Assembly: GCA_963818475.1 (NCBI GenBank) | Contig: CAWFSF010000002.1 | Span: 96,001 to 160,000 of the forward strand | DNA: 64,000 bases | Origin: Nitrospirota bacterium | GTDB taxonomy: Bacteria; Nitrospirota; UBA9217 | Direction: 5' to 3' | Notes under the pieces: model-generated | What the model saw: only the letters and a program-made list of their open reading frames with translations | What the model was told of the DNA's origin: nothing | Database searches by the model: none | Program-made: the position numbers and the translations under genes | In this document: one piece after another, positions 1 through 64,000 of the stretch | How positions within the stretch are numbered: position 1 is the first letter of the stretch | Layout of the letters: each line of letters opens with the position of its first letter

Positions 1-233
1 GATATTCAGGATGCTTTATTTGTGGAACAAGCTAATTTCGAGGAGAGCGGCAACAGGAAAATATCAGGGAAAGAAAGGCAGGACAACAGCACTTCTACTG
101 CGCGATGGAAGCCGGCAGCTGCCGCGAAGAAGAATGATCAGCAGGCCATGCTGACGCTCAGCCAAGGGTCTGCTCGACGGATGGGTGAAATGTCACGGGA
201 TGTTCAGATAGGAAGAACAGCGTGCAGGTGTTG

Positions 234-911
234 TTATTGCTTGAACTTATACCCGACCCCGGGTACCGTAAGAATATACTCCGGTTCGAGCGGATTCCGT
301 TCGATCTTCTGCCGGAGATGCTGAATGTGAACGTCAATGACCCGGCTCCATGAGTAGATCTGCGACTCCTTCCAGATCGTTTTTCGAATAAACTCCCTGC
401 GCAACGGCTCGCCCCGGTTCGTGATAAAGAGAATAAGCAGGTCATATTCCTTCGGCGTCAGCTCCACGGTCCTGTCCCCGACGCTCACCATGCGTGCCTT
501 GAAATCGACGACGAGGCCGTCGACCCTGATCTTCTCACCGGACGGCGCAGAGCGCCTCAGACAGGCCCTGATCCGCGCGAGGAGCTCGATCGTTTCAAAG
601 GGTTTCACGATATAATCGTCGGCGCCGCTCTCCAGGCCGATGACCTTGTCCGGCACCCGGTCCTTCGCCGTAAGCATGATGACCGGCACCTTCGGGCAGC
701 GCTGTTTGAGGTCTTTGCAGATCTCGATGCCGTCGCCATCCGGAAGCGTGAGGTCGAGAATGATGAGCGCCGGGAGCTGCTTGTTCAGGGCATCCCGCGC
801 CGCTGACCAGCTTTCCGCCAGGACCAGATCAAAGCCATAGAGCTCCAGATTTGCCTTGAGCACCCGGCGAATATCCGCATCGTCATCTATCGCAAGCAGC
901 TGTGTCTTCAC
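234..911 (-). CDS. OmpR/PhoB-family DNA-binding response regulator
   Basis: Receiver motifs (LAIDDD, LIILDLTLPDGDG, MLTAKD, GADDYIVKPF) and winged-helix C-terminus (RVIDVHIQHLRQKIE...TVPGVGY). GTG start at 911 chosen rather than the ORF-track extension to 1106. Confidence 0.93.
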   Translation of the reverse strand: MKTQLLAIDDDADIRRVLKANLELYGFDLVLAESWSAARDALNKQLPALIILDLTLPDGDGIEICKDLKQRCPKVPVIMLTAKDRVPDKVIGLESGADDYIVKPFETIELLARIRACLRRSAPSGEKIRVDGLVVDFKARMVSVGDRTVELTPKEYDLLILFITNRGEPLRREFIRKTIWKESQIYSWSRVIDVHIQHLRQKIERNPLEPEYILTVPGVGYKFKQ

Positions 912-2520
912 GGTCCGCTCCTCTCTCCCTCGTTCTCGGGATCCGGAACCAGAACCGGCTCCCCCCGTCCTCTCCGTCTTCCACGCCGATCGCTCCGCCG
1001 TGCGACTCGATGATCCCTTTGCAGATCGAAAGCCCGAGCCCCGTCCCCCCCTGGGTGTCCTTCGTATAGAACTGCCTGAAGATCGCCTCCCGCTCGTCCG
1101 GGGCAATGCCGGCCCCCCGGTCCTCCACCGCGGCGTAGACAGATTCGTCGCGGCAGGTGAGGGAGACGGTGATCTGCGAGGACGGCGGGCCGAAGTTCAA
1201 GGCGTTCGAGAGGAGGTTGGTCAGCACCTGCTTCATCCGGTCCTCGTCCACGATGGTCGTGACATCCATGGCATGCAGCCGGATGGATAGGTTCTTTTCC
1301 CCGGCCAGCGGCTTGAATCCCGTAATAACCTCCTGAAAGACCTCCTTGAGGTTGACTTCCCGGAAGTTCATTTCAACGGTGCCCAGCTCTATCCGCTCAT
1401 AGTCGAGGATGTTGTTGACCAGCCTGATGAGCCGGTCCGCGTTCTTTTTTATCATCTCGAAAAAAACGAGCAGGTCCCGGTCTTCCTCGAATTCCCGCTG
1501 GGAGAGCTTTACGGACAGATAGTCCATGGCGCCTTTGATGGCGGTGAGCGGCGTACGCAGCTCATGGGAGGTCTTGGCGATGAAATCGGACTTCGACCGG
1601 GAGGACCGGGCGAGCGCCTCATTCTTGTCGGTGAGCTCCTGGGTCGCCGCCCTGACCTTTTCCTGGAGACAGGAATGGTACTCATCGAGGGTCTTCGCCA
1701 TCTCGTTGAAGGTCCTGCCCAGGGCCTCGATCTCGTCACCATCGCGCTTCCGGGGAAGAGACGCCCTGCCCGCTTTGGAGAAGGCGGCCATCTGCGTTCT
1801 TATTCTGCTGATGGGGTTGATGACGATGCGGCGGGTGACCAGGAAGAGCGTCAGGACCGTGATCACGCCGACCACGATCAAACCGCCGACCATGAAGCGC
1901 CGATCGGCGGCGCTCATTTCGACGAAGGAGTCTATGGGCAGGGAAACGCTGATGGCCCCCCTCACATCGCCGACCTTGTATCCCTGGTGGTTGTGGCATT
2001 CCAGGCAGGCCTGTTCAATATACAGCGGGGCGATGTAGCGGTAATAGTACGACGAGCCCATGCGCTCCGTCGTCGCCGCCTCCTTCACCTGCTTCGTTTC
2101 GAAATCGACGAGCGCCGCCCGCTCAAAGGCATCGGGCGCGTTTTCCGGATTGATGAGCTTCAGGCTCGTGATATGGAAGACGTACAGTTTCTCGCGCTCC
2201 GCATACTGGGAGAGCTGCTTGGTGACCATTGCCGGGTTCTCTTTTACGTAGCGCTTCCCCGTTACATCGGTGATGGAGGCGTTCCGTAAATAAGGGTTCA
2301 GCTCCATCCAGGGCAGTTTTTCAACGTAAACACCGCCGTGTTCGGCCACCCAGCGCCGCGTAATGACCACCTGCTTGAACAAGGCCTTTGCCTGCATGTT
2401 GATCTGGGCCATGACCAGCTGTTCATGCTTCTGGTAGATCACCCGGAACGTCGAGCCCAGAACGACAACAAGCACGACCGTGATGAACAGTGCGTATTTA
2501 AGGCTAAGAGAAAATCGCAT
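883..2520 (-). CDS. Membrane sensor histidine kinase with periplasmic heme-c (DUF3365/Tll0287-like) domain, HAMP, HisKA and HATPase
   Basis: Two TM segments, SLKLINPENAPDAFE and CLECH (CxxCH) motifs, H-box SHELRTPL, N-box NLLSNA, G-boxes DRGAGI and GTGLGL. Confidence 0.92.
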   Translation of the reverse strand: MRFSLSLKYALFITVVLVVVLGSTFRVIYQKHEQLVMAQINMQAKALFKQVVITRRWVAEHGGVYVEKLPWMELNPYLRNASITDVTGKRYVKENPAMVTKQLSQYAEREKLYVFHITSLKLINPENAPDAFERAALVDFETKQVKEAATTERMGSSYYYRYIAPLYIEQACLECHNHQGYKVGDVRGAISVSLPIDSFVEMSAADRRFMVGGLIVVGVITVLTLFLVTRRIVINPISRIRTQMAAFSKAGRASLPRKRDGDEIEALGRTFNEMAKTLDEYHSCLQEKVRAATQELTDKNEALARSSRSKSDFIAKTSHELRTPLTAIKGAMDYLSVKLSQREFEEDRDLLVFFEMIKKNADRLIRLVNNILDYERIELGTVEMNFREVNLKEVFQEVITGFKPLAGEKNLSIRLHAMDVTTIVDEDRMKQVLTNLLSNALNFGPPSSQITVSLTCRDESVYAAVEDRGAGIAPDEREAIFRQFYTKDTQGGTGLGLSICKGIIESHGGAIGVEDGEDGGSRFWFRIPRTRERGADREDTAACDR

Positions 2521-2526
2521 TAAACA

Positions 2527-3390
2527 TCACCGCAGGGTCTCGATCAGGGTGAAGACAAAGATGGTGACACTGATGTAACCGTTCATGTTGAAGAAAGCCA
2601 TGTCGAGCTTCGAGAGGTCGTTCTCTTTTACCAGCGTATGTTCGTAGATGATGAGAAGCAGCGCAATAACGACTCCGGCATAATAGAACAGCCCCAGGGA
2701 ACACAAGAAGCCAAGCCAGAAAAGAGCCGCCATGGTGACGGCGTGCGACGCGCGCGAGATCCAGAGCGAGCGACGGACGCCGAATTGTTGAGGAATGGAG
2801 TGAAGGCCGGCCTTGACGTCGAACTCGCGGTCCTGCAGCGCATAGAGCACATCGAACCCCAGGAGCCAGAACAGGACCGCTGCGCCGAGCACGAGCGCGG
2901 GCCCTTCGATCCGGCCGGTGATCGCGATCCACGCGCCGATGGGAGCGAGGCTTATGGCGAGGCCGAGGAACGCATGCGACAGGAACGTGAACCGCTTGGT
3001 ATAGGAATAGAAGAACACGACCGCAAGCGCCACCGGCGAAAGATAAAAGCTGAGCGGGTTCAGCATATATGCCGCGATGATCAGGACTGCTGAGGAAACC
3101 AGGGTAAAGACCATCACCTGCAGCGGCGACACGAGCCCCTGCGGCAGGGCGCGTATTTTGGTGCGCGGGTTCTCGGCATCGAACGCACGGTCGGCCCAGC
3201 GGTTGAAGCCCATGGCAGCAGAACGCGCCCCGACCATGGCGACGGTGATCCAGAGGATCTGGCTCCCGGTCGGCAGTCCTTTGGCCGCGAGCAGCGCGCC
3301 GGTGAAGGCGAAGGGCAGCGCAAAGATGGTGTGTTCGAACTTGATCATCTCGAGGATGATCTTGATCTTGTTGAGCATGTCGGCAATCAC
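2527..3390 (-). CDS. UbiA-family polyprenyltransferase (4-hydroxybenzoate/menaquinone-pathway type)
   Basis: KFEHTIFALPF, NRWADRAFDAENPRT and YALQDREFD Asp-rich motifs; multiple TM helices. Confidence 0.88.
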   Translation of the reverse strand: MIADMLNKIKIILEMIKFEHTIFALPFAFTGALLAAKGLPTGSQILWITVAMVGARSAAMGFNRWADRAFDAENPRTKIRALPQGLVSPLQVMVFTLVSSAVLIIAAYMLNPLSFYLSPVALAVVFFYSYTKRFTFLSHAFLGLAISLAPIGAWIAITGRIEGPALVLGAAVLFWLLGFDVLYALQDREFDVKAGLHSIPQQFGVRRSLWISRASHAVTMAALFWLGFLCSLGLFYYAGVVIALLLIIYEHTLVKENDLSKLDMAFFNMNGYISVTIFVFTLIETLR

Positions 3391-3402
3391 TCCAAAAAGA
3401 AT

Positions 3403-3916
3403 TTAACCACGGAGACACGGAGGCACGGAGAAAACATAATTGCAGCTTTGTGATAAGAAGTCCGGCTAGAGGACCAGCCTCTTAATTCCTTCCTTGATGA
3501 GACGCGAATGAAAATTAAGGATCAAACCAACTTTCAAACCTGACAGCCTAAGATAGGTCAAAAGCTGAGCTTCATGGATAGGTATTATCTTCTCAACACA
3601 TTTAATTTCAATAACCACCTTGCCGGCAGCAACCACGTCCATTCGATAACCGCAATCGAGCGTTATGCCTTTATACTCCAGGGGCAAAGCCCTCTGTCTC
3701 TCGACATGCACGTTCTGCAGCTTTAATTCGTGGCAATAACACTCCTCATATGCTGACTCCAGCAGACCGGGACCGAGATGTCTATGGACTTCCATGGCAC
3801 AGGCTATAAGCTTTTCTGTCAACTCTTCCTGCTGCAGCATGATGGCGCCCCACCTTCTGAGGATCACTGGCTGCCGAGCATCGGCAGTCTCCGTGCCTCC
3901 GTGACTCCGTGGTTAA
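3403..3916. mobile_element. Putative element with 29-bp terminal inverted repeats enclosing a GxxExxY gene
   Basis: Left arm TTAACCACGGAGACACGGAGGCACGGAGA (3403-3431); right arm (3888-3916) is its reverse complement with one mismatch. Interior is lower in GC than the flanking genes. Confidence 0.6.
3466..3840 (-). CDS. GxxExxY protein (PD-(D/E)XK nuclease superfamily)
   Basis: GPGLLESAYE motif, YRMD...VIEIK, HEAQLLTYL, GLILNF...GIKRLV; 124 aa from ATG at 3840. Confidence 0.92.
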   Translation of the reverse strand: MLQQEELTEKLIACAMEVHRHLGPGLLESAYEECYCHELKLQNVHVERQRALPLEYKGITLDCGYRMDVVAAGKVVIEIKCVEKIIPIHEAQLLTYLRLSGLKVGLILNFHSRLIKEGIKRLVL

Positions 3917-3926
3917 TTGACTGTTT

Positions 3927-4821
3927 TTACTCGCTTGCCTCTTCCCCCACTCCTCGATCTTTTTCCTGATCTCCGGCATGGCCTTCTGCGTGGCTTCGAT
4001 CCCCGCCTGCATGCAGCGCTTCTTCTGGGTGAAATCGAGCATGGCCACGTCTGCCGACCTGCGGCGTGATGAGCACATCGGCCTCTTTTTTCTTGTACCG
4101 TACGTTCTCACTGAACATGATGTTCACGGCCTGGAGCATCACGTCGACGAGATTGGTGATATTGAAGTTCGCCACATTCTCGCTGATATCCACGGCGATC
4201 ACGATGTCCGCGCCTTTCTCGCGAGCAACAGCGATCGGGATATTGTCCATCACGCCGCCGTCAACGAGCAGCCTGCCCTGATGCTCCACGGGATTGAACA
4301 CGCCCGGAATAGCGCTGCTGGCGTGCACTGCCTTCGCCACCGAACCCCGGTCGAGCACGACGCGCGTGCCGCGGTTCAGGTCGGTGGCCACCGCGGCAAA
4401 GGGCAGCTTCAGGTTCTCGATATTCGGCGCGGTGATCTTCGTTCTCACGAACTCTTCGAGCTTGTCGCCCTTGGCCAGTACCCATGCCGGTAAAGGCGTT
4501 CATGATGCCGTAATCGAAAAGACTGTCCTTCTCAAGCGGGAACGCGGTCCATTCGAGCTCGAAGCTGTTCAGGTCACTGGCATAGATCGCGCCGATAAGG
4601 CTGCCTACGCTCGTGCCGATGATCATGTCGATCGGGATCTTCTCCTGCTCGAGCGCCCGGATCACGCCGACATGAGCGAATCCCCGCGCTGCCCCGCCGC
4701 CGAGCACCAGCGCTATCTTCGGCTTTGGCATCTCAACAGGGGGCGGCGGCGGCATTGAAACGCAGGAAACGAGCATGCCCATGGTTGTTATTATGAGTGA
4801 TATCCGTCTTATCTTGTTCAT
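3927..4821 (-). CDS. Patatin-like phospholipase lipoprotein (frameshifted near 4478 and 4060)
   Basis: Lipobox-like LVSC, GGGAARG, GTSVG nucleophile elbow and DGG motif, split over three frames. The 3' end is approximate. Confidence 0.8.
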
Positions 4822-4851
4822 CGTTACCTCATGTACTCTGAAAAGGAGATG

Positions 4852-4935
4852 TTACTTCTTACTTCTTACTTCTTACTTCTTACTTCTTACTTCTTACTTC
4901 TAACTTCTTACTTCTCACTTCTCACTTCTTACTTC
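4852..4935. repeat. Tandem 7-mer (TTACTTC) x12
   Basis: Twelve consecutive units, three with a single variant (TAACTTC, TCACTTC x2); the last unit contains the stop codon of the 4929..7541 gene. Confidence 0.95.
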
Positions 4936-7541
4936 TCACCCTTCTCCAGCAAAGCACCTACTTCCGCATACAGGTTCTTCACGATCCCGTCATAATCCCT
5001 GTCCCCCGGAAGGATCGGTTTGCCGAAGGATACCGTTACTTTTGCAGGCACCGGAACGCTTTTACCCGGCGCGAGCATTTCGTAGGTTCCCTTGATGGCA
5101 ACCGGGACGATCGGCACGTTCAGTTCTTTTGCAATGATGCCGACGCCTTTCTTGAACTCATGGAGCCTGTTGTCACGGGCCCGCATTCCTTCGGGAAAGA
5201 CACAGAGGACCTTGCCCCGGCGCAGCACATAGGCCGAGAGCTGGAGCGCATTGTAGAGCCGAGCGTCCATGTCCACCGGGATCACCTGGACCAGCTTCGC
5301 GAGCCGCGACGTGATCGGGCCGTCGAAGTAATCGCTGGCCCCCAGGAAGAAGGTCTGCGATCCGATCTTCCACGAAACCGCTGCCATGACCGACGGCGCA
5401 TCTGCATAGCTCGCATGGTTCGGGGCGATGATGAACGGCCCTTTCATCGGAAGGTTCCCTGATCCCCGGACCGAAAGCCGGCCATAGATTTTGAAGACGA
5501 TCTTCACGAAGAGCTTGATAACATAGCGGCCCATGTTCCAGACCGGCCCTGGCTCGAGGCTGAGGGTCTCTTTCACCTCGCCGGACGGGTCCTGGGCGAG
5601 GATCTCACCCCAGGACAAGCGCACCCGCGCGCCTGCTGCAGTCGGCCCCGCTGCAAGCATTTCCCGGACCCTGACGACCGCGTCCTTCACGGTAAAAACC
5701 TCGGAACCGAAGGACTCGGGCAGGCTGATGCCGAAGGTCTTCTCGATGCTCACCACGAGTTCCACACGCATGAGCGAATCGAGCCCAAGGTCGAGCTCAA
5801 GGTTGTCGTCGGGGACAATAGGTTTCTTAGCGGAAAAGGGCTCAAGGCAGGCAAGGAGCTTTTTCGCTTCAACCGTGTCGAAGAGGTCCGTATCGATCTC
5901 CGCAACGGGCTTCTCTGCCCGCTCTCCCTGTTCCCGATACAGGTCGGCGACCGCCTTCCGCCTGAGCTTGCCCAGCCGCGTTGCCGGAAGCGGGTCCTTG
6001 AAGATCTTGAGCCCGGTGATCCGTTTGTAGGGAGGAAGGTCTTTTGCCAGGTCTTCGATCTCGTAGGCAATGGTCTCGCGGGAGTTCGACAGGTTCATCT
6101 TGCGGAGGTATTCGAAATCGGGGACCACGGCAGCCTCGAGCCCGCGCTCGCCCTGCATGAGACAGATCTCCTTGATCTCCGGGACCTGCTTGTAGAATTT
6201 CTCGAGCTCTTCAGGAAAGATCTTCTTCCCCGTGGAGAGCACGATCATCTCTTTGGACCTGCCGGTTATGAAGAAGTATCCGTCCCGGTCGCGGTAGCCG
6301 AGGTCTCCTGAATAGAACCAGCCCTCCCTGAGCACCTCGGCGGTCTCAACCGGCTTGTTATAGTAGCCCTGCATCACGTTCGGCCCGCGGATCGCGATCT
6401 CTCCCTGGCCGTGCTCGTCGGGGTTCACGATCCTGACCTCAACGTCCGGCACGGGAATGCCGATGGATCCCGCCTTTTGTTTTTCCAGCGGATTGAACGT
6501 GGCTGCCGGGGACGTTTCGGTAAGGCCGTAGGCTTCAATGATGGTGAAGCCGAGGCGGGTCATGTCGATGAACACTTCGGGGTCGAGGCGGGCGCCGCCG
6601 CTCGTAAAGAACCTGAACGCCGGGCCGAATTTGGCGTGCACCTTGGCGAACAGCTTCTTTCCGATATTCACCTTCAGGTATCGGCGCAGCAGCCCGTTGA
6701 GGAGAAGCAGGAAGCTCACGATCCGGCGCACGACTAAAGGCTTTTTTCCTATCTCGTCGAAAATGGCGCGGCGAAGCCCGGCAAAGAACTGGGGAACGCC
6801 GAGCATGGCGTTCACGTTGGTCTCCTGCATACAGTGCATGATGTCCGGCCCCTTCAGGCTGTTCAGGTAGGTCACGGTCGTGCCCTGGGAAAGCGGCAGC
6901 ACAATGCAGGCCATGGACGGATAGGTGTGGTGCAGGGGAAGGATGCAGAGCACGTTGTCTTCGATCCGCAGAATGTCGAGCTTGATCAGGCTCTGCGCGT
7001 TCGACACCAGGTTGCCGTGCGAGAGCATGACTCCCTTGGGATCGCCGGTCGTGCCCGAGGTGTAGAGGAGCGCTGCCGGGTCGTCTGCTGACGGCGCTGA
7101 AGGCATCGCTGCATCGGGATGGGCCGTGAGCAGCGAGTGGAACGGCAGTCCTTCGCCGGGATCAAAGGAGAAGACCGGCTGATCGCCGCCCTCCGGCAAT
7201 TTCTCGCGGCATGCAGCGGACACGCAGATCGCTTTTGCGCCGGAGTTCCTGAGCAGCACCGCGACCTCTTTGTCCGTCAGCTGCGCGTCCATGGGCACGA
7301 TCACCGCTCCGAGCGCAACGACCGACAAATAGGCGAAGACCCACTCCAGCCGGTTCTCGGACAGGAGCGCGACCCGGTCGCCCTTTGCAATGCCCTGCTC
7401 CGCCAGCCCCTGGGCAGCTGAAGCCACGGCAGCAATAAGTTCGCTGTAGGAATAGCGCTGGTAGCGGTCGCCGACCTTCATCTGGATGGCGGTCTTATCA
7501 GGATAGCGCAGCGCCGTCTGTTGAATTCGGGACAGGATCAT
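4929..7541 (-). CDS. Long-chain acyl-CoA ligase / ACP / 1-acylglycerol-3-phosphate acyltransferase fusion (Aas-like)
   Basis: YTSGTTGDPKG and YGLTETSP AMP-binding motifs, LGLDSL phosphopantetheine site, NHASYAD and FPEG PlsC motifs. Confidence 0.9.
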   Translation of the reverse strand: MILSRIQQTALRYPDKTAIQMKVGDRYQRYSYSELIAAVASAAQGLAEQGIAKGDRVALLSENRLEWVFAYLSVVALGAVIVPMDAQLTDKEVAVLLRNSGAKAICVSAACREKLPEGGDQPVFSFDPGEGLPFHSLLTAHPDAAMPSAPSADDPAALLYTSGTTGDPKGVMLSHGNLVSNAQSLIKLDILRIEDNVLCILPLHHTYPSMACIVLPLSQGTTVTYLNSLKGPDIMHCMQETNVNAMLGVPQFFAGLRRAIFDEIGKKPLVVRRIVSFLLLLNGLLRRYLKVNIGKKLFAKVHAKFGPAFRFFTSGGARLDPEVFIDMTRLGFTIIEAYGLTETSPAATFNPLEKQKAGSIGIPVPDVEVRIVNPDEHGQGEIAIRGPNVMQGYYNKPVETAEVLREGWFYSGDLGYRDRDGYFFITGRSKEMIVLSTGKKIFPEELEKFYKQVPEIKEICLMQGERGLEAAVVPDFEYLRKMNLSNSRETIAYEIEDLAKDLPPYKRITGLKIFKDPLPATRLGKLRRKAVADLYREQGERAEKPVAEIDTDLFDTVEAKKLLACLEPFSAKKPIVPDDNLELDLGLDSLMRVELVVSIEKTFGISLPESFGSEVFTVKDAVVRVREMLAAGPTAAGARVRLSWGEILAQDPSGEVKETLSLEPGPVWNMGRYVIKLFVKIVFKIYGRLSVRGSGNLPMKGPFIIAPNHASYADAPSVMAAVSWKIGSQTFFLGASDYFDGPITSRLAKLVQVIPVDMDARLYNALQLSAYVLRRGKVLCVFPEGMRARDNRLHEFKKGVGIIAKELNVPIVPVAIKGTYEMLAPGKSVPVPAKVTVSFGKPILPGDRDYDGIVKNLYAEVGALLEKGEK

Positions 7542-7653
7542 GTCAGGCCTCTTGTGCGGCAGGTAGTCGACTGAACAAGAATATAGCGGTGCCGGAGGAT
7601 TGTCAACGAGGATTTCAGCGGGGGGGAGCCGGGGCATCCCTTATGGCAGCAGA

Positions 7654-7908
7654 CTATTTTATTGCCTTCTTCACATCTTGGTCAGCCTGCTTCCATCCTT
7701 TTTTTGCGGCCTTATCAACGGCCTTTACGTCCTTCTTCGCCTTCTTATGCACAGGCTTGAACACTTTCTTCGCGTTCTTGTCGACGTCCTTTACCACCTT
7801 TTTCATTCCCTCGTGAACTTCCTTGAACCCTTCTTTTGCGTCATCGGCAAAGGCCATGGCCGGGGACAGGAATAAGGACAGGGCAAGTATGATCGCTACT
7901 CTCAGCAT
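7654..7908 (-). CDS. Small secreted Lys-rich hypothetical protein
   Basis: Signal peptide MLRVAIILALSLFLSPAMAFA, AAGGAG RBS upstream, amphipathic K/D repeats. Confidence 0.7.
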   Translation of the reverse strand: MLRVAIILALSLFLSPAMAFADDAKEGFKEVHEGMKKVVKDVDKNAKKVFKPVHKKAKKDVKAVDKAAKKGWKQADQDVKKAIK

Positions 7909-8021
7909 GTCAGTCTCCTTGCAGTGGATTGGATCGAACGCTGACAACATACCGTGGTGCGAAGAATTTGTCAATATTGAAGAGACTCTTGGGGAGCTGT
8001 CATGCATAAACAGCATATTCC

Positions 8022-8153
8022 ACCACGGAGTCACGGAGGCACGGAGAAATTCATTGCCATTATCTATAAGGATTGATGGTGTTGTAACAGTCTATTTTCC
8101 CTCTCTCGATGTCATACCGCTTCTCCCTCTCCGTGCCTCCCTGACTCCGTGGT
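8022..8153. repeat. Empty inverted-repeat element, CACGGAG type (26-bp arms)
   Basis: ACCACGGAGTCACGGAGGCACGGAGA ... TCTCCGTGCCTCCCTGACTCCGTGGT; arms nearly identical to those at 3403-3916. Confidence 0.9.
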
Positions 8154-8247
8154 AAAGGTAATGTTCCTTGACTCTCCTTCACGTTTTGCCTACACTAGAA
8201 ATAAATATAGGATGTTTACAATACACACCCACGCCAAAGGAGGCGCT

Positions 8248-8571
8248 ATGCCGAAACTGCCGAATCAATACCTCACGAACCAGAAGCGCTACAAAGGAGT
8301 GATGAAAGCACTGGAGAATCTGGGGAAAGCCACGAAGGCCGCCGGCCCGCTGAACAAAAAAACATCAGAGCTGGTCCAGCTCGCTGCAGCAGCCACGGTC
8401 CATTCAGAAGGCTCGGTGCATTCCCATACGCGGCGGGCGCTTGCCGCAGGCGCGAAACCCGAGGAGATTCGCCATGCCGTGGTCCTGCTCACCAGCACCA
8501 TCGGCTTCCCCTCCGTCTCGGCGGCGCTCTCCTGGGTCGACGATGTGCTAGAAAAGAAGCGGCTTGTTTAG
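8248..8571 (+). CDS. Carboxymuconolactone decarboxylase (CMD/AhpD-like) family protein
   Basis: AAGGAGG RBS; GPLNKKTSELVQLAAA...SEGSVHSHTRRALAAGA...TIGFP pattern. Confidence 0.85.
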   Translation: MPKLPNQYLTNQKRYKGVMKALENLGKATKAAGPLNKKTSELVQLAAAATVHSEGSVHSHTRRALAAGAKPEEIRHAVVLLTSTIGFPSVSAALSWVDDVLEKKRLV

Positions 8572-8613
8572 TTCTGGATTTGCTGCAACAGCCTTGACAA
8601 AGTCAAAGTCGTC

Positions 8614-8728
8614 TCTCGCAAAGGCGCAAAGAGCGCAAAGAAAATCTTAAGTCACGGCTGGCCTTTGGTTTTAACCAAAAAAGACCTTGATCTAAGTTTC
8701 CCTTTGCGTCCTTTGCGCCTTTGCGAGA
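8614..8728. repeat. Empty inverted-repeat element, CGCAAAG type
   Basis: TCTCGCAAAGGCGCAAAGAGCGCAAAG ... CTTTGCGTCCTTTGCGCCTTTGCGAGA. Confidence 0.9.
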
Positions 8729-8757
8729 AAAAGGTTTTGCCCTTTTAAACTATTATT

Positions 8758-9075
8758 ATGAAGATCGATATCTACATGGCCGAGATGTGCGGCTCCTATC
8801 ACCAGCTGCGAGAGAACCTCGAACGCGCCATTACAGATCTGAATGCGCCGACAGAGATCGTTTATCATACGGTCTATTACGATGAAGCCATAAGCAAAGG
8901 GATCAAAGGGTCGCCTTCGGTCTGGATGAACGGAAAAGACGCCTTTGAAGGCGGCAGTTCTGCCGGGATCATGTGAAGGACCTTTCTCGACGAGTCCGGG
9001 CGACTCATGGGCGTACCCTCAGTGGAGATGATGAAGCGCGCGATACAGCGGGAAAGGTCAATGCAAGGCATATGA
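8758..9075 (+). CDS. Thioredoxin-fold (DUF2703-like) protein, probable selenoprotein (in-frame UGA at 8974-8976)
   Basis: Frame stays open after TGA (U-RTFLDESGRLMGVPSVEMMKRAIQRERSMQGI). Matches the GSP...NG.D...CR.Y...GVP family pattern with U in place of C. Hairpin GAGTC-CGGGC-GACTC begins 15 nt downstream. Ends in an ATGA overlap with the next gene. Confidence 0.75.
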
Positions 9076-9590
9076 AGCATCTCGTCTTCATAGGCGACTC
9101 ATTGACCGAATGGGGCGACTGGCAGCGCCGGTTCCCTGACTACAAAGTGACCAACCTCGGCATATCGGGAGAAACGGTCGAAGGACTGCTGGCCCGACGG
9201 GACCATCTTCGCGCCGCGGTCGAGAAGCCCAACTACATCTTCCTCATGACCGGCATCAACAACATCGCCGCAGAGCACTACGACATCATGGAACCGTACC
9301 GCGAGATCGTCCGCAACCTCACCACATGGTGCAAAAAAACAACGGTCGTGGTCCAGAGCATCCTTCCTGTTGAGCTGACCTGGATCAGTAGCGGCGTGAT
9401 CAGGGACGCCAACCGGCAGCTGGAACAGATCGCGAGGGAATTCAACGCGGAATATCTCGATGTCTATAGCCTCTTTGTGGATCAGACTGGCAGCCCCTTG
9501 AGCGCGTGCCTTCAGGATGATGGGGTGCACCTCAGCAGGCAGGGATATGAGGTCTGGACAAAAGCAGTGGACAGGTTCTTGAAAAAGTAG
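9072..9590 (+). CDS. GDSL/SGNH hydrolase
   Basis: FIGDSLTE, NLGISGET, GINN and DGVH blocks. Confidence 0.9.
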   Translation: MKHLVFIGDSLTEWGDWQRRFPDYKVTNLGISGETVEGLLARRDHLRAAVEKPNYIFLMTGINNIAAEHYDIMEPYREIVRNLTTWCKKTTVVVQSILPVELTWISSGVIRDANRQLEQIAREFNAEYLDVYSLFVDQTGSPLSACLQDDGVHLSRQGYEVWTKAVDRFLKK

Positions 9591-9689
9591 TATAGAAAGC
9601 AAGCGGACTCCCGGCTTAGCGCACCGGAGCAGGCCGACTTAGAATGCATTTCACGCATGAAGGGCACTGCTCACCGTGATGGGTCAAAA

Positions 9690-10634
9690 ATGAATACCTT
9701 GCAATGCAGAATATGTTCCAGCACCGCTGAACACACGGTGTATAGAGTATCTGAAATGATGTTCGGCTTCAGGGATTCTTTTACGTATTTTCAATGTTCA
9801 CAATGCGGGTGCCTGCAAATCAGCGATATCCCGGCAAATATCGACAAGTACTATCCTCCCCACTATTACAGCCTCACGCCAAAATCGCGGCGCTTTCTGA
9901 ATAATCCGCTGGAGAAGGCGTTGCGGCGATTCAAGGACTATCATACCGTTTTCAATCACGGCATTTTCGGCCGCCTTGTCAGTTCACTTTCGCCCAACAA
10001 AAAAATGACCGCCCTGTCGCGTCTCAACATTACCACAAAATCAAAGATCCTCGATGTCGGATGCGGAGACGGCTGGCGGCTGAACGTCCTGCGGGAAATC
10101 GGCTTTGAAACCGTCCTCGGAATCGATCCCTATATCCTGCAGGACATCGTGTACGAAAACGGCGTGACCGTCAAAAAACAGTCCATCCAAGAGGTCACCG
10201 GAGAGTGGGATGTGATCATGTATCATCACTCCTTTGAACATGTTCCCGATCCGCACGAGCAACTGCAAAGTGCCGCAAAACTTCTTTCCCCCGGCGGATG
10301 TTGTTTGTTAAGGCTTCCTACCGTTTCGTCCTATGCCTGGGAAGAATACCGCGAAAACTGGTTCCAGCTTGACGCACCCAGACATTTTTTTCTGCACTCC
10401 ATCAAGAGCATTACCTTCCTTGCGGAAAAAGCGGGCCTGTCGCTGCAGGACATTGTCTTTGATTCGACAGCGGACCAATTTCAGGGAAGCGAACTCTATA
10501 AACAGGACATACCGTTTACCTCTCAAGCGAATAACTTTCCGAAATCACAAGTCCGGGAGTGGAAAAGCCTCGCAAAAAAATTGAACAGGGAAAAAAGAGG
10601 AGATCAGGCCGCTTTCTATTTAATGAAGAAATGA
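9690..10634 (+). CDS. Class I SAM-dependent methyltransferase with N-terminal Zn-finger-like Cys pairs
   Basis: CRIC...CSQC, ILDVGCGDG, HSFEHVPDP and DAPRH motifs. Confidence 0.85.
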   Translation: MNTLQCRICSSTAEHTVYRVSEMMFGFRDSFTYFQCSQCGCLQISDIPANIDKYYPPHYYSLTPKSRRFLNNPLEKALRRFKDYHTVFNHGIFGRLVSSLSPNKKMTALSRLNITTKSKILDVGCGDGWRLNVLREIGFETVLGIDPYILQDIVYENGVTVKKQSIQEVTGEWDVIMYHHSFEHVPDPHEQLQSAAKLLSPGGCCLLRLPTVSSYAWEEYRENWFQLDAPRHFFLHSIKSITFLAEKAGLSLQDIVFDSTADQFQGSELYKQDIPFTSQANNFPKSQVREWKSLAKKLNREKRGDQAAFYLMKK

Positions 10635-10702
10635 CCTTCGCTTGAACCGTGAGGTTGCAGTCGCAAGGACCGTTGCAAAATCTATGAACTGTCCATTAAA
10701 CT

Positions 10703-11137
10703 ATGATAAATAATCTACTCGAAGGCTATCCAGTTCTGATCGAAATTCCGATCGCCTGGGGCGACATGGATGCGTTCCAGCATGTGAACAACGTAGCCTA
10801 TTTCCGGTATTTCGAAAGCGCCCGCATCCTCTATGCCGAAAAACTCGGCCTGCACAAGCACAAGGACGAAACCGGCATCGGCCCGATCCTGGGGGCCACC
10901 AGCTGCAAATACCGGCTTCCCCTTACCTATCCCGACACCGTGTCCGTCGGCGCAAAGACCATTGACATCGCACAGGACCGGTTCACGATGAAGTATATTG
11001 TCGTGAGCCACAAGCACCAGAAGGTCGCTGCAGAGGGTGACGGCCTGGTCGTGATGTACAACTACCGTGAAGGAAAGAAAACCGCCATACCTGAAGAGAT
11101 CCGGCAGCGGATACGGGTAATGGAAAAGATGGGGTAG
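10703..11137 (+). CDS. Acyl-CoA thioesterase (4HBT/YbgC family)
   Basis: WGDMDAFQHVNNVAYFRYFESAR motif. Confidence 0.9.
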   Translation: MINNLLEGYPVLIEIPIAWGDMDAFQHVNNVAYFRYFESARILYAEKLGLHKHKDETGIGPILGATSCKYRLPLTYPDTVSVGAKTIDIAQDRFTMKYIVVSHKHQKVAAEGDGLVVMYNYREGKKTAIPEEIRQRIRVMEKMG

Positions 11138-11169
11138 AACCATGATGCATTTGTAATAAGCACTGAAAG

Positions 11170-11260
11170 CCGTCTTTGCGAGCCGAAGGTGAGGGAATCT
11201 CGTACCTGTCTCGCTGATAAAACGAGATCGCCGCGTCGCATCGCTCCTCGCAATGACAGC
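11170..11260. repeat. Palindromic element (GTC.TTGCGAG...CTCGCAATGAC type), copy 1
   Basis: Similar to the copy at 42651-42740; shares the GAGAT.GCCGCGTCGC...CTCCTCGCAATGACAGC end. Confidence 0.75.
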
Positions 11261-11376
11261 ATTGACGAGTCAGCCCGCAGAACGAATCACCTCTTTTCCT
11301 CTCGCCCTTCTCTGTGTCGCTTAGAAGCGTCTATTTCTGGCTCCGTGCCTCCGCGGTAAATTTAAATTTATTTCCG

Positions 11377-11405
11377 GGAACTTTTCCCGAACCTCCCCTG
11401 TCTCA
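11377..11405 (+). promoter_or_regulatory. ECF (sigmaE-like) promoter GGAACTT-N16-GTCTCA
   Basis: Matches RpoE-type consensus; near-identical copy at 12490-12518. Confidence 0.7.
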
Positions 11406-11446
11406 TAATCAGAAACAAATATTTCTCGTTCGACAGGAGACCTGCC

Positions 11447-12319
11447 ATGCGATTAATCAGGATTTCAACCGGATTTCTGTACTTTTTTTTCATTGCCGCT
11501 CTTTTCGCCATTACTGCCTGCAAGAACCAGGAACAAAGCGTTAGCAGCAATGATACGGCCTCAGTCGCTCTCATGGAAAAAAGAGCGGATAAACTGAAAC
11601 GGGAAACTGAACCCGAAGCCGGACTGGCGTCCCCGGCCACCCAGGCACGCAAGGTGATCGTAACGCACAACTTCGCCCTGGAAGTCAAGAACATGGCAGC
11701 CGTATTCCAAAATATTATCGGACTCGCCGAAGCCTATGGCGGCTACACATCGGAAACCAGCCGCACTCGCAACGATGACGGCTCCTTTTTGGGCAGCATA
11801 GTGATGCGCGTTCCTCCCGGCAGTGCAGGTAGCCTGATGGGAAAAATCCGGGGCTTTGGTGCGGTGACCAGTGAAAGTTCCAATGGCGAGGACATCACGG
11901 ATGAATATGTCGACCTGGATGCCAGGCTCAAGAACATGCATGCATCAGAGGTCCGGCTACAGGGGCTCCTGGCCAGGCAAACGACGAAACTTTCGGATGT
12001 TCTCGCAGTCGAGCGGGAACTGACGCGAGTGCGCGGAGAGATCGAGTCATGGGAAGCGCGAAAAAGGAATTGGGATACCCTGACCGCCCTTGTAACGGTC
12101 CGCATCGAGTTAACGGAACCTAGAAGCGCATTCCCTGTATTTCATAAGGTATGGGACCCTATCCGGACAGCCTTCGGCGAAGCCTTAGAAGGTTTTGCCG
12201 GATCGCTTCATGCGGTCATTATCTTTCTTGGAACAATTCTTCCATGGGCAATCCCTGGTGGTTTCTTGCTTCATTGGCTCATCCGTTTTCTGCAGAAGAA
12301 GCGTGCGGCAAAGAGCTGA
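11447..12319 (+). CDS. DUF4349 domain lipoprotein
   Basis: Lipobox ITAC, EDITDEYVDLDARLKN...VERELTRVRGEIE motif, C-terminal TM. Confidence 0.85.
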   Translation: MRLIRISTGFLYFFFIAALFAITACKNQEQSVSSNDTASVALMEKRADKLKRETEPEAGLASPATQARKVIVTHNFALEVKNMAAVFQNIIGLAEAYGGYTSETSRTRNDDGSFLGSIVMRVPPGSAGSLMGKIRGFGAVTSESSNGEDITDEYVDLDARLKNMHASEVRLQGLLARQTTKLSDVLAVERELTRVRGEIESWEARKRNWDTLTALVTVRIELTEPRSAFPVFHKVWDPIRTAFGEALEGFAGSLHAVIIFLGTILPWAIPGGFLLHWLIRFLQKKRAAKS

Positions 12320-12381
12320 CTCAGTCAACTTGCCGAATGCGTGTTTTGTTGATCTGGTAACGGTTGTAAAAAACCATTTAC

Positions 12382-12459
12382 ACCACAGAGGCACGGAGAG
12401 GGCCAAGAAGATCCATTATTTTTCACTTGTTCTTCTCTGTGCCTCAGTGTCTCCGTGGT
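12382..12459. repeat. Empty inverted-repeat element, CACAGAG/CACGGAG type
   Basis: ACCACAGAGGCACGGAG ... CTCTGTGCCTCAGTGTCTCCGTGGT. Confidence 0.8.
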
Positions 12460-12489
12460 AAATCTAGACTTTTTCCTTTTTTTATTTCG

Positions 12490-12518
12490 GGAACTTTTCC
12501 CGAACCTCCCTTGTCTAA
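12490..12518 (+). promoter_or_regulatory. ECF (sigmaE-like) promoter GGAACTT-N16-GTCTAA
   Basis: Matches RpoE-type consensus; duplicate of 11377-11405. Confidence 0.72.
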
Positions 12519-12561
12519 TCACCCAGAAGCACACAATTCCCCTTTAGACAGGAGGTCCCTT

Positions 12562-14899
12562 ATGCGACCAACACTACGATCCATGGCATTCCTCTTCCTT
12601 GCAGCATGCTCCCTCATCAGTACAACCGGCATTGCCCAGCAAAAAGAATCAGACGACAAGACCCTTTCGCCGTACTTCTTTGTCAAAAGCGACGACCCTT
12701 CCGTTGACCGCCTTCCGCTCAAGTCCACCTCGGCAGCCGTGAGCATCTCGGGCGTCATCGCTGACGTCAAGGTCACCCAGGTTTACCAGAATGAAGGCAG
12801 GCATGCCCTGGAAGCCATCTATGTCTTCCCGGCATCCACACGGGCCGCGGTCTACGCCATGAAAATGACGATCGGCGAGCGGACCATAAACGCAACAATA
12901 AAAAAGCGCGACGAGGCCCGGCAGGAATATGAACAGGCGAAGCAGCAGGGCAAGAGCGCCTCGCTCCTGGAGCAGCAGCGGCCGAACGTGTTCCAGATGA
13001 ACGTGGCGAACATCATGCCCGGAGACCTGGTCAGGGTCGAGATGAGCTACACCGAACTGCTGGTGCCGACGGATAAAGTGTATGAGTTCGCATACCCCAC
13101 GGTGGTCGGCCCCCGTTACTCGAACCAGGCAGCCTCAACTGCACCCTCATCGGACAAATGGGTCCAGAATCCCTATCTCCACGAAGGTGAAGCGCCGCCC
13201 TATACCTTTGACATCACTGTGAACATCGCAGCGGGCATGCCGATCCAGAAGCTCTTCTGCACATCGCACAAGGTGGATGTGCATTACCACGGCAATTCTA
13301 CTGCCTCGATAGACCTTGAGCCTTCTGAGAAAGCGGGCGGCAACCGCGACTATATCCTGAAATACCAGCTCGCAGGTGACCAGGTGGACTCGGGCCTTCT
13401 CCTGTACCAGGGTGAGAAGGAGAACTTTTTTCTGCTTATGCTCCAGCCTCCGAAGCGGGTGACCCTGGCGCAGATACCGGGGCGGGAATATATCTTCATT
13501 GTGGACGTGTCAGGCTCCATGCACGGATTTCCGCTCGAAATATCAAAGAACCTTTTAAGGGACCTGATCGGAAATCTCAGGCCGGGCGACCGGTTCAATG
13601 TGGTGCTCTTTGCCGGAGGCTCGACCGTGCTGTCCGAAACGTCTGTACCTGCCAATTCCGGGAATATCACCAGAGCGCTGAACGTGATCGACAACCAGCA
13701 GGGCGGAGGCGGCACGGAACTCTTGCCGGCACTCAAACGAGCGCTTGCTTTGCCGAAAGTTGAGGGTTTCTCACGCACGGTCGTGATCGCAACAGACGGG
13801 TATGTGAGCGTTGAAGAAGAGGCCTTTGACCTCATCAGGAACAATCTCGCTAATGCCAACATGTTCGCCTTCGGCATCGGCTCGTCAGTCAACCGGCATC
13901 TCATCGAAGGCATGGCGCATGTGGGCCAGGGAGAACCGTTTATCATCACAAGGCCGGAGGAGGCGCCCGCAAAAGCAGAAGCCCTTCGCACACTCATCCA
14001 GTCGCCGGTGCTTACCCGGGTCAAGGTCGACTTCGGCGGGTTCGATGTTTATGATGTGGAGCCCGCAAGCATTCCCGATGTGCTGGCAGACCGGCCCGTG
14101 AGTCGTGTTCGGCAAATGGCGGGGCAGGCCAACAGGTATGATCACGCTGAGCGGCCTCACTGGCGAGAAACCGTACACAGACGAGATCAATGTCGCAAGC
14201 GTTAAGCCGGAGAGATCGAATGCCAGCCTGCCCTATCTCTGGGCGCGCCAGCGGATCATGCTGCTGTCGGATTACAACCTGCTGAAGCAGAGCGATGACC
14301 GCATCAAGGAGGTCACCGATCTCGGCCTTCGTTATAACCTCCTGACCGCCTACACCTCGTTCATTGCAGTTGACTCCGAAGTGCGCAACAAGGACGGCAA
14401 GACAACCACCGTGAACCAGCCGTTGCCGCTGCCTGAAGGGGTATCGGATTATGCGGTGGGTGGTGTAATGGCAAGAAACGCTGCTTCGCCCATGAGAATG
14501 AAACAGATGGCCGCACCTGCTGAAGCAGAAATGATGCTGCCGGCAAAGTCAGAGGACAAAGCAACAAGTCAGCCTGCTGGTGTCACACCTCTCTCGGTCA
14601 AAATAAACAAGCTCTCCGTGACCGGCGGCCTTGGCAAGGATGTGGTCCGGAACACGATGGAACAACAGCTTAAGACTCTCCAGGCTTGTTTTCAGAATAT
14701 GACCTTGCGGGGAACGATCGAGTTCCGGCTTATCATAGCAGCGAACGGCGTTGTGAAGGACGTCCGGATGGCCAACAGCATCACGAAGAACGAAGCCGTT
14801 AAGCAGTGCCTCCTTCAGCAGATAAAAAGCTGGAAATTCCCAAGAAGTTCGGAAGGGAAGGATACGGAGGCGACGGTGACGTTTTTGATCGGGTCCTGA
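12562..14899 (+). CDS. Secreted VIT + vWA domain protein with C-terminal TonB-C/AgmX-like domain (frameshift near 14100)
   Basis: Signal peptide, LEAIYVFP and ASLLEQQRPNVF (VIT), DVSGSM MIDAS, TDG; continues in ORF 14105..14899. Confidence 0.85.
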
Positions 14900-14934
14900 A
14901 ACAAAGATGATGTTCAAACAAGCTATTGCTCTCG

Positions 14935-14968
14935 CAACCTCCCCTGTCAACGGGGAGGTTGTTTTTTT
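14935..14968 (+). terminator. Intrinsic terminator
   Basis: CAACCTCCCC-loop-GGGGAGGTTG followed by a T tract. Confidence 0.8.
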
Positions 14969-15068
14969 GTCCTTTTTTGCCGTACCTCAAGGGCTTCTTC
15001 GCATGCATCTCTCTTTACTCTCCTCATGTTATCTGATAAACTCATTCGGTAAACAGCAAGGAGACAGC

Positions 15069-16100
15069 ATGGACCCGAACATCAAACGCATCCTTATACC
15101 CTCTGCCATCGCCCTGGGCTCGGTACTGGCCCTGCTCATCGCCAGGGCCATCGGCATCAGATTCCTGCATAAATGGGCGGAGAAGACCGAGACCGTGCTG
15201 GACGACGCCATTCTGCGTGCTTTCAGGACGCCCTCGATCTACCTCGCCATCGGCATCGGGCTCCAGATCGGGATAGACCTGTCGGAGCTGCCGGAGAAGC
15301 AGATAAGCCTTATCGGCAAGATCATCCATATCATCATTATCCTGTCCCTGACCCTTGCCACCTCGAATCTCGCCGGCAACCTCTTCAAAGGGTACGTCCA
15401 GCGCAGCAATCTTCCGATCCCGACCACAGGCCTCGCCTCGGGGATCCTGCGGGGCGCGATCGTGTTGATCGGTTTTTTGATCATGCTGAATGTCATGGGG
15501 ATCTCGATCGCGCCACTTCTGACCGCCCTCGGCGTGGGCGGCCTGGCCGTGGCGCTTGCACTGCAGGACACGCTGGCAAACCTGTTCGCCGGCATCCATA
15601 TCCTCGTCGAGCGGTCCATCCGCGTCGGCGATTTTGTCCGGCTCGAAACGGGGCAGGAAGGCTATGTGGACGACATCACCTGGCGAACGACGAGGATTCG
15701 GATGCTGCCGAACAATATCGTCGTAATCCCGAACAGCAAACTTTCTCAAAGTGTCGTGACTAATTACTTCCTGCCAGAACCACAGATGGCGCTTCTGATC
15801 CCCGTAGGCGTGAGCTATGACGCGGACATCGATCTGGTTGAACAGACCCTGCTCGAAGTTGCGCAGAAGGCAATCGCTGAGATACCGGGGCTGAAGGCTG
15901 AACCTGCGCCGCAGGTACGGTTCATCCCGGGGTTCGGCGAAAGCTCGCTGGACTTTACGCTGGTGGTCCAGGTCCGGGAATTTGCCGACCAGGCCCCGGT
16001 CCAGCATGAGCTCAGGAAGCGGATCTTCAAGGAGTTCAAAGCAAAAGGCATCGAGATCCCCTATCCTCACCGGACCGTGTATGTGAAACGGGAGCAATAA
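15069..16100 (+). CDS. Small-conductance mechanosensitive channel (MscS family)
   Basis: ALGVGGLAVALALQDTLANLFAG, VGDFV, GYVDDITWRTT, IPNSKL and GIEIPYP motifs. Confidence 0.92.
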   Translation: MDPNIKRILIPSAIALGSVLALLIARAIGIRFLHKWAEKTETVLDDAILRAFRTPSIYLAIGIGLQIGIDLSELPEKQISLIGKIIHIIIILSLTLATSNLAGNLFKGYVQRSNLPIPTTGLASGILRGAIVLIGFLIMLNVMGISIAPLLTALGVGGLAVALALQDTLANLFAGIHILVERSIRVGDFVRLETGQEGYVDDITWRTTRIRMLPNNIVVIPNSKLSQSVVTNYFLPEPQMALLIPVGVSYDADIDLVEQTLLEVAQKAIAEIPGLKAEPAPQVRFIPGFGESSLDFTLVVQVREFADQAPVQHELRKRIFKEFKAKGIEIPYPHRTVYVKREQ

Positions 16101-16114
16101 GAAAAGTACCTTCC

Positions 16115-16213
16115 GCCACGAAGGCACGAAGACACAAAGAGAGCAGTAACCTCTGAGGTTTGCTAAGAACAAGGTCCTTCCTGCATTTCTTTGAGCCTTC
16201 GTGTCTTTGTGGC
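16115..16213. repeat. Empty inverted-repeat element, CACGAAG type
   Basis: GCCACGAAGGCACGAAGACACAAAGA ... TCTTTGAGCCTTCGTGTCTTTGTGGC. Confidence 0.85.
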
Positions 16214-16259
16214 AAATTTGGTTTAGACTTGTCTGGTTTACGTTTTTCGGAGGAAACAC

Positions 16260-18205
16260 ATGGCAAAGAAAAAAACTGTTGCGACCACGGAGACTCCCGG
16301 CCCTCTCCTGACGGACCACGACACCTACCTGTTCAAGGAAGGGACCCACTTCGGCCTCTATGACAAGCTCGGCGCCCATCTGCGGACCGTGGGCAGCACC
16401 ACGGGCACGCACTTTTCCGTATGGGCTCCGAACGCTCAACAGGTCTCGGTCGTCGGTGATTTCAACGGCTGGAATCCCAACTCCCATCATCTCGTCGTCC
16501 GGCCCGACGACTCGGGCATCTGGGAGGGCTTTCTCCCGGGCATCGGCGAAGGAACGCTCTATAAATATCACGTCGTCTCACGCCACAACAACTACGCCGT
16601 GGACAAAGCCGACCCCTTCGCGTTCCGCTGCGAGGAGCCGCCCCGGACGGCATCCATCGTCTGCGACCTCGGATACCAGTGGGGCGACCAGGACTGGATG
16701 AAGGACCGCCACAAAGCGAACAGCCTGAGCGCACCCTACTCGGTCTACGAACTGCACATCGGCTCCTGGCGGCGGGCGGTCGAGCGGGACAACGGATTTC
16801 TCACCTACCGGGAACTGGCGCCGCTGCTTGCGGAATATGTGAAGCAGGCCGGCTTTACGCACGTCGAATTCATGCCGGTCATGGAGCACCCCTTCTACGG
16901 TTCCTGGGGATACCAGGTCACCGGGCTTCTTCGCGCCCTCGGCGCGCTACGGCACGCCGCAGGACCTCATGTTCCTCGATCGACCATCTGCACCAGAACG
17001 GCATCGGCGTGATCCTCGACTGGGTGCCGTCCCATTTTCCAGGCGACGAGCACGGCCTGTCCTATTTCGACGGCACGCACCTCTACGAGCACATGGACCC
17101 GCGCAAGGGTTTCCACCCCGACTGGAAGAGCTACATCTTCAACTACGACCGGTACGAGGTCGTCGCCTTCCTGGTCAGCAGCGCGCTCTTCTGGTTCGAC
17201 AAATACCACATCGACGGCATCAGGATCGACGCCGTGGCGTCCATGCTCTACCTCGACTATTCCCGCGACGAGGGAGACTGGATCCCGAACGAATACGGCG
17301 GCAAGGAGAACCTCGGCGCGATCAATTTCATGCGGCGTCTGAACATGGAGGTCTACCGCCGGTTCCCCGATGTCCAGACCATTGCCGAGGAATCGACCTC
17401 CTGGCCCATGGTCTCGCGGCCGGCCTATCTGGGCGGGCTCGGCTTCGGCATGAAGTGGAACATGGGCTGGATGTACGACACCCTGACGTACGCGACCACG
17501 GACCCGCTCTTCCGCAAGTACCACCACAACCAGCTGACCTTCAGCATCTGGTACGCCTTCTACGAGAACTTCATGCTTTCGCTCTCGCACGACGAAGTGG
17601 TGCACGGCAAACGCTCGCTCCTGGCAAAAATGCCGGGCAACGACTGGGAAAAGTTCGCGAACCTCCGCCTGCTCTTCGGCTACCAGTTCGGCCACCCGGG
17701 AAAGAAGCTCCTGTTCATGGGCATGGAATTCGGGCAGTGGAACGAGTGGTACCACGAAACCAGCCTGGACTGGCACCTCATGCAGTATCCCCAGCACCAG
17801 GGTCTGCACCAGTGGGTGCGCCATCTGAATATCCTGTACCGCCGGGAGCCGGCGCTCTATGAACTGGATTTTGCGCAGGACGGCTTCGAGTGGGCCGACA
17901 TCAGCGACTGGGAGAGCAGCGTGATCAGCTTCTTCCGCAAGGGCAAGTCCACGGATGACCTGTTCTTCATCGTCTGCAATTTCACGCCAATGGAACGGTC
18001 GGCCTACCGGATCGGGGTGCCGCGGGGGGGATTCTGGCAGGAAGTGCTGAACAGCGATGCCGACCTCTATGGCGGGGGCAACCGGGGAAACCTCGGCGGC
18101 GTGGAAGCGCTGCCCGTAAGCTCACACGGCAAGGACTTCTCTCTGTCAATGACCCTGCCGCCTTTGGGCGTCATATTCTTCAAACATTCGGGTGGGGCTG
18201 TCTGA
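16260..18205 (+). CDS. glgB: 1,4-alpha-glucan branching enzyme (frameshifted near 16925-16980)
   Basis: [48 protein letters not shown] and SHDEVVHGK motifs. Confidence 0.93.
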
Positions 18206-18246
18206 GTGACTGAAGGTAACTTTGGATTCGTGACAGGTCGAATTTT

Positions 18247-18323
18247 ACCGCAGAGACGCAGAGGCGCTGAGAAAATCTTTTTGAGTTTTTCAGTATTCCT
18301 CCGCGTCTCCGCGCCTCTGCCGT
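18247..18323. repeat. Empty inverted-repeat element, CGCAGAG type
   Basis: ACCGCAGAGACGCAGAGGCGCTGAG ... CTCCGCGTCTCCGCGCCTCTGCCGT, between the convergent glgB and corA. Confidence 0.82.
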
Positions 18324-18344
18324 GGACCATAATCTTTTACCGGT

Positions 18345-19412
18345 TCAAAGCCACTTCTTCCGCCTGAAAAATACCATCATGCCCACAGCAACCGCGCCCA
18401 TCACTCCGAGCGATAGAAAATAACCTGAACGCCATTCCAGCTCGGGCATATATTTGAAATTCATGCCATACACTCCGGCGATGAAGGTGAGCGGCATGAA
18501 GATCGTGGCAATGATCGTCAGGACCTTCATCACCTCGTTCAGGCGGAAGCTCACGCTCGACAGGTAGAGGTCGAGCATGGTCGAGAGCATGTCCCGGTAG
18601 ATCTCAACGCTGTCGATGACCTGAATCACATGGTCGTAAACGTCCCGCAGATAGGGCGCGGTGGCCTCCTGAATGATCGGCGACTCCCGCCGTTCAAGAG
18701 CAGCGAGCACCTCCCGGAGCGGCCAGACCGCCTTGTGCAGGAACAACAACTCCCGTTTCAGCTGGTAGAGCTGCTCCATGATCTCTCTCCGGGGGCTCGC
18801 AATGAGCTCCTCCTCCAGATTGTCGATACGTTCACCGAGTTTTTCGAGGATCACGAAATAGCCATCCACCAGCGCATCGAGCAGCGAGTAGGCGAGGTAA
18901 TCAACGCCCCGTTTGCGGATCGTTCCGCGGCCTGTACGCAGCCGTTCGCGGATAAGCTGGAACACGTCGCCCCTGATGCCCTCCTGAAAGGAGAGCAGGA
19001 AGTTCCGCCCCACGATAAGGCTTACCTGCTCGGGAACGACCTTCTCCTTCTTGTCATCATAGGTCAGCATCTTGACGACCACGAAGAGGTAGTCGCCGTA
19101 ATCCTCCATCTTCGGACGCTGGACCACGCTCATGAGGTCCTCGGTCACGAGGCGGTGCAGGCCGAAGCAGTCTCCCAGCTTCCCGATCATGGCGGGATCG
19201 TGGACGCCGTCCACGTTTATCCACGTGGCCGTAGGTTTGTTCCGGTAAGGAACGCACTCCTCCGCCGTTTTCAGTGCCCGCTCTTCGAAGACCTGCTCGT
19301 CATAATCGATCAGCGTGACGTCGATCGTCCCGGTCACCTGCTCGCCGGTATACACCAGGGACCCGGAAGGAAGTCCGACCTTCTTCATTCTGCGCTTCGA
19401 CATTCTCGGCAT
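18345..19412 (-). CDS. corA: Magnesium/cobalt transporter CorA
   Basis: YGMNFKYMPEL signature, two C-terminal TMs. Confidence 0.95.
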   Translation of the reverse strand: MPRMSKRRMKKVGLPSGSLVYTGEQVTGTIDVTLIDYDEQVFEERALKTAEECVPYRNKPTATWINVDGVHDPAMIGKLGDCFGLHRLVTEDLMSVVQRPKMEDYGDYLFVVVKMLTYDDKKEKVVPEQVSLIVGRNFLLSFQEGIRGDVFQLIRERLRTGRGTIRKRGVDYLAYSLLDALVDGYFVILEKLGERIDNLEEELIASPRREIMEQLYQLKRELLFLHKAVWPLREVLAALERRESPIIQEATAPYLRDVYDHVIQVIDSVEIYRDMLSTMLDLYLSSVSFRLNEVMKVLTIIATIFMPLTFIAGVYGMNFKYMPELEWRSGYFLSLGVMGAVAVGMMVFFRRKKWL

Positions 19413-19442
19413 AGCACCTGTCCTTTAATTGATAAAAGCTTT

Positions 19443-19575
19443 TTGGACGCGGATTCACGCGGATGAACGCGGATAGAGCAAGACAGAGAGATGGAAGAAA
19501 CTTACACTGCAGAGTATTGTTTTACCACTCAAGAGGTTGATTTATCCGCGTTCATCCGATTTAATCCGCGTCCAA
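19443..19575. repeat. Empty inverted-repeat element, ACGCGGAT 10-mer type
   Basis: TTGGACGCGGATTCACGCGGATGAACGCGGATA ... TATCCGCGTTCATCCGATTTAATCCGCGTCCAA. Confidence 0.85.
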
Positions 19576-19610
19576 CACTTGTTGTGAGTGCCTCTTCATC
19601 TATGAAGGAA

Positions 19611-20465
19611 TCAATAAAATTCCTTCAGCGTCTTTTCGATCCTCGCTCCGGGGAACTGCTCCTGCCTGACCAGCGGCTTTTCTGCAAGGACCGGCAGCCG
19701 TTCCTCGAACGTCGGCCGATTGTTCCGGTAGATAATGCCGATCGGTATCCGGTCCCCCCACTCGAGCGCCTTGCTGAACGCCGCATTTCTGTCCGCAGGA
19801 TCGTAGCCTGCCTCAAGATGATAGACCCGCTGCTTGTACCATTCGTAGGTGTTCACCTTGTTGAAGGAGACGCAGGGCTGCAGGATGTCGACGAGGGCGA
19901 ATCCCTTGTGCTCCATGGCCGCTTTCATGATCCCCTTCAGATGCTCCGTGTCTCCGGCAAAAGCCCGGGCTGCAAAGCTGCAATCGAGCGCCACGGCAAG
20001 GGCCATGGGGTTGAACTGGCCGGAGAGCACGCCGAAGGGCATGTTCTTCGTTATCGTTCCTTCACCCGTCGTGGGCGAAGCCTGCCCCTTGGTCAGACCG
20101 TAGACCTGGTTGTCGTGGACAAAGAGCTTCACGTCGATGTTCCTGCGCATGGCGGCCATGAGGTGGTTCCCGCCCTCGCCGTAGCAGTCGCCGTCCCCGG
20201 TCGTGACGATCACGGGCATGGCATGGTTCGCCAGCCGTATGCCCGTGGCCACCGGAAGCGCCCGACCGTGCAGGCCGTTGAAGGTGTTGCACTTCGTGTA
20301 ATGGGGGAGTTTCGCGGCCTGGCCGATGCCCGAGACGATCGTGATCTGGTGCGGCTCAAGGCCGAGCTCGACCATGACGTCCTTGAAGGTCTTCAGGATC
20401 GGGAAGTTGCCGCACCCCGGACACCAGGCCGGGACCTGTCCGCTAAACGTTTCGAAGGTGCTCAT
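19611..20465 (-). CDS. 2-oxoacid:ferredoxin oxidoreductase beta subunit
   Basis: WCPGCG, LHGRALP and GDGD...GGNH...DNQVYGLTKGQ TPP-binding motifs. Confidence 0.95.
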   Translation of the reverse strand: MSTFETFSGQVPAWCPGCGNFPILKTFKDVMVELGLEPHQITIVSGIGQAAKLPHYTKCNTFNGLHGRALPVATGIRLANHAMPVIVTTGDGDCYGEGGNHLMAAMRRNIDVKLFVHDNQVYGLTKGQASPTTGEGTITKNMPFGVLSGQFNPMALAVALDCSFAARAFAGDTEHLKGIMKAAMEHKGFALVDILQPCVSFNKVNTYEWYKQRVYHLEAGYDPADRNAAFSKALEWGDRIPIGIIYRNNRPTFEERLPVLAEKPLVRQEQFPGARIEKTLKEFY

Positions 20466-22167
20466 GAAGTTCTCCTGTCAGACGCTCGACCGTGAACGGC
20501 CTGCCGTCGAACTTGTTGATCTGCGCTCCGAACTCATACCCGGTCTCGACCTTCATCAGCCGCGCGAACTGGCCGGTTGCGTTCTGCTCGATACAGATCG
20601 TATGCTCTGCTTTTTCGAGGTACGCAATGTAGTCGAACTCGTCCCGCAGCGGGAACGGAAACAGCTCGCTGAAATGGAGCATGGCAATGCTGTAGGACCG
20701 GGCCAGGACATCGACCGCCTCCCGCATCAGGCCGTACATCGACCCCCAGCCAACGATAACGATGGCGGGATCGGGCTCTCCGTAGAGGAAGGGCGGGCTT
20801 ATCTCGGACTGAATGAGCGGCAGCTTCCGGAAGAGCCTCTTTTCCACCATGGCGTTCCTGGTCGCTGCATCCTCGATGATATGTCCTGCTTCGTCATGTT
20901 CGTCGCTGTCCGTAACAACAAGATGTTCGGCATCACCCGGCACCCCAAGCGGGGAAATGCCGGTTTCGGTTAATGCATGCCGCTGGTATCCGGAAAGGCC
21001 CTTGAACGCTTCTCCGCGCAGCCGGTGATCGGTAGAATTTAGCGTGCTCAGATCAAGACCGTCAAGGGTCCACTGGGAATCCGAGAGGTAGGTATCAAAA
21101 AGAATGAACGAGGGGATCTGATATTTCTCCGCCAGCTCAAAGGCCTTGTTCGTAAGCGCAACGGCCTGACGCGGTGAGCCCGGCGCAAAGACGACCCGCG
21201 GGAACTCGCCGTGGCCTGCTGCGAGCACCATGGAAAGGTCGCCCTGCTCGGTCCGCGTAGGCAGGCCGGTCGCCGGGCCGGGCCGCTGGCCCAGGGCGAT
21301 CACGATCGGCGTCTCGGTCATTCCGGCAAGCGAGACCCCTTCGACCATCAGGGCAAAACCGCCGCCGGACGTCCCGGTCATGGCCCGCACGCCGGCAAAG
21401 GAGGCGCCCAGCGCCATGTTGATCGCCGCGATCTCGTCCTCGGCCTGCTCCACCACGATGCCGTATTCCTTTTCCTTGGATGCCAGGTAGTTCATGATCC
21501 CCGTCGAGGGGGTCATGGGATAGGCAGCATAGAACTTGCAGCCCGAGGCCAGGGCGCCGAACGCAATGGACTCGACGCCTCCCATGAGCAGCTTCTGCTC
21601 TGCACCCGGCGTGACGGAGAAGGAGCAGGGAGTACAGTGCTTGAGCGCAAAGTCGTACCCTGTCAGCGCCGCATTCCTGTTCGCCTCGATGACGGCCTCA
21701 CCCTTTTTAACAAATGTGTCGGTTATGATTTCGAACAGCCGGGTGAGCTCCATTCCGAGCATGCCGAGCACGGCGCCGATCGCGACCGTGTTCGCCATGA
21801 TCGCGGTGCCGCCGCTCTTAGCCGCCAGGTCAGTGAAGGGAATGTCGAGGAAGAGCTTTTTTTCAGGCTTTAGTTTGAGCGTCGCAAGATCACCGATGAT
21901 CCTTCCGTTCTCCCTGAGCTCGGCTTCGTGCAGCGTGATGCTTTCCCGGTCGAGCGCGACAATGATATCGACCTGGTCCCGCGGCGCCGAAACCGGCAGA
22001 TCGGACAGCCTGATCTGGTAGAAGTTATGGCCGCCGCGGATGCGCGACTCATAGTCCTGGTGGCTGAAGACATGATAGCCCGTGCGCGAGAAGACCCTGG
22101 CAAGGGTATCGCCGATGGTCTGAATGCCCTGCCCCGCCTCGCCGCCTATTTTGATCGAATAGTCCAT
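20443..22167 (-). CDS. 2-oxoacid:ferredoxin oxidoreductase alpha subunit
   Basis: GGEAGQG, ESRIRGGH, YPMTPS, QAEDEIAA, TSGGG and RPGPATGLPT motifs. Confidence 0.95.
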   Translation of the reverse strand: MDYSIKIGGEAGQGIQTIGDTLARVFSRTGYHVFSHQDYESRIRGGHNFYQIRLSDLPVSAPRDQVDIIVALDRESITLHEAELRENGRIIGDLATLKLKPEKKLFLDIPFTDLAAKSGGTAIMANTVAIGAVLGMLGMELTRLFEIITDTFVKKGEAVIEANRNAALTGYDFALKHCTPCSFSVTPGAEQKLLMGGVESIAFGALASGCKFYAAYPMTPSTGIMNYLASKEKEYGIVVEQAEDEIAAINMALGASFAGVRAMTGTSGGGFALMVEGVSLAGMTETPIVIALGQRPGPATGLPTRTEQGDLSMVLAAGHGEFPRVVFAPGSPRQAVALTNKAFELAEKYQIPSFILFDTYLSDSQWTLDGLDLSTLNSTDHRLRGEAFKGLSGYQRHALTETGISPLGVPGDAEHLVVTDSDEHDEAGHIIEDAATRNAMVEKRLFRKLPLIQSEISPPFLYGEPDPAIVIVGWGSMYGLMREAVDVLARSYSIAMLHFSELFPFPLRDEFDYIAYLEKAEHTICIEQNATGQFARLMKVETGYEFGAQINKFDGRPFTVERLTGELHEHLRNV

Positions 22168-22219
22168 GGTCGCCGCTCCGTAAAGTCCTTTGTTTTCGTG
22201 GGGCTCCTCCGGTTTGTGG

Positions 22220-22555
22220 TTATTTCATGTCCTCAATCGAAATGTCCTTTGCTTCCAAAAGCTGTGCAAGCAATAAGAAGCCGCCGCAGGGTGGCAAGGT
22301 GCTGTTTTCCATAAAGTCGCAGTCCTGTTCATGAAAGGGGCAGGCCATGCACACCGTGCGAACCAGAAGCTTTTCACCGGTCCTGTTCCGGGGTTGCTCC
22401 GCCCTCTTGCCGCCGACCGGAATTCCCTGCAACGCGAGCCGTTCGAGAACAAGATATCCCTGGCATGCAAGCTCCTCATTCTTGCCGGGCTTATAGTATG
22501 AGCAGAATCCCAAACATACCGTCTGCACGAGATCAGTTTTTTGATCCATATTCAT
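22220..22555 (-). CDS. Cys-rich hypothetical protein
   Basis: CxxxC-YYKPG...C...CxxC...C...PPCGG (7 Cys); divergent from the radical SAM gene. Start uncertain. Confidence 0.65.
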   Translation of the reverse strand: MNMDQKTDLVQTVCLGFCSYYKPGKNEELACQGYLVLERLALQGIPVGGKRAEQPRNRTGEKLLVRTVCMACPFHEQDCDFMENSTLPPCGGFLLLAQLLEAKDISIEDMK

Positions 22556-22680
22556 AAGCAAGTATAACAAGCTTCCGGATCAAATGCCATTTTTTTATGG
22601 CGTACTGCGGCCTGTCATGGCCGCATCCGCTAAGTTTTTTTGCCGAACACGGCAGCGACAGCGGTGGTATAATATGAGCA

Positions 22681-23823
22681 ATGAGGTGCTATCTTTCAAA
22701 ACGGGCGGTCATCAAATGGCTGGAGACCCCGTCGGTCTACCAGCTCGCAAAAGATGAGCTGCACGAGCTGGATCAGGATTCGTTCCAGTTCCTGCAGGAC
22801 TGCGCCGGCGAGGACGGATGCACCAGCCGTGACGGGGCCTTCATCGACTATTGTATCGACGAGGGGTTGCTCACGACAAACCAGGTCCAGCAGCAGCGCC
22901 CGCCCGTCGTCCCTTCGCCGACACCTTCCCTGCGCTATCTTGAGCTGCAGATCACGAATGCCTGCGATCTTCGGTGCCGTCACTGCTATATTGGAGACCA
23001 CAAGGCCGACGAGCTGCCTGCACCCCGGATCCGCACGATCCTGACCGAGTTCGAGCGAATGCAGGGGCTCCGCGTCATGATCACCGGCGGAGAGCCGGCT
23101 CTTCATTCAGGCTTTGACGAGATCAATAATATGCTTCCCGATTTCATGCTGCGCAAAGTGCTGTTCACCAACGGCGTGTCATTCAATAAGGAACGGCTTC
23201 GAACCCTGAAGGTTGACGAGATACAGGTCAGCATCGACGGACTCGGGAAAGCACATGACACTGTTCGGGGCGCCGGGACCTTCGAACGCTCGATGCAGAC
23301 GGTCAGACTGGCTCAGGATGCGGGGTTTGACGTCTCGATCGCGACCATGGTCCATACCGGCAACCTCGGCGACTTTGATGCCCTGGACTCGATGTTCAGA
23401 ACCATGGGGATCAAGGACTGGACCGTGGATGTGCCTTGCATCGCCGGACGTCTGGAGAAGAACGCCGGACTGCAGGTAAGCCCGGATGTGGGCGGGAAAT
23501 ACCTGGGATACGGCTATGGTGCTGGCCTGCACTCCTCGGACGCGGGGTACGGCTGCGGCCTGCACTTGATGGCTGTCATGGCGGACGGCACGGCGGCCAA
23601 GTGCAGCTTCTACGGCGAGCGCGGCGTCGGCAGTGTGGCAGAAGGCCTCGCCGCATGCTGGAGCAGGATCGCTCCGGTCCGCCTGGATGAGCTTTCCTGC
23701 AATTGTGAGTACCGCGAAGCCTGCCGGGGCGGGTGCCGGTACCGCGCCGAGCTCAGCGACGGTCCCCGCGGGAAAGACCGGTACCGCTGCAGGCTCTATG
23801 GTATACTGGATGAAAAGATCTGA
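22681..23823 (+). CDS. Radical SAM/SPASM domain protein (probable peptide maturase)
   Basis: CDLRCRHC, ITGGEP, VSIDG and the SPASM Cys set (CG...AKC...CNC...CRGGC...C); ~80-aa N-terminal extension. Confidence 0.9.
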   Translation: MRCYLSKRAVIKWLETPSVYQLAKDELHELDQDSFQFLQDCAGEDGCTSRDGAFIDYCIDEGLLTTNQVQQQRPPVVPSPTPSLRYLELQITNACDLRCRHCYIGDHKADELPAPRIRTILTEFERMQGLRVMITGGEPALHSGFDEINNMLPDFMLRKVLFTNGVSFNKERLRTLKVDEIQVSIDGLGKAHDTVRGAGTFERSMQTVRLAQDAGFDVSIATMVHTGNLGDFDALDSMFRTMGIKDWTVDVPCIAGRLEKNAGLQVSPDVGGKYLGYGYGAGLHSSDAGYGCGLHLMAVMADGTAAKCSFYGERGVGSVAEGLAACWSRIAPVRLDELSCNCEYREACRGGCRYRAELSDGPRGKDRYRCRLYGILDEKI

Positions 23824-23877
23824 TCGGGACAGCGACGTGCTTCACGATATCCTGTGTTGAAGAAAGGAGGTGCCTCC

Positions 23878-23940
23878 ATGACGATCAAGAAGGTCACCCG
23901 AAAAATGGCAACAACCTGCAAATGCAAAAGCTCCTGCTGA
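23878..23940 (+). CDS. 20-aa Cys-rich micro-peptide MTIKKVTRKMATTCKCKSSC, candidate radical SAM substrate (RiPP precursor)
   Basis: AAAGGAGGT Shine-Dalgarno 6 nt before ATG; same strand, 54 nt after the radical SAM stop; followed by a hairpin. Confidence 0.72.
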   Translation: MTIKKVTRKMATTCKCKSSC

Positions 23941-23963
23941 TCCGGCCGTTCGCGGTCTAACTG

Positions 23964-23992
23964 AGAGCCCGTGAAGAACGCCTTCCGGGCTC
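23964..23992 (+). terminator. Stem-loop after the micro-peptide
   Basis: AGAGCCCG...CGGGCTCT inverted repeat between convergent genes; weak U tract. Confidence 0.55.
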
Positions 23993-24015
23993 TGCAACTT
24001 TCCTACGCTGTCCGC

Positions 24016-25335
24016 TCAAGGCGCAAAACCATCCAACAATCTGATAAATTCATTTCTTGCCGCTTCACTGGTCAATATCCCCTCATGCGTCTCATTGAAC
24101 CCGTAGATCCTTGTCGCAGCAGACTGCAGTGAAGGAGGTAGCTGGCTTTTTAGAGTGACCACCCCGTCTCCGCTGTCTCCCATCTTTACCCTTGACTGAT
24201 CCTGATAGGTGAAAAAGAGATGGAAAGGCAGTTTTTTCGGGAACGGCTTCTGTCCCAGGTATATCAGGAAATCGCTGCCGGTCGCAATGTCGCGCCAGGC
24301 CGGGACCACTATCGGTGCATTTTCAACTCCGGTCCGGGCGGAATCATTGCCATCATAAGGTGTGGCAAAAGAGACATAGAGGGCAAGGGAGGCGGATTCT
24401 TCTTTCGCACTAAGCTTGTCGATCGCCGACCGTGCAACAAGCCCGCCCATGCTGTGGGCCGCCAGAACGGTCAGGTGTCTCTTTTTTTTCGAATTCGCCG
24501 CCAGGTTCTCGATGACTTGCGCGAGCAGTGCGCCAAGCTTGTCCAGCGGCAGTCCTGATGGATAATAAAAAAAGAAGGGCTGAAAACGGTTTCGGTCCAG
24601 CCCCTCGACCATGAATTTCCAGTCACGGGGAGTGCCGGAAATACCATGCACGAACAGAACGGTGGTCTTTCTGTTGTCATACTCCTCGAGTCCAAAAAAA
24701 AATCCCTGGATGTGGGCGATCAAAGCGGTCGGATTGTAAAGGCCTTCGGCGCCGAACCGGGGGTCGAAAAACTCATCGTCAAGCGAAGCATAGAGGTAGC
24801 CGGCGGGCCGTACTTTGACAGCGACACGGAATTCGGTCCTGCCCGGTTTTTCAAAATCCAGACCGAGGGATGGTCCGTCAACGATCGTTCCGTCCTTTGA
24901 ACCTTCCAGGCTTACGTTCGCTGTGGAGGACCCCACCAATTCATTTCGCTCGAAATCTCCATCGTGGTTCAGATCGGCAAAAATGTACAGCCTATACTCC
25001 CCCTTGGGGAGAAAGGCCATGTAGTAGTCTGCGGTATCTTTGAACTGAACCACCGCCACTTTTTCTTCCTGCCGGTACTGACTGCTGGTGGCGATGAGCA
25101 GCAGCGGCTCCCGCCGCTCACGGGGTTTGACGAGCGGACCCACGAGAACCAGCGAATCCTCGGGCGCAACCCTGTTCAGGACCGACATGGTCGGAAGCCT
25201 GTCAAAGGTTTTTTGCCAGTGCGCCTTGCGGGTATAGAATCCGAAGTAGCTGCAGCTGGACAGGATCAGGATGCAGGAAAAGAACACTGCAACGACAAGA
25301 ACATTTTTCATTAGTCTGGTAGTATTATGTTCCAT
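24016..25335 (-). CDS. Alpha/beta-hydrolase lipoprotein (lipase/PGAP1-like)
   Basis: LSSC lipobox, FVHG, AHSMGG elbow, DGVV, C-terminal His. Confidence 0.82.
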   Translation of the reverse strand: MEHNTTRLMKNVLVVAVFFSCILILSSCSYFGFYTRKAHWQKTFDRLPTMSVLNRVAPEDSLVLVGPLVKPRERREPLLLIATSSQYRQEEKVAVVQFKDTADYYMAFLPKGEYRLYIFADLNHDGDFERNELVGSSTANVSLEGSKDGTIVDGPSLGLDFEKPGRTEFRVAVKVRPAGYLYASLDDEFFDPRFGAEGLYNPTALIAHIQGFFFGLEEYDNRKTTVLFVHGISGTPRDWKFMVEGLDRNRFQPFFFYYPSGLPLDKLGALLAQVIENLAANSKKKRHLTVLAAHSMGGLVARSAIDKLSAKEESASLALYVSFATPYDGNDSARTGVENAPIVVPAWRDIATGSDFLIYLGQKPFPKKLPFHLFFTYQDQSRVKMGDSGDGVVTLKSQLPPSLQSAATRIYGFNETHEGILTSEAARNEFIRLLDGFAP

Positions 25336-25540
25336 GGCAGAATTATAGTAGATGTCCCGGTTAAGAGCAAGCAGGTCAGTCCCTTCGCGGGACCGGGTCT
25401 TTGGAGATGGTCGGTTTAAAAAATATATTTTTTATTTAGCCTCCCCGGATCCTGCTGCTACAACAATAAAAAAAGAGACCATCATCCGGTCTCTTTCTGC
25501 CCCTCACCGCAGGCCGTGATCGTTTCTCGTACCCGCCGTT

Positions 25541-25813
25541 TTATGCGGCCCTGTTCTTGAACGCCAGCCGCTCTTCAAAGTTTTTGATGAACTGAGCGAC
25601 CTGCACCCCAAGATAGACGCACTTGATATTATTCATGCACTCCTCGGCGTCTTTTTTTTCAATGAGGGTCTTCAGTTCCTCTCCCTCCCGCCTGAAGGTT
25701 ACAATGTATGCATTCTTAGCCGCCTCGAAATCAACTTCCGCAGAAAGACGATGTTCCCTGATCTCTGGATACATCTCCAGGATTTTCTCTTTTAATGCAG
25801 CATGGGTAAACAT
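25541..25813 (-). CDS. Conserved-looking hypothetical protein
   Basis: AAGGAGG RBS; 90-aa ORF co-oriented with the ferritin-like gene. Confidence 0.7.
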   Translation of the reverse strand: MFTHAALKEKILEMYPEIREHRLSAEVDFEAAKNAYIVTFRREGEELKTLIEKKDAEECMNNIKCVYLGVQVAQFIKNFEERLAFKNRAA

Positions 25814-25868
25814 AGACGCCTCCTTTTCCGGACCGCATTACGCCCTCTGCGGATCCCGGTCCGATCGG

Positions 25869-26357
25869 TCAACCGCCCTCGACGATGCCTCGTTCCTCCC
25901 ACATGAACCAGTTCCCTGTGTCGGAGAGGAACTGGTAGGTATTCGAGAAAATATCAAAGTGCTGCTCCTCCTCCCGGATCAGCCGTTCAAGCAAAGCTTT
26001 TTCTTTTTCCGTTTTTGTCTGGGAAAGCATCTTTTCGTAGACGGCCTTCCCCTCCCGCTCCATTTCCATGGCGATCTTGAATGCCTCAAGCTCATCGGTG
26101 GTCGCTTCGACTTTCTGCATCATTTCGTCTTTTAATGCCGCGAACACGGTTTTTACGTTGCTCAGCGGGCTCACCTCTTTATGCGTCACGCCAAGCCCCT
26201 TGATGGCCTGGGAGACCATATCCAGATGTCGCTTTTCGTCCTCGGTGATCATTTGGAACATTTTTTTGCCCACCGGATAACGAGTCTTCCGCGCAGCCTC
26301 GGTGTAGAACGATATTGCATCGGTCTCCATTTTCATCGCCAATTCAAGAGCATCCAT
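25869..26357 (-). CDS. Ferritin-like/rubrerythrin family protein
   Basis: Two E-x-FY...EExxH half-motifs (EDEKRH, EEEQH); AGGAGGAG RBS. Confidence 0.88.
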   Translation of the reverse strand: MDALELAMKMETDAISFYTEAARKTRYPVGKKMFQMITEDEKRHLDMVSQAIKGLGVTHKEVSPLSNVKTVFAALKDEMMQKVEATTDELEAFKIAMEMEREGKAVYEKMLSQTKTEKEKALLERLIREEEQHFDIFSNTYQFLSDTGNWFMWEERGIVEGG

Positions 26358-26541
26358 GGACTCCTCCTTTTTTTCCTTCGACCTGACATTCACCAGGCCT
26401 TCCTGGTGACGACTTGTTCTTTTTTAATGGTAAATCAATATAACATACCGGATAATTGCCATCCTGAATCAACCCTGCCTGTTATTAGTATAGCATAATT
26501 TCCTCTTACTACTTCGCCCCCAGGAACTTGCGAAGACACAA

Positions 26542-26572
26542 AAAGGGCGACGCATTGTTATGCATCGCCCTT
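26542..26572 (-). terminator. Intrinsic terminator after dnaJ
   Basis: AAGGGCGA...TCGCCCTT stem with an A tract on the + strand left side. Confidence 0.65.
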
Positions 26573-26598
26573 CATTTTCCTGTCCGGATTTATCGTAA

Positions 26599-27715
26599 CT
26601 ATTTTTTTTCCTTATCACCAAAGACTTCCTTGACCTTGTCGAAGAATCCCCTGGTGATCGGATGGGTATTATCTGCGCTGAGCCGTTCGAATTCCTGCAG
26701 CAGTTCCTTTTGCTTTAGACGTAAGTTTCGACGGGACCTCGACCGCGATCCTGCAGAGCTGTTCGCCTGCGCCGGAACCGCGCAAATGGGGAAATCCTTT
26801 GCCTCTGAGCCGGATAACATGTCCGGGCTGGGTGCCCGCCGTGATCTTGATCTTGGTAGCGCCGGTCAGCGTGGGCACCTCGATCTCGGCGCCGAGCGCC
26901 GCCTGCACAAAGCTCACCGGCACATCGCAGATGATGTCCTGCCCTTCCCGCTTGAAGATCGGGTGTTCCTCCACCGTAAGAGAGACATACAGATCACCCG
27001 GCGGCCCGCCATAGGTTCCGAGCTCCCCTTCTCCGGTCAAACGGATCGTATTGCCGGTCTCCACGCCTGCCGGGATCTTGATCTGAAGCATGCGTTCGCG
27101 CTCGATCCGTTTCCGGCCTTTGCATGCCGGGCAGGGGTCCGTGATTATCGTGCCCTCGCCGCCGCAGCGTGAGCAGGTACGGCTGATGCTGAAAAAACCC
27201 TGCTGGCTGCGGATCTGGCCCGCGCCCTGGCAAACCGTGCAGGTCACCGGTTTCGTGCCGGTTTTAGCACCGGTTCCCTCGCAGTCCGGGCAGCGTTCCC
27301 AGCGCGGGACCCGTATCTTGGTCGAGGTGCCGAAGGCCGCATCTTCAAAACTGATCCGGAGGTTGTACCGAAGATCGTCCCCGGCCGTTGCCCGCGAGCC
27401 GGTGCGTCCGCCGCCGAAGAATTCGCCGAAAATGTCGCCGAAGATGTCTCCCATGCCCATGCCTGCGCCGAATCCGCCCGGTCCGGCGCCCTGCGTTCCG
27501 GGCGCGACGCCGTACTGATCGTAATAGGCCCGTTTCTGAGGATCGGACAGTACCTCGTAGGCCGCACTGACCTCTTTAAAGGTGTCTTCGGATTGTTTGT
27601 CACCCGGGTTCTTGTCAGGATGATACTGATGCGCCAGCCGCCGGTAAGCGCGCTTGATCTCGGCATCCGTTGCATTACGGTGTACGCCGAACAGTTCGTA
27701 AAAGTCCTTCGCCAT
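26599..27715 (-). CDS. dnaJ: Chaperone DnaJ (frameshift near 26715)
   Basis: HPD J-domain, G/F region, four CxxCxGxG repeats; C-terminal GFFDKVKE lies in the adjacent frame. Confidence 0.95.
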
Positions 27716-27845
27716 AATATCCTTTAGTCCGGTGAACTCCGAGCCTCGTCGATTCAGATGCAGGCGCTCTCAGTGAGATTCCCGTGGTTCCCTGGACGCG
27801 TTACTCATATCCGGGCTGCTCTGAAAAGAGCGGTCCCTGCTTCCG

Positions 27846-27908
27846 CAAAAAGAGGATAGCGAACGTATCCGGGAAAACTTTTCACCCGTCCGGCGTCCGC
27901 TATCCTCT
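27846..27908 (-). terminator. Long-stem terminator-like hairpin between dnaK and dnaJ
   Basis: AGAGGATAGCG...CGCTATCCTCT followed by T5 on the - strand. Confidence 0.6.
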
Positions 27909-27927
27909 ATCAACATGTCCGTTGCAC

Positions 27928-29847
27928 TTACTTCTTGTCTTTGTCCACTTCTTCAAACTCGGCTTCCACCACTTTTTCTTCGGGTTTGCCGTCTCCGCCC
28001 GGAGCGCCGGCAGCGCCTGCTCCTGCCTGTCCCTGCGCTGCGGTCGTCTTGGAGTAGATCTCCTCTGCGATCTTATGCGAAGCCTTGGAAAGGGCCGCGA
28101 TGGCCTTCTTGATGGCCTCGATGTCCTGGCCGTCCTTGGCGGTCTTCGTCTGCTCGACCGCTGCCTGGATCTCCGCGCGCTCCTTGTCACTGAGCTTGGA
28201 GCCGTAATCCGTCAGCGATTTCTCGACGGAGTACACAAGGGTGTCAGCCTCGTTCCTCACTTCGGCGATCTCCCGCTTCTTCTTATCATCGGCCGCGGAA
28301 GCTTCGGCTTCCTTGACCGCCCGTTCTATGTCGTCCTTGCTCATGCCGCTCGATGCCGTGATCTTGATGGACTGCTCCTTGCCCGTGCCGAGGTCCTTGG
28401 CCATCACATGTACGATGCCGTTGGCATCGATGTCGAAGGTCACCTCGACCTGGGGGATGCCGCGGGGCGCCGGCGGGATGCCGACGAGTTCGAAGCGGCC
28501 CAGGGTCTTGTTGTCCCCTGCCATTTCGCGCTCGCCCTGGACCACGTGGATCGAGACCGCAGTCTGGTTGTCGGACGCCGTGGAGAAGACCTGGCTTTTC
28601 TTGGTCGGAATGGTCGTGTTCCGCTCGATGAGCCTGGTGGCCACGCCGCCCAGGGTCTCGATGCCCAGGGACAGCGGCGTCACGTCGAGGAGCAGCACGT
28701 CCTTGACCTGTCCGGTCAGCACGGCGCCCTGGATACCGGCGCCGATCGCGACGACCTCATCGGGGTTCACGCCGCGGTGCGGTTCCTTCTTGAAGAATTC
28801 CTTTACGATGGCGATCACCCGGGGCATGCGCGTCATGCCGCCCACGAGGACCGCTTCGTGGATCTGGTCCACGGTCTTGCCGCCGTCGGCAAGCGCCTTT
28901 TTGCACGGTTCGATGCTCTTCGTTACGAGATCGTCCACGAGCTGCTCGAACTTGGAACGGGGAAGCTTGTACAGCAAATGCTTCGGCCCGCTGGCATCGG
29001 CCGTGATGAAGGGCAGATTGATCTCGGTCTCTGCCACCGTGGAAAGCTCGATCTTGGCCTTTTCCGCCGCTTCCTTGAGCCGCTGGAGGGCCATCTTGTC
29101 CTTGCGGAGATCGATACCCTGGTCCTTCATGAACGAATCAGCAATCCAGTTGATGACCTTCTCATCGAAATCGTCGCCGCCCAGGAAGGTGTCGCCGTTG
29201 GTGGACTTAACTTCGAACACGCCTTCGCCGAGCTCCAGGATGGAGATGTCGAACGTGCCGCCGCCCAGGTCATAGACCGCGATGGTCTCGTCCTTTTTCT
29301 TGTCAAGCCCGTAGGCCAGCGCTGCCGCCGTCGGCTCGTTGATGATCCGGAGCACGTTCAGACCGGCGATCTTGCCCGCATCCTTCGTGGCCTGGCGCTG
29401 GGAGTCGTTGAAATAGGCCGGCACGGTGACGACCGCGTCGGTGACCTTTTCACCCAGGTAATCTTCGGCCGTCTGCCTCATTTTCTGGAGGATCATTGCC
29501 GAGATCTCGGCGGGGCTGTAAACCGTGCCGCGGACCTGTACATGCGCATCGCCGTTCGCCGCCTTCACGATCTTGTAGGGCAGATGCTTCATCGCTTCCT
29601 GGACCTCGGCGGAATCGAACTTTCTGCCGATAAGCCGCTTGATCGAGAAAATCGTGCTCTCGGGGTTCGTGATCGCCTGCCGCTTGGCGATCTGCCCCAC
29701 CAGCCGCTCGCCGCTTTCGGTGATGGCCACTACGGACGGGGTGGTCCTGCTCCCCTCGGAGTTCGGGATCACGACCGGCTCGCCGCCTTCCATGATCGCA
29801 ACGCACGAGTTGGTAGTTCCCAGATCTATTCCTATTACTTTTGCCAT
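27928..29847 (-). CDS. dnaK: Chaperone DnaK
   Basis: [17 protein letters not shown] and DLGGGTFD motifs. Confidence 0.98.
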
Positions 29848-29893
29848 GACAACCTCCTCACAATGTTGGGAGGATGAACGGATGTTCCTGTGC

Positions 29894-30573
29894 TCACCGC
29901 TGCATCCCCACGCTCTTACCTTTTATTTTTCCCCTGACATCTACTCGGACACCGGTTGCCCCTCGGACACACTGCTCCTGCGTTTCTTCCGTCGGCCTTT
30001 TGGACACGCCGACCTTTGCATGCCGCAGCACCTTGTCGTGATACAGATAGCCCTCATTCAGCACCTGTACCACCATGTTCGCCGGCACGTCGTCCCGCTC
30101 CACCTGCATCATGGCGTCATGCTTCGCCGGATCGAAGGGCTCGCCCTGCGACTCGAAGGACTTGATGCCGAACTTTTCAAGCACATCCCGCAGCTGCTTG
30201 TAGACGAGTTCCACTCCCTGCTGCAGTCCCTGAACGTTCTCCTCCGCCGCTCCGGCATGCTTGAGCGCCAGCCCCAGGTGGTCGATGACGGGCAGCAACT
30301 CCAGCGCAAGCTGTTCGTTCGCGTAGAGCCGAAAATCAGCCAGGTCGCGCTGCATGCGTTTGCGGTAATTATCAAAATCCGCGTAGGTTCTCAGGTATTT
30401 TTCATTCGCTTCAGCTGCTTCTTGTGTCTTCTGCGCAAGCGCCTGCATAAGCTCCTTCATGAGCTTTTCTGCTTCCGACGATGACGGCTGGAGAACGCCT
30501 TCACCCTCGCCTCGCCCTCGGGAGCCATCAGTTCTCCATCCTCCTTGCGGGCATCATCCCTGTGTTTCTTCAT
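29894..30573 (-). CDS. grpE: Nucleotide exchange factor GrpE (frameshifted near 30480)
   Basis: [23 protein letters not shown] and GY...VLRHAKVGV motifs; ATG at 30573 overlaps the hrcA stop. Confidence 0.9.
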
Positions 30574-31616
30574 CGATCCAAGCCTTTCTGCAGGCGTTCT
30601 CCCAGCAACCTCGACAAAAGCTTCGCGGTATAGTCCACCACCTGTATCACCTGTTTGTACTGCATTCGGGTGGGGCCGATCACGCCGAGCGTGCCGACCA
30701 CATTCGCCCCGACCCGGTAATTGCTCACCACCATGCTGCACCCCTGCACCTCAAAATAGGGATTCTCCGACCCGATAAAAACCTTAATGCCTTCTGCCGT
30801 CACGCTCCGGTCGAGGAGCTTGAGCAGCTTGTATTTGTCCTCAAAGGCCTTGAACAAGGCCCGCATTTTTTCGACATTCGCGAACTCGGGGCTCTCAAGC
30901 ATCTGGGACGCGCCGCCGATAAATACGTTCTCCCCGTCCCGCCCCTGGACCTCCTGGCTCGCCCGGTAGGTTTCCTCCATCAGACGGGTGAACACCTGCT
31001 TCTGCTCCTGCATCTGCTCGACCAGCCGTCTCCGGACCTCGGGCAGGGACCGCTGTTCAAGCTCTTCATCGAGGTAGGAGCTGAAATAGTTCAGTTCATG
31101 CTGCGAGATCCGTTCGTCCAGCTCGATGAGCTTGTTCTGTACGATCCCCGCGGTGGTCACGAAGATGATCAGGACATCCCTGCCCCGAAGCCGGACAAAT
31201 TCGATATGTTTATACTGCCCCTCGGGCTCGTTCGGCGCGATGACCACTCCGGCGCAATGCGAGAGCGTGGCCAGGAACTGGCTCGCCTCCGCCATCAACT
31301 CCTTCACATCACTTCCCTGCAGCGACGGCGCCTGACTGATCTGGCCATCGATTTCATCGACATCATTTGAGGTGCTGATGAGACCGTCAATGTAATACCG
31401 ATACCCCTGGTCCGTGGGGATCCTGCCTGCAGACGTATGCGGATGGCTCAGGAATCCCATCTCCTCCAGATCTGCCATGATGTTGCGCAATGGTTGCCGA
31501 ACTGAGCCCGAAATTATAGCGTTTACAAAGAACGTTCGAACCGACGGAGCGCCGGTTGAAATATAGCTGTCTATAACAGCCTGCAAGACTCTTTTATTTC
31601 TTTCTTCCAGATCCAT
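30570..31616 (-). CDS. hrcA: Heat-inducible transcription repressor HrcA
   Basis: RNIMADLEEMG...HTSAGRIPT..GYRYY and GVIGPTRM motifs; locally garbled N-terminus (compensating indels). Confidence 0.95.
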   Translation of the reverse strand: MDLEERNKRVLQAVIDSYISTGAPSVRTFFVNAIISGSVRQPLRNIMADLEEMGFLSHPHTSAGRIPTDQGYRYYIDGLISTSNDVDEIDGQISQAPSLQGSDVKELMAEASQFLATLSHCAGVVIAPNEPEGQYKHIEFVRLRGRDVLIIFVTTAGIVQNKLIELDERISQHELNYFSSYLDEELEQRSLPEVRRRLVEQMQEQKQVFTRLMEETYRASQEVQGRDGENVFIGGASQMLESPEFANVEKMRALFKAFEDKYKLLKLLDRSVTAEGIKVFIGSENPYFEVQGCSMVVSNYRVGANVVGTLGVIGPTRMQYKQVIQVVDYTAKLLSRLLGERLQKGLDR

Positions 31617-31657
31617 GCAACAGCCTTTAGAACTTCATTATTTCCAGCATCCTCCTG

Positions 31658-31684
31658 TTAGCACTCACCATAATAGAGTGCTAA
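31658..31684. promoter_or_regulatory. CIRCE operator (HrcA site)
   Basis: Perfect TTAGCACTC-N9-GAGTGCTAA upstream of hrcA. Confidence 0.97.
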
Positions 31685-31685
31685 C

Positions 31686-31714
31686 AATTTAACATACGCC
31701 TTATTTTGTGTCAA
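31686..31714 (-). promoter_or_regulatory. sigma70 promoter of the hrcA operon
   Basis: TTGACA-N17-TAAATT with TG extension, immediately before CIRCE. Confidence 0.8.
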
Positions 31715-31889
31715 GCGGTTATTTTTCCATGGCCTCGCCAGACGCCTTGACACCAACCGGCCCGAAAAACTTCGGGCAACAGGAAGAATATAAAAAACCA
31801 TCCTGCACTATCAAAAAGCACAGGATGGTCATCTCAACCTCCATTGCCGCTGCCGCTCTCCTGCAGCACTTCACCTCGGCTCGCGGTTT

Positions 31890-32402
31890 CTATGCAGCGA
31901 TTTTCTTTACTTCCTTTTCCTCTTCGGCCTTGGCCTCGATCTCGATCTTCCGGGCCTTCGCTATCGCAGGCGCAGGAACCGTTACTTCGAGGATCCCATT
32001 CACGAACCTGGCCTTCATCTGGTCGGTTTTAACCCCCTCGGGCAGTTCGAAATGCCGCTCAAAGGAACCATAGGCGATCTCGCGATAGAGATAATCCTCG
32101 TCCTTTGTGCCTTTTTCCGTTTTGCGTTCGCCTTTGATCGTGAGCCCCCGATCTGTCACCGTTACCTCCAGGTCCTTGGGATCGATCCCCGGAAGCTCAC
32201 ACCGGAATACCAGGTTGTTGTCTTTGGTGAAATTCTCTACCCGAGGCATCCACGCATAGCCACGCCTTTCAGCTGAAGTAATATCCCTGCCCAGGAATCG
32301 ATCAAAGATCCTGTCCATATCAAGCTGCATTTCACGAAGCTCCTCGAAAGGATCGATTTTCCTCATCAACCGGAACGGATCCAACCTCATCAGGCTTTTC
32401 AT
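31890..32402 (-). CDS. Hsp20/alpha-crystallin small heat-shock protein
   Basis: ELPGIDPKDL, LTIKGER, YGSFERHFELP and NGILEVTVP motifs. Confidence 0.93.
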   Translation of the reverse strand: MKSLMRLDPFRLMRKIDPFEELREMQLDMDRIFDRFLGRDITSAERRGYAWMPRVENFTKDNNLVFRCELPGIDPKDLEVTVTDRGLTIKGERKTEKGTKDEDYLYREIAYGSFERHFELPEGVKTDQMKARFVNGILEVTVPAPAIAKARKIEIEAKAEEEKEVKKIAA

Positions 32403-32563
32403 ATCACTCCCTCCTTCCTTGCATATTTGCTGGTCTCCATTCAGGAGAAAAAGGCTCACGCAAGCAGGGGGATGGAAACTGAAAGCCTTTATCCTCCCGA
32501 AATAAAATCCTGGAGACCATTTCGCATACGCAAACCTCTTTGTAATAAAAATATAACACTCTG

Positions 32564-32590
32564 TTAGCACTCTGTCAAGTAGAGTGCCAG
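32564..32590. promoter_or_regulatory. CIRCE operator overlapping the Hsp20 sigma70 promoter
   Basis: TTAGCACTC-N9-GAGTGCCAG; the spacer contains the - strand -35 TTGACA (32573-32578), with -10 TATATT at 32550-32555. Confidence 0.9.
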
Positions 32591-32690
32591 AGTATAAATC
32601 ATTGATTTTAATCGGTTTTAATAAATTTCTTGGCTTGTTGAACGGAGAAGTCTCAGGCAGGTAAATATCTATTGTACGGATCGTATCACT

Positions 32691-33164
32691 CTACCGCTCG
32701 AACGTGCCGCTTTTTCCGCCGCTTTTCTTCATAAGGCGAATATCAGTGATCGTCATGGACCGGTCCACGGCCTTGCACATATCGTAGATCGTCAGGCCCG
32801 AAGCAGACACCGCGGTCAGCGCCTCCATTTCAACACCGGTCGGGCCTGTTGTCCTGGCCGTTGCCACGATGTCGATAAACGACCCTGCGACATCCGGTTC
32901 GAAAGCGATCTCAACGGACGAAAGGATCACCGGATGGCAAAGGGGGATGATCTCCGCTGTCTTTTTTGCGGCCATGATGCCGGCGATGCGGGCAACACCG
33001 AAAACATCGCCCTTTGAAACATTGCGGTCCAGGATGAGCCGGAGCGTTTCAGGCATCATGGTCACGCGTCCGGCGGCCACAGCCTCGCGCAGGGTATCCG
33101 CCTTCCCGGAGACGTCAACCATGCGCGCCGCGCCGTCGTGATCAAAATGAGTCAGTTTTTCCAT
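32691..33164 (-). CDS. moaC: Cyclic pyranopterin monophosphate synthase
   Basis: [21 protein letters not shown] and YDMCKAVD motifs. Confidence 0.96.
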
Positions 33165-33198
33165 GCGTCGTCCTCTTCATTCCCCTGGTAGAAGCATT

Positions 33199-34188
33199 CT
33201 ATCCGCCGATGCGGGACATGATCCGCTGGCTGCACGCTGCCGGATTTTCGTTCACCCGGTGTCGTTCCGGTTTGATCTCGAGAGAGAACCTGAGCAGACG
33301 CTCGAGCTCTTCGTCGCTGCAGCCGCCCCGCATGGGCGATTTAATGTCGATCTCCGTATCGGACAGCAGGCAGGGCCTGATCCTGCCGTCTGCGGTAAGG
33401 CGGAGGCGGCGGCAGGAGGCGCAAAAGTGCTTGCTGATGGGGCTGATGAACCCGATCACGCCGCGCGCGCCCGGGATCTGGTAATTGTCGGACGGGCCTG
33501 CCGAGCCCTTTGCCAGGAACGGCACCAGCGGGCCGAACTCACGTTCGATGATGCCACGAACACGGTCGGAGGTCACGCAGGCTTCGGTATGCCATCGGTC
33601 ATTGGCGCCGATCGGCATGAACTCAATGAACCGGATGTGGAGGCGCCGGTCGAGCGTAAGCCGGGCGAAAGCGGCGATCTCGTCGTCGTTCACCCCTTTG
33701 ACCGGGACCATGTTGATCTTGATCGGCGAGAACCCGGCTTCCTCGGCACTGGCGATGCCCTGCCACACAAGGTCCCAGGCATCGCTGCCCGTGATCTCCC
33801 GGAAGCGCTGCGGATTCAGCGAATCAAGGCTGATATTGAGCCGTTTGATCCCGGCATCACGCAATCCCCGCCACATTTCCCCGAGCAGCACGCCGTTGGT
33901 GGTGAGACTGATGTCCTCGATGCCTGCCACATCCCGCAGCTCTGCAATGAAACCGAGCACGCCGCGACGAACCAAAGGCTCACCGCCGGTGATGCGGACA
34001 TGGGAAATCCCCAGCGGCACGGCGATCCGCACGATCCTGAGCATTTCCTCATAGCGGAATATTTCCTGATGCCGGATCATCTGCACCTGGGTCCTCGGTT
34101 TACAGTAGACACAGGAAAGATTGCACCGGTCGGTGACCGATATGCGCAAATAGTCGATGGTCCGATTGCTGTGGTCTTTGAGAGACAT
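33199..34188 (-). CDS. moaA: GTP 3',8-cyclase
   Basis: YLRISVTDRCNLSCVYC, FCASCRRLRLT..G.IRPCL, C-terminal IGG. Confidence 0.96.
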   Translation of the reverse strand: MSLKDHSNRTIDYLRISVTDRCNLSCVYCKPRTQVQMIRHQEIFRYEEMLRIVRIAVPLGISHVRITGGEPLVRRGVLGFIAELRDVAGIEDISLTTNGVLLGEMWRGLRDAGIKRLNISLDSLNPQRFREITGSDAWDLVWQGIASAEEAGFSPIKINMVPVKGVNDDEIAAFARLTLDRRLHIRFIEFMPIGANDRWHTEACVTSDRVRGIIEREFGPLVPFLAKGSAGPSDNYQIPGARGVIGFISPISKHFCASCRRLRLTADGRIRPCLLSDTEIDIKSPMRGGCSDEELERLLRFSLEIKPERHRVNENPAACSQRIMSRIGG

Positions 34189-34338
34189 GTAAAAAATCTA
34201 CCACAGGGTCAGTACATCTGCAAGGCAAATTATAGCCTTGACCCACCTTTATTTTGACAGTATACTATTCTTATTATAGGGGAACATTGCAGTACACGCC
34301 ACACCGATAAGATCACACCGCATCACCGGCCACCTTCT

Positions 34339-34897
34339 ATGACAAAAATGGGAAAAAGGATAATCCTGGGCAGGGGAAAGGGGTACATCAGCGCGGCTGG
34401 TCCGCAGTACCGCTTCATCGTCTTCCTCATTTTCATCCTCGTTGCCTACACGCTGCTCCTGCGCGTGTTCCAAAAACTGGCCGAGATCCTGCAGCTGCCG
34501 ATCTTTCTGCCCATCTCCCTGATCACCTTGCTGATCTTCATCGGCATCATCGGCACCCTGTACTCACATAAGTTCGTCGGCCCCATGGCACGGATCCGGC
34601 GCGCGCTCGACCAGATGGCAGAGGGAGAGGAACGCCATCTGTTTGCGGCTCCGGGAGTCGGACGACCCCATGCTGAAGGACATCGTCGCGTCGATCAGCC
34701 GCCTCTGCGAACTTACCAGGAACGAGCATATCCTGATCCAGGACCAGGCTCGCGACCTTTTCAGCGCTGTTCAGGCGCTCCATGACGAGGCCAGGAAGAC
34801 CGGCGCCTGCGGCGAGCAGCTTGAGAAACACTTTGCAGACGTCTTGAAAAAACAGGAGCAGCTCGAGCAGACGATCAAATCCTTCCACAAGGGATAA
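34339..34897 (+). CDS. Two-TM HAMP-like membrane protein (frameshift near 34630)
   Basis: TM pair, SHKFVGPMARIRRAL, continuing as LRESDDPMLKDIVASI in the next frame. Confidence 0.6.
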
Positions 34898-34905
34898 CGG
34901 GGATT

Positions 34906-35187
34906 ATGGCTGAAATCGGATTCCGCGGAAAAAGCATGAAAGCGGTGGCCGTGGACGTGGCAGAAGCCTTCGTCTCGGTAAACCCGCTGTTCCTGAAAAA
35001 ATTCGACAAGGACATGCTGAAGGAACTCTATGAAACAATCAACAAGGCCATGACCTTAACGCGCAATGAAAAGCTGCTGCCGAACGATCCGGTTGCCCTG
35101 CGGACGCGCAATATGAAGCTCCAGCGTCTGCACTCCGCTCTCATCGTCATCCGGAACTCCGCACGCGAAAAGCGGATCCCCCTGTAA
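34906..35187 (+). CDS. Hypothetical protein
   Basis: 93-aa ORF with typical codon usage, 8 nt after the previous stop. Confidence 0.65.
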   Translation: MAEIGFRGKSMKAVAVDVAEAFVSVNPLFLKKFDKDMLKELYETINKAMTLTRNEKLLPNDPVALRTRNMKLQRLHSALIVIRNSAREKRIPL

Positions 35188-35224
35188 ACAAAAAGCGGTG
35201 AACACCCCTTGGCGGCTCACCGTG

Positions 35225-36496
35225 TCAAGCATACTGCCCTGCATTCTCCGCGTTGTTCCTGCTACTCAACGGCGACGAAAATTGATTTCTGAACTCCTCG
35301 GGACCCAGGTTCGTTACCGATGCAAGCTTCTTGAGCTCCTCCCCTGCCAGGTCTTCCTTCTCGAGCCGGATCATGTAGCGCCGCGCCATATGATAATCGT
35401 CGGAATCGATGTCCACGGTGCGGATCCGCGTTTTTCCCGTCTTGGGGTCCATGAGATCGGCGAACTTGATCGGGATGCACTTGCCGTCCTTCAGCATGAT
35501 CATGGCGCCGGTCCCGCCGCCCACCAGGAACTGCACCGCGCTGAAACCCAGGTAGCGGGTGTATTCCCGGTCGTAGGAGATGGGAGGATGGCACCGGAGC
35601 TCATACCCGATGTCCTTGGCAATGATCGTGGTCTTGACGCCCAGCGCGTCGAGCTCGGTGGCGACCCGCTGCTTCAGGATGTCGCCCAGCGGAAATTCGG
35701 CCAGGCGGATGTTGCCGTGCTCGTCGACCGGCACGTCCTTGAGGATCGTAAGCTCCTCGGGATCGAGGCGGATGGCGACGCCCTCGGCGATCACGGCCAC
35801 ACCGTGCCCCCTGCCAAGAGCAAGCCGCTTGATGATGGCGCCGGTCAGGATGGCAATGACCTTTTTGAAAGAGATCTTGTTCCCCAGTTCCTCGGGAATG
35901 AGGGTCAGCGTCGCGCCCGCGCCCATACCCATGCCGAGCGCCAGGTGCCCGGCGGACCGGCCCATGGCGATCACGAAATACCAGCGCCACGCGGTCTGCG
36001 CGTCCTCCATGAGGTTCTCAACGAGCTGGGCGCCGAGCTGGCGCGCAGTCTCGAATCCGAAGGTCGGAACACCGTGCGGAAGCGGCAGGTCGTTGTCGAT
36101 CGTCTTCGGCACGTGGCAGACCGCGATCTTGCCCGCCGCCTCCTGTTCCACGCGGGTGGAGGTGTAAGCAGTATCGTCGCCGCCGATGGTCACCAGGTAC
36201 TTGACACCCAGGCCTGTCAGTGCTTTGATCACATTTGCCATTTTCTCAGGGCTTTTCGTCGGATTCTCGCGTGACGTCCCGATGATGGACCCACCGCGCG
36301 TGTGAATGCGCGAGATCTCTTCGGGGTTCAGGTTCAGGATGTGCGACGTATCTCCCCTGGACAGCCATTTGAATCCGTCGCGGATACCGATCACTTCCAG
36401 CCCCTGTTTCCATGCCTCAAAGGTGACCGCACTGATCACGCCGTTAATTCCCGGGGCCGGTCCTCCGCCTACAACCACCGCAAGCTTTTCCGCCAT
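35225..36496 (-). CDS. pfp: Phosphofructokinase, probably PPi-dependent
   Basis: GGGPAPGIN, GGDDT (Asp) and PKTIDND (Lys) PPi-type signatures, MGR, GYELRC. Confidence 0.88.
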   Translation of the reverse strand: MAEKLAVVVGGGPAPGINGVISAVTFEAWKQGLEVIGIRDGFKWLSRGDTSHILNLNPEEISRIHTRGGSIIGTSRENPTKSPEKMANVIKALTGLGVKYLVTIGGDDTAYTSTRVEQEAAGKIAVCHVPKTIDNDLPLPHGVPTFGFETARQLGAQLVENLMEDAQTAWRWYFVIAMGRSAGHLALGMGMGAGATLTLIPEELGNKISFKKVIAILTGAIIKRLALGRGHGVAVIAEGVAIRLDPEELTILKDVPVDEHGNIRLAEFPLGDILKQRVATELDALGVKTTIIAKDIGYELRCHPPISYDREYTRYLGFSAVQFLVGGGTGAMIMLKDGKCIPIKFADLMDPKTGKTRIRTVDIDSDDYHMARRYMIRLEKEDLAGEELKKLASVTNLGPEEFRNQFSSPLSSRNNAENAGQYA

Positions 36497-36717
36497 AACT
36501 GCCTCCTGCTGTATAAGATATTGTTGCTGGAACCGGTGACGAACATGGACATCCTGAAGCGCGAGGCACTGCTGAAACGTTTCAAGTCTTCGGAAGGGCT
36601 CCTTCCACTGCCGTGTACCGCGCAACTGTATCAAAACACGACGTGCTTGTCAATATGATTGAACCTGCCTGATTGAACCTGACGCATGTGCGGAAGAATG
36701 CATCGGTAAATTTCGGG

Positions 36718-36746
36718 TTGACACCTTTCATCCGAAACGCTATTAT
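36718..36746 (+). promoter_or_regulatory. sigma70 promoter
   Basis: TTGACA-N17-TATTAT upstream of 36803. Confidence 0.75.
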
Positions 36747-36802
36747 TTCAGGTAGTTTACCGGTAACAAGGCAAGGTACTTTTATCGAAAAAGGGAGAGT
36801 GC

Positions 36803-37279
36803 ATGAACAATTATTCGATCAATGAAGTAATCGAGATGGCGATCCAGACGGAAAAGCTCGGGTACCAGTTCTATACTTCGATCAGCGAGAAGTTCAAGAA
36901 GGACGACGGTTTGGTCAAGCTCTTTACCACGCTTGCAAAAAAGGAGCAGGTGCACGAGAAGACCTTCACCGACCTGAAGAGCATGGTCGCCAAGAGCGGC
37001 ACGGAAGCGGTGGAGTGGGGAGAGGTTTCCAATTATATGCGCGCATTTGTGGAGTCCCAGTTCTTCCTGGGAAAGGGCAAGTCGCTCCCGTCCATGGACC
37101 ATTTAAAGACCGTGGCCGATGCCGTCAACTTTGCGCTCGGATTCGAAAAAGAGACCCTGCTCTACTTCTTTGAACTGCGGTCCGTGGTGAAGGAAAAAGA
37201 GATGGTCGACGAGATCATCAATGAGGAAAAGAGCCATATCATGTGGCTCGATGCGTTCAGGAAAACGTTGGCGAAATAG
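36803..37279 (+). CDS. Ferritin-like/rubrerythrin family protein
   Basis: EKLGYQFY...EQVH and EKETLLYF...EEKSH motifs. Confidence 0.85.
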   Translation: MNNYSINEVIEMAIQTEKLGYQFYTSISEKFKKDDGLVKLFTTLAKKEQVHEKTFTDLKSMVAKSGTEAVEWGEVSNYMRAFVESQFFLGKGKSLPSMDHLKTVADAVNFALGFEKETLLYFFELRSVVKEKEMVDEIINEEKSHIMWLDAFRKTLAK

Positions 37280-37285
37280 CACAGG

Positions 37286-37375
37286 ACAGGATGCACGATG
37301 CAGGATGCAGGTAACCAGACTAAATCCGGTATCGTGTATCCTGCGTCATGTATCTTGCATCCTGTATCCTGCATC
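37286..37375. repeat. Inverted 7-mer array (CAGGATG / CATCCTG) between convergent genes
   Basis: About 4 units left and about 6 degenerate units right. Confidence 0.85.
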
Positions 37376-38069
37376 ATCTCTTCAGCAGCTCCCCCACCGT
37401 TACGAGCGTAAAACCCTTCTTGCGCAATCCTTCTATGATCTCCGGCAGGAATTCCGCCGTATGCACTCCATTGCGATTCATATGGAACACGATGATGCTC
37501 CCGCCCTGCGCGTCGCGCAAAAGGATGCGCACGATCCGCTTTGGCGACAGATCCGGGTCCGGATCGCCCGAGGCAATGTCGTACTGGATCGTCACCAGCC
37601 CCGCCTTTTTCGCCAGTTCCGCCACGTGCTCGTCGACCTCGCCAAAGGGCGGCCTGAAATAACGGGGCGTTTTGCCGGTCACCTTCTTGATCTCGGCCTG
37701 GGAGCGCTTGAACTCGCGGATGATGCGGTCGTCCGGCTTTTCCAGCAGGTGAGGATGGTAATAGGTGTGGTTCGCGATCTCGAACTGCGGCTGGCTTGCC
37801 AGGTATTTCGCCTTCTCCGCGTTTTTCTCTACCCATCTCCCGCTCATGAAGAGCGTGGCCGGCACCTGCTTTTGCATCAGGACTTCGATCACCTGACCGT
37901 CATACTCGTCGGGCTTTCCCGTGGGGCAGGAGTCAAAGGTGAGCGCGACTTTTTTGGTGTTCCGGGGACCGTGTTCGATGATGAGACTGGTGGGAGCTTC
38001 AGCAAAGGCCTGGGTTAGCGAGCAGAGTGTCAGGACCACGGAGATGAGCACGGCAGTGATAAAATTCAT
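37374..38069 (-). CDS. Secreted polysaccharide deacetylase (NodB)
   Basis: ALTFD, NHTYYH, YFRPPFG and IIVFH motifs; signal peptide. Confidence 0.9.
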   Translation of the reverse strand: MNFITAVLISVVLTLCSLTQAFAEAPTSLIIEHGPRNTKKVALTFDSCPTGKPDEYDGQVIEVLMQKQVPATLFMSGRWVEKNAEKAKYLASQPQFEIANHTYYHPHLLEKPDDRIIREFKRSQAEIKKVTGKTPRYFRPPFGEVDEHVAELAKKAGLVTIQYDIASGDPDPDLSPKRIVRILLRDAQGGSIIVFHMNRNGVHTAEFLPEIIEGLRKKGFTLVTVGELLKR

Positions 38070-38129
38070 GGGATATTATAACATTGGTTCCAAAAAAATC
38101 AAATGCGACGTAAAACGATCAGTATAAAC

Positions 38130-38160
38130 TGTCGGATTTCGTTGGCTCTATCCGACCTAC
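38130..38160 (-). repeat. GTAG-type REP-like palindrome
   Basis: - strand GTAG-GTCGGAT...ATCCGAC. Confidence 0.6.
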
Positions 38161-38252
38161 CAGCCTATTTGTTTAACCTCTTGTCTTGTTTCAGTTTATG
38201 CATTGCATCGTACAGAATATGTGGCGGAAAATAGCAGTGGCCGTAATGTGGT

Positions 38253-39255
38253 TTACAAAGGGAAATGGCACGCCACCTGGTGACCGCCGCCCATGTCGCG
38301 CAGTTTGGGTTCCTGTTGCAGGATCAATGCACTCAGCAGGACGGCCCTTGGACTCGTACACCGGGCAGCGGGGAGCGAACCGGCAGCCGCTGATCGGACG
38401 CTCGAAATCAAAGACGCCCCATCTGCCTGTTTGGGCAGTGGCAGCTTCCTTGTTCTGCTTTTCGACGAGCGACGACCACAGGATATGCGTATAGGGGTGA
38501 TAGGACTTGTGCGCAATGCGTTCCGAGAGGCCCATCTCGACGATCTTGCCGAGATACATGACCGCCACCTTGTGGCTGAGCAGTTCCACGACCCGCAGAT
38601 CGTGGGAGATGAAGAGGTAGGAAAGGCCGAGATCTCTCTGGAGGTCGCGCATCAGGTTCACCACCTGGGCCTGGATCGACACATCCAGAGCGCTCGTAGG
38701 CTCGTCAGCGACAATGAAGCGCGCGCCCACGGAAAGCACCCGCGCAATGCCGACCCGCCGCTTTTCGCCTCCGGAAAGTTCGTGCGGAAAGTTGGAGAGC
38801 TTGCTCTTTTTAAGATTGACCTGCTCCAGCAGCTCGCCGATCTTCTTGTCCGCGCCGGCCTCGTCCATCTGATGATGGACCGTGATCGCCTCCCGCAGGA
38901 TCTCGCGGATGCGCATCTTCGGGTTCAATGCTGCGTCCAGGTCTTGAAAGATCATCTGCATCTGGCCCCGCAGCCGGCGCAGTTCCTCGGCCGGCATGGC
39001 AATGACGTCCTTGCCGTCAAAGAGGATCTTGCCCGAGGTCGCCGGCGTGAGCCGCAGGATGGTTCTGCCGATCGTGGTTTTGCCGCAGCCTGACTCGCCC
39101 ACGAGGCCGACGGTCTCGTTCTCCTTGAGGTAAAAGCTGACGCCGTCCACCGCAGGTATCGCCTGCTCCTGTCTTTCCTTGAATGCGGACAGGAGCCCCT
39201 TGCGCTGAGCAAAGTGTTTTTTGAGGTCTATGACTTCGAGGATTGTTTTCGGCAT
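38253..39255 (-). CDS. Oligopeptide/dipeptide ABC transporter ATP-binding subunit (OppF/DppF-like)
   Basis: GESGCGKT, LSGGE, DEPTSALD, GCRFAPRC; the C-terminal VACH lies in the adjacent frame (frameshift near 38315). Confidence 0.9.
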
Positions 39256-39292
39256 AAGAAACCAGTTTTAACACATCGTAAAAAGCTTAATC

Positions 39293-39469
39293 TACCACGG
39301 AGACACGGAGGCACGGAGAAATGCCTTTTAAATAATAGGGATTTTCTCGCGTCTCTGCGCCTCAGCGGTTCAACTTGATTTATTGTTAGTTGTTAACCTA
39401 TCAATATCTACGTCCTTTGTATTGGGTTATACTGCAGCCTTCTCTCCGTGTCTCCGTGCCTCCGTGGTA
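39293..39469. repeat. Empty inverted-repeat element, CACGGAG type, with a nested orphan CGCAGAG-type arm (39345-39369)
   Basis: TACCACGGAGACACGGAGGCACGGAGA ... TCTCCGTGTCTCCGTGCCTCCGTGGTA; AT-rich interior. Confidence 0.9.
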
Positions 39470-39481
39470 AAAAGACCTGCT

Positions 39482-40582
39482 TTACTCAAAATACAACCAG
39501 CACCGGACCTTATGCCCCGGAGCGATCTCCCGCAGCTCGGGCTCGTGGCGTTCGCACTTCTCTTTGATGGCATCGGTCACGCGGTTGCAGCGGCCATAGA
39601 ACCGGCAGCCTGCCGGGATGTTGATGGTATCGAGCACGTCCCCCTCGATCGCGTGGAGATAGCCTTTTTCCCTGACGTTTTGCGCGCTCGGAATGGACGT
39701 GAGCAGCGCGGCGGTATAGGGATGCTTTGCCGCTGCATCGACGGCAAGAATGTCGCGTGCCGGGCCGTGCTCGAAGACCGTACCGCCGTACATCACTGCC
39801 ACGCGGTCCGACAGGCGCGAGATGATGCTGATGTCGTGGCTTATGAGCATGGTGGTCACGCCGAGCTCGGACTTGAGCTCCGCCAGCAGATCCACGATCT
39901 TGGACTGGATGGTGGCGTCGAGCCCTGTAGTCGGTTCGTCAGCGATCAAAAGCGACGGCTCGCTTGCAAGCGCCATGGCGATCATAGCACGCTGGCACAT
40001 GCCTCCTGACATCCCGAACGGATGATTCTCATACCGGAGCCGCGGCGAATCGATCTTCACCCGGTCCAGCCAGTAGATCGCCCGGTCTTTTGCTTCCTGT
40101 TCGCTCGTGATCGCTGTATGGAGCTGGATGGCCTCGGCGATCTGTTTGCCCACGGTGGTAAAGGGATTGAGCGAAGACTTGGGGTTCTGGAAGATCATGG
40201 CGATCTCCTTGCCGCGCACCTTGCTCATCATGCTCTCTGCCCGCTGCTCCCAACCCTTCACGTCCTTTTGCACGGACATGATCTTGTTGTCCTTTTTCGT
40301 GAGCGTAACATAATCTCCCAGGTCCTGGAGCAGGTTCTTCTGGATGCGGTCGGTCTTTAACCCGATCTTGCCGCTGATCACGCCCGGACCGTCGCTGATG
40401 AGCCCCAGGATCGACAACGCGGTGATGCTTTTGCCGCTGCCGCTCTCGCCGACCACGCCCAGGGTCTCGCCTTTTGCGATCTTGAGGCTTACGTTGTCCA
40501 CGGAGCGAATGAAAGCCTGCTTGCTGCGGGAATAGAAATAAGTGCGAAGATCCTCTATTTTGAGAAGCGGAGCAGTCGTCAT
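39482..40582 (-). CDS. Oligopeptide/dipeptide ABC transporter ATP-binding subunit (OppD/DppD-like)
   Basis: [16 protein letters not shown] and DEPTTGLD motifs. Confidence 0.92.
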
Positions 40583-41472
40583 TTGCCTCTCCGTCCTTCG
40601 AGGATATTGTTCAGCCCGTCGCCGAGCAGATGGAACCCCAGGATCGTGAACAGGATGGCGAGCGCAGGCGCCGTTGACGGCCAGAACTGGCCCTTCATGA
40701 AATAGTTCGCCCCGGACTGGACCATGTTGCCCCAGGACGGCGTGGGCTCCTGCACGCCGAAGCCAAGATAGCTCAGGGAGGTTTCCATGAGAATAGCCTC
40801 TCCCATACCGAGCGTTGCCTGGATGATCAACAGCGACCGGCAGTTGTGCCAGAGAATGTGCTTCAGGATGATCGTCCTCGTGGGAAGACCCAGCGCCATA
40901 TCCGCCTCGATGAAATTCTTCTGTTTCAGAAACTGGATTTTGCCCTTGATGAGCGAGGCTACGACCGGCACGTTCGTAATGCCCACGACGATCATGATGA
41001 CATAGATGTCCGGCTTGAACGCCGCGATCACGAGCAGAATGAGCACGAGGCGAGGAAAAGAATCGACGAGGTTCGTGAAATAGGTAATGAGGGTCTCAAA
41101 CCTGTTGCCGCGATATCCGGCGAGCACGCCGAAGAGGGTGCCGAAAAGGAGTGCAATGGAGATCGCGAGGAGCCCGGGCAGAAAGTAGGCCTGGATGCCG
41201 ACGATCAGGCGGGAGAGCATGTCCCTTCCCATGAAGTCCGTGCCGAGCAAATGTCCGGCAGTGCCCGGCCCCGCCATCATCAGCTCCAGGTCTATGTCCT
41301 GCGGGTCCTGCGGCAGCAGGTTGAACGAACCCAGGAGATAGGACACCACCACGAGCATAACGATCAGCAGCCCGTATGCCACATAGGCCAGGTCCACGGT
41401 GTCCGCTTTTTTCCAGAAAGGCAGGTCCGAGAACTCGCCGATCTCGCCGGATATTTGGGAATAGGTTTTCAT
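40579..41472 (-). CDS. Peptide ABC transporter permease (OppC/DppC-like)
   Basis: HLLGTD..GRD, LSYLGFGVQEP.PSWG and LLGDGL motifs. Confidence 0.92.
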   Translation of the reverse strand: MKTYSQISGEIGEFSDLPFWKKADTVDLAYVAYGLLIVMLVVVSYLLGSFNLLPQDPQDIDLELMMAGPGTAGHLLGTDFMGRDMLSRLIVGIQAYFLPGLLAISIALLFGTLFGVLAGYRGNRFETLITYFTNLVDSFPRLVLILLVIAAFKPDIYVIMIVVGITNVPVVASLIKGKIQFLKQKNFIEADMALGLPTRTIILKHILWHNCRSLLIIQATLGMGEAILMETSLSYLGFGVQEPTPSWGNMVQSGANYFMKGQFWPSTAPALAILFTILGFHLLGDGLNNILEGRRGK

Positions 41473-41602
41473 AATGATTCAGGGACAGGGTCCAGGGGCC
41501 AGGCAAAATAAATGACAGACGCTAATCCTGGACTTTTTACTGGTTTAATCTACGAGCGTGAACCAGCGATGCGATATTATTGTCATGCTGCTCTGCACTT
41601 CA

Positions 41603-41635
41603 CATTCCGCAATCCGAAATCCGCAATCCGCAATC
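41603..41635. repeat. 7-mer array (AATCCGC/ATTCCGC)
   Basis: CATTCCGCAATCCGAAATCCGCAATCCGCAATC; same family at 42625-42645, 42778-42797 and 44428-44516. Confidence 0.8.
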
Positions 41636-41638
41636 GGA

Positions 41639-42604
41639 TCATTCCTTCGATACTCTCGGGTTCACCGCCACAAACACCACGCTCTGGAAGAGGCTTCCGA
41701 GCCGAACGAAAACGGCGGCCAGGATCGCGATGCCCATGATCACGGGATAGTCCCGGTCCTGGGCCGCCTGCCAGGCCATCCTGCCCATGCCCGGCCAATT
41801 GAACACTTGTTCGACGATGACGGCGCCGCCGAGAATGAAGGGGATCTTGGCCGCGACGATCTCGGTTACCGGGATGAGGAGGCCTTCCTTGAACGAGTGC
41901 CTCCAGACCGAAGCGCCCTTGGCTCGGGCCGTGCGGATGTAGTCCTCGGCCATGACCCTGCCCATTTCGTCGCGCAATGAGCGGATCACCTCACTGATCG
42001 TACCGTTGCCCACGCCGAGCACGAAGATCGGGAGCAGGGCATAGAGCCAGCCGAACGTTTGGGAGGTCGCCGCATAACCGAAGGCCAGGGGGAACAGGCC
42101 GAGCTTGTGTGTAAAGAAATAAATGACGATATAACCGAGCCAGAACACCGGCAGCGCCGATACCACGTAGGCGAACATGGTGAGGGGCCACGAGATCCTG
42201 TTGATGCCGCGCACCACAGAATAGAGCGCGATAGGAACGGCGATCAGGAGTGTGACCAGCATGGACCCGATAGTAAGAATGAGCGTGTTGATCCCGACGT
42301 GCAGGACCTCGCCCAGGACCGGCATGCCGGTCCGGATCGAGGTGCCGAAATTTCCCTTAAGCATATTGGCAAGCCAGGAAAGGTAGCGTGCATACCATGA
42401 TTGGGGAACACCCTGGACCTCGTGCACGCCTGCACGGGATTCACCGGACGACACCTGCCCTTCCAGCAGGGCGCTGAAGGGGTCACCGGGAGAAAGGTAC
42501 AGAATAATGAAGACCACGAAGCTCACCCCGAGCAGCAGGAGCAGCGTGATCGCCACCTCCCGGGAAAGCACCAGGGCTACGGGCCTGATTGCAGATAGTT
42601 TCAA
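41639..42604 (-). CDS. Peptide ABC transporter permease (OppB/DppB-like)
   Basis: PGDP, GNFGTS, DYIRTARAKG, VEQVFNWPGMG and RDYPV motifs. Confidence 0.92.
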   Translation of the reverse strand: MKLSAIRPVALVLSREVAITLLLLLGVSFVVFIILYLSPGDPFSALLEGQVSSGESRAGVHEVQGVPQSWYARYLSWLANMLKGNFGTSIRTGMPVLGEVLHVGINTLILTIGSMLVTLLIAVPIALYSVVRGINRISWPLTMFAYVVSALPVFWLGYIVIYFFTHKLGLFPLAFGYAATSQTFGWLYALLPIFVLGVGNGTISEVIRSLRDEMGRVMAEDYIRTARAKGASVWRHSFKEGLLIPVTEIVAAKIPFILGGAVIVEQVFNWPGMGRMAWQAAQDRDYPVIMGIAILAAVFVRLGSLFQSVVFVAVNPRVSKE

Positions 42605-42650
42605 CGGCGGTTATCCTTGATATTCATTCCACATTCCGCATTTCAAAAAC

Positions 42651-42740
42651 CGTCATTGCGAGCGTAGCGAAGCAATCTCGCCGTTCGTATTTGACTGATA
42701 AATCGAGATTGCCGCGTCGCTCTGCTCCTCGCAATGACAG
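42651..42740. repeat. Palindromic element (GTCATTGCGAG...CTCGCAATGAC), copy 2
   Basis: Terminal 11-bp perfect inverted repeat plus internal GCAATCTCG/CGAGATTGC stem. Confidence 0.85.
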
Positions 42741-42799
42741 CATTAGGGCTGCGGTTGCAGTTTGCCGCCCTGCTTTTCATTCCGCAATCCGAAATTGAA

Positions 42800-44414
42800 T
42801 CACTTCTGGTTCTTCTCCTCCAAGAACCACTCATCGGCAAAGGAGAAGAACTTGTACGGATGGATCGCCACGCGGCGGATCTTCTTATGGTATGCCGCGT
42901 AGTTCGTGAGCGTCCAGAGGAAGGTATAAGGGTTCTCCTCTGCCAGAATGGCATGCAGTTTGCGGTTGATGGTCCGCCGCTTCTCGTGGTCCAGCGTGAG
43001 CTTGCTTTCGTTGATCAGGCCGTCCACCTCGGGGTTCGAGTAGCCGATGAAGTTGTTCTTATGCAGCCCGATCTCGGCCGAGTGGAACAAGGACGAGATA
43101 TCCGCCGAATCATCGAAGACCCAGGAGGCGAAGACGATATCAAAATCATGCTCCTGGAACACGTCCTCTTTCCAGGCATACCACTCCTTGAACTCGACCT
43201 TGACGTCCACGCCGACGTTCTTGAGATAGTTCTTGAACGCGAGCACCACGCGCTTCACCGCCTCGCTTTCCTTCTCGATCGGCACCTTGAGGGTCAAGGA
43301 CAGCCGCTTGCCCGACTTCTCCATGATGCCGTCGGCGCCCCGGGTGAAACCCGCTTCCTGCAGGAGCGCTTTCGACTTTTCAGGATCGAACGCGAGGGGC
43401 TGCACGTCGAGATTGTAGGCCCAGCTTCCCGGCGCGAAGGGTCCGGAAATGATCGTCCCCTGGCCGTTAAAGAAGGCGTCGAGCATCTCCTGCCGGTTCA
43501 CGGCATGGGTGAAGGCCCTGCGCACGCGCGCATCGGCAAGCAGCGGGTTCCGCAGGTTGTAGCCGAAGAACGAGTAGGAGAGCGCGTTGTAAGGCTGCAG
43601 GATGAAGCGCTTGTCTCCCTGGATCTCAGGGATGTCCCGCGGGTTCACGAGCACGATCATATCGATGGCGTTGAACATGAGCGCCTGCGTCATGATGTTC
43701 TGGTCCGCAAAGGGCTTTGCCGCCAGCTTGTCGATATGGGGCCGCCCCTTGAAATAGTCTTCGTTGGCAACCAGCACGATCTCCCGCTCGGCCGTAACGT
43801 CCTTCAGCATATAGGGGCCGGTGCCGATGGGATTCTGAACAAAGGGGTCTTCCCGGGTGAGGTACAGGGAATTGGTCGGGCCGTGCTTGGGGATGATCTT
43901 GAAGCTGAACTTTGCAAGGGCGTTCAGGATCGGCCGTTTGAGCGTGAACTTCACGGTCGCGTCGTCGATCTTTTCGACACGGGAGATGAACTCGTAGCGC
44001 ACCTTGAGCGGCGTGATGGTCCTGGGGTGCATCATGATATTGTACGTGAAGACCACATCGTCGGCCGTGAACGGCTTCGGCTGTTCGCCTTCGCGCGGGT
44101 GCCAGGTCACGTCCTTGCGCAGGTGGAAGATGTAGGTGTTCCGGTCCGGCGTCTCCCACTTCTCCGCCAGCTCCGGAACGATTTCCTGCTTTTCGTTGAT
44201 GCCCACGAGGCCGTTGAAAATCAGCTCCGTGAGCCGCAAGCGAGATCATCTCGTTGCTCGTGATGGGGTCAAGGGTCGCCGGCCGGCCGTATTCGCCGTA
44301 GCTGAGGCTGCCCCCGTCCGGCCGGTGGTCTTTCTTACTGGCTGCCCCTGCAGGGGCCACTGCGATTATGGCCATGGAAACGATCAAAAGTAGAACCACC
44401 AGTATACGTTTCAT
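42800..44414 (-). CDS. Peptide ABC transporter substrate-binding protein, family 5 (frameshift near 44240)
   Basis: Signal peptide and ATLDP in one frame; PELAEKW, LRKDVTWH, FTADDVVFT, PIGTGPY and VRRAF in the next. Confidence 0.92.
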
Positions 44415-44427
44415 ATGCTCCTCCTCA

Positions 44428-44516
44428 GATTCGAATTCGGAATGCCGAATGCGGAATACGAAAACAAAAGGACATGCCTTCGTTCTTACCGCATTCCGAA
44501 TTTCGCATTCCGCATT
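44428..44516. repeat. Inverted 7-mer arrays (GCGGAAT / ATTCCGC)
   Basis: TTCGGAATGCCGAATGCGGAAT ... CCGCATTCCGAATTTCGCATTCCGCATT. Confidence 0.85.
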
Positions 44517-44520
44517 AGGT

Positions 44521-46008
44521 TCAATTGATCTTCACATCCCCTGCGCTCTTGTGCTCCATGGCATACACTCCCTGCATGGCCTCCTGGAGCTGGCGCACTT
44601 CAGGAAACTGTTTGCTCATCTCGAAATAGATCTCAAGGGCTTCGGAGAATTTTTTGGTCCTGAAATAGGCATCAGCAAGACTTACGAGCATCTCTGGATC
44701 GTTCGATTCTATCTTGTTCTTGTTGCTCTTGTCGCGGCCTGCCTCAAGATAGGTGACCGCCCGCGCAGTATCCAGCCTGCCAAGATAGTATTTACCCAGC
44801 GCGATATTCAGGGTCGAGAATTTCCTGCCCTCACCTGCTTCAACCGCTGCCGCGCTCCGCCGGGCCGCATTCGAACATTCTGCTTTCAATCGTCTGCAGG
44901 AGAACAGTATCTCTGCGAGCACGTCAGGGTCCTGGGATGGTTTCCCGGCAAGCTCGTCCCAGACCTTCATGGCATCCGTTTTCCGATTCATAGAGTACAA
45001 ATTGGCAGCCTGCAGCACCCGTGCCTGATCCTTGAACTGCTGGGGCAGCTGGGCAGTTGCAAGGAACGAATCAGCAGTCTTCCTGGACCGGTCCGCTGAT
45101 CCGAACAAAGCGTAAGCCTGTCCGAGGTAGAACTCAGCGGAACCCTTGACCTTGGCGTCGGCAGCGGCCTTTTCGAGACAGGCAATGCTCGCCTGTCCAT
45201 AGAGCGAGGCCATGTCGTCCAGCAAAGAAAGATCGTAAAAATTGATGACCTTTGACTTGCCCAGCGTCTCCCGATAGGAGAAGGCTTTCAGGTCGGCACG
45301 CTTGAGCAGATCCAAGCCCTTCTCGGTCAAGCCGGCCCGCGCGTAGACCGCGAGGAGGTTCTTCACCATCCTTATGGAGAGCGGCTTTCCGCGCTTCGTC
45401 TGGCTGGCAAGGCTTTCCTCCGCCAGCGCCAGCGGATCCTTGTCCTTGAGCCCCGCCCTGCTGTACGCCGCTGCCAGCTCGGCTTTCACCTCGGGATCGG
45501 CGGAATCGATGGCCGCCCAGAGCGGCGCCGCCTTCGCCGCCTCATTGCCTGCCTGATAGCTCAGTCCGAGACGCACCTGGGCGATCGCCTGGTACTGCGG
45601 GTTCAGTCCTTCATTGGCAAGGAACTGCCTGAGATAGATCGCGGCAACATCGGCCTTGCCGGCCTCGATCAGTGCATCGCCCATGTACAGATCAACAAAA
45701 CGGCTCCGGCTGCTCCCCCGAAGGGCCGATAGCTTTTTCAGATAGTCCTGCGATGCCCATGCCGAGGCCAGGTAGAGCTCGCGGTGCAGCACCGCGTTCT
45801 TAAAATAGGTCATGCCGAGCGCAAGGTTCAGTGAACCCTGTTTGGCCTGGCCGAGCGATGCGGCATTGGAGCGAAGCAGACCGGCTGCTTCGTCATAGTG
45901 CCGCTTTTCATAGAGTTTCACCGCTTTGGTCACGATATCGTCGGCCCCAGAGGCTTGCGCCGCGATAATAAGGCTCATCGATACAAAAAATAACACGAAA
46001 CGTCCCAT
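44521..46008 (-). CDS. Secreted TPR-like helical repeat protein
   Basis: Signal peptide; repeated LG..Y / A..Y helical motifs. Confidence 0.75.
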   Translation of the reverse strand: MGRFVLFFVSMSLIIAAQASGADDIVTKAVKLYEKRHYDEAAGLLRSNAASLGQAKQGSLNLALGMTYFKNAVLHRELYLASAWASQDYLKKLSALRGSSRSRFVDLYMGDALIEAGKADVAAIYLRQFLANEGLNPQYQAIAQVRLGLSYQAGNEAAKAAPLWAAIDSADPEVKAELAAAYSRAGLKDKDPLALAEESLASQTKRGKPLSIRMVKNLLAVYARAGLTEKGLDLLKRADLKAFSYRETLGKSKVINFYDLSLLDDMASLYGQASIACLEKAAADAKVKGSAEFYLGQAYALFGSADRSRKTADSFLATAQLPQQFKDQARVLQAANLYSMNRKTDAMKVWDELAGKPSQDPDVLAEILFSCRRLKAECSNAARRSAAAVEAGEGRKFSTLNIALGKYYLGRLDTARAVTYLEAGRDKSNKNKIESNDPEMLVSLADAYFRTKKFSEALEIYFEMSKQFPEVRQLQEAMQGVYAMEHKSAGDVKIN

Positions 46009-46050
46009 TCCAACTCCTATCCGTTCTGTGGGGGCGGTTTAGAACCCCCG

Positions 46051-47355
46051 CTACTTCAATTTCATGGTATAGATCTGGTCCCACTGATCGACCTGTGCTC
46101 GGAACGCGATGCTCCCGTCCGCTGAGCAGGCGACATCGTGGTTCATCTTCGTGTCTGTTTTGATCGGTGCGATCGTCTTCTGCACCACATCGGCAATATA
46201 GAGCGGATTGTATTCCTGCCGGTCGTTCTTCACGAAGACGATATGGCTGCTGTCGGGCATCCAGGCCGGCCCTGTTTCCACGTCGGGGATGATATCCGCT
46301 GCCACGACCTTTGCAGCAAGGCCTTCTCCTGCGGAAGGGTCCGTGCCGTCGGCTGCAACCACGAAGATCGACCAGATCTTCGGGTCTTCTGCCGCGTTGT
46401 GATTGGAATAGAACGCGATCTTTCGGCCATCGGGCGACCAGACCGGCCGCAGGTCGTCAGAGGCCCAGGTCGTGATGCGCATCTGCGACTCCGTTGGCCT
46501 TGCCACGTCATTAATTACGAGGATGTCATGGTTCTCGTTGCTGCCGTACATCGTGGCGATCTTTCCGCCGTCCGGCGACCACTTGGGGTAGAGGTATGCT
46601 TTCCCTCCCCGGGTCAGGCGCGTAAGCGCCCGGGACAACAGGTCCATTCTATAGAGGTCGCCGTTACCGGTGCGGCCCGACACGAACACCAAGCGATCGG
46701 CGGCAGGAGACCACTGCACCTGTCCGTCCTTCTCCTTATGCTCCGTAAGCCGCGTCGCGGCTTCCCCGCCGAGGTCCTGGAAGAAGAGGTCGTAGTTGCC
46801 CTCGCCGCCGTTGCTCATGAACACAAAGCCGTTCTCCCGGGGCGACCAGCTGATGCCGGCATTGTAGCTCGTCTCTTCCGATACCCCGGGGAAGAAGAAC
46901 TTGACGTTATTCCCGCCCGATGAAAGCAGGGAATAGACCGTCTGGACGGGCGTACCGTCAGGCAGCACGATATGGATCTCCCGTTTGTCACCCACGCTCC
47001 GTTCAAAGGTGATGAGCGTGCCTTGCGGCGACCACTGGGGGTTCGAATCGTTGCGTCCCTGCTCGATGGCCACCAGCGGCCTGACGAACAGGGGCACCAG
47101 TGCCTGGGGCTTTTTTTCTTCAGGTTGTGCTTCCGTCCCTGTCCCGGCAGATACAACTCCCGCAGGTGCACCAGGAAGCGGAACCGCAGCGCTGTTCGCT
47201 GCAGCTCCATGCTGTCCGGTTCCCGTGACAGTCGTAGTTGCCGCTGACGAGATGGGATCATCGGCCATCCCTGCACGCGGCTGGAGCAACAACATCAGAA
47301 CAACTCCCAAACCGCCAAAACACTTCCTTGCCTTCACGCCGTGAACCTCCTGCAC
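46051..47355 (-). CDS. Secreted TolB-like (PD40/WD40) beta-propeller protein
   Basis: Repeated P.WSPDG..I.F motifs; signal peptide and low-complexity linker. Start uncertain. Confidence 0.85.
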   Translation of the reverse strand: MQEVHGVKARKCFGGLGVVLMLLLQPRAGMADDPISSAATTTVTGTGQHGAAANSAAVPLPGAPAGVVSAGTGTEAQPEEKKPQALVPLFVRPLVAIEQGRNDSNPQWSPQGTLITFERSVGDKREIHIVLPDGTPVQTVYSLLSSGGNNVKFFFPGVSEETSYNAGISWSPRENGFVFMSNGGEGNYDLFFQDLGGEAATRLTEHKEKDGQVQWSPAADRLVFVSGRTGNGDLYRMDLLSRALTRLTRGGKAYLYPKWSPDGGKIATMYGSNENHDILVINDVARPTESQMRITTWASDDLRPVWSPDGRKIAFYSNHNAAEDPKIWSIFVVAADGTDPSAGEGLAAKVVAADIIPDVETGPAWMPDSSHIVFVKNDRQEYNPLYIADVVQKTIAPIKTDTKMNHDVACSADGSIAFRAQVDQWDQIYTMKLK

Positions 47356-47358
47356 ATC

Positions 47359-49935
47359 CTAAAGGTTCTTGATCTGGTCCCAGTATTTCTCTGCTGTCTC
47401 GCGGGCCTGCTCAAAGGTGCTGTTCCCTTCGAGCTTTTTTGGGAAGAAGTCAAAGTACTCGCGCCACGCCAGGTTTGCGTCATTCAGGAGGTTGCCCTTC
47501 CGCGTGAGCTGATAGAGTTTGTGGTACGACAAAGCCGTGTAGTAGTAGGTGTCGTGCACGGCCTCGTCATAGCGGTCATTCGGGAAGAACCGGGTGTTCT
47601 GTTTTGCTTTCTGGAGGTTCTGGATGGCCCTGGCAAAGCTCACTGCAGCCGCGTCCTTGTCCTTCGGCACCAGAGCGCTGCCTTTTTCATAATAGGCGTG
47701 TCCCAGGTTCATGAAGGCCACGGAGAACTGCTTGAACACCAGCTGCTGGTTCTCGGGCAAAGACAGCACGTTCTCGAACTCGCGGATGGCGCTGTCGAAA
47801 TCGCCTTTGTCGTCCAGATAGACCTGCGCCAGCCGGTGATGGGTCTCCGAATAGTCCGGATGGCCCTTCTCGGTGCTCTGGTACGCATTGATCGCAGCGT
47901 CAAAGTCTCCCTTCTGCTCCGCCCGTGCGCCGATCTTCAGATAATCCTTCGGCAGGTTGATCTTCGCGCTGCCCGTGCGGTTCTCTTCCTTCTTTGAGAA
48001 CTCCATGACCTCTTCCCAGTCGCGGTAGTCGCCGCCGACCGAGACCCTGACGGTGTGGAAACCCAGGGTAACCGGCTTCCCCTCGCGGATCGGGGTGCTG
48101 CCGATCTTCTCTCCATCCACAAACACCTCTGCACCCGATGGCTCCGATTCGACCTTGAACACCGCATTATTGACCGCCAGCGTGAAATCCTTCGCGTCTT
48201 TGTTCTTTTCGATCTTCACTGTCTCGGTCAGTTGCTGGTAGCCGTGCCGGTAGAGCACGAGAGTGAGGTTCTTGTTCAGGCGCACCGGGACCTCGGCCTT
48301 GCCGTCGCTCCCGGTCGTACCGAGCCATTCGTTGTTCACGTAGATATTCACGCCTGCAAGCGGGGAAACGTCGGGAGGCAGGCCGCCCCTGGCGGAAAGG
48401 ATGAAAGTGTTGCGGGCGCTCTCTTCCTCTCCTTCATGATAGATGCGCCGCACCACCCGGTCGCCGATCTCGATCTTTGCGCCTTTTTTAAGATCCAGGA
48501 CCTCGGTCCAGGAGCCGTTCCCTTCGGTCTTCTTGACCTGCAGCCTGCCGGTCTCGCGGTAACCCGAGACCTTGCCGTCCGCATTGAGCTGCGGAGACAT
48601 GAGCGTGAAGTCCGTTCCCTTGCTGATCTTGTAGTCCGCCCTGCCGAGGTTGATGCGGTAGCGTTCATCGTCGACGGCGATCACCGTGCCTTCGAAGGGG
48701 AACCGTCCGAGCACCGCGGCGGCGATCTCCTTGGCCGCGCTGTTGATGTTGTCGGCGCTCTTGGCCCGCGTGAGCTGGCTCAGGATGAGCTTTCCGCCCG
48801 ATGTGTAGAACTTGGTCTCGATCAGGTAGCCTTTGTCGTCCTTGGCAACGCTGCCGAGGACGATCATGTCCACGGTCTTGCGCAGCGGCGTTTCGCGCCA
48901 TCCCTTCACGGTGATCTTGTCGATATTCAAGCGCGCGCGCTTCATGTCCGCCTGGAGCGTTTTGGAAGGCACTTCACGGAAGCAGGTGTTCTTGAAGAGC
49001 TGTGCTGCCAAAGCAGTCTCGGTCTGGGACACGATATCCTGAAGGTCGACGTTCGGCGTGTTGCCCGCGAACCGGTAGATGCCGGCCCGGATCTGCTTCG
49101 GCGTGCTGGGGTAGAAATAGTGCTCGATTGTGACCTCGCCCTCAAGCGTGATCGTGGTTTTCCACACCCCGGGGATTGAGCCGGGTGCCGAGAGCGACAA
49201 GGGCACTTTCTTGCCCGGTTCGCCGTCGTAGGTGTAGGTAAAGACGCCTTTGGCGTCGGTCTTGCCTTCGGTCTTTTTGTTGATGGCCACCACAACACCC
49301 GGGATGCCGCTCGTCTGCCCATACTCTTCCCTGAGCGCGCGGACCGTGACGATCACGCGCTTGGAAAGGGCGGCTTCGATCGTCTGGCCAGGCTCCACCG
49401 GGCCGGTCCTGCGCCAGGTGGCATAGCCGGACTTCGTCACCGCAAGGTCCAGGCCTGCCTTGGGCTGATCCTTGTACTCGTACACGAACAAACCCTGCGC
49501 ATCGGTCTTGCCGGCTTCCGTGCCCGCGGCCATGACGATTGCGTCCTGAATCGCCGTTCCCATTTCGGCGGCCTTGATCGTAATGTACCGTGTTGCTTCG
49601 AGCTCCGCGGAAAGGGGATAGGTTTCGACGCTGCCTGACTTGGGCAGTTTCATAAGAAACGTGCCCTTCCAGGGCTTGATGCGGTAGCCAGGCAACTCTC
49701 TGGCAGTGACGACCACCTCCACATCAGCGCCCGGCTTTTTCCTGATCGTCTTCGTAAAAATCCCGTCCGCACCGGTGAAGCCCTGCTCCTCGTTGTCCAC
49801 CGTTACTGTTGCCTGTGCCGCCGGTTGGCCATCAAGGCGGGCCATTACCTTCAGTTCGAGCTTCTCGCCCGCGCAGGCAAAGAGCAGGGATGACGCCGCC
49901 ATCACAAGAACTGTCCTGAATACACGCTTCATCAT
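47359..49935 (-). CDS. Large lipoprotein with repeated beta-sandwich (GxTDxxG) modules, PEGA domain and C-terminal TPRs
   Basis: LFAC lipobox, several GKTDxxG repeats, VESEPSGAEVFVDG..IG.TP (PEGA), TPR helices. Confidence 0.82.
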   Translation of the reverse strand: MMKRVFRTVLVMAASSLLFACAGEKLELKVMARLDGQPAAQATVTVDNEEQGFTGADGIFTKTIRKKPGADVEVVVTARELPGYRIKPWKGTFLMKLPKSGSVETYPLSAELEATRYITIKAAEMGTAIQDAIVMAAGTEAGKTDAQGLFVYEYKDQPKAGLDLAVTKSGYATWRRTGPVEPGQTIEAALSKRVIVTVRALREEYGQTSGIPGVVVAINKKTEGKTDAKGVFTYTYDGEPGKKVPLSLSAPGSIPGVWKTTITLEGEVTIEHYFYPSTPKQIRAGIYRFAGNTPNVDLQDIVSQTETALAAQLFKNTCFREVPSKTLQADMKRARLNIDKITVKGWRETPLRKTVDMIVLGSVAKDDKGYLIETKFYTSGGKLILSQLTRAKSADNINSAAKEIAAAVLGRFPFEGTVIAVDDERYRINLGRADYKISKGTDFTLMSPQLNADGKVSGYRETGRLQVKKTEGNGSWTEVLDLKKGAKIEIGDRVVRRIYHEGEEESARNTFILSARGGLPPDVSPLAGVNIYVNNEWLGTTGSDGKAEVPVRLNKNLTLVLYRHGYQQLTETVKIEKNKDAKDFTLAVNNAVFKVESEPSGAEVFVDGEKIGSTPIREGKPVTLGFHTVRVSVGGDYRDWEEVMEFSKKEENRTGSAKINLPKDYLKIGARAEQKGDFDAAINAYQSTEKGHPDYSETHHRLAQVYLDDKGDFDSAIREFENVLSLPENQQLVFKQFSVAFMNLGHAYYEKGSALVPKDKDAAAVSFARAIQNLQKAKQNTRFFPNDRYDEAVHDTYYYTALSYHKLYQLTRKGNLLNDANLAWREYFDFFPKKLEGNSTFEQARETAEKYWDQIKNL

Positions 49936-50002
49936 ACGAGGCCTCCGTAGAGCTTAAATATTTGAAACATCACACGCTTATACACGTACGGAAAAGTCAT
50001 AA

Positions 50003-50074
50003 TTACCACAGCGACACAGAGGCACAGAGAGAAGCGATCTGAAATCCTAATTTTTTCCTCTGTGTCTCTGTGGT
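50003..50074. repeat. Empty inverted-repeat element, CACAGAG type
   Basis: ACCACAGCGACACAGAGGCACAGAG ... CTCTGTGTCTCTGTGGT. Confidence 0.8.
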
Positions 50075-50108
50075 GAAATGTTTTTTTGTTCTTTTCCTTG
50101 CGAGGAGC

Positions 50109-50558
50109 CTACATGGTCGGCGGCTGGATATTGACCTCGCCGGGGTTTACGATCTTGTCCTCGTCGGACTTTGAGCCTTCGATGCTCCTGCGCGTGCTCT
50201 CGGGGATCTTCTTGATCCTGAAGTCAGCCTTCTTGCCGCCGAACTTCGAGACCTCCAGAGACTGCGTCTCGGTCATATAACCGATCCTGCTCACTTCCAC
50301 TTTATAGAGGCCGGGAACAATGGCGTCCTTGGCGGATTCGTATTTCCCTTCCTTGTTGACCACAACGGAGTGGGACGCTTTTTCCAGGCTCGTCGAGGTA
50401 TTGATCAAGTTCACCACGGTTCCCTCTGGGAGTTCTTTGGTCAATGGAACGGGCTGCAGGGCGGCATCCACCAGCTGCACCGTACCGTAGATGCGGGGCG
50501 AACAGGCCGGCAGCACGGCAATAAGACAGGCACACACGAACAGGATCGAACGATTCAT
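50109..50558 (-). CDS. Small lipoprotein with carboxypeptidase-regulatory-like beta-sandwich
   Basis: LPAC lipobox, G.Y...PG.YKVEVS..GY pattern, AGGAGG RBS. Confidence 0.78.
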   Translation of the reverse strand: MNRSILFVCACLIAVLPACSPRIYGTVQLVDAALQPVPLTKELPEGTVVNLINTSTSLEKASHSVVVNKEGKYESAKDAIVPGLYKVEVSRIGYMTETQSLEVSKFGGKKADFRIKKIPESTRRSIEGSKSDEDKIVNPGEVNIQPPTM

Positions 50559-50616
50559 GATCTTCTCCCTCCTGGAGCGTAAATTACAACAGCCGGCATC
50601 GAAGCGTTATCGTTTG

Positions 50617-50664
50617 AAAACAAAAAACCGCCAAAGAGCTCATGAGAAATGATATCTTTGGCGG
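50617..50664 (-). terminator. Riboswitch expression-platform intrinsic terminator
   Basis: - strand CCGCCAAAGA...TCTTTGGCGG-TTTTTTGTTTT; the 5' arm is the 3' end of the aptamer. Confidence 0.85.
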
Positions 50665-50790
50665 CTCGACTGGCGTATAAAACAGCGACAGCTTCCCGGG
50701 TGAAATGGTACACTCGGATGCAAAGTCTGTTTTACGTAGCTTCGTGGCTCTGCGCCCCACGGTTTCCCGTGGTTTGCTCTGAGCAAAGTC
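50655..50790 (-). ncRNA. c-di-GMP-I (GEMM) class riboswitch, A20 variant (possible 3',3'-cGAMP sensor)
   Basis: - strand AGCAAACCACGG-GAAA-CCGTGGGGCGCAGAGCCACG...CAGTCGAGCCGCC, with P1 CTTTG/CAAAG. Confidence 0.85.
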
Positions 50791-50818
50791 ATAGGGTATG
50801 GCACAGCTTCGTAGAAAG

Positions 50819-50847
50819 AATTTAGCACGAGTGTTAGAGCTTGTCAA
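50819..50847 (-). promoter_or_regulatory. sigma70 promoter upstream of the riboswitch
   Basis: TTGACA-N17-TAAATT with TG extension. Confidence 0.75.
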
Positions 50848-51098
50848 GGGAGCAACAACATTATGCAATTCCCCTGCAGCACGCTGTTGTCGCAATAAAG
50901 CGCATGTTTTGATGCCGCCATAAGACCGCGGACGCGTTGTTCCAAAGCGAATGATTCTGAACAGAAGCGACCTCTCCGCAGAACCTGTTAAATGATCGCT
51001 CGAAAAAATTATAAAAAACCATTGCCAGCGAGCCGCTGCTGATGTATTATGCGTGGTTGCGTCACCTGCCTCCCCGGACGGCGCTTGAAAGGAATATC

Positions 51099-52977
51099 AT
51101 GCTCCAGGTCGCGAATATAGAGAAATCCTACGGCAAGCAGACGCTGTTTGACGGCGTCAGCTTTACGGTAAATCCCGGAGAACGCGTGGGCCTCGTGGGC
51201 CGGAACGGCCACGGCAAGTCCACGCTCTTCCGCATGATCCTTGGGGAAGAGCACCAGGACGACGGCACGATCACGACGCCCTGCGGGCTACACCATCGGC
51301 CATTTGTCGCAGCACATCCACTTTACGGAAAAGACGGTCCTCGAGGAGGCCTGCCTCAGCCTGCCGCCGAACGAAGACCACATAGACGAGACCTATAAGG
51401 CCGAAGCGATCCTGCACGGCCTGGGCTTCACCAACAACGACTTCGACCGTTCTCCGGACGAGCTCTCAGGCGGCTACCAGGTGCGCCTGAACCTCGCCAA
51501 GGTCCTGGCCTCCATGCCGAACCTTTTACTGCTCGACGAACCCACGAACTACCTCGACATCCTCTCGGTCCGATGGCTCACGCAATTCCTCCGTGCCTGG
51601 CGCGGAGAGCTTGTCATCATCACCCATGACCGCGAGTTCATGGACAGCGTCTGCACCCACACCATGGCGATCCACCGCGCCAAGATGAAGAAGGTCGCGG
51701 GCAGCACGCGAAAGCTCTACGAGCAGATCCTGCTCGAAGAAGAGATCTACGAGAAGACCCGCCAGAACGACGAGAAAAAGCGGAAAGAAACAGAACAGTT
51801 CATCAACCGCTTTCGCGCCCAGGCCACCAAAGCCAGCGCGGTCCAGTCACGCGTCAAGGCGCTTGCACGGCATGAGCAGCTCGACAAGCTGGAGGCGATC
51901 AAGAACCTCGAGTTTTCGTTCCAGTCGGCGCCTTTTTCGGCCAAGTGGCTTCTGAACACCGAAGAGCTCTGCTTCTCCTTCACCGACGACGGGCCCAACC
52001 TCATCGACGGCCTGACCTTTGCCGTGGGGAAGAAGGACCGCATCGCCGTCATCGGAAAGAACGGCAAGGGCAAGACCACGCTGCTCAACCTGCTGGCCCG
52101 GGAACTGCCGCCCTCCTGCGGCGAGATCAAACACCATCCGAACATGAGGCTCGCCTACTTCGGCCAGACGAACATCAACCGGCTGAACCCGGCCAAGACG
52201 GCGCTCCAGGAAATCATGGACTCCCACCCGGACCACGCCCACGGCATTTCGCGCTCCATCTGCGGCGTCATGATGTTCGAAGGGGACAATGCGCTCAAGA
52301 AAGTGAGCGTGCTGTCGGGCGGCGAGAAGAGCCGCGTGCTGCTCGGCAAGCTCCTTGTCTCGCCGGCGAACCTGCTCATGCTCGACGAGCCCACGAACCA
52401 TCTGGATATGGAGTCCATCGACTCGCTCATCGAAGCGATCGACGTGTTCGACGGCGCGGTCATCATCGTGACGCACAGCGAACTGATGCTGCACGCCCTG
52501 GCAACCCGACTCATCGTGTACGACAACGACACCATCAGCCTCTTTGAAGGGACCTACAGCGACTTCCTCGAACGGGTGGGCTGGGGCGAAGAGGGCGGGC
52601 CCAAAAAGAAGAAACAGAAAAAGAACGCGGACACGAGCGCGAACACCAAAGGCAACGGTGCCAAGGACGCCAAACGTCAGCGCACCACGCTCATGAACGA
52701 CCGCTCAAAAGCGCTGGGGCCGATGGCTGCTCAGATTGCTTCCCTAGAAGCGACCATAACGGGGCTCGAGCAAGCTGTGGAAAAGGACACGCAGGCGCTT
52801 GCGGCTGCTTCCTCCAGGGGCGAAGCCCTCGCGATCAGGACGCTCTCGCATTCCTTGCGCGAGAATCAGCAGAAGATCGATACGCTCTTTGCGGAGCTTG
52901 AAGCGCTCACCGCGAAACATGACGCGAAAGCGCAGGAGTATGACAAGCAGTTGGCTGAACTGGCAGAGGTATCGTAG
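51099..52977 (+). CDS. ABC-F family ATPase (frameshift near 51283)
   Basis: Two NBDs (GRNGHGKS, LSGG, LDEPTNYLD; [22 protein letters not shown]), no TM, coiled-coil tail. Confidence 0.92.
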
Positions 52978-53081
52978 TTGCTGAAGAAAAATTCAGGTGG
53001 ACAGGTCGGGGCTGAAGGTGGAATTTTCTTTTACCTCAGCCTTCAGCCCAGGCACCTTAGTTTCCGCTTGCCCGTGGTGCG

Positions 53082-54176
53082 TTATTCCTTAAACGTCCAG
53101 TAGGAATTCAGAAAATAATTGATGAACGTGGCAGGCAGAATGCCCGCGGCCTGATGGACCTGAGGAATTCCAGCCGGATCGATCCGGCTGAGCGCCACAA
53201 AGGTGGCGTAGCTGACGCCGAGCGAAAGAACGGATACAACGTTAAACTTTACCCCCCGGATATGGATCTTGTCCTCATTGTCCCTGCTTCTGAAGGTCCA
53301 GAAATTATTCAGCAGAAAATTCGTGACAATGGATAGTTCGATCGCCAGGGGAGAAGCAATGAACTTGCTCAAACCCATACTCATTAATTTCGTAAAAGAG
53401 ACCAGATTGACAGCCACGCCGATCGATCCGACGGCCGAAAACCGCAAAAAGGTCTTGCTCCGCTCGAACCGGATCCACCAGGCATTGAGCATGAACTCGA
53501 CAATATCGGAAAGCCCCAGTTTCGTCTCCCCTCTCTTCCGGTCAACGAACTCGACAGGGATTTCCCGCACCTTCGCATGATTCAGGATCGCCTCATGAAG
53601 CAGCGATATCTGAAAGGCATAACCCCGGACCTTGAGCGCATCGAGATCGATCTTTTTGACGACCGATGCCCGGATCGCCCGAAAACCCGCTGTGCAGTCC
53701 CGGACCGTATACATGCCAGCTACGTACCGGGCAAATACGTTTCCCCACCGGGAGTTCATCCTTCGTAAAAAACTCCAGTCTTTGGGAATTTTACCGCCTG
53801 GCACATATCTGCTGCCGATCGCAAAATCCGCCCCCCCCGCGACAGCCTCGATCAGCCGCGGCACATCCTCGGGTTTGTGGGAAAAGTCCGCATCCATTTC
53901 CATAACAACATCGGCCTGCAGCTCGGTGATCGCGACTTTCATGCCCCGCACGTAGGCCGCGCCCAACCCCTGTTTTTCACCGGTCATTAAATGAAGGTTC
54001 GGCCATGCAGTGCGCGCAGCCCTGACGATCTCCGCGGTGCCGTCCGGCGAATTATCATCAACGACCAATATATGCATGTCGTGCGGGATCTTCCTGAATT
54101 GTTCCTGCAGCGCGTGCATGATGAGTCCGATATTGTCTTTTTCATTATAGGTGGGCAAAATAACGACGATCTTCAT
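53082..54176 (-). CDS. Polyprenol-phosphate mannose synthase-like GT2 fused to a GtrA domain
   Basis: PTYNEKDN, VDDNSPDGT, MDADFSH and D.TAGFR motifs; C-terminal NFLLNNFWTF GtrA motif. Confidence 0.9.
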   Translation of the reverse strand: MKIVVILPTYNEKDNIGLIMHALQEQFRKIPHDMHILVVDDNSPDGTAEIVRAARTAWPNLHLMTGEKQGLGAAYVRGMKVAITELQADVVMEMDADFSHKPEDVPRLIEAVAGGADFAIGSRYVPGGKIPKDWSFLRRMNSRWGNVFARYVAGMYTVRDCTAGFRAIRASVVKKIDLDALKVRGYAFQISLLHEAILNHAKVREIPVEFVDRKRGETKLGLSDIVEFMLNAWWIRFERSKTFLRFSAVGSIGVAVNLVSFTKLMSMGLSKFIASPLAIELSIVTNFLLNNFWTFRSRDNEDKIHIRGVKFNVVSVLSLGVSYATFVALSRIDPAGIPQVHQAAGILPATFINYFLNSYWTFKE

Positions 54177-54250
54177 ATGTATCACCTGTGATGCGTTAAT
54201 TTCTGACGGCAGATCAGCGAAGAGCATGGGGCCGCCCATTTTGCGTGCAT

Positions 54251-55513
54251 TCAGACGCCGGTCGTGTCGCTCGCGGCTGCCGTCATGGCAATTGCTTGAC
54301 TTTCGCTCCCCTGCGCGGGCTCTGTATAGAGCCGGAAGAACAGGTATGCCGCAAAGCAGGTCGCTATCAGCGGGGACACCCAGAATGCTTCCGCGTGCGG
54401 CGTAAGCGCCTTGTCGATGGGGCGGCTGCCTATCAGGACCGCCACCATGCCCGCCAGGAAGAGGCCCTGGCCGAGCCGTTTCTCCGCCAAAAATGCGAGG
54501 GAGAGAAAAACGGCGATTGACGGGCCGAGCATGGCGTACGTATTATTCTCTGTTCGCGGGCTGAACAGGATCAGGTAGAGAGCGGCCATAGAATAAACAT
54601 AGATCGCCGAACGGTTCGCATCGTACCGACGCCGGGCCAGGAAACAGAGCGCCAGCGTCCCGAAGGCGGCGGCGATGCGGACCGCCATCTGGACCTGCTC
54701 CGTCAGCTCCACGCCCACAAGCCGCAGTGCGCTGAACGGCGACGTCCACCCCTGGACCACCACACCCACGTGTGCAGCCGTGGTTGAGTTGTGCAGAAAT
54801 GCCGCATACTGCTGCAGGACGTATGCGGGACTCTGCGTTAAAAAAGGTGCAAGTGCGAGAGCCGCCATGCCCAGAACCAGGCGCCAGGTCATGGGACGAT
54901 CGATCGCCATGACCAGCAGCACCAGCACGATCGCGAGCGGTTTCATCGCCACGCTGAGCGACAGCCACAGCACGGCGCGCCACCAGCGGCAGCGTGCAAT
55001 ATCAGCGATTGCCAGGAGCATGAAGCCGGCCATGATGAGCGTGGCCTGTCCGTTCTTGGCGCAGTCCCACGCCAGGGGGATCGCAACAAGCGTCATCAGC
55101 GGAAAAAAGGTCTTGCCCGAGCGCTCATGCCCGAGCCAGGCAAAGCTGCGCAGTCCCAGTGCGAACACGCCGGTGTTCACGAGACGCCAGAGCACCTCGG
55201 CCATTGCCTGGGGGATCATCGCAAAGGGCGCGAAGAGAATGGCCGCCTGGGGGAAATAGACAAATCCCCCAACTCCTGAGCCGTCGTACAGACCATGACC
55301 GGCGAACCAATTCACCGCTGCGGTCCGGTAAGCGGAAACGACCGACCGGTTGCTTCCGGCTATGATCAGCGCAGCGGTCACGAGAAACAGCGCCATCCAG
55401 CCGAGCCACGCGTTTTTGTCAGACTGTTTATCGCTTGCCGGCACCCTCATGCCCTCCCTCAAAATTCTGCAGACCTGTTCGTTCGTCGCATCGATCTCAG
55501 CTCTCTGCGGCAT
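54251..55513 (-). CDS. GT87/DUF2029-like membrane glycosyltransferase
   Basis: FVYFP..AILFAPF, NGQ and KP motifs, about 10 TMs; adjacent to the lipid-sugar donor synthase. Confidence 0.75.
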   Translation of the reverse strand: MPQRAEIDATNEQVCRILREGMRVPASDKQSDKNAWLGWMALFLVTAALIIAGSNRSVVSAYRTAAVNWFAGHGLYDGSGVGGFVYFPQAAILFAPFAMIPQAMAEVLWRLVNTGVFALGLRSFAWLGHERSGKTFFPLMTLVAIPLAWDCAKNGQATLIMAGFMLLAIADIARCRWWRAVLWLSLSVAMKPLAIVLVLLVMAIDRPMTWRLVLGMAALALAPFLTQSPAYVLQQYAAFLHNSTTAAHVGVVVQGWTSPFSALRLVGVELTEQVQMAVRIAAAFGTLALCFLARRRYDANRSAIYVYSMAALYLILFSPRTENNTYAMLGPSIAVFLSLAFLAEKRLGQGLFLAGMVAVLIGSRPIDKALTPHAEAFWVSPLIATCFAAYLFFRLYTEPAQGSESQAIAMTAAASDTTGV

Positions 55514-55757
55514 GCTCCGGAAAAACGGTCTTTTTTCAGTTAAAACTGCCAGACTTTATCAGAATTAAATATCCTTATCAAGCCAATTTTTTCCACGTGC
55601 GACAGGCCAAAACAACATTTTCGCTGCTTTCTCCAGATGGCGCAATTTATCCACGGCATATCCCTGAAATCGGAAGCTCAGGCCACCGGTGGAGTTCGGA
55701 AAAAAAGAAACGTCACGATTTTGGCAGCCGTTCCTGGCACCTTCAGCAAGCTGACCA

Positions 55758-55782
55758 TAAAAAAGGGAGCCTTTCGGCTCCC
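55758..55782 (-). terminator. Intrinsic terminator
   Basis: GGGAGCC-loop-GGCTCCC with an A tract on the + strand left side. Confidence 0.75.
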
Positions 55783-55833
55783 GGAAATATACAACGCAAA
55801 TTAGTTCCTGTCCTGATAGCCGCTGCGAAGAAC

Positions 55834-56361
55834 CTACTTCCCGGCCTGCTGCAACTGCGCGATCACATCCTTGATCTGCGCTGCATCACGCGCGTTCGGT
55901 GAAAGTTCAAGGTACGTCTTGAACTCCTTGATGGCTCCCTCGCTGTCCTTGAGATCGAAACCAAGAACGACCCCGAGGTTCCGGTGGGCGTTCGCGTGGC
56001 TGGGCGTTATCTTGATTGCCTTGCGGAACTCGGCAACTGCCGCCTCGAACTTGCCCATACCACGCATACAGGTCCCCATATCGACCCTGACGTTCGCGTT
56101 CTTCGGATCCAGTGCAAGGGCCTTCTGATAGGAGTCAATAGCCTCGTTGAACTGCTGCGTATCCATCAGCGCGTTGCCCAGGGCGATCCATCCGTCCGCT
56201 TTGCCTGGATTCATTTTCGCCAGCGACCGCAGGTTGTCGATCTGCTGGGCCGTGATCATGGCCTGCGGAGGAGCGACCACCTGTTTATTAGACGCTTCCT
56301 TCTGCTGACAGCCAGCCACTCCGAACAGCATCACCAGTACTGCACAAAACAGTATTCTCAT
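55834..56361 (-). CDS. TPR-repeat lipoprotein
   Basis: VAGC lipobox and three canonical TPRs. Confidence 0.88.
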   Translation of the reverse strand: MRILFCAVLVMLFGVAGCQQKEASNKQVVAPPQAMITAQQIDNLRSLAKMNPGKADGWIALGNALMDTQQFNEAIDSYQKALALDPKNANVRVDMGTCMRGMGKFEAAVAEFRKAIKITPSHANAHRNLGVVLGFDLKDSEGAIKEFKTYLELSPNARDAAQIKDVIAQLQQAGK

Positions 56362-56451
56362 AGTTACCTCCCCTAAGATAATGGTTTTTTGAGAGCATGG
56401 CTCTCCAACATTCCGGAAGCCGTCTCATGCATTCTATCAGCAGATACCCGC

Positions 56452-56769
56452 TTACGTCTTGATGAAGGAACAACAATAATCGGACAGTTTGGAAACCTTG
56501 AGCTTGAACTTTGAGTTGGCCGCGACCTCGAACGCTTCCCCGCCCTTCACGGCCTTCCAGGCGGCCTGTCCCGGCAGCAGCACCTCGAGCTCGCCGGAGA
56601 GGATCTCCATAAGTTCCTTGTCAGCGGTCCCGAACTCGTATTCGCCCGGCAGCATCACGCCGAGGGTCTTCTTCGATCCGTCGGCGAACAGCACGGTCCT
56701 GCTCACGACCTTGCCGTCAAAGTAGACATTCGCTTCACGGACAACGGTTACATTCTTGAATTCAGACAT
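56452..56769 (-). CDS. ppnP: Pyrimidine/purine nucleoside phosphorylase (DUF1255)
   Basis: [25 protein letters not shown]...E.MEI and YCCSF motifs. Confidence 0.9.
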
Positions 56770-56795
56770 AAGAGCACCTCCGCAAATCTTTTTTT

Positions 56796-57107
56796 ACCGC
56801 AGAGGACGCAGAGGAAGGCCAAATCCTTCACAATCCATTGACCATCCTCTTAATCCCTTCTTTCACATGCACGACATTGGAATTAGTGACGCAAACCGAG
56901 TGACTTCTTGCTCAGCTTAAGATATGAAAGGAGCTGTGCCTCGTGGATCGGTAGAATTCTTTCTACTTCTTTCAGTTCCACGCTCACAACATCTTCGACA
57001 ATACAACCAGCATCGATCTTCAAGCCATTTATTTTCCCCTGCATCCTCCGCAGTACTATGCCTTATTTCTCCTGCATATCTCTGTTTTCCTCTGTATCCT
57101 CTGCGGT
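56796..57107. mobile_element. Inverted-repeat element (CGCAGAGGA type) enclosing a decayed GxxExxY gene
   Basis: ACCGCAGAGGACGCAGAGGA ... TCCTCTGTATCCTCTGCGGT; AT-rich interior. Confidence 0.65.
56828..57029 (-). pseudogene. GxxExxY protein remnant (5'-truncated, internal deletion, frameshift)
   Basis: Manual translation NGLKIDAGCIVEDVVSVELKEVERILPIHEAQLLSYLKLSKKSLGL / NSNVVHVKEGIKRMVNGL* aligns with the C-terminal half of 3466..3840. Confidence 0.85.
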
Positions 57108-57121
57108 GAGCAGATTTGGAC

Positions 57122-58802
57122 TTACCTCGTCAGGTGCCGGTACTTGATCCGGTGCGGCTGGTCAGCCTCGGCGCCGAGCCGCTTTTTCCGGTCTTCCTCG
57201 TACTCGGAATAGTTCCCGTCAAAGAAGACCACCTTGCTGTCGCCTTCGAAGGCGAGGATGTGCGTGGCAATGCGGTCCAGGAACCAGCGGTCGTGGCTGA
57301 TGACCACGGCGCAGCCCGCGAAGTTCTCGAGCCCTTCTTCGAGCGCCCGCATGGTGTTCACATCGATGTCGTTCGTGGGCTCGTCCAGGAGCAGCACGTT
57401 CGCCTCTTCCTTCAGGATCCGCGCGAGGTGCACCCGGTTCCGCTCTCCGCCCGACAGCACGCCGACCTTCTTCTGCTGGTCCGTGCCGCCGAAATTGAAG
57501 CGCGACACGTAGGCGCGGGAGTTCATCAGGAGCTTGCCGAGCTGGACCTGCTCCTGGCCGCCGGTGATCACCTCCCAGATGGTCTTGTTCGGGTCGAGCA
57601 CGTCGCGGCTCTGGTCCACATAGCCCGAGCTTCACGGTCTCGCCGACCCTGATCGTGCCTTTGTCCGGCTTGTCCTGGCCCGTGATCATGCGGAAGAGCG
57701 TGGTCTTGCCCGCGCCGTTCGGGCCGATGACGCCCACGATGCCGCCAGGCGGGAGCATGAAGGACATACCCTCGACGAGGATGTTGTCGCCGTAGGCCTT
57801 GGTCACGTTGTCGGCCTCGATCACGACCTTGCCGAGCCGGGGTCCCGGCGGAATGTAGATCTCCAGTTCCTTGCCGCGCGCCTCGGTCTGCTGCCGGAGC
57901 AGTTCTTCGTAGGAGCTGATGCGCGCCTTGGATTTCGCATGCCTGCCCTTGGGCGACATCCTGATCCATTCGAGTTCGCGCGCCAGCGTCCTCTGACGGT
58001 CGCTTTCGGTCTTCTCCTCCTGCTTCAGCCGGTTGCCCTTCTGCTCGAGCCAGGACGAGTAGTTCCCCTTCCAGGGAATGCCCTGGCCGCGGTCGAGCTC
58101 CAGGATCCAGCCCGCGACATTGTCGAGGAAGTAGCGGTCATGGGTCACGGCGATGACCGTGCCCTCGTATCGCTGGAGGTGGTGTTCGAGCCAGGCAACG
58201 GACTCGGCATCGAGATGGTTCGTGGGCTCGTCGAGCAGCAGGATGTCGGGCGTCTGGAGGAGCAGCCGGCAGAGCGCCACGCGCCGCTTCTCTCCGCCCG
58301 AGAGGTTCTTCACCTGCGCGTCGCCTGGCGGACAGCGCAGCGCGTCCATGGCCATTTCAAGCCTGCTGTCGAGCTCCCAGGCGTTCAGGTGGTCGAGCTT
58401 CTCCTGCACCGTGCCCTGGCGCTCGATGAGCTTGTTCATCTCGTCGTCGGTCATGGGATTGGCGAAGCTCTCGTTGATCTTGTTGTACTCGGCAAGAAGG
58501 TCGACGGTCTCCTGCACGCCCTCTTCCACGAACTGGCGCACGGTCTTCTTCTCGTCGAGCTTCGGCTCCTGTTCGAGAAAGCCCACGCTATAGCCGGCTG
58601 AGAGCACTGCCTCGCCTACAAATTCTTTATCAACGCCTGCCATGATGCGGAGCAGCGAGCTCTTGCCCGAGCCGTTCAGGCCGAGCACGCCGATCTTGGC
58701 GCCGTAGAAGTAGGACAAATAAATGTCCTTCAGTACCGGTTTTTTGTCGTGGAGCTTTCCCACGCCGACCATGGAATAGATGATCTTGTTCGGTTCTGCC
58801 AT
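57122..58802 (-). CDS. ettA: Energy-dependent translational throttle protein EttA (frameshift near 57622)
   Basis: [53 protein letters not shown] and HRIKYR motifs. Confidence 0.93.
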
Positions 58803-58983
58803 AGAATGCTCTTGCGACCTCCTCAAAAATATAGGCTCTTTTGTACACTGTAATGAGGTAATGTGTCAACTGCTATTTCTGGGCGCGCATTGCCCGGCCA
58901 TAGGTTTTCTGCCGTATGATGCGCGTCATAGCAGGTTCCGGCGTCCAGGGTGTACACTGTTGCAATTACTCAGGAGGTGTGCT

Positions 58984-59205
58984 ATGAAAGAACTGAACGT
59001 TACGACTATAGAACCGAGGAACAGACATCCGCTTATATTCAGCACGTTCGACGGGCTGCAGAAGGGCGAGGCATTGGTCCTGACCAACGACCACGACCCC
59101 AAACCGCTTTATTATTCGCTGCTCCATGAGCGGGAAGGCCAGTTCGAGTGGGAATATCTTGCTCAGGGACCTGAGGAATGGAAGGTGAAAATTGCCAAAA
59201 AATAA
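58984..59205 (+). CDS. DUF2249 domain protein
   Basis: RHPLIF..FD.L..GE...L.NDHDPKPL...F.WEY...GP..W.V.I pattern; AGGAGG RBS. Confidence 0.88.
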   Translation: MKELNVTTIEPRNRHPLIFSTFDGLQKGEALVLTNDHDPKPLYYSLLHEREGQFEWEYLAQGPEEWKVKIAKK

Positions 59206-59410
59206 GCCGGAGACGAAGAAAAAGGTCCAGCTGCTGTTGAATATCGATTACGCACTGTGTCAGGGCTGCGGCGGGTGCGCCGAGGCCTTTCCGCAGTATT
59301 TCGAGATTCGGGACGACAAAGCCTGGATCATCAACGCTGACAAGTTCGCCCCCGAAGACAAGGACGGCGTGCTTCATGTCTGCCCGTATTACGCGATCGC
59401 GGTGGAGTAA
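59192..59410 (+). CDS. Single-cluster ferredoxin
   Basis: CQGCGGC ... CP..AI motif. Confidence 0.82.
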   Translation: MPKNKPETKKKVQLLLNIDYALCQGCGGCAEAFPQYFEIRDDKAWIINADKFAPEDKDGVLHVCPYYAIAVE

Positions 59411-59544
59411 GACCGCGCCGATTCATGAGGATCGGCATGATCGGCAGCAGGTCTTTCCCGTGCACTTTCCTTGCCCGGTCGGGAAAAAAGGCGCTAAGAG
59501 ACGCCTTCCCTGTTCCTCCTGCTACGCAGCGGGTTGAAGACGGG

Positions 59545-62352
<2,808 letters not shown>

Positions 62353-62405
62353 GACGGTTCTCCCATAGTAATTAAAAATAAACTTCTTAAATGAAAGAAA
62401 AAATC

Positions 62406-62503
62406 TGCCACAAAGTCACCAAGACACGAAGAAGGACTAAATTAGAGTTAATTAATCTACAAAGTTTGTATGAATTTCTTAGTGCCTTCGTGTCTTCGTG
62501 GCA
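62406..62503. repeat. Empty inverted-repeat element, CACGAAG type, inside the atp operon
   Basis: TGCCACAAAGTCACCAAGACACGAAGAA ... TTCTTAGTGCCTTCGTGTCTTCGTGGCA. Confidence 0.85.
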
Positions 62504-62526
62504 CATTCAGTTTCCGCTTGTCGGCG

Positions 62527-64000
62527 TTACGTGACCGGCGCCAATGCGGGCGATTCCGTCCTTTGCCGGAGAAAGTCCCGGGTAAACAGGCTCACGGCCT
62601 GCACCAATATTTTTTCCGTGTCCTCGGACAGATCCTTCAGCTCGCCGATGCTTGGAAGCACGGCCGGGTACTGGGATGCCATGAAGGTGAAGAGCGCCTG
62701 TTCATACGCCTTGACCTGCTCCACCGGCACCGCATCGAGATACCCGTTGACCGCTGCATAGAGGAGGACGATCTGCTTCTCCAGCGGCAGCGGGTTATGC
62801 TGGTCCTGTTTTAGCACCTCCCGCTCCCGCTCGCCCCTGGTCAGCTGGTCCAGCGTTGCCTGGTCGACTTCCGCGCCGAACTTGACGAACTGCGCCATCT
62901 CGTGGTACTGGGCAAGGTCAATGCGCAGGCGGCCGGCCACTTTTTTCATCACCCGCGTCTGGGCCATGCCGCCGACCCGGGATACGGACAGCCCCACATC
63001 CATCGCCGGCCTGGAGCCCTCGTTAAACAGGCCGGCATCGAGAAAGATCTGCCCGTCGCATATGGAAATGACATTGGTGGGGATAAAGGCGGAGATATCT
63101 CCTCCCAGGGTCTCGACGATCGGGAGCGCGGTAAGGGAGCCGCCGCCAAGGTCGTCCCGCAGACAGGCGGCCCGTTCGAGCAAGCGGGAATGGACATAGA
63201 AGATGTCGCCGGGATAGGCTTCGCGTCCGATCGGCCGCTTTAGCAGCGCCGAGATCTCCCGGTACGTGACCGCATGCTTGCTCAGGTCATCGTAAATGAC
63301 CAGGGCATGACCGCCGCTGTCCATGAATTCCTCTCCCATGGCGCAGGCCGCATAGGGAACGAGGTAGCGGAATGCAGGCTCTTCGTTGGAAAAGGCAACG
63401 ACAATGATGGTGTACTCCATCGCACCACGCTCCTGGAGCGTATGGACCACGCGGGCCACCGTCGACGCCTTCTGGCCGATCGCCGCATAGATGCAGATGA
63501 CGCCCGCGCCCCTCTGGCTCAAAATGGTGTCAACGGCGATCGTGGTCTTGCCGATCTTCCGGTCGCCGAGAATCAGCTCGCGCTGGCCACGCCCCAGGGG
63601 AACGAGCGCATCGATGATCTTGATCCCCGAGTGCAGCGGCCCGATCACCGGATGACGCTTGACCACGCCGGGCGCCACCCGCTCCACCGGCTTAAACTTT
63701 TCCGTTTCTATCGGTCCTTTTCCATCGATCGGCTGGCCCAGGGCGTTTACGAGCCGGCCAACGAGCGCCTCGCCCACCGGGACCTGCAACAGACGGCCGG
63801 TCCTTTCCACGACACTTCCCTCTTCAATCTCCTCCTCGCGTCCGATCAGGAGGCACCCCACGGAGTCTTGCAGCAGATTGAAGGCGATGCCGTAAACATC
63901 GTGCCGAAAACGGACGATCTCCTGAGAACCAACACCCCGCAAGCCGGAAACGATCGCAATGCCATCGCCGACCTGAAGGACTTCTCCGATGTCGGTCAGT
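62527..64000 (-). CDS. atpA: F1 ATPase alpha subunit (5' end outside the window)
   Basis: GRGQRELILGD, YDDLSKHA, GREAYPGD and PTNVISICDGQ motifs. Confidence 0.96.
   Translation of the reverse strand, partial: LTDIGEVLQVGDGIAIVSGLRGVGSQEIVRFRHDVYGIAFNLLQDSVGCLLIGREEEIEEGSVVERTGRLLQVPVGEALVGRLVNALGQPIDGKGPIETEKFKPVERVAPGVVKRHPVIGPLHSGIKIIDALVPLGRGQRELILGDRKIGKTTIAVDTILSQRGAGVICIYAAIGQKASTVARVVHTLQERGAMEYTIIVVAFSNEEPAFRYLVPYAACAMGEEFMDSGGHALVIYDDLSKHAVTYREISALLKRPIGREAYPGDIFYVHSRLLERAACLRDDLGGGSLTALPIVETLGGDISAFIPTNVISICDGQIFLDAGLFNEGSRPAMDVGLSVSRVGGMAQTRVMKKVAGRLRIDLAQYHEMAQFVKFGAEVDQATLDQLTRGEREREVLKQDQHNPLPLEKQIVLLYAAVNGYLDAVPVEQVKAYEQALFTFMASQYPAVLPSIGELKDLSEDTEKILVQAVSLFTRDFLRQRTESPALAPVT

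Follow-up and report, generated by a model that had tools for sequence, protein, structure and literature searches.

A GxxExxY nuclease-fold gene between inverted 7-nt-unit arrays: a candidate cassette exchanged at operon junctions in Nitrospirota

Between a patatin-like phospholipase gene and a UbiA/MqnP-like prenyltransferase gene of a Nitrospirota bacterium lies a small gene of the GxxExxY family, enclosed by inverted repeats (arms) that recur elsewhere without a gene. Do the gene and the arms belong together, and if so, by what route does such a unit persist and spread? A first-pass annotation of the 64,000-nt stretch of contig CAWFSF010000002.1 analyzed here (hereafter the window) had proposed a minimal mobile or selfish unit with full and empty copies, analogous to RAYT/REP or IS/MITE pairs. 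Here we follow up this proposal in the window, in its genome, and in related and distant bacteria.

The unit at the patatin-ubiA junction

The arms, 29 nt each and 97% complementary (28/29), are separated by a gap of 456 nt, and each consists of three CACGGAG units at 8-nt spacing, as the first-pass annotation had described (Table 1). A 25-nt arm pattern matched the window 8 times at up to two mismatches, compared with 0 matches in 100 shuffles, and a 17-nt pattern had 72 exact matches in the genome against none for its reversed control. The paired arms fold stably as a single strand (z -5.5, DNA parameters). No Rfam 15 family reached its gathering score over the cassette, the sole match in the window being a c-di-GMP-I riboswitch (RF01051, 49 bits) at 50657-50788 on the minus strand. 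The gene and both neighbors are co-oriented, which agrees with the initial description of the locus except that in this assembly frameshifts disrupt the upstream patatin gene. These frameshifts may be assembly errors, because one base at each of 4050, 4148 and 4478 is missing from contigs of related organisms; single-base frameshifts that may have the same origin likewise interrupt two GxxExxY paralogs (G000 C6:988573 and C1:224727). Further upstream, a tandem 7-nt array (TTACTTC and variants) lies at 4852-4940 between an acyl-CoA synthetase/acyltransferase gene and patatin, a junction that elsewhere holds a GxxExxY cassette (relative L032) or a different 7-mer array (G001).

Table 1. Coordinates of the unit, its neighbors and related elements in the window
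Feature	Position	Strand	Remarks
UbiA/MqnP-like prenyltransferase gene	2527..3378	-	downstream host gene; homologous flank of cassette
Arm 3' of GxxExxY gene	3403..3431	+	three CACGGAG units, 8-nt spacing; outer end A/T-rich
GxxExxY nuclease-fold gene, 124 aa	3466..3840	-	intact; 46% GC vs 59% in neighbors
Mini-hairpin, 7 bp	3871..3887		in gene leader, immediately inside upstream arm; sequence and fold
Arm 5' of GxxExxY gene	3888..3916	-	inverted copy of 3403..3431 (28/29); starts about 10 nt past patatin stop codon
Patatin-like phospholipase gene	3927..4821	-	upstream host gene; frameshifted in this assembly
Gene-less pair, CACGGAG family	8022..8153		80-nt interior; inverted-repeat and pattern search
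Gene-less pair, CACGGAG family	12382..12459		78-nt size class
Gene-less pair, CACGGAG family	39293..39469		nested sister-family arm and traces of outer MITE-like frame
Degenerate gene-less pair, CACGGAG family	~50005..50074		CACAGAG units; pattern search
Decayed sister-family cassette	56796..57107	-	CGCAGAG arms, GxxExxY gene fragment; full cassette at same junction in congeneric genome

The 124-aa product is a member of the GxxExxY family, as the annotation had recognized: it scored 146 bits against TIGR04256 (cut-off 35) and 141 bits against PF13366 (PDDEXK_3; cut-off 22), a family classed as "unknown" in the accessible part of PMC3424549. It carries the family motif as G25-x-x-E28-x-x-Y31, and an alignment of 134 proteins shows conservation of 90% or more at L22, G23, G25, E28, Y31, D68, E78, K80, Q92 and Y96, among others. 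A structure model built with the alignment (pLDDT 96; folding the single sequence gave only pLDDT 37) predicts a PD-(D/E)XK fold with D68, E78 and K80 conserved, consistent with the superfamily to which the family had been assigned at first pass. The structures nearest to the model were Cas4 (Z 8.1, rmsd 4.4, 100 aligned), lambda exonuclease and Hjc, all weak matches, and a sequence search of solved structures with the protein returned nothing better than E 0.12. With the Cas4/RecB-type and Hjc nucleases (4ic1, 4r5q, 1gef) the model shares the core fold, the D...ExK motif and the QxxxY motif, the last of which we take to be the label of the RecB family, but the match is weak (top Foldseek E 3.5e-3) and the 134-protein alignment contains no conserved cysteine cluster. 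PF13366 was the only domain matched and the top structural matches were PD-(D/E)XK enzymes, so the statement that the unit contains no DDE or HUH transposase stands. Matches in a protein atlas were confined to PF13366 clusters; the phage sequences searched gave no match, and plasmids gave 8 records. Among the sequencing runs listed in a further search there was no RNA dataset, and the matches amounted to small shares only. At the patatin-ubiA junction dN/dS was about 0.03 (6 unsaturated of 36 pairs), showing strong purifying selection on a nuclease whose active-site motif, as read from the alignment, is intact. The conserved residues, the predicted fold and the low dN/dS together point to a maintained and probably active nuclease.

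Arm families and protein lineages across genomes

This genome contains nine near-full GxxExxY loci and two fragments. Arms bracket eight of the nine, each with its own distinct arm family, and the ninth has arm pairs downstream only. Seven arm families gave 410 hits, 399 of them intergenic, against 2 in a reversed control. Recent transposition of the full unit within the genome was rejected, the paralogs being just 30-42% identical. Outside this genome, a bracketing inverted repeat (score of at least 12) was present at 49 of 57 loci from several phyla (59 fetched, 2 excluded for short flanks) and in 2 of 103 shifted windows. In an enlarged set, 146 of 176 GxxExxY loci (83%; 181 genes found, 5 excluded for short flanks) had arms around them, compared with 17 of 1289 other small genes (1.3%) of this genome, as called by a crude gene caller of our own, which upholds the suspected tie between gene and arms. 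The nearest relatives of the gene in the window come from Nitrospirota genomes, and 151 genomes of this phylum, counted with their kin and hence not independent, divide into 22 with a full gene and the arm pattern, 9 with the gene only, 9 with arms only and 111 with neither. A search of the mostly open-access literature by name, accession and concept found no paper tying GxxExxY to repeats; the partnership is real and general, and apparently undescribed in print.

Among the loci listed, arm sequence tracks the protein tree across phyla. Using FastTree protein trees, here as for the unit consensus and the covariation below, we found that arm distance correlates with protein distance for pairs of loci at different sites (rho 0.38; 100 clear-arm loci, 0/999 permutations). 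Of 90 scorable cassettes, 78 have the same unit consensus in the left and the right arm; shuffling gave 11.5. Moreover, 18 CACAGAG cassettes occupy 14 unrelated sites and 14 CACGGAG cassettes occupy 9, and therefore the arms, not the site, go with the protein. These comparisons show, at the level of alignments and trees, that each protein lineage and its particular arm family stay paired from site to site and from phylum to phylum. Physical linkage alone could yield such co-variation, which counts against the mechanism that we favor below. Within the protein, residue positions 8, 9 and 12, in a candidate specificity patch of helix 1 (positions 8-12), covary with base 5 of the unit, the strongest case (position 12, V or I) being not significant at a median p of 0.125 over 7 independent pairs.

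Several loci depart from the common layout. In six Pseudomonadota loci (L044, L045, L060, L066, L072 and L083) the best inverted repeat has the opposite polarity, and a gene-less pair stands on either side instead of one enclosing pair. The upstream arm region of L033 is expanded to several tandem copies of a unit of about 60 nt, and in L101, L104 and G000 C6:1803908 the frame appears to begin within the upstream arm, such that the N-terminal residues would be encoded by arm sequence. Inverted 7-mer arrays also bracket other small genes (G000 C6:1705732-1706091 and other places), whose products presumably resemble four-helix-bundle proteins, and several 7-mer families are found as gene-less pairs too.

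Cassettes lie immediately past stop codons, at operon junctions, and the upstream neighbor is co-oriented in 127 of 146 callable loci. Together with the stable pairing of the arms, this would suit an element acting at the RNA level, in which pairing of the arms within the operon transcript would loop out or excise the gene, like ORF-bearing rRNA intervening sequences. However, background co-orientation is already 81% (3221/3976 gaps), and the dispersed pairs, almost all gene-less, bear little trace of a selected stem. In two of three families tested, partner arms within an element are no more alike than arms taken from separate elements (4.77 mismatches within against 4.58 between, n=26; 3.85 against 3.34, n=27); in the third (n=17) the arms of one element are concordant, but subfamilies are mixed. 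On the transcribed strand of dispersed pairs there was no G-U bias (35 vs 31; 28 vs 24; 6 vs 12). We therefore consider that the arm units look like conserved, putative binding sites and not like a selected RNA stem, and an RNA-level element seems to us very improbable.

Exchange of cassettes between lineages

The 181 GxxExxY genes fall into 96 site clusters, and therefore new sites must have been founded over time. Protein lineages nevertheless stay at one junction across a bacterial family, each as a single copy in this genome. Among 17 relatives in which patatin lies next to ubiA, the GxxExxY gene is present in 2, so the gene is not syntenically fixed at this junction. The other relatives have gene-less pairs of the CACGGAG or other families, 7-mer arrays, or almost nothing; in G003 the junction holds a deleted remnant with fused arms. 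In the congeneric genome G002 it is occupied by an Ssn-like GIY-YIG gene of 105 aa (L004:2421-2738, minus strand), associated with an NTS-like repeat that is one mismatch from the Neisseria NTS consensus; a remnant CACAGAG-type arm lies alongside.

Eight full cassettes at the patatin-ubiA junction represent two alleles, with CACGGAG or CACAGAG arms, and within a site every arm unit changes along with the allele of the protein. The loci L031 and L039 have flanks that are 94-100% identical per 100 nt (about 96% overall), while their cassettes are 67-72% identical, their genes 70%, and their arms CACGGAG and CACAGAG, respectively. Identity drops 20-25 nt before the patatin stop codon, and in relatives these last 20-25 nt accompany the cassette type; from this one junction we infer co-conversion of the flank. 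The flank tree joins L031 and L039 as sisters (100/100). A gene tree forced to keep them together was rejected (p-AU 4e-194), as was a flank tree grouped by allele (p-AU 1e-55 and 2e-46), the groups having been picked after the identities were seen. The same test gave a weaker result at a second site (p-AU 0.005 and 0.12). For the 11 pairs of loci in separate genomes whose flanks are at least 83% identical on both sides, the genes were 63-74% identical in 7 and 88-95% in 4. Part of the gap in the weaker pairs (e.g. L049/L053) may reflect faster synonymous change, because GxxExxY genes lack the codon bias of their hosts.

A comparison of this genome with about 850 kb of G003 gave a consistent picture. 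In 4 of 537 syntenic triplets the middle gene was at least 12 points below both neighbors, and 2 of these 4 were GxxExxY genes, of which 3 were tested. Junctions with arms in either genome fell below 60% identity in 35 of 59 cases, a count that contains presence/absence cases by construction, and plain junctions of at least 100 nt did so in 26 of 130. Arms occupied 30 junctions here only and 14 in G003 only, 20 were shared and 7 differed. Taken together, these alignments and trees, drawn mostly from metagenome assemblies, show that whole cassettes with their arms are exchanged between related lineages at a given junction, with breakpoints in or near the flanking genes. The swapping of alleles could alternatively reflect ordinary recombination under balancing selection, and the pattern attributed to exchange could reflect differential loss from an ancestral tandem pair. 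Elsewhere in G000 (C6:313700-320700), consecutive co-oriented genes, which we judged by eye from relatives' translations to be an NADH dehydrogenase operon, have arms or cassettes at several successive junctions, and relatives have full cassettes at five of them.

A free-standing homing endonuclease would account for part of these observations. Such an enzyme would cut the cassette-free allele, at the junction or at the end of a flanking gene, and repair would copy the cassette with co-conversion, the arms serving as self-binding or insulating sites and the full, degenerate and empty alleles being stages of a homing cycle. The tie of protein lineages to insertion sites, the coexistence of full, deleted and empty states at one junction and the stretch of patatin that goes with the cassette type all agree with this view. 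The seg/mob genes of T4-like phages are also promoter-less intergenic nuclease genes between conserved genes, with site-tied lineages and an exchange that co-converts the flanks (accessible part of PMC2988022), as would be the case here at the one junction noted above. Unlike those genes, the unit resides in a bacterial chromosome, has no separate DNA-binding domain, and has cognate arms that enclose the gene and also occur without it. Furthermore, close protein relatives at unrelated sites retain the same arms, full alleles are replaced by full alleles, which simple homing does not predict, and hundreds of gene-less arm pairs are left unexplained. We regard homing as unlikely.

Gene-less copies, related systems and a proposed mechanism

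Both gene-less pairs reported at first pass, at 8022-8153 and 39293-39469, are present, yet the list was incomplete: the window contains two more of the CACGGAG family, and arms of sister families as well (Table 1). In five congeneric genomes, the junction that holds the pair at 8022-8153 has other sequences, which in G003 include one partial arm. The length of gene-less pairs depends on the family, and their A/T-rich interiors among the copies listed are mostly unrelated within the CACGGAG family and near-identical in some copies of two sister families. At the arm ends, target-site duplications showed no clear excess over swapped flanks, a slight excess being possible (4-mers, 36/112 vs 29.1 +/- 4.0; 5-mers, 14 vs 10.4 +/- 2.7; 6-mers, 2 vs 3.7).

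Some gene-less copies arose in place. At C6:319053, a site with a full gene in relatives, the first and last parts of the gene appear by eye to be joined directly in the interior; the gene is sometimes deleted from between its arms. Where another genome has a full cassette, the matching junction here bears arms at 7 of 32 sites, the base rate being 7%. As a general rule, descent of every gene-less pair from a full cassette was rejected, since a profile-detectable gene remnant was present in just 6 of 291 arm-bearing gaps. A MITE-like frame motif lies on at least one side of 31 of 104 gene-less pairs, and of 8 of 11 in one family; it is absent from all full cassettes, and in the CACGGAG family 19 of 25 gene-less pairs lack the strict motif, several having traces of it by eye. 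The "empty" copies of the first-pass annotation thus exist, but their origin is mixed, partly deletion relics and partly passengers of MITE-like frames. A MITE-like frame starting CCTAACCCGG surrounds hairpins of several arm families at 31 places in G000 (e.g. C6:2183078 and C6:222190), and a second frame (CGTAAAAAGTC) likewise surrounds hairpins of different arm families; the interiors of these frames appear to be swapped. Whether dispersed copies match the arm variant of the resident cassette depends on the genome: G000, with a G-type cassette, has 53 G-type and 6 A-type hits; G011 has an A-type cassette, yet 14 G-type hits against 4 A-type; and G122 has 21 against 15. This too counts against the mechanism that we favor.

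A sibling repeat is known from Geobacter metallireducens under the name "Class 2 predicted global regulator binding sites", and IHF/HU was suggested as the possible ligand (Aklujkar et al. 2009, PMC2700814). It is present in strain GS-15 and reported to be absent from G. sulfurreducens. It lies between consecutive genes in all 43 rows of the table there and differs from the arms described here in its 9-nt spacing (four rows), against 8 nt, and in its outer end; the accessible part of that paper draws no link to a nuclease. By extension, the arms would be host sites, that is nucleoid-protein binding sites or transcription elements spread by IS-derived MITEs, and the nuclease would be cargo retained for a different task (defence, for example) and exchanged through ordinary recombination under balancing selection. 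Besides the IHF/HU proposal, the MITE-like frames, the scarcity of gene remnants and the nine arm-positive genomes that have no full gene speak for this. It leaves unexplained, however, why GxxExxY genes are bracketed so much more often than other small genes, why arm families are specific to protein lineages across phyla and why all units at one site switch jointly with the protein allele; nor does it fit the absence of the frame motif from full cassettes and, in its strict form, from most CACGGAG-family gene-less pairs. We hold it to be quite improbable.

The initial comparison with IS/MITE or RAYT pairs holds in part. A mobile unit with full and gene-less forms is supported by the existence of both forms, by the 96 site clusters and by a junction that is not fixed. 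IS-like transposition within this genome is not supported, given the single-copy, junction-tied lineages, the swapping of cassettes as alleles and the lack of a clear target-duplication excess, and, in contrast to IS/MITE pairs, no DDE transposase lies between the terminal repeats. In a RAYT/REPIN-like scheme, the protein itself would excise and insert arm pairs as non-autonomous elements, homologous flanks being unneeded. Congeneric genomes do differ in which junctions are occupied, and, as in the accessible account of REPINs and RAYTs (PMC3337134), there is one gene per repeat family, flanked by its own repeats in intergenic DNA, with inverted doublets of family-specific spacing or length and variable interiors that also occur near the cognate gene. 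REPIN-RAYT systems, described as mostly vertical, differ from cassettes that are exchanged between lineages. Here, moreover, no HUH/Y1 transposase is present, and the units are direct CACGGAG arrays that pair only arm to arm, not palindromic REPs. Near-identical dispersed copies lie mainly within MITE-like frames, and the congeneric genomes and related contigs searched yielded no clean excision product or joint and no precise, conspecific empty site. A bare 124-aa PD-(D/E)XK domain acts on DNA by hydrolysis and lacks the catalytic tyrosine or serine needed to rejoin ends. A RAYT-like mechanism thus appears improbable.

The unit works most like the Ssn/NTS systems, yet it is no member of them, because the fold differs: PF13366, a PD-(D/E)XK family, is the only domain match here, and not GIY-YIG (cd10448). 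As far as the accessible text of Chenal et al. 2025 (PMC11893778) goes, both comprise a small single-domain nuclease gene with repeats on both sides and dispersed genome-wide, both occur as many enzyme-repeat pairs with their own variants, and both have a link to recombination. The arms described here are non-palindromic arrays of three 7-nt units, not local hairpins, and cleavage of single-stranded DNA at the repeat is a feature of Ssn that is only presumed for GxxExxY.

Based on these comparisons, our preferred explanation, to which we give an even chance, is that the nuclease cuts at its own arms and that host recombination through the conserved flanking genes swaps the arm-bounded cassette. 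The unit would consist of a small PD-(D/E)XK nuclease gene and two inverted 7-nt-unit arrays belonging to that nuclease lineage. Its protein would bind the arrayed units and nick or cut there, most likely in single-stranded DNA, as Ssn does at NTS repeats; the cut would stimulate host homologous recombination via the conserved flanking genes, resulting in a swap of arm-bounded alleles and occasionally in the founding of a new site. Gene-less pairs would be non-autonomous alleles, namely deletion relics, swap-ins by the same route and passengers of IS-derived MITE frames. This model builds on observed association, selection, exchange and deletion, to which we infer recognition, cutting and a link from cutting to exchange. 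It may equally accommodate a benefit to the host, for instance control of incoming DNA, and pure selfishness. A broader version, which we find conceivable while leaning against it, would make GxxExxY a large family of repeat-specific PD-(D/E)XK nucleases, every member recognizing a 7-nt array of its own, probably in single-stranded form, and turning operon junctions into recombination slots where unrelated nuclease-plus-repeat cassettes (GxxExxY, Ssn-type GIY-YIG and four-helix-bundle units) replace one another, by neither transposition nor classical homing.

The arms supply a predicted substrate for each member of the widespread PF13366 family, whose function is therefore directly testable with oligonucleotides, and this genome offers eight enzyme-arm pairs for a comparison of cross-specificity. 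If the proposed mechanism is true, PD-(D/E)XK would be the third enzyme fold, after HUH and GIY-YIG, in the design of a nuclease with its own repeat, the plentiful intergenic repeats reported first from Geobacter, in 2009, would find a possible cause, and the family may provide a set of very small sequence-specific nucleases.

Follow-up and report, generated by a model that had tools for sequence, protein, structure and literature searches.

The leader of a four-gene operon in the window (the whole 64-kb stretch of Nitrospirota DNA analysed here) is, judged by covariance-model alignment and by conservation among relatives, a genuine riboswitch of the GEMM-I fold and one more example of a known riboswitch kind. 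On its sequence, the description that suits it best is that of a natural G20A variant of the Vc2 type: the G that makes such RNAs selective for c-di-GMP is absent and an A stands in its place. The aptamer shares one strand with an intrinsic terminator, and a transcriptional ON-switch logic of this leader is well supported. That cellular 3',3'-cGAMP is what this ON riboswitch responds to, with a measurable affinity for c-di-GMP retained, is a reading to which we give about even weight on the residues available.

Aptamer, terminator and switch logic

The Rfam models were run with cmscan over the whole window, and RF01051 (c-di-GMP-I / GEMM-I) was the sole family to match (Table 1). A first-pass annotation of this DNA had called a GEMM-I aptamer from the letters alone, and the covariance model bears this out with a score of 49.2 bits (cut-off 35); the P1 strands CTTTG/CAAAG, the P2 with its GAAA tetraloop and the segment GCGCAGAGCC that it had described are each present in the Rfam alignment. 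P2 consists of six pairs under the GAAA cap and opens with G-C/C-G pairs. Both the GAAA loop and the CUA...UA.G receptor positions find their counterparts in the RF01051 model, docking itself being a property of the three-dimensional structure. In P3 the alignment places 48 nt where the model has 3, and the stretch that opens with CGUAAAACAG and closes with CUGUUUUAUACG measures 63 nt, which makes the extension of about 60 nt announced earlier a fair estimate. Among the 8 relatives in which the model bridges it, the insertion varies over 36-62 nt, and a short P3 of normal length is found in other copies of the subtype (L090-L092); it is therefore a variable extension and not a defining feature.

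Table 1. Features of the riboswitch leader and of the operon that follows it, in window coordinates.
Feature	Position	Strand	Basis and remarks
Sigma-70-type promoter: -35 TTGACA, 17-nt spacer, TG-extended -10 TAAATT	50819..50847	-	10/12 consensus positions matched
c-di-GMP-I (GEMM-I) aptamer, A variant	50657-50788	-	49.2 bits vs cut-off 35, E 1.3e-06, model positions 1-87 (full)
P1 5' strand CUUUG	50784..50788	-	5 pairs, unchanged in 10/10 orthologues
A at Vc2 G20 position (RF01051 model position 11)	50778	-	cmscan, top posterior probability
P2 hairpin with GAAA tetraloop	50757..50772 (loop 50763-50766)	-	cmscan and orthologue alignment
P3 including tetraloop-receptor-like CUACG/UAC segment	50663..50749	-	cmscan and orthologue alignment
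Distal P3 extension: conserved UAAAACAG/CUGUUUUA stem and variable tip	50678..50734	-	48-nt insertion; hairpin fold in 10/10 orthologues
C at Vc2 C92 / Gs1761 C75 position (pairs with ligand G)	50661	-	model position 83; roles from literature
P1 3' strand CAAAG, common to aptamer and terminator	50656..50660	-	leader fold and orthologue alignment
Intrinsic terminator	50622..50664 (5' arm 50655-50664, 3' arm 50628-50637, U6 50622-50627)	-	leader fold
First regulated gene: 149-aa lipoprotein-like protein, CarboxypepD_reg-like domain, GGAGG upstream	50109..50558	-	27.8 bits, below Pfam cut-off 32.3
858-aa PEGA / CarboxypepD_reg / TPR protein	47359..49935	-	Pfam
434-aa PD40 (TolB-like) beta-propeller protein	46051..47355	-	Pfam, NCBIfam
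495-aa TPR protein, probably last operon gene	44521..46008	-	Pfam

Covariation was assessed on 10 orthologous leaders, the window leader and 9 relatives. The 32 aptamer pairs give 320 pair cells, 91.9% of which hold standard pairs, and both sides have changed in five pairs, three of these among the six pairs of P2. The covariation score of the aptamer was reached by 0/500 shuffles, and slid controls of the same alignment were only 34-44% paired. That the RF01051 match could have arisen by chance or be a degenerate remnant, with no regulatory role, is already contradicted by this conservation and seems to us barely credible: the score exceeds the curated cut-off by 14 bits, the pairing of leader and operon is kept in 9/9 Nitrospirota-labelled relatives with sufficient upstream DNA, P2 shows compensatory changes and both promoter and terminator are conserved. 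In its favour, the assembly is frameshifted nearby. From the metatranscriptome X20 came only contigs of relatives, less than 95% alike, that reach across part of the first gene and 37 nt of the aptamer; they are no proof of transcription and yield no transcript ends. As to the frameshifts, an SBP_bac_5 gene (42800-44414, - strand) and an ABC-F ATPase gene (51042-52977, + strand) are each split over two overlapping frames, which suggests assembly indel errors or real frameshifts. Two ORFs of 103 and 62 aa overlapping the leader were discarded as artefacts of structured RNA.

The sigma70 promoter of the first-pass annotation was recovered on the same strand as the aptamer (Table 1), which begins about 30 nt downstream of it, and TTGACA occurs within 72 nt upstream of the aptamer in 9/10 of the orthologous leaders extracted. 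In the minimum-free-energy fold of the leader GAGCCGCCAAAGA pairs with UCUUUGGCGGUUU and a U run comes next (z -5.1, with 0/200 shuffles as stable). The GAGCCGCCAAAGA arm consists of the base of P3, the ligand-pairing C and the P1 3' strand; the earlier proposal that the 3' end of the aptamer doubles as the 5' arm of a terminator, with ON logic as the outcome, thus finds this overlap with P1 and the pocket in 10/10 orthologous leaders. The 10-bp terminator stem is paired in 97% of cells and its core is invariant in 10/10 leaders, while the loops vary widely in length and sequence. Covariation of the terminator was looked for across the 10 leaders and none was found, since the aptamer leaves the 5' arm no freedom to change. 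A consensus terminator scan did not detect the window terminator, the loop of which is longer than 8 nt. A rough pattern search puts a stretch of at least five T after the aptamer at 26/34 sites of the subtype, usually 13-45 nt beyond it.

The energy of the leader is -66.3 kcal/mol with the terminator as against -40.1 kcal/mol when the aptamer helices are enforced, which makes termination the predicted default state and implies that the ligand must hold P1 during transcription for read-through to occur. Since the 3' strand of the aptamer is the 5' arm of the terminator, ligand binding should switch the operon ON; whereas the alignments directly show the fold and the A as well as the terminator overlap, all of them conserved, this direction of control is what we infer from them. 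Transcription would start about 25-30 nt upstream of the aptamer. When no ligand is present, the aptamer 3' strand (P3 base, ligand-pairing C and P1 3' strand) would pair with the downstream UCUUUGGCGG, and the resulting terminator, which precedes the U run, would keep the four-gene envelope operon off. Binding of a 3',3'-cyclic dinucleotide would lock P1 and the junction and block the terminator, so that RNA polymerase would read through. The pgcA GEMM-Ib switch of Geobacter is described with the same terminator-based ON logic in the accessible part of PMC6456294.

The segment UUUGCU-CAG-AGCAAA (50773-50787, - strand) can close on itself as a small hairpin in which J1/2, the A and the 5' strand of P1 are sequestered, and such local pairing of the P1 5' strand is predicted when the first 141 nt are folded in the absence of ligand. 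This hairpin may be an apo-state element that helps keep P1 open, and could explain the invariance of P1, even across phyla; as its bases never vary, such a role is proposed from the predicted fold.

The four products of the operon (Table 1) are apparently envelope proteins. A search of the operon proteins against NCBIfam returned no family beyond repeats and the TolB-like propeller.

Conservation and spread of the subtype

Relatives of the operon were collected with the 858-aa protein as query, which gave 19 loci, 15 of them with at least 1600 nt upstream. An RF01051 match lies at the same place in all 9 Nitrospirota-labelled loci among these 15, and none was found in the other 6, which are labelled Thermodesulfobacteriota, Desulfobacterales, Rokuibacteriota (2), Gammaproteobacteria and 'bacterium'. 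The operon relatives with the leader are thus Nitrospirota-labelled, in agreement with the non-Geobacter lineage proposed at the outset. The A at the G20 position is present in 9/9 relatives, or 10/10 with the window copy.

The spread of the scaffold was followed with the 14-mer TGCTCAGAGCAAAC, which spans J1/2 and the A and runs into P2, the reversed pattern serving as control. It occurs in 72/401 sampled Nitrospirota genomes against 2 matches of the control, and in 46/63 genomes of the window's own family; in two other large Nitrospirota families it was found in 0/76 and 0/28 genomes. Twenty of its loci were scanned and 14 are RF01051 matches, one locus holding three in tandem. Locus L039 (G312:C46:21813-24826) has three tandem RF01051 matches in about 530 nt, upstream of an fn3-rich surface protein. 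In the phylum of the Thermodesulfobacteriota-labelled relative, TGCTCAGAGCAAAC occurs in 12/201 sampled genomes (1 control match), and three of the six loci fetched there are full matches of the same subtype, which is consequently not a Nitrospirota peculiarity.

When the specificity position was left free (GCTCAGNGCAAAC, with N at that position), 95 matches were obtained in 64 family genomes, comprising 74 A, 14 G, 6 C and 1 T, as compared to 16 control matches. The G and C matches were considered as counterparts of the scaffold and rejected: 0/20 are GEMM-I, and their number fits the control background of 16. In the sequences compared, the specificity base of this scaffold is always A, in every verified copy across two phyla. 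The retention of A in 10/10 orthologues, together with the 0/20 GEMM-I among the non-A matches, argues that the A is under selection.

The first ORF after 24 other copies of the subtype encodes a surface-repeat protein in 8 cases, PilM in 3, the 149-aa operon protein in 4 and a protein without Pfam match in 6, the remainder being single occurrences of MotA/ExbB, a Crp-type regulator and a kumamolisin-type protease. The surface-repeat and PilM targets resemble the Geobacter GEMM-Ib regulon as described in the accessible part of PMC6456294.

The genome to which the window belongs (4.66 Mb in 7 contigs, 91% complete) contains 8 GEMM-I matches that fall in four groups. Three are of the subtype of the window copy (the window copy itself, L004 and L006). 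Another three, L001, L002 and L005 (G000:C5:394113, C2:797503 and C2:778144), are better fitted by the c-di-GMP-I-GGC variant family RF03167 and precede small AHSA1/SRPBCC and CBS-domain protein genes; five copies of the RF03167 type are found in the Thermodesulfobacteriota-labelled relative G401. The only G20 copy of the genome, L003 (G000:C2:187261-187338, - strand), lies 21 nt upstream of a multihaem cytochrome gene (Paired_CXXCH), and its control is probably translational, as the ribosome-binding site comes directly after the aptamer. A second kind of A-variant GEMM-I, L008 (G000:C1:325538-325614, + strand, 40.6 bits), has a J1/2 of A-U-A-A-U-A followed by C, which is the residue pattern of the cGAMP-selective Gs1761; downstream of L008 lie a terminator-like hairpin and then an ORF of more than 435 aa without Pfam match. 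The presence of a G20 copy and three GGC-variant copies in the same genome suggests different roles for the variants.

Ligand pocket and candidate cyclases

Manual alignment in the first-pass annotation had put an A at the G20 position (the complement of 50778), and the covariance-model alignment likewise has A there, not G. The corresponding model position 11 is the unpaired base ahead of the G-C/C-G pairs that open P2 and was equated with Vc2 G20 through residue lists published in the accessible parts of PMC5888326, PMC6140456 and PMC7288161.

With Vc2 of Vibrio cholerae the window aptamer has in common the three-helix junction, the GAAA tetraloop of P2 and the receptor-like segment of P3. 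Its six-nt J1/2, C-U-C-A-G-A, matches the contacts C15, C17, A18 and G19 and is followed by G-C as the first P2 pair; an intercalating A (the equivalent of Vc2 A47, model position 38) follows P2, and the C that pairs with the ligand G is present. It differs from Vc2 by A for G20, by U for A16 and by a G as the middle of the three junction As (J2/3 being C-A-G-A-G as against the consensus C-A-A-A-G), as well as by a P3 48 nt longer and by ON control through the overlapping terminator. The Vc2 pocket is listed as G14, C15, A16, C17, A18, G19, G21 and C46 in the accessible text of PMC7288161, and in this residue comparison the window pocket follows the list save at two positions.

A different picture was obtained with the cGAMP-selective Gs1761, around the ligand of which PMC7288161 and PMC6274999 list G8, A9, A11, A12, U13, A14, C15, G40, A41, A42, G74, C75 and C76. 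Equivalents in the window aptamer were found only for A14, A41, G74, C75 and C76, and it is without the J1/2 and first P2 pair of Gs1761 (A9, A11, A12, U13, A14, C15-G40). The likeness to Geobacter GEMM-Ib RNAs (Gs1761 / pgcA, Gm0970) lies in the A at the G20 position, the G-C-C at J1/3 and the start of P1, the terminator-based ON switch, the surface- or pilus-type regulons and the tandem copies in some relatives. The window RNA thus departs from the pocket of the Geobacter subclass yet may, from its sequence, function like the Geobacter type.

Closer models are the Vc2 G20A mutant and Cbe 1-2, a natural A variant of Clostridium beijerinckii, both of which have a Vc2-type scaffold with A at position 20. 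In the accessible part of PMC6140456, Vc2 G20A is reported to bind c-di-GMP at 53 nM and cGAMP at 120 nM, and Cbe 1-2 at 30 nM and 463 nM respectively, c-di-GMP being accommodated in both through protonation of the adenine. A at position 20 is the mark of cGAMP-binding GEMM-Ib RNAs yet is insufficient alone, as these two RNAs illustrate; A-variant GEMM-I riboswitches were already described inside and outside Geobacter, Cbe 1-2 being an outside example. Both have been measured to be bispecific or c-di-GMP-preferring, whereas the window RNA is known from its sequence and differs at other junction positions. By analogy with them, its Vc2-type G20A character leads us to expect that it binds both cGAMP and c-di-GMP.

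The genome encodes 27 GGDEF-domain matches, most of them with the canonical Asp at the Hypr position, which lies nine residues after the substrate Asn (Asn339 and Ser348 in the numbering of PMC6456294, accessible part). Ser occupies this position in only two of the 27, a GAF-GGDEF and a CHASE3-HAMP-GGDEF protein. The first-pass annotation had pointed to Hypr GGDEF synthases of the GacA type as the enzymes to look for, and this held in part: no GacA-type Rec-GGDEF was found among the GGDEF proteins of this 91% complete genome, while the two Ser348-type proteins do occur, both with atypical motifs (GGEEF and GGDDY).

The GAF-GGDEF protein (377 aa, G000:C6:2265714-2266847, - strand) has Tyr at the GacA-304 position, Ser348 and the motif GGEEF, in an architecture reported for Myxococcus GacB (bioRxiv 10.1101/600031, accessible part). 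Its best relative among 51 solved GGDEF chains is 6D9M, the Hypr domain of Geobacter GacA, with which it has Tyr304 and the Ser in common. All of its best 120 homologues (62-94% identity) have Tyr and GGEEF, with Ser in 119 and Thr in 1. When the Hypr rule (Ser/Thr348, non-Arg 304, GGDE[F/Y]) was applied, two of the three features were present and the motif departed from the rule. Natural Ser/Thr348 enzymes have been reported with GGDE[F/Y] only, and Ser348 with GGEEF was inactive in GacA (2019 eLife paper); the Tyr304/Ser348/GGEEF combination conflicts with that account, which knows no natural example of it. An orthologue of the GAF-GGDEF is present in 61/63 genomes of the window's family; in f2, f6, f8 and f13, four further Nitrospirota families with the riboswitch subtype, none was found. 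A linkage of cyclase and riboswitch subtype was considered and set aside: their co-occurrence was seen only at family level, for the window's own family, and is therefore no evidence of linkage.

The CHASE3-HAMP-GGDEF protein (460 aa, G000:C6:1078227-1079609, + strand) combines Ser with GGDDY, and its best 120 homologues all have Ser, with GGDDF in 97, GGDDY in 22 and TGDDF in 1. This combination fits the published GSU1937, to which we liken it by description only and which contributes to G. sulfurreducens cGAMP levels (PMC8835794, accessible part). A paralogous CHASE3-HAMP-GGDEF (C6:940893-942275, + strand) has Asn at the Ser position and GGDDF. Two further GGDEF proteins (G000:C6:978899-980236, - strand, and C6:725650-726810, + strand) have Asn at 348 (GHEKGN), the cross-dimer Tyr and GGEEF. 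A search for CD-NTases in the same 91% complete genome gave 0 matches for SMODS and 0 for DncV-like proteins, the control of the latter being silent too. On the strength of these residues, a cGAMP source in this genome is plausible.

Readings of the ligand

Since the ligand-pairing C is kept and A replaces G, the ligand should contain at least one G, and the other site should accept A; we infer the identity of the ligand from these positions. Measured against the pocket comparison, the response to 3',3'-cGAMP is possible and not favoured: the junction is like that of Vc2 and not like that of Gs1761, and the atypical motifs of both Ser-type cyclases break published rules, each of which counts against it. 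So do the affinities of Vc2 G20A and Cbe 1-2, the lack of CD-NTase matches, the four subtype-bearing families in which the GAF-GGDEF was not found and the lack of covariation in the terminator. Junction and motifs also lend weight to c-di-GMP as the sole physiological ligand of the same ON riboswitch, an alternative that we hold to be a serious one with distinctly less than an even chance. Where G20 aptamers bind c-di-GMP in the picomolar range, the A would then weaken binding to nanomolar levels, and the A-variant operons would be turned on only at high c-di-GMP, the G20 copy responding earlier. Vc2 G20A and Cbe 1-2 bind c-di-GMP at least equally well via a protonated adenine, according to the accessible part of the source cited above; the pocket of the window aptamer is Vc2-like, the 27 GGDEF matches have mostly the canonical Asp, a proven cGAMP synthase is absent and the motifs of the Ser-type candidates are reported to be inactive or unusual. 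Lowered affinity for c-di-GMP accounts less readily for the fixation of A in every verified copy of the scaffold in two phyla, or for a Hypr-like GGDEF (Tyr304, Ser348) in 61/63 family genomes, the residues of which are kept by its best 120 homologues; moreover, the Gs1761-like L008 in the same genome hints at the use of cGAMP.

It is to be noted that the active-site motifs of both Ser-type families lie outside the described classes and that Hypr GGDEFs accept other purine NTPs (PMC6456294, accessible part). Taken with the departure of J2/3 from the consensus, this would allow for another G-containing nucleotide signal, for instance a dinucleotide of another kind, cyclic or linear, that the Ser348/GGEEF or GGDD[F/Y] enzymes would produce. 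We consider this improbable, as the named ligand contacts match those of c-di-GMP-I except at G20 and one junction A, and such a ligand is known for the GEMM-I fold, in the accessible portions of the literature, only with engineered double mutants.

Returning to cGAMP, the observations can be assembled into a broader proposal, which we put forward tentatively and regard as rather doubtful. There may exist a second cGAMP-sensing subclass of GEMM-I riboswitches with a Vc2-like pocket, a fixed A and an invariant CUUUG/CAAAG P1, occurring in some Nitrospirota and in a second phylum. Its ligand would come from Tyr304/Ser348/GGEEF and Ser348/GGDD[F/Y] cyclases that break the 'Goldilocks' Hypr rule, and the subclass would control surface proteins, pili and envelope complexes.

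Should cGAMP be the preferred ligand, GGDEF-based cGAMP signalling would extend into uncultured Nitrospirota, and the GEMM-I fold would be seen to recognise cGAMP through a second type of pocket, of use in biosensors and in the prediction of ligands from sequence. Should c-di-GMP be preferred, the window RNA would provide a clean natural case in which A at position 20 is not predictive of cGAMP sensing, and a warning against annotating 'GEMM-Ib' from a single base. Whichever of the two is preferred, the switch marks the operon as one under cyclic-dinucleotide control.

Follow-up and report, generated by a model that had tools for sequence, protein, structure and literature searches.

The Ssn systems, in the passages of PMC11893778 that describe them, consist of genes for small single-domain GIY-YIG nucleases with hairpin-forming NTS/SRM repeats on both sides and gene-less copies of the repeats in the genome; there are many nuclease/repeat pairs, each with its own specificity, and Ssn activity has been shown. 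In the REPIN/RAYT systems the RAYT is an HUH/Y1 transposase and the REPs are individually palindromic (PMC3337134, sections on RAYTs). A small ORF also occurs as an insert within a host transcript in the intervening sequences of 23S rRNA (S23p; PMC4990558, relevant part). The GxxExxY/PDDEXK_3 family (TIGR04256, PF13366) is listed in PMC3424549 with function unknown and with multiple transfers, and the passages on the family there make no mention of flanking arms. GxxExxY is not mentioned in PMC11893778 by full-text search, one literature passage naming it concerns a cas4-like gene, and no description of a link between GxxExxY genes and arms was found in the passages of the literature searched, which lay outside subscription journals and supplements.

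Here we describe a decayed GxxExxY gene and its arms in a stretch of 64,000 nucleotides from a Nitrospirota bacterium (genome G000), referred to as the window, together with the family of elements to which it belongs. These cassettes resemble Ssn/SRM and RAYT/REPIN in logic, and the enzyme fold excludes them from both. Like the Ssn nucleases, the GxxExxY gene is repeat-flanked on both sides and has dispersed gene-less copies; unlike Ssn (GIY-YIG), GxxExxY is PF13366, with a predicted PD-(D/E)XK fold, and whereas the SRMs are, as far as they are described there, self-contained hairpins of 20–50 nt, the GxxExxY arms are tandem 8–10-nt units that pair only with the far arm. As in REPIN/RAYT, a single genome has several divergent genes with a repeat type for each, the systems persist vertically over long times, and intergenic space contains gene-less hairpins of two arms with variable spacers; gene-less doublets are also near-identical at new sites, although some of these lie within a separate TTAG frame (see below). 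Unlike a RAYT, GxxExxY is a restriction-fold nuclease whose gene lies within a single inverted pair and has reached new sites along with its arms; the PF01797 (HUH/Y1) hits of G000 lie elsewhere than in the cassette, and there is no DDE transposase gene inside it. The 23S rRNA intervening sequences differ in that the GxxExxY insert is in mRNA operons, here between ettA and a ppnP-like gene, has a nuclease fold and displays no G-U bias.

The remnant is flanked by two host genes on the minus strand, ettA upstream (ABC-F ATPase; 57122..58826, split by a 1-nt shift near 57625) and a ppnP-like nucleoside phosphorylase gene downstream (56452..56769), whose ribosome-binding site follows the right arm. 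The 355 nt from the ettA stop (57122) to the ppnP-like start (56769) contain a 21-nt inverted arm pair and a GxxExxY gene fragment. The outer left (5') arm (57087..57107, minus strand) starts 15 nt past the ettA stop and has two 9-nt units (CGCAGAG-GA-); it is complementary to the right (3') arm (56796..56816, plus strand) at 19/21 positions (90%), and the two arms are 270 nt apart. The inverted pair named in the preliminary description is real and corresponds to this outer arm, to which a second, decayed inner left arm has to be added (57032..57054, minus strand; 83% identical to the outer arm, with four transitions relative to an intact arm). The inner arm directly adjoins surviving coding DNA, and the large deletion starts immediately behind it. 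Together these features constitute a cassette, a gene between inverted arms of tandem 8–10-nt units with an arm type that matches the protein clade.

The gene fragment had been recognised as GxxExxY by minus-strand translation, which is correct and reads ...VELKEVERILPIHEAQLLSYLKLSKKSLGL and then, past a +1 shift, ...VKEGIKRMVNGL to a stop codon. The first surviving codons, NGLKIDAG (57006..57029, minus strand), correspond to residues 56–63 of the ortholog in G005, a genome of the same genus; they are followed by residues 68–105 (CIVED...ELK...HEAQLLSYLKLS...LGL; 56892..57005, minus strand) and, after the +1 frameshift near 56890, by a C-terminal fragment, NSNVVHVKEGIKRMVNGL, with a TGA stop (56828..56891, minus strand). 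The 53-aa frame at 56886–57044 matches TIGR04256 (E 3.1e-10, 40.4 bits against a cut-off of 35) and PF13366 (E 9.3e-9, 36.1 bits against a cut-off of 22; the G005 ortholog scores 145.6), so that both remnant and ortholog are family members by HMM, and PDDEXK_3 is the sole domain in the Pfam search. The claimed homology to the first GxxExxY protein of the window also stands, as tblastn with the 3469–3840 protein gives 42% identity (E 1e-6). That comparison element (3403..3916, minus strand) has an intact gene (3466–3840) between 29-nt arms of 8-nt CACGGAG units, which differ from the 9-nt units here as had been claimed; its gene is of another subfamily and shares 48% identity with the G005 ortholog.

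The loss of the 5' half and the frameshift had likewise been read correctly. Codons 1–54 are gone, and with them helix 1 and the GxxExxY motif, and a further 12 nt are missing in frame at 57006/57005, which deletes YRID and with it the catalytic, nearly invariant Asp67. The GxxExxY motif, E27 and D67 are thus all deleted here and all present in G005, and E27 and D67 are nearly invariant among 80 sequences; with these lost, and no open frame of about 125 aa carrying the set E27/D67/E77/K79, the remnant is a pseudogene. The deletions cannot be assembly errors, but the frameshift of one base near 56890 could be, as ettA next to it has a one-base shift too. Among 24 public read runs listed, none contains as many as half of the sequence words. 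In ettA one extra base in a G run at 57620–57630 splits the gene, and relatives' contigs in three of the four public read runs compared at the locus (which have no cover over 56817–57098) are without one base there, so the ettA shift is probably an assembly error.

The ppnP protein was searched in 61 genomes and 30 loci were examined, with ettA adjacent in 24. In G005 an intact gene of 125 aa is present at the same ettA-ppnP junction within the same arms, which fixes the history of the remnant as the decay product of a full element, as had been proposed. A metagenome locus (L062) has a near-full ortholog upstream of ppnP with the same arm type, two tandem left arms and point lesions; another (L061) has a gene-less hairpin of this arm type at an unrelated site. 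The remnant clusters with G005 and L062 (SH-aLRT 96; quick tree, 182 proteins), all three having 9-nt GAG arms, and the window's first gene is placed far from them. At the other ettA-ppnP loci read there is a short spacer, a different gene, a repeat of 7-nt units or a gene-less hairpin with another unit, and these varied inserts indicate that the site has been hit repeatedly. At three of them (L004, L011 and L021) GTAG-type palindromic repeats are located beside a 7-nt arm.

The gene fragment is 78% identical to G005, and the right arm with its outer flank is identical at 31/32 nt. Across residues 68–105, 15 codons are identical, 18 differ synonymously and five non-synonymously; over all 56 comparable codons there are 23 synonymous and nine non-synonymous differences, compared with 30:17 in ppnP and 21:3 in ettA. 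The synonymous excess (23:9) indicates that the gene was functional through most of its divergence from G005 and died late, and the codon counts show that purifying selection acted on it during most of the period after the two lineages separated. The alignment further shows helix 1, the GxxExxY glutamate and the putative catalytic Asp lost by deletion while the arms are nearly unchanged. The remnant is a dead copy of a cassette of gene plus arms that was passed on vertically, and the locus itself is an ordinary pseudogene of an unusual system.

Family-wide, arms flank 106/108 intact and 30/31 broken copies (the chance rate is 0.65% for the inverted-repeat score alone), as well as 150/179 copies from other phyla. 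Using quick protein trees and the 101 family rows with a typed arm, arm type requires 25 changes on the tree, compared with at least 56 in 200 shuffles, and the nearest neighbour from another genome has the same arm type in 82/101 rows (15.5% expected). Arm unit type and protein clade therefore co-segregate in the tree comparison that had been suggested, and the arm unit is inherited with the protein clade. This goes against the view of the remnant as an independent second association of gene and arms; within one old gene-arm system, it is better read as a separate insertion by another subfamily. Plain inheritance explains much of the co-segregation, since 93 of the 163 close pairs (at least 68% identity) are same-site orthologs. 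The other 70 are at different sites, and by our own count the core class is shared in 59 of the 66 that are typed, which indicates that gene and arms travel together. The pairs show that cassettes moved as units to new gene junctions in the past and then persisted at each site across species. No target-site duplication or clean empty/filled pair was found, the ettA-ppnP relatives being too diverged for an empty/filled comparison, and in no genome was a near-identical full cassette found at two sites; the closest paralogs in G000 are about 85% identical. In one genome (G081) three GxxExxY matches lie in tandem, about 1.1–1.3 kb apart (C3:169508–172251).

The genome of G000 contains 13 GxxExxY loci, 11 from the HMM search and two more from DNA comparison, of which six are open frames, three have one stop or shift and four are deletion remnants. 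All four deletion remnants keep both arms, contrary to the majority of armless remnants that had been named as a refutation. In one of them (C6:319052–319261) a 150-nt loop retains only the first and last ~15 codons of the gene, and such a shrunken loop shows that decay toward an 'empty' hairpin, as the preliminary description envisaged, is real. As the source of the window's empty hairpins it is not supported, because the other hairpins detected in the window all lack the 9-nt GAG unit. Nor does it look like the main origin of hairpins in the genome. By motif search the 4.7-Mb assembly has 140 short hairpins with this architecture and the reversed genome none, and in only 3/132 testable loops do gene ends score above the maximum of 2640 shuffles, one of the three being a local duplication; this count is a lower bound, the C6:319 kb case being absent from the hairpin set. 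At C2:774554–774806 a tandem duplication covers the final 42 nt of a GxxExxY gene plus the arm behind it, forming a hairpin with a gene end and no deletion. An HMM scan of 76 arm pairs missed short gene ends, and orthology and DNA search then gave two more remnants, so that still older traces could escape detection. Several gene-less hairpins are 95–97% identical over 110–190 nt at unrelated sites, and most hairpins look copied, not decayed in place, with decay as an apparently minor source.

The same picture is seen at 28 junctions that are occupied by a cassette in a relative. By inspection, the state in G000 is a full-length gene at five, a remnant at two, a gene-less hairpin of another unit at five, a 7-nt-type repeat at five and nothing at 11; a trace-free hairpin of the relative's own unit is present at none. 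In C6:313700–320700, which from its protein ends appears to be the NADH dehydrogenase operon, successive junctions carry an intact cassette, a remnant and two gene-less hairpins, and the loops of the latter two by eye start and end like the gene of that clade. The 9-nt GAG type is rare in G000 (3/140 hairpins), with two matches to the remnant's arm motif compared with 26 in G005. Arm matches are more numerous in those of the 41 family genomes that have an intact 9-nt-GAG gene (median 9 vs 1), kin among them being non-independent. There are two counter-examples: G014 (100% complete) has 32 arms of the 9-nt GAG motif and no intact 9-nt-GAG gene was found in it, and G015 has a gene of the remnant's clade and no arms.

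Some gene-less hairpins and one cassette remnant lie inside other miniature elements, and could therefore be moved without GxxExxY. Hairpins of several unit types occur interchangeably in a non-coding frame of 170–190 bp that has TTAG at each end (C3:160430–160610, C6:222191–222370, C6:2222430–2222610 and about 30 other sites), with 32–34 right ends in G000 and an exact end motif in 29/41 family genomes; many near-identical gene-less hairpins sit in it. No partner transposase for the frame was found beside the two Y2 or 11 Y1 genes of the 91%-complete assembly, which gives no Rep_trans hit. The deletion remnant at C6:2208990–2209280, 92% identical to the intact gene of G002 (L203), is enclosed in a miniature element that has terminal inverted repeats, at a site different from that in G002, and is apparently a cassette moved as cargo. 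In two regions, C2:540294–540495 and around C2:497999, a short module is inserted inside the arms of different hairpin types.

These elements raise the possibility that the nuclease binds the arms without moving anything, either restricting or processing arm-bearing single-stranded DNA in the manner of Ssn or regulating itself, while other transposases move cassette and hairpins as cargo. The near-identical copies that end at TTAG frames and the changed site of the remnant at C6:2209029 are what such transport would leave, and up to 24/70 gene-less hairpins have the frame end motif nearby by a loose match; for SsnA, moreover, the relevant passages of PMC11893778 report modulation of transformation and do not show transposition. 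The remaining 46/70 hairpins are without the motif, however, and the frame was found beside none of 139 GxxExxY genes (with two weak single-motif hits), yet 70 close pairs are at different sites. We consider transport purely as cargo unlikely.

The predicted model of the 125-aa protein (pLDDT 96.8) has a PD-(D/E)XK fold with a helix at residues 3–21. A fold search returns only middling PD-(D/E)XK matches, the best of them BpuSI (Z 8.1, rmsd 2.8, 93 aligned) and Cas4 SSO0001 (Z 8.0, rmsd 3.2, 99 aligned), and a PDB sequence search with the protein finds no relative. Within helix 1, residue 8 tracks the core of the arm unit: it is basic with xAAG and Gly, Glu or Asp with xGAG in 118/125 rows, the best of 130 columns, and xAAT arms, where residue 8 is Tyr or Phe, are outside this rule. 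The trend was examined in a held-out set of 179 intact genes from 194 new loci, mostly in groups centred on genomes of other phyla, of which 74 have xAAG or xGAG arms and a scorable N-terminus. It is weaker there than in the training rows, with a basic residue 8 in 14/31 xAAG compared with 2/43 xGAG genes (Fisher p 3.8e-5), which leaves 17/31 xAAG genes without one; residue 8 is the only one of 20 N-terminal positions that is significant in this direction, and the adjacent residue 9 (offset -13) has the opposite trend (p 0.023). We rejected DNA mimicry at codons 7–8, because synonymous codons are free there and the signal is in the protein and not in a hidden DNA unit; residues that track the unit period or the G/T core end were set aside as confounded with deep clades.

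Shared descent alone might account for both the co-segregation and residue 8, with the arms as hitch-hiking repeats that have no functional link to the gene, and it is true that many clade members are same-site orthologs and that well-supported independent switches are few: restricted to well-supported branches there are six independent pairs, 3.8 changing the same way and none the opposite way (p 0.125). With the first 11 columns left out of the tree, though, 22 independent pairs change 10.6 in the same way and 0.3 in the opposite way, and the held-out replication together with these contrasts singles out one column; the near-universal flanking by arms across the sampled phyla also speaks against mere hitch-hiking, which we regard as very improbable. 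Residue 8 likely marks direct recognition of the arms, by analogy with the Ssn or RAYT systems, and we infer that helix 1 reads the arm core through it.

The cassettes are inserted with a clear orientation, and an upstream sense ORF is present in 182/216, with only five having antisense alone. At the remnant, scans of 56700–57200 found no promoter or terminator, and the cassette is shown to lie in the sense direction directly behind a host stop codon, without a promoter-like site of its own. Such co-oriented, operon-internal positions invite the explanation that the arms act in mRNA, as a long helix that is removed by RNase III or shields the operon, as in ORF-bearing 23S rRNA intervening sequences, which have an enclosing stem; the gene would then be a passenger. 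The sense strand does fold, with the arms paired (z -2.64), the arms outlive the gene, and 7-nt-unit hairpins in G000 enclose TIGR02436 four-helix-bundle genes. The mismatches do not agree with it, as selection for pairing in the sense strand would favour G-U, and there are 66 G-U and 99 A-C mismatches in 112 cassettes and 19 and 21, respectively, in the arms of gene-less hairpins. A passenger, moreover, need not co-vary with the arm sequence, and the cassette has no Rfam match above threshold. An action in mRNA thus seems improbable. The 7-nt-unit elements (C3:7577–8153, C6:864422–864880, C6:1705705–1706142 and C6:1993523–1994046), with their many gene-less copies, form a parallel system in G000, and one of them sits at a junction that in a relative is taken by a GxxExxY cassette.

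On balance we lean slightly towards a direct role for the enzyme, in which the 125-aa nuclease-fold protein recognises the tandem units in the inverted arms that flank its own gene, cuts there and helps to spread both the cassette and the gene-less hairpins. The protein would bind the units and cut at the arms in a hairpin, cruciform or single-strand state, and host repair after cutting would copy the elements, as proposed for RAYT/REPIN and Ssn/SRM. Cassettes and gene-less hairpins would be copied into gaps behind stop codons, where host transcription would express the gene; the gene-less hairpins would be mostly non-autonomous copies, with a minority of in-place deletion products and some riding in other miniature elements. 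More tentatively, and with distinctly less confidence, we suggest that the GxxExxY proteins may form a very large family of 125-aa nucleases with sequence specificity, each mobilising its arm-bounded cassette and a swarm of gene-less hairpins. This would be a mobile-element class that a lone PD-(D/E)XK enzyme drives, with a simple helix-1 code at residue 8 that includes an aromatic for xAAT. If this were true, the remnant would mark how one specificity died out in G000 and its hairpin family collapsed.

The family evidence makes PF13366, a family of unknown function, directly testable, as a list of natural cognate pairs of enzyme and arm can be drawn up and specificity is predicted to follow one residue. 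If this is confirmed, these elements would extend the nuclease-repeat partnership of the RAYT and Ssn type to the restriction-enzyme fold, would explain an abundant kind of intergenic hairpin (140 in a 4.7-Mb assembly), and would offer very small sequence-specific nucleases.
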